Positions 1 to 25,994 of a DNA stretch of 25,994 nucleotides are shown piece by piece. The translations under genes and the position numbers were made by a program. The notes under the pieces were generated by a model. That model saw only the letters and a list, made by a program, of their open reading frames with translations, made no database searches and was not told where the DNA came from. Numbering within the stretch: position 1 is the first letter of the stretch; every line of letters begins with the position of its first letter. Where the stretch lies: the IMG/VR virus record IMGVR_UViG_3300025592_000061, positions 1-25,994 of that record; one strand, given 5' to 3'. This stretch comes from a virus.

Positions 1-12
1 TTGTTCTATCTT

Positions 13-43
13 TATTTATATTTCTTTTCTTTATATATTTATA
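13..43 (-). promoter_or_regulatory. Two tandem T4-type late promoter boxes TATAAATA (43..36 and 20..13) just downstream of gp41
   Basis: The plus strand reads tatttata at 13-20 and 36-43. TATAAATA is the T4 gp55 late consensus. The downstream gene is outside the window. Confidence 0.6.
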
Positions 44-54
44 ACCAAACAAAG

Positions 55-1488
55 TTAGACGACTATTTTACCAAGACCAACTTTTTTCTTTTCTTCCTTG
101 AAACTATCCCAACTCATCGTTCCAGTTGTCTTCTTTCTGACATTACCTTCTTTCGGTTCAGTGTTCAATTCTGCCTGTGCCTCTTCCTCTACGTCATAAA
201 GTCTCATTTTAGCACGATCAATTCCAATCACAAAGTTTCTGTTCTTAACAGGATCATTATAACGATTTTTGAGTTGTTTCACCTTGATTTGATTGTGTTC
301 TTCCAGCTCTTCTGTTGAAATTAAAGCGAACATGAAGTCTGCCGCAGCCGTGATCCCAAAACTTTCACTGGTGTCACTTAGGTCGATGTCAGTGGAGAGA
401 AATCCTGCTCGATTCGTCTGCGTTGCGGTCACGACGGGAATGTTCCACTCAACTGCCAACCCTCTCACCTCCTCTGCAATTGCCTTAACGACAAAATATG
501 AACCAGCGGAAATGTTGTTCTTGTAACGTGAAGAAGTGCAGATGTTTAGATAATCGATAAACAATATGTCTGGTACGAACCCCTTTTTGATTTTGAGTTC
601 GTTCAACAACACTTTAAAATTAGAAACAGATGCGGATGCGGTAGGGTATTCTTTAATGATTAATCTCCCACTGGTTTTGTTTTTAAGTTTGTCTATTTTT
701 TTGTTATAGTGTTCTTTGGAAATATCTTTCAATCCGCCCATAGTCACGTTTAACAGGTTTGCATCTATACGTTCCGCAATTCGTTCCTCTGCCATTTCTA
801 ATGTGATGTACAACACGTTTCGGTTTTCGGTGAGACAATTTGCCGCAACATGACACATGAATAAAGATTTTCCAGCTCCTGTGCCTGCTAGGCAGATGCT
901 AAGAGATTTCCTCGGCAATCCTCCACTTGTGATTTTGTTGAAGTACTCCAAATCAAAAGGCATCTTCTCTTCTTTTTTTCTATAAAACTCGAAACGTTCT
1001 TCTGCGTTTTCCAAAAAATCATGTCCAATATTTCGATCGAAACTAACGGCAAGAGCATCAGACAAGATAGTGGGGATTGCTTCTTTACTATAATCTGATT
1101 CTTTGGTTTCGTCAAAAATCCCAATCGAATCTGTTATTGCGTTATAGAGAGCCTTGTTTTGACAGAACTTTTCACTTCGTTCCAACAACCACGGCAAATC
1201 TTCTTTTTCGTTCTTTTCGTGAGCAATTTCTGCTTCTATTAATAGTTCTGTTGTTGATTGAAAATTTTCATCTGTAAGATCATTACGTTCACCCAATTCT
1301 ATGATAACCGCCTCTTTTGTTGGCGGATTGGAATATTTGTTGAAATAGTTTCTTATTTCCTGAAAAACAACTTTATCTGAAAATTGAGTAAAATATTCAT
1401 CCTTAAAGAATGGGAGTGTTTTTCTTGCGTACTCTTCATTATAAAGTAGGCTTCGCAAAATGATATTTTCGAGTCTTTCCATCTTCAC
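55..1488 (-). CDS. 41: T4-like replicative DNA helicase gp41 (DnaB/RecA fold); start may be 1482 (MERLE)
   Basis: Walker A AGTGAGKS, LYITLEMAEERIAERIDANL, FIDYLNI, SESFG and KQLKNRYND motifs; syntenic with uvsX. No intein seen. Confidence 0.95.
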   Translation of the reverse strand: MKMERLENIILRSLLYNEEYARKTLPFFKDEYFTQFSDKVVFQEIRNYFNKYSNPPTKEAVIIELGERNDLTDENFQSTTELLIEAEIAHEKNEKEDLPWLLERSEKFCQNKALYNAITDSIGIFDETKESDYSKEAIPTILSDALAVSFDRNIGHDFLENAEERFEFYRKKEEKMPFDLEYFNKITSGGLPRKSLSICLAGTGAGKSLFMCHVAANCLTENRNVLYITLEMAEERIAERIDANLLNVTMGGLKDISKEHYNKKIDKLKNKTSGRLIIKEYPTASASVSNFKVLLNELKIKKGFVPDILFIDYLNICTSSRYKNNISAGSYFVVKAIAEEVRGLAVEWNIPVVTATQTNRAGFLSTDIDLSDTSESFGITAAADFMFALISTEELEEHNQIKVKQLKNRYNDPVKNRNFVIGIDRAKMRLYDVEEEAQAELNTEPKEGNVRKKTTGTMSWDSFKEEKKKVGLGKIVV

Positions 1489-1816
1489 TTTCTTCTTTTT
1501 GTTTTTCTAACTCTTTGTTAAGAACATGAATATAAATTTTTCCTAAAAGAGATTCAAATTCATCTCCCTCTTCGTCTGAAAATTCCTTATTTTTAAACTC
1601 CGGAGGTATGGTCACAATATCATACTCAAATCTGACCTTTGAAGTACCATCATCATTATCCTTGTCTGCCATTTGAAATCGACCATATGCAACATCTATT
1701 CCAGCAAACGGGCCTCTTTCTATTCTGACACAAAGACGTTCCTTTTCGTCTGGGTCAGGAACTCTGTTGTAATACTTCTTGATCTGTTCCGGCGACATCT
1801 CCATTTGTTCTTCCAT
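1439..1816 (-). CDS. Hypothetical protein in the T4 gene 40 position (between uvsX and 41); true start may be the second Met (1804)
   Basis: 125-aa open frame in the same orientation. Synteny only; no clear sequence match to T4 gp40. Confidence 0.6.
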   Translation of the reverse strand: MEEQMEMSPEQIKKYYNRVPDPDEKERLCVRIERGPFAGIDVAYGRFQMADKDNDDGTSKVRFEYDIVTIPPEFKNKEFSDEEGDEFESLLGKIYIHVLNKELEKQKEESEDGKTRKYHFAKPTL

Positions 1817-2822
1817 AAGTATACTCTATTTTTGCATAATTGTCAAGTTGATTCAGTATATCCTCTGTAAAATATTTCTCTGGATCTTTGAGGATTTGTT
1901 TTCCAAATAATTTCGAACCATCTGGAAGTTCGTATCGTGTAGTTACTTTCTTAAATATCCCTGCAGCCTCTGCCATTTCGAGAAGACCGTAATACTTATG
2001 CAGTCCATCACGATATGTTAATAGAACATCAACCATTTTGTTCTCTTTTGTCAATCGTGATTTTTGCATCTTACAATGAATGACATTTCCAATCACTTCA
2101 GTTCCTTCTTTTTCTTTTCGTTTTGACAGGAATACAATCGAAGAGGCGGCATATTGCACGGCGGTTCCCCCTCCCATAACCTTAGTCGGGTAAAGTGAAC
2201 CTATTTTTTCATATACGTGATTGGTAACTATAAATGGAACATTCACTTTTGCGAGCATCAGTGTGAGTACACGAAATGCACCTTTGATTACCTGTGCCTT
2301 TGTCATGTCCCTTTTACCAGAATCACTAGATATATCTGTCATTTCTTTTGTGGTTGACAACATTCCCAAAGAGTCTAGACACATCATCAATGGTGGTCTT
2401 TCCGACTCGTTTATCTCGCCATGTTTTTCTAAAATCTTGACTGCTTGATATCGAAACTCCTCGACTGTTGCAACAGGCATATGAAATACTCTTGTCGTAT
2501 CAATCCCCCGTTCTTTGAGCATTTCACTGGTCAAGGCAGATTCGGATTCAAAGTAAATACACCCACCAGTAGGATTCATGTCAAGAAAATGTTTGACTAA
2601 CCCTAGAGCGAAAAATGTTTTGCCAGTGGCCGATTCTCCAGCAATTGCAGTTATTTTGTTTGCAGGAAGTCCGCCATAAATAGAACCTGACAGTAACGCA
2701 TTGAATACATAAGAACCAGTATCAATATATTGCGACACATCTCCACCAAAAATACCATCATCAACCAACATTCCATATTCATTTCCTGCCGACTTGGCAA
2801 GGTCTTTAAAATAATTACTCAT
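1755..2822 (-). CDS. uvsX: UvsX RecA-like recombinase
   Basis: DTGSYVFNALLSGS, Walker A GESATGKT, DSLGML, VTNHVY and GG..YAAS..VFLSK motifs. Confidence 0.95.
   Translation of the reverse strand: MSNYFKDLAKSAGNEYGMLVDDGIFGGDVSQYIDTGSYVFNALLSGSIYGGLPANKITAIAGESATGKTFFALGLVKHFLDMNPTGGCIYFESESALTSEMLKERGIDTTRVFHMPVATVEEFRYQAVKILEKHGEINESERPPLMMCLDSLGMLSTTKEMTDISSDSGKRDMTKAQVIKGAFRVLTLMLAKVNVPFIVTNHVYEKIGSLYPTKVMGGGTAVQYAASSIVFLSKRKEKEGTEVIGNVIHCKMQKSRLTKENKMVDVLLTYRDGLHKYYGLLEMAEAAGIFKKVTTRYELPDGSKLFGKQILKDPEKYFTEDILNQLDNYAKIEYTYGRTNGDVAGTDQEVLQQSS
1818..1846 (-). promoter_or_regulatory. Sigma70-like promoter inside the 3' end of uvsX
   Basis: TTGACA (1846-1841), 17-nt spacer, TATACT (1823-1818). 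Confidence 0.5.
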
Positions 2823-2835
2823 AATTTAGTTCCTT

Positions 2836-3423
2836 TCATTTCATTTTCATGTCTTGCACTTCATCACAAAGACTCAATTTCTTGGCCTCTTTTGCATCTA
2901 ACCATACATCATGTGCAGGCATAAGTTTTTCCCGAATTTCTTTTTCCTTTAAGTTAGTGCATTTTTTATAATGGTTCATCAACCGTGTTGTGGTCAAATC
3001 AAATTCTTTAACACGGGCAAATAGCTCATGTTCCTTTCCCCAACTACCCCAAGAAAATTGATGGGATAAAATCGAAGTGTTTGGTGTGAGAATTCTTTTC
3101 CCTTTTGTGCCAGTTATGAACATCAAAAGACCACACGATGCAATCATTCCCATTCCAATTGTACGTATCGGAATTTTAGATCCCATCATTACATCGAGTA
3201 ACGCAAAACAAGCATTCAAATCTCCTCCTGGCGAACAGATCCCCAAAGTCAACTCTTTGTGTTGTTTTTCTTTAGCAAAATTGGCTGCAATAATCCAATT
3301 AATTATTGGATTCATTGATTCCATTGTTACATCCCCCATAAACACATGAAATCCTTTCTGAAACAATTCTGTATCGGGACTTTCTGTGCTCTGTGATCTT
3401 TGTCCATTTTCTTCATCTGTCAT
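2836..3423 (-). CDS. clpP: ClpP-like serine protease (S14 family)
   Basis: ICSPGG (cf. INSPGG), catalytic Ser in IASCG, His in ILSHQ, Asp in HDVWLDAKEAKKLSLCDEV. SD AGGAG lies upstream. Confidence 0.88.
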   Translation of the reverse strand: MTDEENGQRSQSTESPDTELFQKGFHVFMGDVTMESMNPIINWIIAANFAKEKQHKELTLGICSPGGDLNACFALLDVMMGSKIPIRTIGMGMIASCGLLMFITGTKGKRILTPNTSILSHQFSWGSWGKEHELFARVKEFDLTTTRLMNHYKKCTNLKEKEIREKLMPAHDVWLDAKEAKKLSLCDEVQDMKMK

Positions 3424-3443
3424 TTTTCTCCTTTCATTTATTT

Positions 3444-3477
3444 TATAAATACAAAACGCAACGACCTAAGAAGGAGG
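3444..3477 (+). promoter_or_regulatory. Plus-strand late promoter TATAAATA (3444-3451) and strong SD AAGGAGG (3471-3477)
   Basis: Exact late box, followed by a near-perfect SD 5 nt before the ATG at 3483. Confidence 0.6.
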
Positions 3478-3482
3478 TTATC

Positions 3483-3671
3483 ATGTCTACTATTACTTAT
3501 TTCCCATACGAACAAGAACTCATAGAATTCTGCGAAACTGTCGATGTTTCTGATTATAAACCATCTAAAAACTGGGGCGGTTGGAAGGTCATCTCCAATG
3601 TATATTTAAATCCGATCCATCATTATATGCAGGCCGAACAACAACATTTCCATCAAATAATTTATTCATAA
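3483..3671 (+). CDS. Putative small late ORF (62 aa, MSTITYFPYEQELIEF...), antisense-overlapping the methyltransferase 3' end
   Basis: Late promoter, SD and ATG are correctly spaced. No recognisable domain. Confidence 0.4.
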   Translation: MSTITYFPYEQELIEFCETVDVSDYKPSKNWGGWKVISNVYLNPIHHYMQAEQQHFHQIIYS

Positions 3672-4155
3672 TAATAATCGCTCGACCAGTTTTAGTTGTT
3701 TTGTCTGTAATTTGATAAGAATGAGAATACTCTTCCTCAAAATTAATTTTAACCTCTGTGTGGCCAGGATCGTCATAAAAAACTTCTTTGAGTTTAGGAG
3801 TTGGAAACGTAAAAACAATATTTTCACATATCCTTATTGCCTCATTTACAAATATTTTTTTCTTATCTGGATCAATATGTTCTATAACTTCACTACACCA
3901 TCCCCATTCCCAATGATTATCTTCAAAATGAGAACCTTTTGTTAAATCCATTACATGATCTACTTTTGGAGGCGCACCACGAATATCTAACGCTCGATAC
4001 TCTCCCCCAATACCAAGTCTCCCTTTCAGAACACCCTTATATGGACAATTTACACCAGAACCAATATCCAATATAGATCTTCTTCCTCTTGGTGGAAGAA
4101 ATAATAAAAAATATCGTATAACATTTTCTATATTTTTGTGTTCAGTTACATTCAT
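3589..4155 (-). CDS. Class I SAM-dependent methyltransferase
   Basis: ILDIGSG motif I, LDIR after strand 2, CSEVIEHI, VFTFP. ATGA overlap with the gp43 C-terminal gene. Confidence 0.8.
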   Translation of the reverse strand: MNVTEHKNIENVIRYFLLFLPPRGRRSILDIGSGVNCPYKGVLKGRLGIGGEYRALDIRGAPPKVDHVMDLTKGSHFEDNHWEWGWCSEVIEHIDPDKKKIFVNEAIRICENIVFTFPTPKLKEVFYDDPGHTEVKINFEEEYSHSYQITDKTTKTGRAIIIMNKLFDGNVVVRPAYNDGSDLNIHWR

Positions 4156-5522
4156 CCGAAAAAATCTTCAAGTGTTGATATGTATTCAGTCTGCCAACCT
4201 ATAGCAGACAACACTGTCGACATAGGATCGATGAACGATTTTTGAAACATTTTATCATAGTCGATATATTGTTCCAACTCTAACTCAGGTGGTAACCTAT
4301 TCATTATTGCAATAACTTCTCCACCAACCGTATTTGGTTTTTTGAGATATGCAAACTTTATTTTTTCACCATCTTGTATTAATGGATAATCATTTGTCAG
4401 TTTCTTGTCTTTGAGTAGTTTGTTGTAAAGTAACGCCCCCTTCACATGAACAGGAGTGCCTTTAATATACAATTGAGATGCATCGTGATATTTTGTTATC
4501 CCACGAACCGAGCGAGGAAAAAATATATCCTCTGCTTTTAATGCCCGAAACTCTTCCCTAAACTCATCAATATAATTTATCACCTCTTCTTCTGTGCCAT
4601 TCATGATGATATTAAAAATGCCTTTCATTTTTTCTTTGCACGCCGCAGGAGTAGAGGATCGAACTGATTCGATTCCCATAACCTTGAGTTGTGGGGTTTC
4701 ATATCGAACACCCTCTGCATCATATACATTCATGATATAACGTTTTTTTGCAGTCCATAGGGCCTTGTCTGCAATGTTTTCACGTTTCATGACCATCTTT
4801 TGATCGTATGCATTTACATAATCAGCAAGTTTCTGATAAGAAGCATCTATGATTTTTTCCATTTGTTCAGAACAAACCTTATCTAAAAAATCAACTACTT
4901 TATTTTTATCATCAATCGTATCTCCATAGACTTTTTTTACCAAATCATCCATGCAAATATAAACTGAATCTGTATCAACTGCCACGACATAATCTTTTTC
5001 TTTTTCTGGTTTAAGTACTTCGTTCAAATATCGATTGATTTCTTTTTCAATCCATTTAATTGAAAGTTGTCCAGATGTTGTAACGGCTTCGGCAATTCGT
5101 TGGTCAAAATATCTAAAGTGTTCGTTCCCCATTGCACCAAAAGCGGAGTTGAGCGTAGTCTTTAGATTGTTCTGCATATTATGATACTTAGAAATCAGTT
5201 TATACAATTCTACTCTCTTGTCTCCATCCTTTTCCTTCTGCAACTTTTTCTTGGTCGCAATCATCTTTTTCTTATACTTTACCCGATCATTATAAATGTC
5301 TTGCATCATCTCTGGAAGAAAACCTTGTTTATCACAACTAAATATTGCTCCATTTGGGGACATCGTGCAATTCAGTCGTTTCAGTGAAGAAAGGTCAATC
5401 TCTTTATTGACTAACTGAACAGCAGACAAAGTTTGTTTCTTCTCAAGAAGATAAACCCAATCTGCTAGTTCTTGTTTTATGTCTTCCCTTGACAGATCTT
5501 TTATATTTCTAAACTTGTTCAT
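4152..5522 (-). CDS. 43: DNA polymerase gp43, C-terminal part (fingers/palm/thumb)
   Basis: SPNGA..GFLP, motif B KTTLNSAFG, motif C VDTDSVY, KKRY, KVMGIESVRSSTP, HVKGALLYN and C-terminal clamp-binding-like LEDFFG. Confidence 0.93.
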   Translation of the reverse strand: MNKFRNIKDLSREDIKQELADWVYLLEKKQTLSAVQLVNKEIDLSSLKRLNCTMSPNGAIFSCDKQGFLPEMMQDIYNDRVKYKKKMIATKKKLQKEKDGDKRVELYKLISKYHNMQNNLKTTLNSAFGAMGNEHFRYFDQRIAEAVTTSGQLSIKWIEKEINRYLNEVLKPEKEKDYVVAVDTDSVYICMDDLVKKVYGDTIDDKNKVVDFLDKVCSEQMEKIIDASYQKLADYVNAYDQKMVMKRENIADKALWTAKKRYIMNVYDAEGVRYETPQLKVMGIESVRSSTPAACKEKMKGIFNIIMNGTEEEVINYIDEFREEFRALKAEDIFFPRSVRGITKYHDASQLYIKGTPVHVKGALLYNKLLKDKKLTNDYPLIQDGEKIKFAYLKKPNTVGGEVIAIMNRLPPELELEQYIDYDKMFQKSFIDPMSTVLSAIGWQTEYISTLEDFFG

Positions 5523-6097
5523 ATAATCTTATCTCGTTTAGAACGATTTTCCACCATTGTCAAATATTGTAAATTGTCTGGATGATGTAAACCACCCTTT
5601 GATATTGGTATAATATGGTCTATCTCATATCCATCTGGACATTTGAGATACAATTGCTCTATCACATTTTCCTCTTCTGTTGTCAATTCACATTGTGCAT
5701 CTTTCATCCAAGCTCTTCTTTTAGCGGATCTCATTGTTCTCATTTTTGTTCGATGTTTTTTACCTAAATCTCGGGCTTTTGCTGAACAACTATGACAACA
5801 ATATTTTATTTCCCATTTACCATGAGACCTAAATGGAACAACTATAAAATCACCGCCACATTCTAAACATTGCTTGGTCACCTTTCTTTCTTTGTTTTTA
5901 CATTCCGCTTCGAATGATTTTTTTATTCCAAAATTTTGTAATTTCTTTTTTATTGTCACATCTGCGACACCAAACATATCTGCTATTTCGTATCTTCTCA
6001 TATTCTGATTGACATATAATTCCAATAATTTCTCTTTTGATATGTGTACATATTTTGTATTGTTGAATGGATTTGGTATGTATTTGTTTGCTGACAT
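5519..6097 (-). mobile_element. Free-standing HNH homing endonuclease gene inserted in gene 43
   Basis: N-terminal HTH-like RRYEIADMFGVADVTIKKKL, Cys cluster CLEC...CCHSC, C-terminal EIDHIIPISKGGLHHPDNLQYLT..EN..K HNH motif. Lies between the two polymerase halves. Confidence 0.88.
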
Positions 6098-6101
6098 ATT
6101 A

Positions 6102-6156
6102 CCCCTTTTAATAGTTGTATCCTCATATAGTTATTTATAAAAACAACGAAGTGGGG
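6102..6156 (-). promoter_or_regulatory. Late promoter TATAAATA (6139..6132) inside a putative RBS-sequestering hairpin upstream of the HNH gene
   Basis: On the minus strand CCCC (6156-6153) pairs with GGGG (6105-6102, the SD) and GUUGU (6147-6143) pairs with ACAAC (6118-6114). The late box lies between the arms. Confidence 0.55.
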
Positions 6157-6166
6157 ATATAACATA

Positions 6167-7444
6167 TTACAAGGCACTTTCCAGTTCTCTCATTCTATTA
6201 TAGATTTCACTATCGCCGATTAGGTTTTCGGGGGAAATCGTATATTCCATTATCAAATGAGGATATAGAGAGTTCAAATCGAAATTCACTACCCATTCGT
6301 GGGCTCCGAGAATAGGTTCTTTCACATACGCACCTTCAAACTGTGTGGATTTGCTCGAATGTTTCTTTGGTGGAATAACAATGTTTTTCCTGAGAAGATT
6401 GTTGAAAATTAATGTATCCCACATCCGAACTTGGCCGAATGTGTTACCATAATTCACCTTGCAGAGATATGCAAGTGCAACTAACATTTCAAGCAATTTC
6501 AATTTGCTCTCTAACTCTTCGACCAGTTCCACATCTTTAATATTGTATGTGAGGAACTTCTGATAATCGTTTTTATAAAGAAGATGGAGAGAACCCTGTT
6601 CAGAATAATCAAGTTTACGTTCTCCCAATTCCACAAATGCAATGTGATCGAGTCGATATGACTCTTGATTAGTATAAGTAAATTTACGATACATCGATAA
6701 ATAATCAAGAGTTTCTACTCCCGCTATTTGGTAGGACTGAAGTTCCCGACCACCCATCCCAAAGATCATACATTCTCTAACCTTTTTCCAAGGCGAAAGT
6801 AAACGGTAAGGATTGTTCTTGTCCTTAAACAATCTTTTTGCACGATTGACAAGATACGGAATATCGAATGTTTCTATGTTCCACCCTGTAACGATATCTG
6901 GCGACTCTCTATCCCATATTTCGAAGAACTTCCGTAGAAGGGCCTCCTCACTATCAAAACGAAAATAGAAAACATTTTCTCTATCATGAACGAATTCTCC
7001 TCTACCGAAAACATAACACTTCTCATCCACTTTAATTGTGATAGCAGTTACTTCTTCGTTTGCAGTTTCGATATTTGGAAATCCATGTTCTGATCCAGTT
7101 TCTATATCAAGATATGCAATACGAATTAGTGAAAAATCATAATCAATATGTTCTTCTGGAAAGTATTCTGCAATAAAAGAAAACTCAAACTTATCGTTAC
7201 CGTAAATGTCGAAGTTGTCGATCCCCCTATACTTGCGAATAAAGTCTCCACACTCTTTCATGTTGCCTGGTCGGATTTCTCCAACTGGTTTATCTTCAAG
7301 AGTCCGAAATTTAGTTTTTTCTTTGGTAGGAACATAGAGTGTGGGTTTATACTCTACACGATCTCTAAATCTTTCACCATCGTCGGAAATACCACGGAAT
7401 AAAATGTTATTCCCTAGTCGATGCACATTTGTATAAAAACTCAT
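6167..7444 (-). CDS. 43: DNA polymerase gp43, N-terminal part (N-domain, 3'-5' exonuclease, motif A)
   Basis: ExoI YLDIETGS, ExoII GWNIETFDIPYLVNR, ExoIII YNIKDV, motif A FDLNSLYPHLIM. Ends 17 residues after ISPENL. Confidence 0.93.
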   Translation of the reverse strand: MSFYTNVHRLGNNILFRGISDDGERFRDRVEYKPTLYVPTKEKTKFRTLEDKPVGEIRPGNMKECGDFIRKYRGIDNFDIYGNDKFEFSFIAEYFPEEHIDYDFSLIRIAYLDIETGSEHGFPNIETANEEVTAITIKVDEKCYVFGRGEFVHDRENVFYFRFDSEEALLRKFFEIWDRESPDIVTGWNIETFDIPYLVNRAKRLFKDKNNPYRLLSPWKKVRECMIFGMGGRELQSYQIAGVETLDYLSMYRKFTYTNQESYRLDHIAFVELGERKLDYSEQGSLHLLYKNDYQKFLTYNIKDVELVEELESKLKLLEMLVALAYLCKVNYGNTFGQVRMWDTLIFNNLLRKNIVIPPKKHSSKSTQFEGAYVKEPILGAHEWVVNFDLNSLYPHLIMEYTISPENLIGDSEIYNRMRELESAL

Positions 7445-7504
7445 ATATTTTTTTATATCAAAATCATAAAATTCAACTCAATCAACATTTAATTTGTATA
7501 TCTT

Positions 7505-7533
7505 ATTATATCACACTACAATGTGTTTGTCAA
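7505..7533 (-). promoter_or_regulatory. Sigma70-like promoter for gene 43
   Basis: TTGACA (7533-7528), N17, TATAAT (7510-7505), with extended TG. Confidence 0.75.
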
Positions 7534-7541
7534 CTCAATTC

Positions 7542-8006
7542 TCACGAAAGTAGACCATTTTTATATTGTGTCTTTCCCCCAATTCTCAAAGCGGTCATTG
7601 TTTTTCCACGATTACTACCATCCTTTTTATAAGAACAATGTATCCAGCCACTGTGGGGATCTTTGCCATCATAAAATTCCAGAATGAGTTGGTCGAAATC
7701 TAAATTTGCAGCAATCCACGCTGCAAGTTTTGGATTGGAGATTTTAGAAGACTCGAAGTCGGCCGCCTCACCGTTACAATGTTGACTAGATTTCGACCCA
7801 CCCACTTTAGCGTTCAATGTAGGGGAACGATAACCACTATTGATACGAATCGGGCCAAATTCTTCTCTCACTGGTTGTAAAATATGATTACAAAGGTTGA
7901 CCAAACCGATCACATGTTCAACTGTTGGTTCATTTGAAACATTGAGACGTTGAGCGGTTGAACTTTTTATCATTTCTAAATATGAAAAATTTTTCGTCAA
8001 ATACAT
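7542..8006 (-). CDS. Peptidase M15A-family peptidoglycan hydrolase (endolysin-like)
   Basis: INSGYRSPTLNAKVGGSKSSQHCNGEAADF and WIHCS zinc-ligand motifs. Confidence 0.85.
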   Translation of the reverse strand: MYLTKNFSYLEMIKSSTAQRLNVSNEPTVEHVIGLVNLCNHILQPVREEFGPIRINSGYRSPTLNAKVGGSKSSQHCNGEAADFESSKISNPKLAAWIAANLDFDQLILEFYDGKDPHSGWIHCSYKKDGSNRGKTMTALRIGGKTQYKNGLLS

Positions 8007-8008
8007 AA

Positions 8009-8320
8009 TTATCCTTGTATAATTTTAACTTCTTTCGTGTTGGGATCGAACCTCACCTTAAACCCGACTTCAATAGGAAGAAATTTTCCATCCTTGAAAG
8101 GTATGGGTAATTTCCCCTCTGCGGCACCTGATAAAGCGTCCTTTATGCTTTCAAATGGGTGTTCTATGTCACCTGCAATTATATTTTCTAACTCATCCTT
8201 GGCTTCATCTGGAAGAACATCGTTGATCATTTTTTCAACATGTTCTTTTGCCAAATTCTGCGCCTTGTCAATAACGAGACCCGATATAACATTAAATAAT
8301 AGTCCAGCCAATGGTAACAT
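8009..8320 (-). CDS. Hypothetical protein with a hydrophobic/amphipathic N-terminus, next to the M15 gene
   Basis: SD AGGAG upstream and a 103-aa open frame. No family recognised. Confidence 0.7.
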   Translation of the reverse strand: MLPLAGLLFNVISGLVIDKAQNLAKEHVEKMINDVLPDEAKDELENIIAGDIEHPFESIKDALSGAAEGKLPIPFKDGKFLPIEVGFKVRFDPNTKEVKIIQG

Positions 8321-8342
8321 GATTTTTCTCCTGCAAACAATT

Positions 8343-8385
8343 AAAAAATAAAAAACCCCCCACCAAAGTATATATTAGTGGGGGG
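8343..8385 (-). terminator. Rho-independent terminator after hsp20
   Basis: Minus strand CCCCCCACUAA / UUGGUGGGGGG 11-bp stem followed by UUUUUUAUUUUUU. Confidence 0.85.
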
Positions 8386-8396
8386 AAGAGGTGTAC

Positions 8397-8879
8397 TTAC
8401 TTCTTTTTATGTTCAATCACATTTGGATTGGTGATCGAAATTATACGTGGTTTCTTTTCATCTGGAATTACTCTTTCCAAAGTGATGTTAAGAAGACCAT
8501 TCTGAAACTCTGCACCTCTAACAACAATGTCATCGGCCAGAGTAAACTTACGAGAGAAAGAGCGATTCGCAATTCCTCTATGGACGTAATCTGGTGTATC
8601 CAGATTTTGTTTTCCTTTTTCACCCAATGAGCGAATATGAAGAACATTTTCCGTAAGTTCCACTTCAACATCTTTTTCCGAAAACCCAGCAAGGGCAATT
8701 TCGATGACAAAATTGAAGTCATCTTTTTTTCGGATATTGTAGGGGGGATATGCCCCACCTTCCGGTTGTTGTGGAAAATTTGCAAGACGATTAAACATAG
8801 AATCAAATCCAATGGACAATCCCATGAATTTTTCTAAATCGTTTGCAGTAAATTGTGAATGTGGTGCTAATGATACCAT
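8397..8879 (-). CDS. hsp20: Small heat shock protein (Hsp20, IbpA-like)
   Basis: IGFDSMF, YPPYNI, IEIALAGF, YVHRGIA.RSF.RKFTLA, NGLL.I.LER.IP..KKPR.I motifs. Confidence 0.95.
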   Translation of the reverse strand: MVSLAPHSQFTANDLEKFMGLSIGFDSMFNRLANFPQQPEGGAYPPYNIRKKDDFNFVIEIALAGFSEKDVEVELTENVLHIRSLGEKGKQNLDTPDYVHRGIANRSFSRKFTLADDIVVRGAEFQNGLLNITLERVIPDEKKPRIISITNPNVIEHKKK

Positions 8880-8981
8880 AATTCCTCCTTATAAAGCAAG
8901 GTTGGTGTTGAAGAAATCTCAATCCATAGCACAGGACTTGAGATTGGTTGTGAGACTACCACTATGGTCAGCCTCAGTCTC
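8880..8981 (-). ncRNA. ROSE-like RNA thermometer in the hsp20 leader
   Basis: Three hairpins (8981-8952, 8945-8915, 8901-8884). The last is CCUUGCU-UUAUA-AGGAGG, with the UUGCU motif pairing the SD and a bulged G. Confidence 0.7.
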
Positions 8982-9108
8982 GCCATCCATCACCATTACA
9001 TAGGTGATGAAAGCGATGTCTTAAAACTGTAAAATACAGTTTCAGTAGTGAATCTTCTGCATAACTTCCTGCATCTTTCACTATCAATTTATATTTAGGT
9101 CTTTTCAT
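8974..9108 (-). CDS. 44-aa small ORF (MKRPKYKLIVKDAGSYAEDSLLKLYFTVLRHRFHHLCNGDGWRD), below the ORF-track cutoff
   Basis: Translated by hand from ATG 9108 to TGA 8974. It fills the gap between the 482-aa ORF and the hsp20 leader. No clear SD. Confidence 0.5.
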   Translation of the reverse strand: MKRPKYKLIVKDAGSYAEDSLLKLYFTVLRHRFHHLCNGDGWRD

Positions 9109-9111
9109 TTT

Positions 9112-9119
9112 TATTTATA
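9112..9119 (-). promoter_or_regulatory. Late promoter box TATAAATA overlapping the stop of the upstream gene
   Basis: Plus strand tatttata at 9112-9119. Confidence 0.5.
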
Positions 9120-10479
9120 TATTAACATCATTAATAGAATCAAATTTACTTGTATACTTTCTATCATAATCAAGGACTTTAAATTTTACTTCTATTCTTG
9201 CCCCATACTTTTCTTCAATCGCTTCTGTATAAAAAAGGATAGATTTTTCTAACTCTACTTGTACTTTACTCCATCCTTTCTTTGATGTCCTATCTGGATG
9301 CTCAATCAAGGTTTCAAATGTCATATCTTCTTCAGGCTTTTCGAGTACAAGAAAATCCCAAAGATTTTGTTTTATCAACCTTTCTTGATCGCTTTTAAAA
9401 GATAAAACCTTATAATTATCTGTTGTATTTTGACTTATGTAATCATTCTTCTTTTGAATCAATCTATCTTCTTCACTCCAACCATTTTTTATTCTCCCCT
9501 TTCCTATTGATTTTTCTTCATCATTAATCTGTGTAGCCTTTTTTAATATTGCCCTGACCGTGTGCCCATGAAATTTACCCAAAGCTTTAAAATGAAAAAA
9601 GTTAGCATCAGAATTTATTTCAATTTTATCTTCTTTTAATCTTGATATTGCGAGTTTAACATAATGGTCATGTCCAGTTGGAGTAGAAAGTACTGTTTCT
9701 TCTGGATTTAAACCTCCACTAAGTTCTTCAATTTGAAGTTCTGTAAAAGGTTTCCCTTTCATTGTCCACAATTTTTTATCAATTAACATTAATTTCATTG
9801 AAGCATCACTCAAATTATTTTTATATTTTTTTGTTAATGCTAACGCACCCAATATATGAGAATGACCTATTCTTTTATGTTTCTTTTTACCATTATAATC
9901 TTTAAGAGTTGGAACGGGCAAAACTTTTTTTAGTTCTTCATCACCAAATTCATCAATTTTCTTAGCAATCTTTCTTTTTTGGCCAGGAACAAATCCTCCA
10001 GGCCTTGGTTGATAATAATCTAAAAATGCTATATACTCCGCATTTGAATCTATAATTGTAATACCATCTACATTTTCTCCTTTACCAACTCTATCAATTT
10101 TATTCAATAATTCTAATACAGCATCATCTTTTTTATTCACTTTTGAACCTCCATTTGTTTCATTAAAATATTCTAAATTTTCTTTTGCATTTACCGCAAG
10201 TAAATGTCTATTTTCAGCACGCCAAATGTCATCTTTGCACTTTGTTAAAAACATTATTATTGTTATTGTTACCTTATTATTATAAAAATCTCGTTCATAT
10301 TCTTCTAGATGAGTTACTACACTACCATAATACTCATCACGAATTGCAAGTTCTCCTTCTTTTCCACCACCATACTTATGTCTTAACTTACCACTATGAA
10401 TTTTAACTTCATACACATAACCATAATAATGTTTTGGTTCTTCTATACCATCTTTAAATTTATATTTAACATTATGCAT
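9115..10479 (-). CDS. Large protein with a degenerate N-terminal GIY-YIG-like domain and possibly a ParB-like middle domain; start reassigned to ATG 10479
   Basis: GYVYEVK...KYGGG...EYYGS and AEN..LL...AKEN.EYFNETNGG resemble Seg-like GIY-YIG proteins. The track's TTG start at 10563 would run through the tRNA. Confidence 0.6.
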   Translation of the reverse strand: MHNVKYKFKDGIEEPKHYYGYVYEVKIHSGKLRHKYGGGKEGELAIRDEYYGSVVTHLEEYERDFYNNKVTITIIMFLTKCKDDIWRAENRHLLAVNAKENLEYFNETNGGSKVNKKDDAVLELLNKIDRVGKGENVDGITIIDSNAEYIAFLDYYQPRPGGFVPGQKRKIAKKIDEFGDEELKKVLPVPTLKDYNGKKKHKRIGHSHILGALALTKKYKNNLSDASMKLMLIDKKLWTMKGKPFTELQIEELSGGLNPEETVLSTPTGHDHYVKLAISRLKEDKIEINSDANFFHFKALGKFHGHTVRAILKKATQINDEEKSIGKGRIKNGWSEEDRLIQKKNDYISQNTTDNYKVLSFKSDQERLIKQNLWDFLVLEKPEEDMTFETLIEHPDRTSKKGWSKVQVELEKSILFYTEAIEEKYGARIEVKFKVLDYDRKYTSKFDSINDVNI

Positions 10480-10491
10480 TCTATTCTCTGT

Positions 10492-10561
10492 TGGAGCGAG
10501 CAGTTGGCTTCGCACCAACCTCTTCAGAATGGAATTCCAAAGCGTTCTAATAACTACTCGC
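10492..10561 (-). tRNA. Non-canonical tRNA-Gly(UCC), 70 nt, with encoded CCA
   Basis: GCGAGUA/UGCUCGC acceptor stem, discriminator U, CCA. Anticodon stem UUGGA/UCUGA with loop AU-UCC-AU (anticodon 10533-10531). T-stem GUUGG/CCAAC with loop UGCGAAG. Shortened D-arm. Confidence 0.85.
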
Positions 10562-10568
10562 AATTATA

Positions 10569-11402
10569 TCAATTGTAAAATTTATCAAGGGTTGATGGAA
10601 TTTTCTTATTGTATTTAGCACTCTCAAACGTAAATGGTGGGCATTCTTTTAGAGTTTTTTTATTCTTCATATCTGTAACATCAACCCATTCCAATTGTTT
10701 ACTTTTTGGATAATTTTTATCCCAATTCATTGATGATTCTCTCAACATCATTCTTTTAGCTTTCTTATTCAATGGATAAAGATAACGAAACATTAGACCA
10801 TTGATTCGTTTGATACCCTTGTGTTCCATAAAATCAGTAGTCATCCAGAATACTCTTTCTTTACCAGAAAATTCAGCATTTTCTTTACACAATTCTTTTG
10901 ATGTTCGTGGATGTAATTTTTCTCCGTTCTCCATCAAATATACTGAAGTAAAATATTGCTCTCCGTAATAAAAGTTTGATGCTTGATAAACAAATCCGCA
11001 CTTGCCCATAATACCATCTGCCATTGTATAGAGGAATTGACACGTTGTGTTGTTTTTCAACCACTTAATAGTAGAAGAAACCATCTGACTTCCAGCGCCT
11101 TTAGTATCATTGAGGTCTATTGTCAAACACATCTTTCCGATCTCATAATACCAATCGTTTATATCATGTATAAAATTTTCATCTTTTTTTTCTAAAATCC
11201 CAACATTCGGAAACATCTTATTGAAAGTATGTCTTGGTTTAGTGCCCCATCCCAATGTCAAGGCTCCCTTCAATTCACCATTCAAAAAAAAACCAAGATA
11301 GTGCTTTGTTATGGCGGGCATTACTGGTGAGTAATGATATTTCTGAACAAAATTTGTAGCGAGAGTTTTATCTATTTCTATTACTTCAAATTCAAATTTC
11401 AT
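10569..11402 (-). CDS. mom: Mom-family (GNAT-fold) DNA adenine modification enzyme
   Basis: FVQKYHYS, G.F..GEL.GA.T.G, YEIGKMCL, SQMVSSTIKWL and ADG..G..G.VYQASNFYYG match the Mom-family pattern as I recall it. Confidence 0.8.
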   Translation of the reverse strand: MKFEFEVIEIDKTLATNFVQKYHYSPVMPAITKHYLGFFLNGELKGALTLGWGTKPRHTFNKMFPNVGILEKKDENFIHDINDWYYEIGKMCLTIDLNDTKGAGSQMVSSTIKWLKNNTTCQFLYTMADGIMGKCGFVYQASNFYYGEQYFTSVYLMENGEKLHPRTSKELCKENAEFSGKERVFWMTTDFMEHKGIKRINGLMFRYLYPLNKKAKRMMLRESSMNWDKNYPKSKQLEWVDVTDMKNKKTLKECPPFTFESAKYNKKIPSTLDKFYN

Positions 11403-11829
11403 TTTTTATAAATGATAAAGTTTTATCATCCTCATATCGAATTAATGTTACTTCTGGATAATCCTTAGACATTTTTAATAAATTTTCAAAAATAGTCCAT
11501 CCAGGCCCGCCACAAATTATAAATGCTTTTGTATAAAGTCTAGAGAGAATTTTTTCTTTCAATGTCCACATTTCATATCCAACCTTTTCTTCAGTTGTAC
11601 CACCTGTATTTTGTAATTTCACAGAAACAATTATTTTTGAATTAACTAAAATATCTACTATATGTTTATGATTTCTAAACTTATTACCAATAGTTACTTG
11701 TTCTGATATTTCACATCCATCATATTTTCTTAATATAGTTGCTATATGTTTTTCAAATTCTTTTCCACTATGATACTCATCGGTAACAATATCATTACCG
11801 AATACATCTATTTGACCAGTTTTATACAT
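11392..11829 (-). CDS. PD-(D/E)XK restriction-endonuclease-like nuclease
   Basis: SGKEFE helix, VDILVN, then IVSVKLQNTGGTTEEKV (S-x-K variant plus QxxxGxxxEK). Overlaps the mom start by 11 nt. Confidence 0.7.
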   Translation of the reverse strand: MYKTGQIDVFGNDIVTDEYHSGKEFEKHIATILRKYDGCEISEQVTIGNKFRNHKHIVDILVNSKIIVSVKLQNTGGTTEEKVGYEMWTLKEKILSRLYTKAFIICGGPGWTIFENLLKMSKDYPEVTLIRYEDDKTLSFIKNEI

Positions 11830-11859
11830 ATTTTTTCAATTCTCATTAAGGTATATGTC

Positions 11860-11888
11860 ATTATAACAAATTTTAGTAACATTGTCAA
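11860..11888 (-). promoter_or_regulatory. Sigma70-like promoter for the nuclease-mom-tRNA cassette
   Basis: AAAAC-TTGACA (11888-11883), N17, TATAAT (11865-11860). Confidence 0.78.
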
Positions 11889-11891
11889 GTT

Positions 11892-12137
11892 TTAATTGAG
11901 CTTAAATTTTCTGTCTACTAATCTGACCTCACTTTGGCCTTGATCATAGATATATACTTCTTTGATTGGGCCGTCAATGTTCTTGTCCCAATAATTTAAA
12001 AACTTAGTTATACGTGGAAATTCTGGTATTTGGTCTTCTGTCTGCCACACAAATTCATTCACAATATGTAAATAATCTGGAATGTAATATACTACTTGAA
12101 CTGTAGCAACTGTCCATTTGTGCAAGATATATGCCAA
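11892..12137 (-). CDS. Usg-like protein
   Basis: T.QVVYYIPDY.H....FVWQ..D..PEFP....FL.YW...IDGP matches the Usg family pattern as I recall it. Confidence 0.7.
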   Translation of the reverse strand: MAYILHKWTVATVQVVYYIPDYLHIVNEFVWQTEDQIPEFPRITKFLNYWDKNIDGPIKEVYIYDQGQSEVRLVDRKFKLN

Positions 12138-12139
12138 GA

Positions 12140-12658
12140 TTATTCCTTTCCTGTTGAACCAAATCCTCCATCTCTATCAGTTTTTCTTTCAGGCGGTTCA
12201 CTTATTTCTTCTAAAATACATATTTCATCTTTAAACAATTCACCCTGACAAATACGTTCATTGTGTTTCACGTATTGCGTTGCTCCACTGATATTGGTTA
12301 TCATCACAAAAACCTGTTCGACATAATCCGAATCAATTATGCCCGTGTTGTTCGCTAGAGTCAGACCTTGTTTTAATGCAAGGCCTGATCTTGGATGTAG
12401 TCTCATAGAATGTCCAACAGGAATATCAAAAATAAGTCCAGTGGGTATTAAAATCCGTTCATTAGGATTAACTTGTATTCCTTCATTTTGTACCAATCTA
12501 TTTCTTATTTCCAACTCTTCGGGATGGGTTATGTAAACCGAAACCGCTGAGTTGTCTGGCAAAAAAGAATACAAGTCAAAACATGCGGAACCGCTTGTAG
12601 CTCGTTTGGGGTCTTTTACACTTGAAAATAATTTATAAAATAGTAAATCACTTGTCAT
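12140..12658 (-). CDS. dut: Trimeric dUTPase; probable start MTSDLL at 12658
   Basis: SACFDL, RSGLALK, GIIDSDY, ERICQ and RDGGFGSTG, the five dUTPase motifs. Confidence 0.95.
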   Translation of the reverse strand: MTSDLLFYKLFSSVKDPKRATSGSACFDLYSFLPDNSAVSVYITHPEELEIRNRLVQNEGIQVNPNERILIPTGLIFDIPVGHSMRLHPRSGLALKQGLTLANNTGIIDSDYVEQVFVMITNISGATQYVKHNERICQGELFKDEICILEEISEPPERKTDRDGGFGSTGKE

Positions 12659-13070
12659 TCTCATCGGAATCTCTTTTATTCCCAATATTATATTTTGGAG
12701 TTAATTCCCATTCATCCTTTTCTTTGAAGGACAGGATTTTTAACTGGCTCAATGGTACTGTAGGGTCTGCTGATTTATCTGGTTCAACAAGAGAAATCAA
12801 TTCCCATTCTGCGAGAAGATTGGCAACCGTATTCCGTCTTGCCTCATCGTTTTCTGAAAAATTGGTTGTCTTGCCATCTAATGCAAACAACTCTTTAAAA
12901 TGTAAAATATAATATTTTCCCTGCTTGTGTAGAATATGGCACGACTGAAATATGGTTTTTTCTTTACGTGATGCAATCCCTATTCGTGTAAGGGTTTCTC
13001 TTACCTTCAAGAAATCATCGGGTTCTTTTAGTGTTACTTCAATCATCGCTTGGATTATGTTTTCGTTCAT
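12648..13070 (-). CDS. regA: RegA translational repressor
   Basis: EVTLKEPDDFLKVRETLTRIGIAS and QSCHILHKQGKYYILHFKELFALDG. Confidence 0.96.
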   Translation of the reverse strand: MNENIIQAMIEVTLKEPDDFLKVRETLTRIGIASRKEKTIFQSCHILHKQGKYYILHFKELFALDGKTTNFSENDEARRNTVANLLAEWELISLVEPDKSADPTVPLSQLKILSFKEKDEWELTPKYNIGNKRDSDENDK

Positions 13071-13157
13071 TTTTTCGTAACCTCAATTACAATATTTTTA
13101 ACTGTTTATTGTATTTAGGAGTTTCTAGTTTCTAAACATTCTACAAACAAAGATGCA

Positions 13158-13541
13158 TTATTTCGTTATTCCACCAGTATTCAACTGTAGTTTTATAGAT
13201 TCTATTTCTTCATCGTTGAGTAGTGTGACATAATCTCTCGCTTTCGTATAACTGCACTTATAATATTCTTTGATCGATTCGAGAACTTCATTATTTTCAC
13301 GTTTCAACCATTTGCCCCATCTCTTTTTCTTCCTTATCGAATAAAGAAAAAAGTCGAATTGAAGTTTCGCATCTAGGTGGTTTAGAACGTTCATTTCGTT
13401 TGCATAAAGGACTGTATCGTGATTAAAACTCAATGCACGATTTATAATGAATTGTTTATACTCCCTTTCTAATTCAGGAGTTTCATCTATCAGATTTATC
13501 TTACCATGATTAATCTGTTTTACAAAATCAAATGGGCTCAT
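13158..13541 (-). CDS. 62: Clamp loader small subunit gp62
   Basis: SPFDFVK.IN, Y..FIINRALS...DT..YANEMN, LQFDF.L...RK.KR...W, IKEYY.CS..KA; synteny. Confidence 0.92.
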   Translation of the reverse strand: MSPFDFVKQINHGKINLIDETPELEREYKQFIINRALSFNHDTVLYANEMNVLNHLDAKLQFDFFLYSIRKKKRWGKWLKRENNEVLESIKEYYKCSYTKARDYVTLLNDEEIESIKLQLNTGGITK

Positions 13542-15199
13542 GACATAAACTTCGATAAAGTTGATCTTACATTACTTTTATTTAATTCACTATGAAATTC
13601 TTCATGTTCTTTCATGGAATATTCAGAACCATCAAATCCTTCTAAATATTTTTCCACTTTGTTCTTCATGTTCTCATTTGGAATAAACAAACGAGTATGG
13701 CGAGAAGTTGGATCATCTTTTAATCCAAATTGTAAACACCATCTACGAATTGTTTCCCAAGAATTTCCACCTTGTGCATCCACCATAATCGGATGTGTTT
13801 GATACAAAAAATCCTTCTTATATTCCAATCCATTCAAAATAAAATATAACCATGGCTTACAAAATGAACCTTCTTTATTCATTTTAGTATGTTGCCAACT
13901 ACTCATCATGGCCGTTACTAAATTATCACGAAACGTATAATCATGTTCCGGCACAGAATGAGAAAAATTACTCGGCATATTTTGAATCATTCTTTGAAAT
14001 TCGTCTTTTGTCTTAAAATAAAATGGATAATTATCACCAAGAACTTCTCTCATCATAGGTGTATCATAAACTAAAGTTGGCGTTCCTACTAAAATCGGAT
14101 CTTGTACCGACAAATTCCAAGTTGCATATCCTTTAATCCATGCAACCGATGCATAAGAACCCCGAAGAAAATCAGAATATAATTCCAAAGAACCAAGTCG
14201 TGATTTAGGAATACCTTCATAAGCATACTTAAACCGGCCTGGTTCATACACAGAATCATAACAATTTTCTTCTAATTCCTCCAATTTTCCACCTCCATCA
14301 ACCGGAGAATAACCAGATAATGGTTTCTTGACTTTTTCATCTGTAACCAAAACTTGGTATTCTTCGGGCAATCCCTCCATCATTTTATGGAGTTGTCTTG
14401 CACCAGTTGTTTCATTCCATCTATGATTGAATGCAATGATTTTCTTCCCGACTGGTGGACTCCAATATTCACCATTTGTTTGTGGAAGAGGTTTTGCTTT
14501 AAGTGGCATCTTGGAAATCTTTTTCTCCAATTCCGTTATATCTGGTGTAATAACATGGGGTTTCTTTCCTCCAAAATTTGATATGAGATATTTCAAACTC
14601 ATATCAGAATGAAAAAAGATTTTACTGCACCGATCTATGGCCTCAAATTGTCTAAAAAATGTAGGAGGAAACGCTGGTGCAGGACTTGATGCAGCACAAT
14701 CAACCCAATGGAAAAAACACATGGAATCTGTATTGTTCATTCCATAACGAAGTGACAACAAATTCCAAAGAACATTTGTAAGAATTTCTGGTTGATGACA
14801 AAATACAAAATCAATATCAATCGAAGAAGTCTGTAATGTAATAAATTCACCAGGGCGAAATTCTACTTTTTGTCTACCAGAAAAGATTCTACAAAATGTT
14901 TTACCATCAAAATTAGCACGATTCTGCATTACTGATTGTGGATAAGGAAACGGAATTATCGTTACGTTATCCATCGAATAAAGTTCGTTAGAAGAAGTAA
15001 GTGTGTTCCGTTCTGGAATCATAATATAGTGATGACACATTGGTAAAAAATTCACCGTATCCATCATTACTTTCCAGTTAGAACAACGCTCTACTTCATA
15101 CTTACTTCCTTTCCATCGGACAGGTGAGGCAACATGTAAAATGCGTTTACCAAATATTGGAACTTTACCATATTCGTCAAATAGTGTTGGGTTTTTCAT
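13538..15199 (-). CDS. Putative GT-B-fold glycosyltransferase
   Basis: Two Rossmann-like halves (RILHVASP, DFVFCHQPE, FFHWVD; IAFNHRW, TWNLSVQDPILVGTPTLVY..P...EVLG). ATGA-coupled to gp44 and gp62. Confidence 0.6.
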   Translation of the reverse strand: MKNPTLFDEYGKVPIFGKRILHVASPVRWKGSKYEVERCSNWKVMMDTVNFLPMCHHYIMIPERNTLTSSNELYSMDNVTIIPFPYPQSVMQNRANFDGKTFCRIFSGRQKVEFRPGEFITLQTSSIDIDFVFCHQPEILTNVLWNLLSLRYGMNNTDSMCFFHWVDCAASSPAPAFPPTFFRQFEAIDRCSKIFFHSDMSLKYLISNFGGKKPHVITPDITELEKKISKMPLKAKPLPQTNGEYWSPPVGKKIIAFNHRWNETTGARQLHKMMEGLPEEYQVLVTDEKVKKPLSGYSPVDGGGKLEELEENCYDSVYEPGRFKYAYEGIPKSRLGSLELYSDFLRGSYASVAWIKGYATWNLSVQDPILVGTPTLVYDTPMMREVLGDNYPFYFKTKDEFQRMIQNMPSNFSHSVPEHDYTFRDNLVTAMMSSWQHTKMNKEGSFCKPWLYFILNGLEYKKDFLYQTHPIMVDAQGGNSWETIRRWCLQFGLKDDPTSRHTRLFIPNENMKNKVEKYLEGFDGSEYSMKEHEEFHSELNKSNVRSTLSKFMS

Positions 15200-16140
15200 G
15201 ATACGAACTCACATTCAGCCATCAATTCAACCAAACAAGCAACAAGATTTATTTCTTGATCTGCAACAAAAGCAGATTTGTATTGATAGTCTGCAATAAT
15301 CAATACTGCCGAAGGTATAGAAGATTTTTCTACTACCCCATACAATTTGTCATAAATTTTACGATAAACCGATGTAGGATCATTGTCCACATTCGAGGAA
15401 ATCCATTGGCGCATTTTCTGAAAATTCTTTTCTCGTAAAGCAGAAATCAATTGATCGAGATTCAATTCTCCTATATTCGCAAGGATGCCTGAATCGATAT
15501 CTCCCGAAGTACCATATCGTTGCAATTCATTTATCACTCTTCGAAAATCTGGAAAATGTTTATTGATCAATTCTACGATTACTTTCTTATCGTGAGTTAC
15601 ATTTTCTGTTTTTAACATAGACACACACCGTTCCATGAACTGGGCTGCGATATGTGGTTTTTCTTCTTTGCTCGACACAAAATCCACAACTGCACATCGT
15701 GAATGGATCGGGTCTATAATTCGATTTTTATAATTACAAGTGAAGATAAACGAACAATTTTCTGCAAACTTCTCAATGAAGTTTCTCATGGCTGGTTGTA
15801 CAGAATCGGGATTCATATAATCCGCTTCATCTATAATCACAACCTTCCTACCACCCCCAAAGGAAATTGTAGAACAAAATTGAGTCAACTTGGTTCGCAG
15901 GGTATCGATCATTCGACCCTCATCTGAACCATTAATAATTAGATAATCGCTATTTGTTTGTTCACAAAGTGCTCGTGCCGCAGTTGTCTTACCAACTCCT
16001 GACGGGCCTGTAAACATAAGATTAGGAACCTTTTCATCTTTTACAAGGTCTGATAAAGTTCCCTTAATTGTTTCGGAAAGTATACATTCATCGATGGTTT
16101 TAGGTCTATAATTTTCGACCCACAAAAGTTTGTCAGTCAT
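15196..16140 (-). CDS. 44: Clamp loader large subunit gp44 (AAA+)
   Basis: LWVENYRPKT, GPSGVGKT, INGSD, IIDEAD, IHSRC, FPDFRR and FVADQEIN. Confidence 0.96.
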   Translation of the reverse strand: MTDKLLWVENYRPKTIDECILSETIKGTLSDLVKDEKVPNLMFTGPSGVGKTTAARALCEQTNSDYLIINGSDEGRMIDTLRTKLTQFCSTISFGGGRKVVIIDEADYMNPDSVQPAMRNFIEKFAENCSFIFTCNYKNRIIDPIHSRCAVVDFVSSKEEKPHIAAQFMERCVSMLKTENVTHDKKVIVELINKHFPDFRRVINELQRYGTSGDIDSGILANIGELNLDQLISALREKNFQKMRQWISSNVDNDPTSVYRKIYDKLYGVVEKSSIPSAVLIIADYQYKSAFVADQEINLVACLVELMAECEFVS

Positions 16141-16203
16141 TGTAATTCTCTCATATCAAATATCATCATTTACTATACGTTTGGTGTGGAAAAAAGAAAA
16201 GAT

Positions 16204-16875
16204 CTATTCCTCAAAAGTTGAGTTCTGCTCCAAAGCAATAAAGTAAAGAAGAGTGTCAGTTGTCCTTTGAAATCTTGAAATTCTTTTAGAGGACAACGCC
16301 ACATCATACTCCCCTTCCATCAATTTATTCAAGTTTTCCGTCTTGAAAATCATACGGAACGTTTTATCCGTAGGGCCGACACCAGTTGAAAAATTATCTG
16401 ATGATACATTACCTGTATCAGACACCAACAATCTTATTTCTGTTCCGTCACCTTCGACAATCACTTCTGGAAGACCCAACGTATTTGCTGCGTTGATGGT
16501 TTTTTTGAAGACATCTTGTGTCAGTTGAAATTCAACTTCTGGTTCTGGAAATGATATGTCTTTCTCGGGCGGTGTTTGAAACATAGAACTACTCCCACAA
16601 TAACGATATGTTGCTTCGTGTTTAGAATCGGATATCATAACACCATTATCAGTAAAATCCAATTCTGGAGCATTAAACAATGATAACGTACCAAGAAACC
16701 GACTCAGTTCATATATTGGAAAGGTTTTTGGCAACTCCTCATCGATTTCTACTGATGCCAGAATAGTATTCAATGGAGAAACAGTCCTAAGAATGTTTCC
16801 TTCTCGAAATTCTATACTCTGATTGATGTTTGCATAATTTTTCAAAAGATTGATTGTTCTTTCACTTACTTTCAT
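16204..16875 (-). CDS. 45: Sliding clamp gp45
   Basis: LLKNYANINQSI, FPIYELSRFLG, ENL..M.G.Y.V and YFIALE; synteny. Confidence 0.93.
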   Translation of the reverse strand: MKVSERTINLLKNYANINQSIEFREGNILRTVSPLNTILASVEIDEELPKTFPIYELSRFLGTLSLFNAPELDFTDNGVMISDSKHEATYRYCGSSSMFQTPPEKDISFPEPEVEFQLTQDVFKKTINAANTLGLPEVIVEGDGTEIRLLVSDTGNVSSDNFSTGVGPTDKTFRMIFKTENLNKLMEGEYDVALSSKRISRFQRTTDTLLYFIALEQNSTFEE

Positions 16876-16912
16876 TTTTATTCTCCTTATTTCAGTTTTA
16901 GTTAATAATATT

Positions 16913-16940
16913 ATTATATCACTTTTTGTGGAAATGTCAA
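16913..16940 (-). promoter_or_regulatory. Sigma70-like promoter for gene 45
   Basis: TTGACA (16940-16935), N16, TATAAT (16918-16913), with extended TG. SD AAGGAG lies downstream. Confidence 0.7.
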
Positions 16941-16941
16941 G

Positions 16942-17832
16942 TCATTTACCTCTCTTTTTATTCCTTTTTCGTTTTGTGTGTCCACTTACTTTTGCTGTAT
17001 CCAATCCATGAGCTGCAAATTCAAGATTTGCCAAACTCGTCATCGAACCAGAAAATATATAAGAACCCATATGTCCCAATTTCATCCAAGGACAAAGATA
17101 AATGTTGTATCCTAAACGTCGAACAAATTGACAGAAGAAATAATCTTCACTTAAATATCGATTACTACCTCCTGCAATGTCTCCTAGATACTCCTTTGAG
17201 TCAATCACTGTATCAAAGTATGCATGAATGTTTCTATCACCTTTGAAATGTTCTGAACGATTATGATCTGGTGTATAACTGAATTGAGGATATGCTTCAC
17301 GAAAATCATTAAACACTTGCTTTTTGATCATCATAAAACCTGTACCTATTTCTAAGACATCAACTGGTTCATCAACTTGAATTTTGTGTGTATTTTCTAC
17401 TGGATTGAAAACATAATCACCCGTGTATTCTGCTAAAATTTCGGGGTCTTCATCCGCTAGACCCGAATCAACTGCATTACGAACTTTCTCCCATGCAATA
17501 CATTTTTTCGGATAGGGGCCACCAATGATATCTTTGTCCAATGCGGCCAAAGTAAGTACATCATTTGGGTCAAAATGAATATCTGCATCTATGAACATGA
17601 GATGTGTATAATCACTTCTCATAAATTCATCACACAAATAATTTCTTGCTCGGGGAATCAAGGACTCGTTGAATAGATAAAAATATTTTAAGTCCATTTC
17701 ATATTTGGTTGCAAGTGTAGCAAGATCAGATGCAGATTTAGCATACATTCCACTACACATTCCACCATACATTGGCGTACAAACCATTATCTTTTTTTCT
17801 CGCAATTCTTCTACTGGTATTTTTACTTCCAT
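16942..17832 (-). CDS. GT-A-fold (DxD) glycosyltransferase-like phage protein
   Basis: VCTPMYGG, ESLIPRARN, FIDADI (DxD), YPKK, IGTGFMMI, YLSEDYFFC and LGHMG. Confidence 0.78.
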   Translation of the reverse strand: MEVKIPVEELREKKIMVCTPMYGGMCSGMYAKSASDLATLATKYEMDLKYFYLFNESLIPRARNYLCDEFMRSDYTHLMFIDADIHFDPNDVLTLAALDKDIIGGPYPKKCIAWEKVRNAVDSGLADEDPEILAEYTGDYVFNPVENTHKIQVDEPVDVLEIGTGFMMIKKQVFNDFREAYPQFSYTPDHNRSEHFKGDRNIHAYFDTVIDSKEYLGDIAGGSNRYLSEDYFFCQFVRRLGYNIYLCPWMKLGHMGSYIFSGSMTSLANLEFAAHGLDTAKVSGHTKRKRNKKRGK

Positions 17833-17834
17833 AA

Positions 17835-18569
17835 TTAGTACATCTCAATAAATTTGGTTAATTGTTCTTCGTTAAGGTTTGGTAAATTCACATGTTCAAA
17901 ATATGTTTTTATTTTGGAATAATTTTCTAGGATGTTATTTTCTTTTCCACCATAACGAATTTTCATTGGAATGATGGTAGGATTTTCTGTATTGTCTGTG
18001 ATGTATCCCAATCTAATCCACGGCTCCAACATCCAAAACCATGCACTTTCACAAGTAATATTATTACATACTGTTTTTATACTATCTAAAATTCTTAGTA
18101 CATTATCATATTCATAATGATCGATTGACAAAAAATCACAACTACCCTTGAAGTCGTTTGCATCACAATTAATAATTTCAATTTTGTCGTGCCATTTTGT
18201 GCCGATGTCCTTGTGATAATCTATTACTTCTTTGAACTTTTCCAGTACTGTTATTTTCGTTACTTCTGGTTTGGACGCCAACCATTGTTCTCTTGTTCCA
18301 AATCCCAATCCTGTACAAATAACATGACCTTTGGCTAATTTGTAATGTGAATAGAATTGAGATGCAGAACCATGTCTTTCATCCAAAACCATCCATTGAA
18401 TACCATCCATCGTAAATTGCCAAAACGGAACATCATAAATTTTTCTACGACTATCTAACCATACATTTATGCCATTATTATCATACGATTTGATAATTGG
18501 CGGAACGTATCCTAGTTCTCTTAATTCGTTTGGAACAGTTTCACTAAATGCAGGGTTGTTCATAATCAT
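17835..18569 (-). CDS. Class I SAM-dependent methyltransferase-like (spermidine-synthase-like fold)
   Basis: VICTGLGFG, ITVLEK..EVID, IINCDA and DFLSID. Confidence 0.65.
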   Translation of the reverse strand: MIMNNPAFSETVPNELRELGYVPPIIKSYDNNGINVWLDSRRKIYDVPFWQFTMDGIQWMVLDERHGSASQFYSHYKLAKGHVICTGLGFGTREQWLASKPEVTKITVLEKFKEVIDYHKDIGTKWHDKIEIINCDANDFKGSCDFLSIDHYEYDNVLRILDSIKTVCNNITCESAWFWMLEPWIRLGYITDNTENPTIIPMKIRYGGKENNILENYSKIKTYFEHVNLPNLNEEQLTKFIEMY

Positions 18570-19206
18570 TTACTTGGAAATTCTTTTTATATGTATCTAA
18601 ATTACAATCGGCGTCTTTCCATTGTTTATGCATTTTTTCTTCATAATCATGATACCAATCTATACGTTTTAGTGGAAATCTAGTAACTGGATAACTTGTT
18701 TTACCATCGTTATATTCCCAAAGATAAGATGAACCATTTTTCTTTTTATACCTATTTTCTGTTATATCTTTTACTATTATTCCACCATACCCATCGGAGT
18801 CTACTTTAACATCTTCATTTTGTTTTTTTATTACCCCTAATACTACAGGCAATCTAAAAAATTCAGAGTGAAATATAGACCAATCATCTAATATCCATTG
18901 ATTATCTTCTAAAATTGCTCTTCCGGCTATTCTTGCAGTATAAGGATGATCTTTAGTATGATCCCCATATCCCCCTCTTGCTTTTCTAGGCAAATCAGTT
19001 ACTTCATCAGTAACAAAATAAGTATCAATCTCTTTGCACTTAAAAACACAATCATAGAAAAATTCCATAGTTGCTACTTTTGTCTCACGATCAAAATCTT
19101 TGTACATATCTTTTATCATATTAAAATGACAAAAGGCATGCCAAGCTCTATGGTCATCACCTTTAAAGTGATTCAAACCATCTTGTATTTCTTTAATAGT
19201 AATCAT
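18544..19206 (-). CDS. Hypothetical protein
   Basis: 220-aa frame overlapping both neighbours. No family recognised. Confidence 0.7.
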   Translation of the reverse strand: MITIKEIQDGLNHFKGDDHRAWHAFCHFNMIKDMYKDFDRETKVATMEFFYDCVFKCKEIDTYFVTDEVTDLPRKARGGYGDHTKDHPYTARIAGRAILEDNQWILDDWSIFHSEFFRLPVVLGVIKKQNEDVKVDSDGYGGIIVKDITENRYKKKNGSSYLWEYNDGKTSYPVTRFPLKRIDWYHDYEEKMHKQWKDADCNLDTYKKNFQVNDYEQPCI

Positions 19207-20381
19207 CCTTCAAACTCATATTTCTTTGTGCCCAACCAGAAAGAATCGCTTTCTTTTGTCGTTGCATACCGAAACTTAACACGAAAAGTAATTTTATCTA
19301 AATCAATATCTGATCCCCACAACTTATGTTGTTTCATGAACATTTTATTTGGGTTAGTAAACCAATCTCTCCAATGTGGTCTTGCTTTTTCTAGTTGGTT
19401 TTTACTTGATACTGATCCTACTTTTAAAATCACATCTATATTAATATGGTCATCTGATTCATGATCCCTAATAATTGTTAATACCTTAACTATGAGTGCG
19501 TGTGCTGTACCACCTTCTCCTGTATTTAATACAAAATGTTCAACCACTAATACATCTGGATTATTTTTCTGGTATTCTTCAAGTGCCCTTTTTTCATCAC
19601 TCGCTATTGTTACAGTAACCCCCTCTGCATTTGTCACACTACTGGTTGCTGCACCAGAGAAAGGAAGTTGTTGGTCTGAAAAGTCAATCAGTTCAAAAAA
19701 TAAATCTTTGACATTCTTGTAAAAAGTAGATTTTGAATCAAGTTTTAAATTTTTCATTGTAATATTTAAATCATCTTCCCAAGACTCACCTTGATTATCT
19801 GTCATTACAAAATCTTTACTGTCAAAAAGATCTTTGATTGACCCAGCTACATCTTCTACAGTTCTAGCACTTTGGATAAAATCTGGATCATCTTCAATCG
19901 AAATATTTTCATTGGATTGAGCTACACCCATCCAATAATTTGCAGTTTTTCCCTTGAAAGTTCCAAACTTAACTTTCCATACTCCAATGGTATCTTTCTC
20001 TGTAATCACATTATCCGTACCATCTTTTCTAGTTTTCTTTAGAAGGCTACTAATTTTGCCCTTTGTCTTACTGTAACCAGTAATAATCGAATCTCCTAAT
20101 ACTTCATCTATATCAACCATAGGAGCTTCATTATGAAAATCATCATACTTCTTATTAGTATGTAAATTTTCCCATTGTTTGATTACACTAGCAGGAACTT
20201 CAGCCGCTCTACCACGATTCTTTGGTTTCTTTAGTTGATGGATTGCATCACTTTTGATAAGATCCTTATTTATTAAATTTATAATAGGATAATCTTTATC
20301 AAATTCTAAACTTACAATACCTTCATAGGTAGGACGCTTAGCATTTAATTCGTAATCTTCGTTAGTCTTATTTTCGTTCAT
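19203..20381 (-). CDS. Hypothetical protein, possibly with a ParB-like N-terminal region
   Basis: 392-aa frame. The segment NRGR...EAPMV...IITGYS is weakly ParB-like. Confidence 0.7.
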   Translation of the reverse strand: MNENKTNEDYELNAKRPTYEGIVSLEFDKDYPIINLINKDLIKSDAIHQLKKPKNRGRAAEVPASVIKQWENLHTNKKYDDFHNEAPMVDIDEVLGDSIITGYSKTKGKISSLLKKTRKDGTDNVITEKDTIGVWKVKFGTFKGKTANYWMGVAQSNENISIEDDPDFIQSARTVEDVAGSIKDLFDSKDFVMTDNQGESWEDDLNITMKNLKLDSKSTFYKNVKDLFFELIDFSDQQLPFSGAATSSVTNAEGVTVTIASDEKRALEEYQKNNPDVLVVEHFVLNTGEGGTAHALIVKVLTIIRDHESDDHINIDVILKVGSVSSKNQLEKARPHWRDWFTNPNKMFMKQHKLWGSDIDLDKITFRVKFRYATTKESDSFWLGTKKYEFEG

Positions 20382-20404
20382 AATAAATCTTTTTCACTTT
20401 AGTA

Positions 20405-20445
20405 AATATAAAAATAGGATGTTGCTTTTTTAAACAACACCCTAT
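20405..20445 (-). terminator. Rho-independent terminator after the AAA+ gene
   Basis: AUAGGGUGUUGUUU-AAAA-AAGCAACAUCCUAU 14-bp stem followed by UUUUAUAUUU. Confidence 0.8.
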
Positions 20446-20453
20446 GTTATTTT

Positions 20454-21638
20454 TTAGAAGGGTTTGAAATCTTCGTCTTCTTCATCCAACATTCTGTGAG
20501 CTTCTTCAGCTTCAGTCTCATCGGAAGGCATCGAAACTTTATCATCCAACTTGGAATACAAGTCCATGAAAGTGTCTTTGGTTTGGTCATCAAACCTTGC
20601 AACACACATTGCAATCGCTTTCATTCTATCTTTGAAGATCGAAAACGCATGAACAATGTGAACCAGACGGCGAGTGGCGATTATCTCATCAACTCCACCA
20701 TCATAAAAGGTTTTGCGAATCAAGTCTGCCCAATCAACCAGTTTTCCTGTAAAATCCTCATCCAGACAACCAAGAGAAAACATCAACTTATTGATGATTT
20801 TCTTCTCAACTGAAACAGAAGGATATTCCTGTTCAACTGTAATTGGAAATCTTTCAAGAAAGGCCTCGTTCAAGATGTTAGTTCCAATAAAACGACCATC
20901 TTCTGAACCTTTGCCCTTAGTGTTTGCAGTCGCCATGACTGTAAATCCCGCCTTAGGACGGATAATTCTTCCTTCTTTTTTAATCAGAAGTGGATTTCCT
21001 TCCAGAACAGGTTGTAGGCACATGATCTTGTTTGATGCAAGATCAACTTCATCCAGAAGGAGAGTTGCACCACGTTCCATCGCCATAACAACGGGCCCGT
21101 CTTGCCAAACTGTTCTACCATCGATCAATGCATAGTGACCAATCAAGTCATCTTCATCGGTTTCGATAGTAATATTCACACGAAAAAGTTCTTTCTTCAA
21201 GTCAGCATGAACTTGTTCGATCATCATGGTTTTTCCGTTTCCAGAAAGACCAGTAATGAAGACAGGATAAAATTGTTTAGATTTTTTGATGGTCTTTACA
21301 TCATTGTAATGACCAAACTTAACGTAATTGGAAACTTTTGCAGGAACATAAGATTCGGTGGGAAATTCAATAACATTAGTCGCCATAGAAATCATATTAT
21401 CTTCTTTCGTTGCCTTGGGCACCGATGCAACTTTTGTACCTCGCACACCAATATCAGGAATGCGATAAACACCTCTTCGTATTTTATTTTCATTTTTCCA
21501 TATAAACGATGGTGCATACTTAGAAAGACCTTCATTTTCTGCCCACCCCATCAACTGTTTCATGGTGACTTCACGATTGGGGAAAATCTTTCCTAGACTC
21601 TCAACAATTTTGGTTCTTTTTTCACTCAAATTACTCAT
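20454..21638 (-). CDS. MoxR/CobS-like AAA+ ATPase
   Basis: Walker A GLSGNGKT, RVNIT.ETDEDDLIG, Walker B LLLDEVD, ATANTKGKG and LNEAFLERF. Confidence 0.9.
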   Translation of the reverse strand: MSNLSEKRTKIVESLGKIFPNREVTMKQLMGWAENEGLSKYAPSFIWKNENKIRRGVYRIPDIGVRGTKVASVPKATKEDNMISMATNVIEFPTESYVPAKVSNYVKFGHYNDVKTIKKSKQFYPVFITGLSGNGKTMMIEQVHADLKKELFRVNITIETDEDDLIGHYALIDGRTVWQDGPVVMAMERGATLLLDEVDLASNKIMCLQPVLEGNPLLIKKEGRIIRPKAGFTVMATANTKGKGSEDGRFIGTNILNEAFLERFPITVEQEYPSVSVEKKIINKLMFSLGCLDEDFTGKLVDWADLIRKTFYDGGVDEIIATRRLVHIVHAFSIFKDRMKAIAMCVARFDDQTKDTFMDLYSKLDDKVSMPSDETEAEEAHRMLDEEDEDFKPF

Positions 21639-21703
21639 AACAAATCCCCATTAGGAGGGTTCACATTAAGAGAAAAGTCATCTTTTCTCATTTCCATAAT
21701 TAT

Positions 21704-21732
21704 ATTATATCAAATCCTGACAGTAATGTCAA
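21704..21732 (-). promoter_or_regulatory. Consensus sigma70-like early promoter for the AAA+ gene
   Basis: TTGACA-TTACTGTCAGGATTTGA-TATAAT. Confidence 0.82.
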
Positions 21733-21738
21733 GTTTTT

Positions 21739-24102
21739 TCACGCAACTTTTTTAATAAATGCGTTAAGAAGGATGCGATTTTGCAACTTTCCTTTGGTGC
21801 TTTTCTTTAACGCTCTTCGAATTACTGCTTTAGAAGATCCCACCTGAATCGAATCCATATGATCAACTTCGTCTATTTCAAGACCTTTGGTGTTGATAAT
21901 ATATAGTTCATCATAAACCGTTCCTGTATCAATCAAGAACTTTTCCTTGCGAAACTTTGACTTATCTTCTTCCGTAGGGTATCGTGACATTGCATAACCC
22001 AAATTACCAGCATTTCTTCTTCCAGAACCAGAAGTCAGAAAAAATCCAAGAAGATTGATTCCCAATGACCGTTTTAGTGCAAGTAAAAGAAGTGAAGTTA
22101 TTCTATTATTTTGTTTTTTAACTTCCTCTGGAAAAACTCTCATACGAGTTACTGGATCATCAATATGGGTCGATTTTTTATCAAATCTCTGAACCACATT
22201 GCTAGAGTCCAAATATTGTCTATTCCCGTTACTCTGACCATCAGTCAAAAATACTGCATTGACAATCTGAGATCTCGTTTTCATTCTAAATTCTTCAATT
22301 ACAGACTTTGCAACAACAATTGTATCATTCAATGGAGTTCCACCAAGCGTATAATTACTAGGCGTTCCATAATAACGATATTCACTACTGTAATAATTAC
22401 GATAACTATTGTCAAATCCTTCTGCAATCATAAGAAAATTTTGATATGCATTGTTCAATTCCCGATTTCTCATTCGTGAAGAAAAAATATTCATCAATCG
22501 AAGATTTTTTGAAACTACAATATTGTTTTTTTTGTAATCTGCAATTTTCTTCCCCAAGGCCGTTTCATCATAAAGACGATCCCTATGTTGTTCACGAAGA
22601 TAATCATTTTCCGCATCTTTCCAATCTCGATAGTGGTCAGAAAAAGCATAAACTTCAAAAGGAATCTGAACTTTCGAGCAGAACATGGTCAAGTTAATCA
22701 ACTGTTCGATAGTTTCTTTCATGTAACTGTACATGGAACCAGACCAATCGATGAACATAACCATACCGTGATTCTTTCCTTCTGGCAAATTTGTGATTTG
22801 CTGAAACAGATTTTCACTATACTTATATGCATGAATCTTGTTCATGTCAAGAGTTCCCTTTTTTGAATTATATGCACGACGATGAATATCTGCCGCTTTC
22901 TTCATCTCAAACTCTTTGACCATATAATTGATCATTTTACCATTGGTTGACTTAAACGTTTTCAGAAGTTCGATTCCATGTGTTTTCGCACCATCTTGAG
23001 ATGCATAAAACCCGTTACACTCTTCGAGAACTTTCTTGTAATCGATTACAAGTGCATCTGTATTGATTTTCGGAAAAGTTAAATAAAGAGGAAGTTCTGT
23101 ATATTCCCCCATATCCGTCAATTCTTCTTCTCTTTTACGATATTCTTCATCAGTAATGGAACGTGGGCCCCCCACAGACATATCTTCTCTATCACCAAAA
23201 GCATCTCCGACACCACCTTCAAAACCATTAGAAGATGCTCCCTTGGAAGGTTCTTTTTCATTTTCTTCATCAGAAGATTCTCCTTCTTTTGATTTTCCTG
23301 AACCATCTTCGTTCGAATCGGCAGAATCTTCACCACCACAATTTGAAGGCCCATCTTCTTCAGAATCATCTTCATCTTCTTCACAATCATCAGCTATACG
23401 ATCTAATTCATCACAAGCACCTGAAAGATCATTTTCCCAATTATCTTCTGAATCTTCAGATTCACCAAATTCATCTTCGGAATCTTCACCAAATTCACCA
23501 TAACTGTTATCGGTTTCCGATTCGTTTTCTTTGCACCAATCATAAAGTTCATCACAAACCTCAACGACTTCTTCCCAAGATTCGGTTCTTTCGACACGAT
23601 TGACCCAAACTTTTTCCTCATCGGAAAATTCGATTCCGTAAGCAGTTCCGGCTTTGGTATATAAATTGATACGATCAATCAGACCAATATCGTTGGGGTC
23701 AACCCCCATCTTTCTCAATCCGAAAAAATCTTCATTCATTAAACTCTTATACCCCTCGATCATCGATTTCCGAGCGCCTTCAAACTTTCTCTTAATTTTC
23801 TTTTCGATTCTCGCATCTTCTATTACGTTCAGAAAAGATTTATAACCCTTTCCTTTTTTACTTATAGAAGAATGCCATCCATCTTCAGGAGTCCAAAGTG
23901 CGTGTCCAACTTCGTGAGCACAAAAAAGGTCATAGACCTCAGAACCAGGCTTCCATTTGAGGATAGGTAGGTATAACACACGATTTTTCACATCGAATGC
24001 CGCAGTAGGGATTTTCTTGTGTTCGACCGTGATATTCTCTGCTGCCATCAATTTGGCAAGGAGAGATTTCTGTTCTATTAGGGAGGTCGCTTTGAATTTC
24101 AT
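21739..24102 (-). CDS. CobT-like VWA protein with an N-terminal HExxH metallopeptidase-like domain and an acidic linker
   Basis: HEVGHA, NVIEDARIE, a long D/E/S-rich linker, MIDAS DWSGSM, GGTPL and FLTDGQ. Adjacent to the MoxR-type ATPase. Confidence 0.85.
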   Translation of the reverse strand: MKFKATSLIEQKSLLAKLMAAENITVEHKKIPTAAFDVKNRVLYLPILKWKPGSEVYDLFCAHEVGHALWTPEDGWHSSISKKGKGYKSFLNVIEDARIEKKIKRKFEGARKSMIEGYKSLMNEDFFGLRKMGVDPNDIGLIDRINLYTKAGTAYGIEFSDEEKVWVNRVERTESWEEVVEVCDELYDWCKENESETDNSYGEFGEDSEDEFGESEDSEDNWENDLSGACDELDRIADDCEEDEDDSEEDGPSNCGGEDSADSNEDGSGKSKEGESSDEENEKEPSKGASSNGFEGGVGDAFGDREDMSVGGPRSITDEEYRKREEELTDMGEYTELPLYLTFPKINTDALVIDYKKVLEECNGFYASQDGAKTHGIELLKTFKSTNGKMINYMVKEFEMKKAADIHRRAYNSKKGTLDMNKIHAYKYSENLFQQITNLPEGKNHGMVMFIDWSGSMYSYMKETIEQLINLTMFCSKVQIPFEVYAFSDHYRDWKDAENDYLREQHRDRLYDETALGKKIADYKKNNIVVSKNLRLMNIFSSRMRNRELNNAYQNFLMIAEGFDNSYRNYYSSEYRYYGTPSNYTLGGTPLNDTIVVAKSVIEEFRMKTRSQIVNAVFLTDGQSNGNRQYLDSSNVVQRFDKKSTHIDDPVTRMRVFPEEVKKQNNRITSLLLLALKRSLGINLLGFFLTSGSGRRNAGNLGYAMSRYPTEEDKSKFRKEKFLIDTGTVYDELYIINTKGLEIDEVDHMDSIQVGSSKAVIRRALKKSTKGKLQNRILLNAFIKKVA

Positions 24103-24146
24103 GATAAATTATTGTTGAAAGGTTTACTTTCTCACTCTTTACTTAT

Positions 24147-24175
24147 ATTATAACATATCCTGACAAGGGTGTCAA
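24147..24175 (-). promoter_or_regulatory. Consensus sigma70-like early promoter for the VWA gene
   Basis: TTGACA-CCCTTGTCAGGATATGT-TATAAT. Confidence 0.82.
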
Positions 24176-24333
24176 GTTTTTTCCAAAGTTTCTTCCGAAA
24201 CATCGTTTTCGTCTTCTGGTACATTTTCTGCGTAATCGCCTGTACCATCATTTAAATGTTCATATCCAGTAAGTTTTCCCGAATACTTATCCAAAAGTTC
24301 TTTCCTCATATTTTTTAATGTCTTCGATGTCAT
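24172..24333 (-). CDS. Small hypothetical protein (53 aa from MTSKTL)
   Basis: SD AAGGAG precedes ATG 24333. The track's ATG at 24357 lies about at the predicted transcription start. Confidence 0.6.
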   Translation of the reverse strand: MTSKTLKNMRKELLDKYSGKLTGYEHLNDGTGDYAENVPEDENDVSEETLEKT

Positions 24334-24361
24334 ATCAAACTCCTTTCTCACTTTCATTTAT

Positions 24362-24391
24362 ATTATAACACAGAAATGTACTGAATGTCAA
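24362..24391 (-). promoter_or_regulatory. Sigma70-like promoter
   Basis: TTGACA (24391-24386), N18, TATAAT (24367-24362). Confidence 0.65.
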
Positions 24392-25230
24392 GTTTTTTTA
24401 TCAAAACCCATCATGTCTCTTGTGAGTTTGGTCTTTGGAACATTGGCCGCAATCCAACCCAAAAGTTGTCGTTTAATATCTATTTCTGGCCCGACAGATT
24501 TTCCCTCTTCCTTGAAGGTTAGGTAGGTGAAATCTTTGACAACGATATTTCCCTGAGATGTTTTCATTGGTTTCTTTGTGTCGGGATCGACATAAGGAAT
24601 GGTGTTATCTCTATTATTGAGAACAACCCTAACTCCGCCATTCAATCCTTTTGGGAGTTTTCCTTTGATAATATCGTACATATTCGTTGCGGCTCCCTCG
24701 TGAGAAGATAACATGATGTCTTCCGGTACAACTCTTTTACGATTTCTGTTGTTTACAATCGCAATTGCATAATTTGTCAAAACCCATGTGAGATGAATAT
24801 TTTTAGCATCATATCCTGCCTTTGTCAATTTAGGAACAATGTTTCCTATATCACTTGCATCTTTCATCGTAATATCGAACATGATATTGGGGAGTCTATC
24901 TGAATTGACATCTCTAAGTAGAAGATCAAGAGACTTGTCTTTTATTCCCATGTCCTTCACAAAACGATGTATTTTGGCAACATCTTTAGGATTTTTCAGA
25001 TTCAATCCTTTAATCTCTGGATATTTTCCTTGTGTGTCTGCCAATTTCATTAATGCGGTCTTCCATTCATCAACATCACGAATTTTGAACAATTCACCTT
25101 GCATAAAGTTTTTTATTGCAAAACCTTTTCCACTGCCAGCACCGCCTGCGAGGAAAACTATTTGACCATATCTCTTTCCCTGACCATATAGTATGAGTTT
25201 TTCTTCGAGATATTGTTGGAAATTAAGCAT
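24388..25230 (-). CDS. P-loop kinase/NTPase (zeta-toxin/AAA_33-like)
   Basis: VFLAGGAGSGKGF, RDVD, MFDIT, RNRKR..PE..M..SH. Confidence 0.72.
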   Translation of the reverse strand: MLNFQQYLEEKLILYGQGKRYGQIVFLAGGAGSGKGFAIKNFMQGELFKIRDVDEWKTALMKLADTQGKYPEIKGLNLKNPKDVAKIHRFVKDMGIKDKSLDLLLRDVNSDRLPNIMFDITMKDASDIGNIVPKLTKAGYDAKNIHLTWVLTNYAIAIVNNRNRKRVVPEDIMLSSHEGAATNMYDIIKGKLPKGLNGGVRVVLNNRDNTIPYVDPDTKKPMKTSQGNIVVKDFTYLTFKEEGKSVGPEIDIKRQLLGWIAANVPKTKLTRDMMGFDKKT

Positions 25231-25317
25231 TCGTTTTCTCTCAGATGTATGCTTTCGAAATTTCTTTCGTCGTCTTGTCCATATGCAAACCTTCTATTGT
25301 GTGTGGCGATTCACTAT

Positions 25318-25325
25318 TATTTATA
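25318..25325 (-). promoter_or_regulatory. Late promoter TATAAATA upstream of the P-loop gene
   Basis: Plus strand tatttata at 25318-25325, 5 nt downstream of the tRNA CCA end. Confidence 0.65.
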
Positions 25326-25330
25326 AGACG

Positions 25331-25405
25331 TGGTACTCCGTATGGGTTCTGCCCCCATCTGACCGCCTTGAAAGGGCGGTGACCACACTAGCCGTCCCAC
25401 GGAGC
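25331..25405 (-). tRNA. Non-canonical tRNA-Glu(UUC), 75 nt, with encoded CCA
   Basis: GCUCCGU GG GAC GGCUAGUGUG GUC A CCGCC CU-UUC-AA GGCGG UCAG AUGGG GGCAGAA CCCAU ACGGAGU A CCA. All four stems pair; anticodon at 25372-25370. Confidence 0.88.
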
Positions 25406-25410
25406 ATTAT

Positions 25411-25728
25411 TTAGTTTTTGTAATCGAACCATCTGATAGGTTTGTTGTATCGTGTCAATAGTTCGTCTAAATCCAAAATCAATTCATCAGACTTGAAGTC
25501 CCAAAGCCAATCGCTTAATGCGTTCCAATCTTCTGTTTGCATCACAGGAAGATGGATTTCCCAACCACGAGGATGAAAGTTTTCGTTTTCGGAATCACCA
25601 CCTCGAATATCAATTCTACCACCCGACCATTCAGCACCATGCTTATCTGTCCATTCTCGGCCCTTTTCTAATAGACACCATTCGGCATCTATTGGGCCCA
25701 TCCAGTTCGAACAATAATTATATTTCAT
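25411..25728 (-). CDS. Hypothetical Trp-rich protein
   Basis: 105-aa frame in operon orientation. Confidence 0.65.
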   Translation of the reverse strand: MKYNYCSNWMGPIDAEWCLLEKGREWTDKHGAEWSGGRIDIRGGDSENENFHPRGWEIHLPVMQTEDWNALSDWLWDFKSDELILDLDELLTRYNKPIRWFDYKN

Positions 25729-25738
25729 GAATTATATT

Positions 25739-25994
25739 TCATGGTACTTTTGGCCCTGTTATACCACCGTGTTTTTCACACACTTCATCCACCACTTCGA
25801 TAGGAACCCATCCATAAACTGTTCCTGTCAATTTTCCACTGTTTTCAGCATAACTTTCTATCAACGGTTCTGCTGAACTCGGAAAACCAATTTCAACGGT
25901 GTATGGCCCACTGTAATGGTAATGACTATTCTGCACGCTCATAGAAAATCCATCTTTGCATTCTACGACAGGTAGAATGTCTGGCCGAGTCGTG
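25739..25994 (-). CDS. Hypothetical phage protein, 5'-truncated by the window edge
   Basis: The frame stays open upstream of the track's Met (…TTRPDILPVVECKDGFSMSVQ…) to the end of the window. Confidence 0.65.
   Translation of the reverse strand, partial: TTRPDILPVVECKDGFSMSVQNSHYHYSGPYTVEIGFPSSAEPLIESYAENSGKLTGTVYGWVPIEVVDEVCEKHGGITGPKVP

Follow-up and report, generated by a model that had tools for sequence, protein, structure and literature searches.

Why does a phage carry a glycine tRNA gene directly behind a gene for a DNA-modifying enzyme, and whom does that tRNA serve? The question arises in a marine T4-like phage that has both a Mom-type DNA-modification gene and an oddly built glycine tRNA gene. 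We analysed a 25,994-nt stretch of its DNA (IMG/VR record IMGVR_UViG_3300025592_000061, positions 1 to 25,994), referred to here as the window. In phage Mu, Mom takes glycine off Gly-tRNA-Gly and attaches it to adenine N6 of double-stranded DNA (Silva et al., Nat Commun 2026), as a first-pass annotation of the window had noted; the product is N6-carbamoylmethyladenine. That annotation proposed a cassette of enzyme plus RNA cofactor, in which the tRNA is Mom's dedicated glycine donor, much as the staphylococcal non-proteinogenic (NP) tRNA-Gly serve the Fem ligases. We regard such a dedicated donor as rather improbable. Our best explanation, to which we give about an even chance, is that the RNA is a phage tRNA-Gly that can be charged and is made on one transcript with Mom; Mom would be able to use it, but it would not be reserved for Mom.

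The mom locus and its RNA

The features of the locus are as follows.

11860..11888, minus strand: predicted sigma-70-type promoter (TTGACA, 17 nt, TATAAT, with TG; 12/12 consensus matches)
11392..11829, minus strand: PD-(D/E)XK nuclease-superfamily gene, 145 aa (Pfam PF20472 PDDEXK_11, E 2.5e-9; phrog_6124)
10569..11402, minus strand: Mom-family GNAT gene, 277 aa (PF25680, E 5.9e-46; 8bv8, E 4e-6)
10492..10561, minus strand: non-canonical tRNA-Gly(UCC)-like gene, 70 nt, encoded CCA, here called type A (covariance model R1, 29.9 bits; covariation)
9115..10479, minus strand: ORF454, 454 aa (no Pfam or PHROG family; 6 relatives only)

The promoter is called from its consensus match, hence predicted, and no terminator-like sites were found within 10300-11900. 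The 3' end of the nuclease gene and the start of mom overlap by 11 nt. The mom stop, TGA at 10571-10569, is followed by a seven-base spacer (TATAATT) and then by the RNA, and ORF454 starts 13 nt past the CCA. A strong early-type promoter thus appears to drive a single transcript of nuclease, Mom, RNA and ORF454. Parts of the window are present as contigs in four metatranscriptome runs from three studies, which is not proof of transcription; in one run contigs abut at 10559-10564, where the RNA has its 5' end, and a contig from another study spans the site. Glycine codons in the window's ORFs number 179 GGA, 190 GGT, 41 GGC and 56 GGG, so that GGA makes up 38% of them in DNA of 35% GC.

The first-pass annotation was right that a frame opened by TTG (9115-10563 in the ORF list) crosses the RNA through a false start; the resulting 482-aa form is present in public gene calls (P0392). 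ORF454 itself had no match in Pfam, halves included. Its N-terminus gave a weak structural hint of a SegE-like GIY-YIG domain that rests only on a poor Atlas model; the AlphaFold model of this part is unusable (pLDDT 34), and neither it nor the Pfam search with halves confirmed the GIY-YIG identity.

The 277-aa protein can be assigned to the Mom family by sequence, as had been claimed. It matches PF25680 with 157.1 bits (cut-off 27.1) over profile positions 2-202 of 202, falls into phrog_1384, and in a sequence search of the PDB has the Mu Mom structure 8bv8 as its sole match (E 4e-6). In phmmer it scores 29.5 bits against Mu Mom, with identity too low for a firm figure. Of the residues that Mu Mom needs for activity, H58, Y59, S124, D149 and Y159 are kept as H23, Y24, S105, D129 and Y139. 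The two proteins differ at two arginines that are essential in Mu Mom, where even the R111K variant is drastically reduced (Silva et al. 2026): R111 is K90 in the window Mom, a lysine invariant across the marine clade, and R151 is I131, within a clade motif ADGIMGK that stands against ADERCGR in Mu.

The anatomy of the RNA is as the first-pass annotation had read it, down to the 7-nt gap behind the mom stop and the 70-nt cloverleaf ending in CCA. The acceptor stem GCGAGTA/TGCTCGC supplies G1-C72, C2-G71 and G3-C70 and is followed by U73 and CCA (3' end TCCA). The anticodon loop, AUUCCAU, holds a UCC anticodon between A32 and U38. The T arm (GUUGG-UGCGAAG-CCAAC) has G55 and a U51-A63 pair. Position 8 is G rather than U. 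The short D region spans just 14 nt from acceptor stem to anticodon stem; it lacks GG, and its D-loop has AG only. Glycyl-tRNA synthetase (GlyRS) identity, from work on E. coli, resides in G1-C72, C2-G71, G3-C70, U73, C35 and C36; all of these are present in the window RNA and invariant in our alignments A4 and A7.

The annotation had also expected standard tRNA finders to miss this RNA, and they do. It departs from the canonical U8, G18-G19 and T54-Psi55-C56; ARAGORN called 0 tRNAs in the window, and the Rfam tRNA model (RF00005) gave the RNA 12.2 bits (E 9.7), short of the gathering score of 29. Model R1, built from a set of related sequences that we call type B and with the window RNA excluded, finds it full-length with 29.9 bits (E 1.7e-4). 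The minimum-free-energy fold of the RNA alone is not a cloverleaf (z -2.8), which tells little in either direction. An identical copy lies 3 nt past a 99%-identical mom in a second locus (L001). A blastn search with the window RNA against 50,697 phage records returned no match, and a type B query matched only Pelagibacter phage Mosig. From its conservation and its fit to R1 we conclude that the RNA is a real, conserved tRNA-Gly-like gene, predicted to be charged.

A family of divergent T4-type tRNA-Gly genes

Sequence comparison places the window RNA among many divergent T4-type tRNA-Gly genes that lie unannotated in marine T4-like phages with SAR11/OM43-type hosts and make up one large family. 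In alignment A8, type B follows T4 tRNA-Gly almost letter for letter in the acceptor stem and D arm; the differences are a change of G18 to A in the D-loop and the sequence of the T-loop. Type A, the form found in the window, is connected to T4 tRNA-Gly through the type B model R1. T4 tRNA-Gly(UCC) (T4t006, NC_000866 72291-72364) and the window RNA share the UCC anticodon, U73, an encoded CCA (present in all family members) and G1-C72/C2-G71/G3-C70. The T4 gene has a canonical GG D-loop and a TTCGA T-loop and is readily called by finders, whereas the window RNA has G55 and a single-G D-loop. Type A has in addition a shortened D arm, has lost U8 and has a Watson-Crick 32-38 pair, the last in 24/24 sequences; its D stem of 3-4 bp starts at position 8, and U51-A63 is mostly present. 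Such a build departs widely from the usual elongator tRNA of bacteria. One locus picked up by the type A pattern scan (L089) was a chance match and not a cloverleaf.

Stem covariation, proposed in the first-pass annotation as a check, bears the cloverleaf out. In 54 type B sequences 95.1% of the positions concerned are paired, compared with 34-45% when partners are slid; 15/21 pairs change on both sides, a level reached in 0/500 shuffles. In the 24 sequences of type A alignment A7, which includes the window RNA, 99.3% are paired compared with 39-49% with slid partners, and nine pairs show changes on both sides. The elbow covaries as well, from G18/U55 to A18/G55: among 115 unique cloverleaves, G55 occurs without GG in 66 and with GG in 5, while U55 occurs with GG in 43 and without it in 0.

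This constraint bears on a reading in which the RNA does no work as a tRNA at all, being instead a processing signal that parts mom from the downstream message or a landing site at which homing endonucleases shuffle cargo. The T4 tRNA cluster does contain a homing endonuclease gene, segB; the hint of a SegE-like domain in ORF454 would fit, as would a hypervariable slot beside the RNA and the contig breaks at 10559-10564 in one metatranscriptome. Cleavage or landing sites, however, need far less than four stems and an elbow that covary, or than an invariant CCA, U73, C35, C36 and first three acceptor pairs. Several copies in the family also carry their own promoter (TTGAC-N17-TATATT), and the GIY-YIG hint is unconfirmed. 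We consider this reading very improbable.

The features that the annotation took as signs of a ribosome-poor tRNA are family-wide and not enriched beside Mom. G55 is found in 6/8 type A UCC forms with Mom and in 9/13 without, and so is equally common in both. Genes for tRNA-Gly(GCC) some 2 kb off show the odd features too, as do Glu-, His-, Asp-, Arg- and Ala-like genes, the Glu-like RNA lying inside the window. All of this speaks against a dedicated donor. Other variation points towards one: position 34 varies between U and A, giving some copies an ACC anticodon, while the GlyRS identity set stays invariant, and some copies, mostly beside Mom, have anticodon loops of 6 nt.

The G55 elbow is also concentrated in glycine tRNAs, with 66/84 unique Gly-like genes (UCC and GCC) having it compared with 5/31 of other identities, whether or not Mom is present. 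This would fit a tRNA whose altered elbow and anticodon arm escape host attackers of tRNA-Gly (tRNA nucleases, GNAT toxins) and so sustain translation, with Mom just a neighbour in a counter-defence island. GNAT toxins single out tRNA-Gly (Silva et al. 2026), phage tRNAs that evade tRNA-targeting defences by sequence changes have been reported (eLife 2023, PMC10264068; Nat Commun 2024, PMC11555353), and the neighbouring slot is full of restriction and anti-restriction genes. Such a role leaves Mom's preference for the directly upstream position unexplained, and nothing in our data points to such a defence in the hosts. We know of no host enzyme that targets the elbow of tRNA-Gly. We judge a defence-proof replacement tRNA to be unlikely.

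Distribution with and without Mom

The first-pass annotation had proposed a scan for such RNAs downstream of Mom genes, and they are present there in part of the cases. Mom lies directly upstream of them, on the same strand and at spacings of 1-125 nt, in four separate Mom clades, and of 80 loci found via Mom alone, 17 have a Gly-like and one a Tyr tRNA-like gene immediately downstream. The Mom tree needs at least five state changes for RNA adjacency, and Mom clade and RNA type are incongruent. Of the 68 evaluable distinct Mom genes, 43 are without the RNA. Ten other Mom lineages that we sampled have no full tRNA-like gene beside Mom (one has an acceptor/T-arm minihelix), and a Mom phage contig rated 85% complete contains no match to the RNA model. 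There is no tRNA-like gene within 1.5 kb of Mom in five cultured phages (of Psychrobacter, Edwardsiella, Enterococcus, Polaribacter and Bacillus). Six distant Mom representatives, on mostly short contigs, offered about five evaluable places and 0 full tRNA-like genes. A scan of genome contigs with the Mom alignment gave two loci only, one with tRNA-His and tRNA-Pro flanking Mom, which is too few for a census. Near the Melnitz Mom, whose row of the alignment was left out of a separate profile search, the RNA model matched a canonical tRNA-Trp, 930 nt upstream, and not a Gly-like RNA.

Conversely, the RNA is mostly found without Mom, which is absent from about 110 of 120 type B loci and from 13 evaluable type A loci. 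In the complete 141-kb genome of Pelagibacter phage Mosig, which has no Mom, the RNA lies between Hsp20 and gp45 and is mis-called as a small ORF. The two genes therefore do not show the pattern of a dedicated cassette, in which they would co-occur and each would rarely be found alone. This distribution, with Mosig and the 85%-complete Mom contig among the cases, does not support the annotation's proposal of an enzyme and its own RNA cofactor.

The surroundings of the RNA also favour a general tRNA. Copies head ordinary tRNA arrays (for example Gly-Thr-His-Pro) or are followed after 5 nt by tRNA-Gly(GCC), and this placement, like the descent from T4 tRNA-Gly, argues against a dedicated donor. 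The gene that follows the RNA in 66 type B loci encodes the gp45 sliding clamp. The slot upstream of type B RNAs holds a Dam D12 methylase in 15 loci, a GmrSD-like DUF262-HNH protein in 11 and a DruA-like GNAT in 7, and elsewhere peroxiredoxin, Hsp20, a ParB-like protein, unknowns or Mom. The HNH neighbours are these DUF262-HNH proteins; fusions to Mom were ruled out. The tRNA gene would thus border a hypervariable slot for DNA-modification and anti-restriction genes, with Mom as one of several alternative cargoes.

One of these cargoes deserves separate mention. In the seven loci with a DruA-like (DUF4338) GNAT, the gene lies 43-46 nt upstream of the RNA, and in a fold search the top structural match of its product was Mu Mom (Z 9.8, 173 residues aligned). 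Only this search tied the protein to Mom: Foldseek gave weak GNAT matches, and hhalign found nothing when the Mom profile was compared with neighbour proteins one at a time (the DruA-like and HNH proteins, three unknowns and ORF454). A second Mom-like enzyme directly in front of the RNA strengthens the case for a dedicated donor, and it raises a wider possibility, which we put forward tentatively and think less likely than not: these RNAs may be non-decoding glycyl carriers, chargeable by GlyRS, shielded from EF-Tu and the ribosome by the A18/G55 elbow and a closed anticodon loop, that act as acyl donors for phage GNAT-fold DNA modifiers (Mom, DruA/DUF4338), the window pair being one instance. 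DruA-like genes are, however, also common without an adjacent RNA.

Related systems and the proposed role of the RNA

Three known systems help to weigh these readings. Phage Mu, whose Mom belongs to the same Pfam family, depends on the tRNA-Gly of its host, with no tRNA gene next to mom, whereas the window's RNA gene adjoins mom. Any of the three ordinary E. coli tRNA-Gly isoacceptors will serve Mu Mom (Silva et al. 2026), so no special donor is required, which counts against a dedicated one; the enzyme rejects Gly-tRNA-Ala (ibid.), so the tRNA-Gly body matters, which counts in its favour.

The NP tRNA-Gly of S. aureus have TGC in the T-loop and no GG in the D-loop, and they do not bind EF-Tu or the ribosome (Rietmeyer 2020); the annotation's comparison with them is sound. 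NP1-NP3 of S. aureus and S. epidermidis, the glycine donors of FmhB/FemA/FemB, share with the window RNA the UCC anticodon, TGC in place of TTC in the T-loop and the lack of a pseudouridine site. Both are glycyl-tRNAs, the window RNA by prediction, that could feed a GNAT-type aminoacyl transferase, and the likeness supports a dedicated donor. The staphylococcal RNAs are cellular, serve peptidoglycan synthesis and have measured weak binding to EF-Tu and ribosomes, whereas the likeness of the window RNA to them lies in sequence hallmarks (TGC T-loop, no GG). Unlike them, it descends from a phage tRNA-Gly and belongs to a family whose members do not always have the enzyme at hand.

The third system is a precedent in print for a link between mom and such an RNA: ssrA genomic islands of Dehalococcoides have a conserved tRNA-Gly-like 'pseudo-tRNA' embedded in a mom homologue, with no functional link between the two proposed (McMurdie et al., BMC Genomics 2011). 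There too a tRNA-Gly-like gene and a mom homologue are physically linked on a mobile element. In Dehalococcoides, whose islands are integrative elements of Chloroflexi, the RNA falls within the initial 150 bp of mom, while in the window, from a lytic T4-like phage, it comes right after mom. We found no paper that joins Mom's need for Gly-tRNA-Gly, the special staphylococcal tRNA-Gly and the Dehalococcoides mom RNA for phages.

Since members of the RNA family are found mostly where Mom is absent, a general phage glycine tRNA open to Mom is more likely than a private cofactor. According to this best explanation, host tRNA-processing enzymes would excise the RNA from the common transcript. Host GlyRS would then charge it, which we infer because G1-C72, C2-G71, G3-C70, U73, C35 and C36 are invariant across the family, and an A18/G55 contact in place of G18/Psi55 would preserve the L-shape. 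The primary role of the RNA would be a phage-supplied pool of Gly-tRNA-Gly, presumably used in translation, from which Mom, like Mu Mom, may draw glycine for adenine modification of the phage DNA. The predicted co-transcription of Mom and RNA, also a point for a dedicated donor, would give Mom a local glycine supply. The gene identities, the conservation and covariation of the RNA, its homology to T4 tRNA-Gly and its distribution with and without Mom are direct observations.

Several observations sit uneasily with a general tRNA. A neutral hot spot does not easily account for how tight and recurrent the adjacency of Mom and RNA is; the DruA-like proteins, a second GNAT family with a match to Mu Mom, also lie directly upstream of such RNAs; Dehalococcoides offers an unrelated case of a tRNA-Gly-like gene joined to mom; and type A looks little like a normal elongator.

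The window is a compact, testable case of one 277-aa enzyme and one 70-nt RNA. It also points to unannotated tRNA-Gly genes with the A18/G55 elbow, in their hundreds, in abundant ocean phages, where they are missed or mis-called as small ORFs. Even if the window RNA is an ordinary decoding tRNA, it would be a working elongator without U8, G18 and Psi55, which is of interest for tRNA biology, and programs that search phage genomes for tRNAs would have to be corrected. If instead the dedicated donor proves true, the RNA would be a second natural example of a tRNA reserved for non-ribosomal chemistry, here the modification of DNA.

The mom locus and the tRNA-like gene behind it

In the window, a 70-nt tRNA-Gly(UCC)-like gene (hereafter the RNA) lies directly behind a Mom-family gene.

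Genes and signals around mom
11888..11860, minus strand: promoter TTGACA-17-TATAAT, a perfect consensus match, preceding a PD-(D/E)XK gene
10569-11402, minus strand: mom, 277 aa; PF25680, E 5.9e-46 across the entire profile; phrog_1384
10561..10492, minus strand: the RNA, with terminal TCCA
9115..10479, minus strand: ORF454

Every gene of this region lies on the minus strand, and the neighbourhood is that of a T4-like phage (RegA, gp62- and gp44-like clamp-loader subunits, gp45 sliding clamp, dUTPase, Hsp20 and a family B DNA polymerase). The polymerase (4152-7444, minus strand) is split into an exonuclease ORF (6167-7444) and a polymerase ORF (4152-5522), with a 192-aa ORF (5519-6097) between them. 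The PD-(D/E)XK gene overlaps mom. As the first-pass annotation had observed, 7 nt separate the mom stop, here TGA, from the RNA. Because a perfect promoter lies upstream and no terminator-like site was found downstream of it, PD-(D/E)XK, Mom, the RNA and ORF454 likely form one predicted transcription unit. The N-terminus of ORF454 (10093-10479, minus strand) carries a possible GIY-YIG-like motif (GYVYEV ... KYGGGK), read from a poor Atlas model only; such a start behind a tRNA recalls segB within the T4 tRNA cluster.

The acceptor stem of the RNA has 7 bp, G1-C72, C2-G71 and G3-C70 among them, and U73 and CCA come after it; the anticodon loop is AUUCCAU (anticodon UCC), the variable loop has 4 nt and the T arm reads GUUGG-UGCGAAG-CCAAC. 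Only 14 nt separate the acceptor and anticodon stems; position 8 among them is G, and GG is missing. The GlyRS identity set and the odd anatomy described earlier are thus both present, as is the likeness to staphylococcal non-proteogenic tRNA-Gly, which shares the TGC T-loop and the missing GG (Rietmeyer 2020). The warning that standard finders would miss the RNA also held: ARAGORN made no tRNA call over the whole window, and the Rfam tRNA model gave the RNA 12.2 bits, below its gathering score of 29. A TTG-started frame (9115-10563) runs over it in the ORF list, as had been pointed out, and public gene calls carry the same 482-aa form.

A family of divergent tRNA-Gly genes

RNA-only pattern scans recovered two branches of related genes: type A, which starts GCGAGTA and includes the window's copy (36 loci, one a chance match), and type B, which starts GCGGNNN and has the T-loop GGCAGTA (at least 120 loci). 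The stem covariation that had been proposed as a check was found in both. Pairing in the cloverleaf reaches 95.1% over 54 distinct type B sequences and falls to 34-45% once partners are slid; 15 of 21 pairs vary on both sides, and no shuffle did as well. Over 24 type A sequences the values are 99.3% and 39-49%, and nine pairs vary on both sides. In type A the D stem begins at position 8, and positions 32 and 38 form a Watson-Crick pair in each of the 24 sequences (A-U 17, G-C 7). With type B alone as its training set, a covariance model recovered the window's RNA at full length (29.9 bits, E 1.7e-4). G1-C72, C2-G71, G3-C70, U73, C35, C36 and CCA are invariant in the family alignments.

The elbow positions also covary. 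Among 115 unique cloverleaves of the fetched loci, G55 occurs without GG in the D-loop in 66 and with it in 5, while U55 occurs with GG in 43 and without it in none, which argues that the L-shape is under selection, a putative A18/G55 contact replacing G18/Psi55.

Type B matches T4 tRNA-Gly almost letter for letter in the acceptor stem and D arm and differs from it in the T-loop and, by a change of G18 to A, in the D-loop; by this comparison the family is a divergent T4-type tRNA-Gly. Its members also behave as tRNA genes: type A often stands first in arrays such as Gly-Thr-His-Pro, tRNA-Gly(GCC) follows type B after 5 nt in some loci, and several copies have their own promoter (TTGAC-N17-TATATT). 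Tandem type A pairs lie 4-25 nt apart in two loci (L092:1357-1500, L106:130-294), and in another (L105:100-171 and 972-1042) type A copies flank mom, one per side. A role for the RNA other than that of a tRNA seems very improbable. The window's copy is a genuine phage tRNA-Gly of deviant structure; it looks chargeable and is probably transcribed together with a gene of the Mom family.

Association of the RNA with Mom

The first-pass annotation had proposed that Mom and a dedicated glycyl-donor tRNA-Gly form a cassette. Co-occurrence stood in part. Of 80 viral contigs encoding Mom relatives (53-99% identity), 17 carry, on the same strand, a related cloverleaf 1-78 nt beyond the stop of mom, and wherever the RNA adjoins mom it is downstream, on the same strand, within 1-125 nt. 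In loci collected through Mom, the tRNA-like gene directly downstream is Gly-like in 17 cases and Tyr in one. A tree of 73 distinct Moms places the genes that adjoin the RNA in four clades and requires at least five changes of state. Type A occurs in the most distant Mom clade and type B in a nearer one, a discordance which argues that enzyme and RNA were united on more than one occasion. A tRNA-Gly-like gene also lies within mom in Dehalococcoides islands (McMurdie et al. 2011).

A second GNAT points the same way. Among the type B loci listed, seven have a 389-aa DruA/DUF4338-like protein (PF14236) 43-46 nt upstream of the RNA. Its AlphaFold model (pLDDT 87.5) has a GNAT fold and, against 48,161 chains, placed Mu Mom on top (Z 9.8, rmsd 4.3, 173 residues aligned); ordinary GNATs lie within 1 Z, so the rank order is a tie. 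Elsewhere in marine T4-like phages (L260/L261:1501-4119; L252-L259), DruA-like genes either follow Hsp20 and peroxiredoxin or are flanked by DNA polymerase B on one side and a MazG and Tet_JBP dioxygenase group on the other, with no tRNA-like gene directly after them; these neighbours suggest a role in DNA or nucleotide modification.

Against obligate pairing, the RNA mostly occurs without Mom. Among the at least 120 type B loci listed, the next gene is the gp45 clamp in 66, and the slot before the RNA holds peroxiredoxin, Hsp20, a Dam D12 methylase (15), a GmrSD-like DUF262-HNH protein (11), the DruA-like GNAT (7), a ParB-like protein, unknowns or Mom. Mom adjoins the RNA in 6 of 120 listed and lies 6 kb off in two more. 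For type A, Mom adjoins in 17 loci, a Mom-like match lies 0.9 kb away in two, and neither is present in 13 evaluable loci. Pelagibacter phage Mosig (MT647606; complete genome) lacks Mom, yet a type B RNA with anticodon ACC (7779-7852; L233:5001-5074) stands between its Hsp20 and gp45 genes, where GenBank lists a 31-aa hypothetical protein (Mosig_000011). Conversely, one Mom contig of 146 kb, with a completeness rating of 85%, gave no match to the RNA model; in a second, a Gly(ACC)-like RNA stands 8 kb away from Mom. No full tRNA-like gene lies beside Mom in Melnitz, five other cultured Mom phages or about five evaluable distant Mom representatives. Some 90 nt past one distant mom homologue (L246:1113-1160, approximately) is an acceptor and T-arm minihelix without an anticodon arm (GCGCCT ... 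GCAGG-TTCGACT-CCTGC ... AGGCGC, then G and CCA). Canonical tRNA-Tyr follows mom by 34 nt in L065 (3829-3914), and canonical tRNA-His and tRNA-Pro flank it in L237 (62-138 and 924-1000), so that the pattern partly reflects Mom residing in tRNA regions.

Odd elbows, decoding and possible use by Mom

Within the family, the odd elbow features do not follow Mom: of the unique type A UCC forms, 6 of 8 have G55 when Mom is adjacent and 9 of 13 when it is absent. Phage tRNA-Gly(GCC) genes some 2 kb away, ordinary in other respects, show the A18/G55 switch too, as do single His-, Asp-, Arg- and Ala-like genes. In the former (L114:11673-11747, L123:985-1059, L216:2891-2965 and others) the combination of D-loop AGTGGTA and T-loop TTCGAAT gives way to AGTAGTA or AGGAGTA paired with TGCGAAT; in some, the T-loop reads AGCGTTA or AGCGTAA. 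The window holds another gene of the same odd type:

25331-25405, minus strand: second unannotated tRNA-like gene, anticodon UUC (Glu), T-loop GGCAGAA

ARAGORN misses it (acceptor GCTCCGT/ACGGAGT, A73, CCA). It recurs in four other viral contigs, its anticodon stem compensated from CCGCC/GGCGG to CTGTC/GGCAG; the next gene (24388-25230) encodes a Zeta_toxin-like P-loop kinase. Still, the G55 elbow is found in 66 of 84 unique Gly-like genes against 5 of 31 of other identities, a strong enrichment that calls for a glycine-linked explanation.

Position 34 varies between U and A (ACC in Mosig and three type A variants), and 6-nt anticodon loops are found mostly beside Mom. Such loops (UUCCAA), with compensated stems, occur in type B L041:3833-3905, L063:3880-3952 and L152:9853-9925; the L041 form (also in four other contigs) and L063 are directly behind Mom, and the L152 locus has no Mom. 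Together with the much reduced type A core, these features would still favour relaxed decoding. That the RNA is a defence-proof replacement tRNA we consider improbable.

Mu Mom (8bv8) is the sole sequence match of the window's Mom among solved structures. The published numbering and the 8bv8 chain index differ by 9; on that basis the window's Mom keeps the equivalents of Mu H58, Y59, S124, D149 and Y159, with Lys where Mu has R111 and Ile where Mu has R151; both substitutions are invariant across this marine Mom clade. In Mu, R111K is drastically reduced and R151 is essential (Silva et al. 2026). The two proteins belong to one family, their shared chemistry only putative. Mu Mom accepts all three E. 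coli tRNA-Gly isoacceptors and rejects Gly-tRNA-Ala (Silva et al. 2026), which argues that any chargeable tRNA-Gly body should serve Mom and that a special donor would be unnecessary. That the RNA serves Mom as its own glycyl source is unlikely in our judgement, but we retain the idea because tight adjacency, both to Mom and to a GNAT resembling it, recurs. With the RNA mostly apart from Mom in the listed type B loci and its odd features indifferent to Mom, the claim of a dedicated cassette was not borne out. As the most likely reading, we give about even chances to a general phage tRNA-Gly bordering a DNA-modification/anti-restriction island, one that Mom may use and that would not be reserved for it.

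Follow-up and report, generated by a model that had tools for sequence, protein, structure and literature searches.

A lytic, T4-like marine phage appears to carry a pair of genes that resembles a restriction-modification system, in which a small endonuclease is accompanied by the DNA hypermodification protein Mom in place of a methylase. We regard this interpretation, which is drawn from sequence comparisons, as evenly balanced between right and wrong. The first-pass annotation of the locus had proposed a nuclease that cuts unmodified DNA, a Mom protein that protects the phage, and a tRNA as the three parts of one system. The link between nuclease and Mom is strengthened by the ties of the nuclease family to adenine-N6 modifiers and by a pattern of GATC loss, whereas the tRNA does not hold its place as an obligate part.

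The stretch of DNA that was analyzed (hereafter the window) is a viral contig of 25,994 bp that constitutes the whole of its record; the parent genome is probably about 150 kb. The contig comes from a marine T4-like myophage, with regA, clamp-loader and sliding-clamp genes, a uvsX-like recA, and hsp20 near the locus. All elements of the locus are on the minus strand. A sigma-70-type promoter of the T4-like early kind (TTGACA-17-TATAAT with a TG extension, consensus score 12/12) lies at positions 11860 to 11888, and it is the sole 12/12 promoter in the 8-14 kb portion of the window. The same promoter is kept in the related locus L039, and in sister phages a 12/12 promoter is located at the head of every cassette type found upstream of mom. 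Downstream are the open reading frame (ORF) of a 145-aa PD-(D/E)XK nuclease (11392 to 11829), the 277-aa ORF of Mom, a GNAT protein (10569 to 11402), and, beginning 7 nt after mom, a 70-nt RNA resembling tRNA-Gly(UCC) (10492 to 10561) that was delineated by alignment and covariation. The nuclease gene is positioned between usg and mom, within the replication/recombination module.

According to the ORF coordinates, the nuclease stop overlaps the mom start by 11 nt (ATGAAATTTGA, 11392 to 11402), and the ATG of mom is preceded by no Shine-Dalgarno sequence. Given these two features, translation of mom is probably coupled to that of the nuclease. Overlapping frames are also kept in L005, L006, L007, L009, L039, and L251. 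The promoter, the nuclease with its VDILVN, SVKLQ, and GTTEEK motifs, the overlap, and the identity of mom had all been read correctly in the first-pass annotation. A megablast search with the locus region against phage records produced no match, nor did PADLOC and NCBIfam scans for the nuclease or Mom. A predicted complex between Mom and the nuclease received a score of 0.01, which carries no weight for or against an association.

The sequence and the predicted structure of the 145-aa protein point to an active endonuclease of the restriction type as its most likely identity. It matches Pfam family PF20472 (PDDEXK_11) with 37.5 bits, compared to a curated cut-off of 23.7, and is also assigned to phrog_6124; the PF20472 profile matches 18 of the 18 members of our set A1. 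Conserved residues in the protein are E26, H56, D59, S69-x-K71, Q73, and G77-T-x-E80-E81-K82. Among 24 diverse members, E26, D59, S69, K71, Q73, G77, T78, E80, E81, K82, and E86 are invariant, and in this alignment the catalytic residues are unchanged also in members without modifiers. The arrangement is that of the PD-(D/E)XK signature, in which helix 1 carries E, strand 2 carries D, strand 3 carries (S/E)-x-K, and the next helix contributes an acidic residue. We take the S-x-K sequence followed by this acidic residue to resemble the motif of the Cfr10I/NgoMIV/Ecl18kI group.

An AlphaFold (AF2) model of the nuclease (pLDDT 80.8) contains the alpha-beta-beta-beta-alpha-beta core of PD-(D/E)XK proteins. 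Its top match in the PDB is BstEII (Z 10.2, rmsd 3.6, 135 residues aligned), which is followed by BsaWI, PspGI, SgrAI, and NgoMIV, interleaved with Can2-type nuclease domains. The nuclease domains of Can2, Card1, and Cdn1 reach Z scores of 9.1-9.2, near those of the restriction enzymes, and weaker matches include the PD-(D/E)XK homing enzymes I-Bth0305I (Z 7.4) and I-Ssp6803I (Z 6.2). The family profile aligns to R.Ecl18kI with an E value of 0.0014, and among the named structural clusters of the ESM Atlas, those of BanI (TM 0.74) and of DpnII-family restriction enzymes (TM 0.67-0.68) are closest to the nuclease. A search of plasmids with a bacterial family member as the query yielded no match.

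DpnII is a GATC-specific, Dam-sensitive enzyme, and its possible homology to the nuclease is a weak lead. Alignment with hhalign gave an E value of 0.084 against a single DpnII sequence and 0.011 when profiles were compared, the latter being a local alignment of 98 columns with weak statistics. For the DpnII of a classical DpnM-DpnII-DpnA operon (L157), the motifs align in the same order as those of the nuclease. The Pfam DpnII family (PF04556) gave no match to the nuclease family at E values up to 10, and in HMMER searches with a 142-sequence family profile DpnII scored no better than shuffled sequences.

We compared about 60 related loci from IMG/VR, phage records, and one bacterial MAG. In most lineages examined, PF20472 genes adjoin a gene for an adenine-N6 modifier, and these modifiers belong to four unrelated families. 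The neighbor is Mom in the window, L039, L005, L006, L007, and L009. It is a methylase of the D12/Dam subfamily in Synechococcus phages ACG-2014b/g, S-RIM50, and S-RIM12, in L029, and in a Chloroflexi MAG (L119). Dam proteins of family PF05869 take this place in L030-35 and L038, and L007 carries a PF01555 methylase in addition to Mom. Loci L008, L010-18, L025, and L036/37 have no neighboring modifier. In addition, an exhaustive profile search returned 571 matches, from which nine further 50%-cluster representatives were chosen blind to their neighbors; seven of these adjoin a modifier (D12 in three cases, PF01555 in two, and PF05869 and Mom in one each). We are fairly confident, though short of certain, that PF20472 is a restriction-type nuclease family tied to adenine-N6 modification.

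It had been proposed that a nuclease whose homologs occur mostly without mom would speak against a functional pair. The homologs are indeed mostly found without mom, yet they reside beside Dam-type methylases or in genomes free of GATC, and so the restriction-modification logic is strengthened. As in type II systems, an endonuclease gene adjoins a DNA-modifying gene, namely mom in the window and methylase genes in most other lineages. The type II modifier is a SAM-dependent methyltransferase, whereas the partner in the window is a GNAT-fold Mom. There is no recognizable DNA methylase in the 26-kb window. A "methyltransferase" ORF at 3589-4155 was considered for this role and rejected, as it has a SAM motif of the small-molecule type, no Pfam match, and no similarity to PF05869 Dam.

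In a maximum-likelihood tree, the Mom-linked nucleases form one clade with 99/99 support. At its far end is L009, whose nuclease and Mom are 46% and 45% identical, respectively, to those of the window, such that the adjacency of the two genes persists within a single clade from 99% to 45% protein identity. Nuclease and Mom have thus been inherited together over a long divergence. Another pair occurs in L251, on a record of 52.7 kb. Because this nuclease (36% identical) belongs to a different subclade and its Mom is very divergent (24% identical), the pairing must have arisen at least twice.

Carriers of PF20472 nucleases that lack a neighboring modifier are almost devoid of GATC. For example, G006 is a 161-kb genome (96% complete) encoding a family member with intact catalytic residues, and it has 2 GATC sequences versus 584 expected; a search of this genome for Mom, D12, PF01555, PF05869, C5 methylase, or TGT genes found none. 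The modifier-less loci have 0-1 GATC each versus 13-35 expected (L254 excepted), and six lineage representatives of this kind have 1 in total versus 176 expected. Of the 16 palindromic 4-mers, none but GATC is purged in all six lineages. The corresponding count for modifier-linked carriers is 219 versus 482 expected.

The possibility that GATC loss is a general trait of modifier-less marine phages was rejected, since only 5 of 80 regA-anchored T4-like loci without the nuclease have one GATC or none (median O/E 0.6). Depletion is more common in some other sets, affecting 17 of 76 loci in the Mom set and 15 of 35 in the set of an unrelated 169-aa protein family that is discussed below. The seeming exception L028 has a Dam gene 1.1 kb away. 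Locus L254 breaks the rule, with 17 GATC and no visible modifier on a contig that ends 540 nt downstream of the nuclease.

Taken together, the purging of GATC and the Dam partners suggest that the nuclease is directed at GATC and sensitive to modification of adenine at N6, and the genome carrying such an enzyme would need to be either modified or free of GATC. We lean toward GATC as the target of PF20472 nucleases. The window itself has 77 GATC (O/E 0.62), which is like the background, and the 26 kb that are known show no modifier other than Mom close to the nuclease.

If nuclease and Mom do constitute a restriction-modification-like pair, then the consensus promoter would bring about synthesis of the nuclease early in infection, from a transcript shared with Mom. 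DNA lacking adenine N6 modification would be cut by the nuclease, most probably at GATC, and the targets would be host DNA or the DNA of co-infecting phages. The phage DNA, which retains GATC, would be shielded by Mom through a glycine-derived group on adenine N6, with Mom substituting for the Dam-type methylase that partners PF20472 in other phages. Owing to the overlap of the two frames, translation of the nuclease would always be accompanied by that of Mom. A more sweeping proposal, which we advance tentatively and with more doubt than conviction, is that PF20472 proteins are GATC-directed mini-restriction enzymes of phages, for which self-immunity is provided interchangeably by Dam-type methylation, Mom hypermodification, or total GATC removal, and that Mom is a true substitute for the methylase. 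Different restriction enzyme genes could then be swapped upstream of one broad-spectrum protector.

The Mom ORF matches PF25680 with 157 bits (E 6e-46) and has about 28% identity with Mom of phage Mu across the aligned region. The Mu enzyme takes glycine from Gly-tRNA-Gly and attaches it to adenine N6 (Silva et al. 2026, PMC13219725), and by homology the protein in the window is predicted to be a glycyl-tRNA-dependent adenine-N6 hypermodifier. Of seven residues found to be important in Mu Mom, five are retained (H58, Y59, S124, D149, and Y159), while R111 is changed to K and R151 to I. In Mu Mom, the R111K change severely impairs the enzyme and R151A abolishes its activity; moreover, the sites modified by the Mu enzyme are SAS, a motif that does not cover the GATC adenine (PMC13219725). 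Mom as the protector is the weakest step of our proposal because the SAS specificity of Mu Mom excludes GATC and because two residues essential in Mu differ here. If Mom does substitute for a methylase, the marine Mom clade must modify the GATC adenine, unlike the SAS-directed Mu protein. The neighbors of mom genes are not discussed by Silva et al. (2026, PMC13219725).

Since the known part of the genome amounts to 26 kb, an unseen Dam protein might be the real protector. In this case, the nuclease would still be GATC-directed, a Dam-type methylase encoded elsewhere in the genome would confer protection, Mom would serve only to evade host restriction, and the adjacency of the two genes would reflect a hot spot. 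Such an arrangement, which we judge to be unlikely, would fit with a Mu-type SAS specificity that misses GATC and with a window covering 26 kb of a genome of probably about 150 kb. It is also favored by the very different cargo held by the slot upstream of mom, a hot spot where genes for restriction and modification collect. Speaking against a nuclease-Mom pair, most Mom genes have no nuclease at all, and the PF20472 gene is present in only 4 of the 80 best-matching Mom loci. Elsewhere the slot holds a restriction enzyme-like ORF with a PF01555 methylase (L042 and L044), two methylases (L053), a PF01555 methylase plus the nuclease (L007), or nothing (L046).

Several observations argue against an unlinked Dam. 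The nuclease remains next to Mom down to the 45% identity of L009, and the same adjacency recurs independently in L251. Furthermore, there is no methylase beside the nuclease in the window, L039, L006, L009, or L251. Finally, the unrelated 169-aa family occupies the slot in L040, L041, L050, L064, L067, and L077 with the same 11-nt overlap between its stop and the mom start, and likewise has no methylase.

The 169-aa proteins are unrelated to PF20472 and resemble restriction enzymes, with invariant E42, P61-D62, and E71-x-K73; no Pfam model covers them. The best PDB matches of a structural model (pLDDT 91) are almost all type II restriction enzymes, including NaeI (Z 10.2), ThaI (8.7), NhoI (8.3), and DpnI (8.0). 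Members are encoded within 3 kb of mom, on either side of it, in 11 of the 36 loci of this family, and one complete genome of 72.5 kb has a member without any modifier. No purged 4-mer that might mark the target of this family is uniform across its lineages.

Another explanation is that the nuclease gene, together with its promoter, forms a selfish mobile cassette, of the homing endonuclease type or some other, that entered between usg and mom and functions independently of Mom. We consider this quite improbable. Near-identical relatives do differ in the presence of the gene, in that the window and L039 have it and L046, L040, and L050 do not, and sporadic presence between conserved genes of close relatives is what is expected of homing endonucleases. 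A consensus promoter at the start of the cassette and the structural similarity to I-Bth0305I and I-Ssp6803I, among the weaker matches, point in the same direction. However, chance insertion leaves unexplained both the four modifier families adjoining the gene in many lineages and the purging of GATC from carriers without modifiers. The association with modifiers and with GATC argues for a short, frequent site rather than the long target expected of a homing endonuclease. Moreover, restriction-modification modules are themselves mobile, and thus mobility is compatible with a nuclease-Mom pair.

The RNA encoded after mom is structured but non-canonical. ARAGORN and Rfam searches of the window made no tRNA call, at 10561-10492 or elsewhere. 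From eight homologous copies, we derived a cloverleaf in which the D arm is short, the anticodon stem has 7 bp, the anticodon is NCC, and CCA is encoded. Among these copies the structure is 99.4% paired with six compensatory pairs, a result that was reached by 0 of 500 shuffles, and ARAGORN recognizes the copy in L042 as tRNA-Gly. The "tRNA" named in the first-pass annotation is thus a real structured RNA, albeit of unusual form.

Of 81 loci searched with a covariance model, 18 have such an RNA behind mom, and the majority of these 18 contain no nuclease; in the nuclease-Mom loci L005, L006, and L009 the model finds none. Nor is a tRNA-like RNA present where members of the nuclease family adjoin a Dam methylase. 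Since the RNA follows mom regardless of the nuclease and is missing from these three loci, it is an accessory of Mom rather than of the nuclease, and the notion of an obligate system of nuclease, Mom, and tRNA is not sustained. The same distribution bears on whether the protein might instead be a repair or recombination nuclease, or an RNase acting on the tRNA-like transcript or on host RNAs. Despite the near-equal fold scores of Can2, Card1, and Cdn1, the location of the gene in a replication/recombination module, and the co-transcribed RNA, we find such roles very improbable because members beside Dam methylases and the pairs in L005, L006, and L009 lack the RNA, and because an RNA or repair function predicts no GATC purging.

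Restriction-modification is normally a host defense in which the methylase serves as the antidote. The lytic phage described here seems to have taken on the restriction half itself and to rely on a tRNA-dependent hypermodification for the antidote. If this is true, the newly solved chemistry of Mom gains an offensive role in host DNA breakdown or the exclusion of rival phages in addition to its defensive one, and a new sequence specificity is predicted for Mom. The extreme GATC avoidance of some marine phages would then represent protection from their own nuclease. The locus would also supply a GATC-type enzyme of compact size (145 aa), along with a naturally occurring nuclease/Mom/tRNA cassette amenable to direct testing in E. 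coli.

The nearest precedent for the Mom protein is the Mom/Com system of phage Mu. The Mom in the window belongs to the same family, conserves most of the active-site residues, and presumably also uses Gly-tRNA-Gly. The Mu gene is a stand-alone late gene under Com whose product modifies SAS. Unlike in Mu, mom in the window is near an early-type promoter, is coupled to a nuclease gene, and is followed by its own tRNA-Gly-like gene.

For the nuclease, the closest parallel is with restriction-modification systems of the DpnII/MboI type. Relatives of the nuclease directly adjoin D12/Dam-subfamily methylases (TIGR00571, E 1e-76), the DpnM-DpnII-DpnA operon of L157 shares the gene logic, and GATC is the word purged from unprotected PF20472 carriers. 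In contrast, the nuclease is half the size of DpnII (145 versus about 285 aa) and is without its N-terminal half, the system is encoded by lytic T4-like phages, and the partner in the window is a GNAT protein, Mom, rather than a methylase.

Viruses are known to degrade unmodified host DNA while sparing their own, as with EndoII and EndoIV of T4 in combination with hydroxymethylcytosine, or with chlorovirus restriction-modification pairs such as CviAI. To our knowledge, EndoII and EndoIV are not site-specific restriction enzymes of the PD-(D/E)XK type. Protection in T4 relies on a base made before replication, and the chlorovirus pairs use methylases.

The concept of combining Mom with a restriction enzyme has already been proposed for jumbo phages. 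Iyer et al. (2021, Viruses 13:63, PMC7824862) described Mom domains fused to restriction endonuclease-fold domains, and predicted a momylation that shields the DNA of the phage and a linked endonuclease that is turned against host or superinfecting DNA. Our literature search found no experimental test of this prediction. The same protect-and-attack logic is proposed here. Unlike the jumbo-phage fusions, the arrangement in the window consists of two separate, overlapping genes, occurs in marine T4-like phages of ordinary size, and comes with a dedicated tRNA-Gly-like RNA, and the slot upstream of mom switches between two nuclease families that are unrelated to each other. The apparent novelty thus resides in the unfused and probably translationally coupled form of the nuclease-mom pair in ordinary T4-like marine phages, in the alternation of two nuclease families in one slot, and in a candidate rule that links PF20472 to Dam, Mom, or the loss of GATC and that implies GATC specificity for this nuclease family.

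A tRNA-Gly-like RNA lies 3′ of mom, the putative adenine-N6 hypermodification gene, in the window (10492-10561, minus strand) and in a total of 18 of the 81 Mom loci compared (the window, L039, L040, L041, L042, L044, L046, L064, L007, L079, L087, L091, L092, L097, L098, L101, L105, and L106). In this RNA the D arm is short and the anticodon stem long, and compensatory changes are present in both the T stem and the anticodon stem. Most copies carry a UCC anticodon, and L042 carries ACC.

The start of the 482-aa ORF downstream of mom (9115-10563, minus strand) falls within the tRNA-like element, and thus the ATG at 10479 is probably the true one. L039, with a mom gene 99% identical to that of the window, lacks almost all of the 482-aa gene, which therefore is an insertion or deletion. 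Searches of Pfam and PHROG with this ORF returned no match; its YGYVYEV...KYGGGK stretch vaguely recalls GIY-YIG.

On the other side of mom, a small conserved hairpin (AGGGATTGACCCTT) follows the consensus promoter and lies about 30-45 nt 5′ of the first cassette gene (L040, L042, L044, and L067). The cassettes that share this hairpin upstream of mom differ otherwise. Directly upstream of the window's cassette is a gene for an 81-aa Usg-like protein (11892-12137, minus strand; PF06233, E 7.5e-20), which is kept at this position in this phage lineage and represents a family that is unusual for a phage.

Elsewhere in the window, a 188-aa protein (3589-4155, minus strand) contains LDIGSG ... SEVIEHI, a motif like that of class I SAM methyltransferases. 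It has no Pfam match at E 0.001 and does not resemble DNA methylases. Small ORFs adjoining the nuclease gene in two related loci (L013:4414-4890 and L007:1073-1669) contain putative PvuII-like D..E-Y-(K/L) motifs recognized by eye, with no supporting Pfam match.

In G006, a 161-kb phage genome (loci L161-L169) that encodes a PF20472 nuclease, GATC occurs 2 times versus 584 expected. Also strongly avoided are GGCC (9 versus 287) and AGCT (63 versus 558), and the 6-mers AGCGCT, CCGCGG, and CCTAGG are absent. Across the whole window, CGCG is missing (0 versus 11 expected), and the observed/expected ratio for GATC, 0.62, is typical for related phages.

A 169-aa REase-like family (L040:2002-2511, with relatives in alignment A3) abounds in marine viromes, with 142 clusters. 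Its gene often adjoins mom, on either side. The family has no Pfam model, bears an E..PD..ExK motif, and finds its best PDB match in NaeI (Z 10.2).

What the first reader, a model, noticed from the sequence alone, without database searches (positions are those of the whole stretch)
25331..25405. Second elbow-degenerate tRNA: tRNA-Glu(UUC) with intact stems but rewritten tertiary positions
Seen: all four stems pair, CCA is encoded and the anticodon loop CU-UUC-AA is normal. Yet position 8 is G, the D-loop (GCUAGUGU) lacks A14, the GG dinucleotide and A21, and the T-loop is GGCAGAA (no U54, U55 or A58). The D-stem has A11-U24, the reverse of the U11-A24 identity pair of E. coli tRNA-Glu, with pairing preserved. 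Changes concentrated in loops while stems stay paired argue against simple pseudogene decay. Inference: a non-ribosomal Glu donor (Glu-tRNA-dependent chemistry is known for GluTR and LanB dehydratases), a decoy for tRNA-targeting defence nucleases, or a synthetase sponge. No partner enzyme is evident in the window.
Basis: partly seen in the sequence, partly recalled or inferred. Interest (0 to 1): 0.75.

Follow-up and report, generated by a model that had tools for sequence, protein, structure and literature searches.

The report
Phage glutamate tRNA with rewired elbow
This is a real, conserved glutamate tRNA gene of a marine T4-like phage whose "universal" corner bases have all been swapped for a matching alternative set, a design that recurs in many phage and mobile tRNA arrays, that standard tRNA finders miss, and that I could not find described in print.

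Summary
The 75-nt cloverleaf on the minus strand (25405 to 25331) exists as described. ARAGORN (default) and Rfam's tRNA model miss it. It is not degenerate. Four near-identical contigs carry it with three substitutions, all in the anticodon stem and all keeping pairing. A structure-aware scan found 42 unique Glu(UUC) relatives in viral contigs and in tRNA arrays of bacterial genomes. All share a T-loop GGCAGNA and a D-loop with AG in place of GG. Their stems co-vary heavily (98.5% paired; covariation 0.865 against 0.22 in shuffles). A model built without the window's lineage scores the element at 69 bits. The lost tertiary bases change in matched sets: G18/U55 to A18/G55, U54/A58 to G54/G58, and here also U8/A14 to G8/G14 and G15/C48 to C15/G48. 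In a close relative it is the only Glu tRNA found beside 21 ordinary tRNAs in the 18 kb held. GAA is the window's second commonest codon. Best reading: a working tRNA-Glu with an alternative elbow (confidence 0.7). A Glu-specific non-ribosomal donor or decoy is not supported, because the same design occurs in many isoacceptors and has no constant partner gene. This scan noted the same class on other DNA at least 96 times. No RNA or charging data exist.

The parts
25331..25405 (-). tRNA-Glu(UUC) gene with alternative ('rewired') elbow, 75 nt including the encoded CCA
   Evidence: Cloverleaf is the MFE fold. ARAGORN -mt calls it Glu(ttc). Class model R1 gives 69.3 bits. Conserved with compensatory changes in L067-L070.
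25385..25392 (-). D-loop GCUAGUGU: G14, C15, then A18-G19 in place of G18-G19
   Evidence: Sequence. The AG(C/U) motif is invariant in all 51 class members. G8/G14 co-occur 13 times against 1 and 2 singles, Fisher p about 1e-18.
25370..25372 (-). Anticodon UUC in a standard 7-nt loop C32-U33-UUC-A37-A38
   Evidence: Sequence. GAA is the second commonest codon in the window's ORFs (511 of 7760).
25347..25353 (-). T-loop GGCAGAA (G54 G55 C56 A57 G58 A59 A60) closed by G52-C62 and G53-C61
   Evidence: Sequence. GGCAG-N-A and the two closing G-C pairs are invariant in 31 aligned relatives.
25359..25362 (-). 4-nt variable loop UCAG (no residue 47; A46; G48 facing C15)
   Evidence: Sequence. Absence of residue 47 and A46 belong to the E. 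coli GluRS identity set (PMC9976931).
25411..25728 (-). Upstream ORF (105 aa, phrog_18736). Its stop codon lies 5 nt before G1 of the tRNA.
   Evidence: The homologue in L068 ends 1 nt before the tRNA.
25318..25325 (-). TATAAATA (T4 late-promoter consensus) 6 nt after the CCA, ahead of the kinase-like gene. Homology with L068 ends exactly at the CCA.
   Evidence: Sequence. The same motif precedes the kinase gene in close relatives. The homology break is shown.
24388..25230 (-). Downstream gene: Zeta-toxin-like P-loop kinase (phrog_5268). It is conserved with or without tRNAs upstream, so it is not a dedicated partner.

Best explanation
The element is the phage's own elongator tRNA-Glu(UUC). 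It lies at the distal end of the phage tRNA region. It is probably transcribed together with the small upstream ORFs, cut out by RNase P at G1 (5 nt after the upstream stop codon, U at -1), and ends in its encoded CCA. It would then be charged by the host GluRS through U34-U35-C36-A37, the 4-nt variable loop and the D-helix, and would read GAA (and GAG), the second most used codon of this AT-rich phage. Its L-shape is probably held by an alternative, internally matched set of tertiary contacts: A18.G55 for G18.Psi55, G54.G58 for T54.A58, G19:C56 kept, and in this lineage also G8.G14 for U8.A14 and C15:G48 for G15:C48. Shown here: the conservation, the stem covariation, the matched swaps, the class membership, the array context and the codon demand. 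Inferred: transcription, processing, charging, decoding and the 3D contacts. Why the alternative elbow exists is open. It removes the U54-U55 site used by TrmA and TruB and by a published T-loop-cutting defence nuclease. However, in this phage lineage only 2 of 22 tRNAs carry a rewired elbow, so a neutral or lineage-inherited alternative design is equally possible.
For: (1) Selection on structure. L067-L070 differ from the window at 3 of 75 positions, all in the anticodon stem and all preserving pairing (28:42 C:G to U:A; 30:40 C:G to U:G), with flanks about 95% identical. (2) Family. 23 of 115 pattern hits in viral contigs have 0 stem mismatches and the rest have 5 or more. About 28 further perfect or near-perfect cloverleaves lie in bacterial genome tRNA arrays. 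This gives 42 unique Glu members. (3) Covariation on 31 members without the window's lineage: 98.5% of cells paired, 18 of 21 pairs changed on both sides, score 0.865 against 0.22 (0 of 500 shuffles) and 0.06-0.12 when slid. The D-stem, which was never used for selection, is 94% paired, with 11:24 as A-U 14 and U-A 14. (4) Model R1 scores the window element at 69.3 bits. (5) Matched tertiary swaps in an unbiased set of 247 perfect cloverleaves. U55 goes with D-loop GG in 95 and without in 9; G55 goes with AG or no GG in 132 and with GG in 9. Position 54/58 is U.A 155, G.G 59, A.U 14, C.C 11. G8/G14 gives Fisher p about 1e-18. (6) Role in the set. L079 has 21 canonical tRNAs for 17 amino acids and no other Glu gene in the 18 kb held. 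In 24 of 25 viral loci no canonical Glu(UUC) accompanies the variant. All L079 tRNAs encode CCA, as this one does. (7) Class members lie a median of 10-11 nt from canonical tRNAs on the same strand. (8) GAA makes up 511 of 7760 codons. (9) The anticodon loop, the absence of residue 47 and A46 fit the GluRS identity set in PMC9976931.
Against: The window element departs from the E. coli GluRS set at 1:72 (G.U), 2:71 (C-G), 11:24 (A-U, reversed) and 13:22 (G.G), and the host GluRS is unknown. A canonical Glu(UUC) co-exists with the variant in L082 and L227, so the variant does not always fill a gap. The stem perfection of the family is partly a result of my filter, although the bimodal split and the unselected D-stem argue against an artefact. 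Staphylococcal cell-wall tRNA-Gly species also lack GG and T-Psi, so such changes can mark non-ribosomal tRNAs (from my own knowledge and scan notes; I did not check this here).
Confidence: 0.7

Rival explanations
1. It is a tRNA mimic that does not decode. It could be a decoy or sponge for a tRNA-targeting nuclease or for GluRS, or a dedicated glutamyl donor for a non-ribosomal enzyme.
For: The elbow surface read by the ribosome, RNase P and modification enzymes is changed at 54, 55, 58, 18, 8 and 14. A canonical Glu(UUC) co-exists with a variant in L082 and L227. The sister element at 10492-10561 follows a Mom-family gene. The L-array paper raises sponge roles for array tRNAs (PMC8421152).
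Against: The same T-loop and D-loop design occurs in at least 15 isoacceptors, so it is not Glu-specific chemistry. No partner gene is constant: synteny breaks on both sides of the element. No GluTR, LanB-like, Fem-like or RNA-repair family appears in the ORFs scanned by Pfam or PHROGs (the ORF at 16204-16875 and ORFs below 50 aa were not scanned). In L079 it is the only Glu gene beside 21 ordinary tRNAs. The anticodon loop is fully standard.
Confidence: 0.15
2. It is mainly an RNA-processing or recombination signal. On this view a tRNA-shaped RNase P site sets the 3' end of the upstream mRNA, or it is a module boundary at which phage genomes recombine, and decoding is secondary or lost.
For: It starts 5 nt (1 nt in L068) after the upstream stop codon. 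Homology between the window and L068 ends exactly at the CCA. In kinase-bearing relatives various tRNAs abut the same TATAAATA motif.
Against: A processing signal does not need an invariant anticodon loop, a Glu-type variable loop, or a co-varying anticodon stem. Ordinary tRNAs in phage clusters show the same tight packing, so this is a by-product of being a tRNA gene.
Confidence: 0.05
3. It is a decaying tRNA-Glu pseudogene.
For: Standard detectors reject it, and near-universal bases are missing.
Against: There are compensatory changes in close relatives. The element shows 3 differences in 75 nt where the flanks are about 95% identical. Loop motifs are invariant across 51 diverse members with heavy stem covariation. 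GC is 63% in a 35% GC contig.
Confidence: 0.03

Closest known systems
Canonical bacterial and phage elongator tRNA-Glu(UUC) (Rfam RF00005), for example the housekeeping gene in locus L235 and the clustered tRNAs of T4-like phages
   Same: A 7/4/5/5 cloverleaf, a standard anticodon loop with UUC and A37, a 4-nt variable loop without residue 47, a short D-stem with a non-Watson-Crick 13:22, an encoded CCA, and a position in a phage tRNA cluster.
   Different: The T-loop is GGCAGAA, not UUCGAAU. The D-loop has AG, not GG. It has G8/G14, C15/G48 and G1.U72. RF00005 gives no hit at E<=10 and ARAGORN default gives no call.
Long, horizontally transferred tRNA gene arrays (L-arrays; Santamaria-Gomez et al. 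2021, PMC8421152)
   Same: Class members in bacterial genomes sit in dense accessory arrays, while the housekeeping tRNA-Glu is canonical elsewhere in the same chromosome.
   Different: My term search of that paper found no mention of a T-loop, of G18 or of the elbow. The window's copy is phage-borne.
Tymovirus tRNA-like structure (Rfam RF00233; TYMV TLS)
   Same: It is the only Rfam family with any match (20.9 bits, E 2.1). Its consensus shares a CAGUG-type D-loop and a GCA-containing T-loop, that is A18-G19 with G55-C56. [quoted passage not shown]
   Different: The score is far below gathering (40 bits). The TLS has a pseudoknotted acceptor arm, keeps U54/A58, is a 3' UTR of a plant RNA virus, and accepts valine.
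Non-proteinogenic tRNA-Gly of staphylococci (cell-wall glycine donors)
   Same: They are natural bacterial tRNAs that lack the D-loop GG and the T-Psi sequence (UGC-type T-loop). This is from my own knowledge and scan notes and was not checked in a paper here.
   Different: Those are a single isoacceptor tied to the Fem enzymes. Here the design spans many isoacceptors, has no constant partner gene, and carries the extra G54/G58 swap.

Membership tests
Elongator tRNA (Rfam RF00005 / ARAGORN bacterial model) | Cloverleaf with a 7-bp acceptor, 3-4-bp D, 5-bp anticodon and 5-bp T stem, and a 7-nt anticodon loop with U33 and a purine at 37 | tested here: met
   All stems are paired except G13.G22. 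The loop is C-U-UUC-A-A.
Elongator tRNA (Rfam RF00005 / ARAGORN bacterial model) | Near-universal tertiary bases U8, A14, G18-G19, U54-U55-C56, A58 | tested here: not met
   Only G19 and C56 are kept. The others are G8, G14, A18, G54, G55 and G58.
Elongator tRNA (Rfam RF00005 / ARAGORN bacterial model) | Score at or above the detector's threshold (RF00005 gathering score 29 bits; ARAGORN default) | tested here: not met
   There is no RF00005 hit at E<=10 and no ARAGORN default call. Canonical neighbours in L079 score 31-73 bits.
tRNA-Glu by the E. coli GluRS identity set (PMC9976931) | Strong determinants U34, U35, C36, A37 | tested here: met
   The anticodon loop is CUUUCAA.
tRNA-Glu by the E. 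coli GluRS identity set (PMC9976931) | Absence of residue 47 and the base triple U13-G22:A46 | tested here: inconclusive
   The variable loop UCAG has 4 nt and an A at position 46, but 13:22 is G.G, not U.G. Most class members have U13.G22.
tRNA-Glu by the E. coli GluRS identity set (PMC9976931) | U11-A24, and the weak determinants G1-C72 and U2-A71 | tested here: not met
   The element has A11-U24, G1.U72 and C2-G71. Across the class 11:24 is A-U 14 and U-A 14, and G1.U72 is the majority first pair. The host GluRS is unknown.
Rewired-elbow tRNAs of phage and mobile tRNA arrays (A18/G55, G54/G58 subclass; defined here and in this scan's notes) | T-loop G54-G55-C56-A57-G58-N-A60 closed by G52-C62 and G53-C61 | tested here: met
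   GGCAGAA between AUGGG and CCCAU. The motif is invariant in alignment A2.
Rewired-elbow tRNAs of phage and mobile tRNA arrays (A18/G55, G54/G58 subclass; defined here and in this scan's notes) | D-loop with AG(C/U) and no GG dinucleotide | tested here: met
   GCUAGUGU. All 51 class members have AGC or AGU.
Rewired-elbow tRNAs of phage and mobile tRNA arrays (A18/G55, G54/G58 subclass; defined here and in this scan's notes) | Significant score with a covariance model built from other members | tested here: met
   R1, built without the window's lineage, gives 69.3 bits and E 3e-19.
Rewired-elbow tRNAs of phage and mobile tRNA arrays (A18/G55, G54/G58 subclass; defined here and in this scan's notes) | Location in or at a multi-tRNA array | tested here: met
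   In L079 it follows 21 tRNAs and three small ORFs. The window ends about 0.6 kb upstream of the element, before the cluster. The class-wide median spacer to a canonical tRNA is 10-11 nt.
tRNA pseudogene | Relaxed constraint, meaning stem-breaking or accelerated substitutions among relatives | tested here: not met
   There are 3 differences in 75 nt and all preserve pairing, one pair by a compensatory double change. Flanks are about 95% identical.
Dedicated non-ribosomal aminoacyl donor (Fem, LanB or GluTR-type systems) | A conserved neighbouring or co-occurring enzyme that uses the aminoacyl-tRNA | tested here: not met
   Neighbours differ between relatives on both sides. No such family was found in the window ORFs scanned by Pfam or PHROGs.
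Tymovirus-type tRNA-like structure (RF00233) | Gathering score of 40 bits and a pseudoknotted acceptor arm | tested here: not met
   The score is 20.9 bits with E 2.1. The acceptor stem here is an ordinary 7-bp helix.

The most novel reading that the evidence does not exclude
The matched swap of the tRNA corner (A18.G55, G54.G58, sometimes G8.G14) is a second, fully functional way to build the tRNA elbow, and mobile elements keep it because it hides their tRNAs from host factors that read the T-loop UUC. Such factors include T-loop-cutting defence nucleases of the Schlafen/Cash type, for which single U54 or U55 changes abolish cleavage (PMC13462974), and the TrmA and TruB modification enzymes. 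On this reading it would be a counter-defence written into tRNA architecture, and a natural tRNA scaffold with an altered corner.
Probability: 0.25. Interest if true: 0.85.

Novelty: new variant of a known kind. Interest (0 to 1): 0.68.

Why it matters
T54-Psi55-C56 and G18-G19 are taught as near-universal features of tRNA, and gene finders are built around them. Here the corner is replaced by a fixed alternative set, with each lost base changing together with its partner, in a family spread over many phages and bacterial accessory arrays. If these tRNAs work, there are three consequences. First, phage tRNA repertoires are systematically under-counted: this phage lineage would appear to lack tRNA-Glu. 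Second, the rules for the tRNA elbow, including U.A to G.G at two reverse-Hoogsteen sites, become directly testable. Third, there is a concrete hypothesis linking tRNA architecture to escape from T-loop-directed host enzymes and nucleases.

Tried and rejected
- nhmmer with the 75 nt against 66 kinase-bearing relatives gave one weak partial hit (L030, E 0.16) and no homologue. Those phages carry other tRNAs or an ORF in the slot.
- The pattern GGGGGCAGAACCC(N11)CCA in viral contigs gave seven chance hits in GC-rich coding DNA.
- A whole-record search of the IMG/VR relatives was not possible because the records are not held.
- blastn of two class members against 50,697 GenBank phages gave no hit for the L102 member, and only a 39-nt partial match to an annotated tRNA-Asp of three Streptomyces phage records for the window element. 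BLAST suits this class poorly because the stems vary.
- Model R1 over Pelagibacter phage HTVC008M, Methylophilales phage Melnitz and Synechococcus phage S-CAM8 gave no member.
The pattern search over 401 alphaproteobacterial genomes gave hit counts no higher than the reversed-pattern control. Nothing from the unpublished genome G245 is used.
- The ARAGORN -ps90 'tRNA-Ala' at 10157-10231 lies inside an ORF, folds with z -0.14, and is a false positive.
- The Rfam sR2 C/D-box match at 23358-23418 (28.7 bits against a gathering score of 42) lies inside the CobT-like ORF and is taken as chance.
- I considered a D-loop/T-loop Watson-Crick register (G18:C56, Y19:G55) as an alternative to A18.G55 with G19:C56. 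Sequence alone cannot separate the two. I use the A18/G19 numbering because it matches the short alpha region of tRNA-Glu D-loops.

Full report
**The observation.** On the minus strand, 25405 to 25331 reads as a 75-nt cloverleaf.
- The acceptor stem has 7 pairs, beginning with G1.U72.
- The D-stem is G10-C25, A11-U24 and C12-G23, with G13 opposite G22.
- The D-loop is GCUAGUGU.
- The anticodon stem is CCGCC/GGCGG and the loop is CUUUCAA.
- The variable loop is UCAG.
- The T-stem is AUGGG/CCCAU and the T-loop is GGCAGAA.
- The discriminator is A and CCA is encoded.

The cloverleaf is the minimum-free-energy fold (-32.7 kcal/mol, z -2.3), and the element is 63% GC in a 35% GC contig. ARAGORN's default mode finds no tRNA in the window. 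Rfam finds nothing at gathering score. At E<=10 the tRNA model still does not report it, and the only overlapping match is the tymovirus tRNA-like element at 20.9 bits. ARAGORN's mitochondrial mode calls exactly these coordinates as Glu(ttc).

**Context.** The window is the whole 25,994-bp contig held, and all its genes lie on the minus strand. It is a marine T4-like myovirus replication module:
- gp41-type helicase, UvsX, ClpP, a family B polymerase split by an HNH gene, Hsp20 and a Mom-family protein;
- a PD-(D/E)XK nuclease, a dUTPase/dCTP-deaminase-like gene, RegA, clamp-loader genes and CobS/CobT-like proteins.

UvsX is 61-63% identical to those of Methylophilales phage Melnitz and Pelagibacter phage HTVC008M.

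The element starts 5 nt after the stop codon of a 105-aa ORF. Six nt after its CCA comes TATAAATA, the T4 late-promoter consensus, followed by a Zeta-toxin-like P-loop kinase gene.

**Close relatives.** Sixty-six viral contigs carry the kinase gene, and none carries this element or the upstream ORFs. The slot before the conserved TATAAATA motif does hold ordinary tRNA genes in some of them: Thr in L021 and Thr-Ala-Asn-Trp in L029. In L028 and L030 it holds a Trp(CCA) cloverleaf with T-loop GGCAGCA, at the position of the ordinary tRNA-Trp of L029.

Searching with the upstream ORF found four contigs (L067-L070, with longer flanks as L078-L081) that carry the same element. They differ from the window at three positions, all in the anticodon stem: 28:42 changes from C:G to U:A, and 30:40 from C:G to U:G. 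The flanks are about 95% identical, and the homology ends exactly at the CCA.

In L079 the element is preceded by three small ORFs and 21 tRNA genes that ARAGORN and Rfam accept (31-73 bits). These cover 17 amino acids and all encode CCA. No other Glu gene lies in the 18 kb held. Twenty of the 21 have UUC T-loops and GG D-loops. Phe(GAA) has AGCGUAA. The window simply ends before this cluster.

**A family, not decay.** I scanned viral contigs with a pattern asking only for the Glu anticodon loop, GGCAGNA and CCA at tRNA spacing. Twenty-three had no mismatch in the acceptor, anticodon and T stems, and the next best had five.

The same loci hold cloverleaves with this T-loop and anticodons for His, Asp, Gly, Val, Ser (with a long variable arm) and Trp.

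The variants lie inside large tRNA clusters of phages with 29-60% GC. ARAGORN's default mode never reports them. A canonical Glu(UUC) accompanies the variant in only one of 25 viral loci, whereas canonical Glu(CUC) does so in six.

A tighter pattern run over one genome per prokaryote species gave 38 hits. About 28 are perfect or near-perfect cloverleaves, mostly in Verrucomicrobiota assemblies and some alphaproteobacterial ones, and always within dense tRNA arrays. One complete 6.5-Mb chromosome also has an ordinary tRNA-Glu(UUC) elsewhere, so the array copy is accessory.

**Covariation and membership.** I aligned 31 Glu members, leaving out the window's lineage. The results:
- 98.5% of cells are paired, against 66% in shuffles and 33-41% when partners are slid.
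- 18 of 21 pairs change on both sides.
- The covariation score is 0.865 against 0.22 (0 of 500 shuffles).
- The D-stem, which my filter never used, is 94% paired, with 11:24 split A-U 14 and U-A 14.
- The invariant positions are A-G in the D-loop, C32 to A37, G52-G53, GGCAG, A60, C61-C62 and CCA. The pattern itself fixed C32-A37, GGCAG, A60 and CCA.

A covariance model built from this alignment scores the window element at 69.3 bits (E about 3e-19). It scores the other tRNA-like element of the window (10492-10561) at only 19.2 bits.

**The elbow is rewired.** I made an unbiased set of 247 perfect cloverleaves with encoded NCCA from all loci held, with no loop requirement.

| Comparison | Counts |
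|---|---|
| U55 with D-loop GG / without | 95 / 9 |
| G55 with AG or no GG / with GG | 132 / 9 |
| Position 54/58 | U.A 155, G.G 59, A.U 14, C.C 11; mixed forms rare |
| G8 with G14 / G8 alone / G14 alone | 13 / 1 / 2 (Fisher p about 1e-18) |

Several of the nine 'G55 with GG' cases are stem-edge artefacts, the window's own element among them. All 13 G8/G14 members also have G54/G58.

In standard tRNA, 54.58 is a reverse-Hoogsteen U-A pair, G19 pairs with C56, G18 contacts Psi55, and 15 pairs with 48 (PMC4810234). That 8.14 is also a reverse-Hoogsteen pair is from my own knowledge.

The window element has A18/G55, G19/C56, G54/G58, G8/G14 and C15/G48. Each 'lost' base therefore has a changed partner. 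I infer that the L-shape is kept. No structure was determined.

**Function.** GAA is the second commonest codon in the window's ORFs (511 of 7760, against 116 GAG). Class members lie a median of 10-11 nt from ordinary tRNAs on the same strand, which suggests common precursors, and U precedes G1 in 25 of 51.

Against the E. coli GluRS identity set (PMC9976931), the strong anticodon-loop determinants and the missing residue 47 are present. The pairs 1:72, 2:71, 11:24 and 13:22 differ. The host enzyme is unknown.

Taken together, the simplest reading is a working tRNA-Glu(UUC). I could get no expression data.

**Why this elbow.** A type III CRISPR-associated Schlafen nuclease cleaves tRNAs at the T-loop UUC, and single U54 or U55 changes abolish cleavage (PMC13462974). 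G54-G55 lacks that site, and also lacks the substrates of TrmA and TruB (the latter point from my own knowledge). This makes escape from T-loop readers a testable idea. However, only 2 of 22 tRNAs in this phage lineage are rewired, which fits poorly with escape from a broad nuclease. A neutral alternative design carried by horizontally exchanged tRNA genes is as likely.

**Comparison and novelty.** Six literature searches found no description of this T-loop and D-loop design in phage or array tRNAs. In the L-array paper, the nearest described context, my term search found no mention of the T-loop, of G18 or of the elbow. I cannot exclude a description in papers outside the held library.

This scan has noted the same class on other DNA: 96 notes mention the A18/G55 swap and 32 the G54/G58 swap. 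My data agree with those notes, and I derived the class independently before reading them. One claim in them, that SAR11 uses G54/G58 in housekeeping tRNAs, I could not confirm.

**Verdict.** 'Degenerate' should read 'rewired'. The non-ribosomal or decoy readings are unsupported but not excluded. The element is a member of a widespread, apparently undescribed structural variant of tRNA.

Noticed in passing
window 10492-10561 (-): This is a second tRNA-shaped RNA with encoded CCA, anticodon-like UCC, a reduced D-arm and T-loop UGCGAAG. It starts 7 nt after the stop of a Mom-family gene (PF25680, 10569-11402). It scores only 19.2 bits with the Glu-class model, so it is a different design. Other notes of this scan link such Gly-like RNAs to Mom enzymes.
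   Followed up: partly
L028 244-315 and L030 793-864: This Trp(CCA) cloverleaf has T-loop GGCAGCA and a compact D hairpin. It sits at the position of the ordinary tRNA-Trp of L029 (2868-2941), directly before the conserved TATAAATA motif and kinase gene.
   Followed up: partly
L079 1315-1390: tRNA-Phe(GAA) of the close relative has T-loop AGCGUAA (A54/U58 with G55) and a D-loop with AG. It is a second rewired type in an otherwise canonical 21-gene set, and ARAGORN still detects it.
   Followed up: no
window 25728-25755 compared with L068 2495-2510: The window has a 14-bp direct duplication (about AAATATAATTCATG) at the junction of the two small ORFs upstream of the tRNA. L068 has a single copy, with the ORFs overlapping.
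   Followed up: no
L201, L204, L205, L220, L221, L226, L229, L234 (Verrucomicrobiota assemblies): These loci share syntenic accessory tRNA arrays of the form Gly-Met-Phe/Asn-[rewired Glu]-Arg(GCG)-His-Gln-Leu-Leu. The Arg tRNAs have the unusual anticodon GCG, and all seven unique copies have UGC-type T-loops.
   Followed up: partly
L033 about 1050-1250: Upstream of the kinase gene lies a GC-rich stretch ending in a normal tRNA 3' half (T-arm GGTTCGATTCC plus acceptor). No complete cloverleaf was called. It may be a tRNA with an insertion or a fragment.
   Followed up: no
window 4152-7444 (-): The family B DNA polymerase is encoded in two ORFs separated by an HNH endonuclease ORF (5519-6097).
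   Followed up: no
class-wide (alignment A2): G1.U72 is the commonest first acceptor pair of the rewired Glu tRNAs (20 of 31 aligned, 25 of 42 unique). E. coli tRNA-Glu uses G1-C72 as a weak identity element.
   Followed up: no
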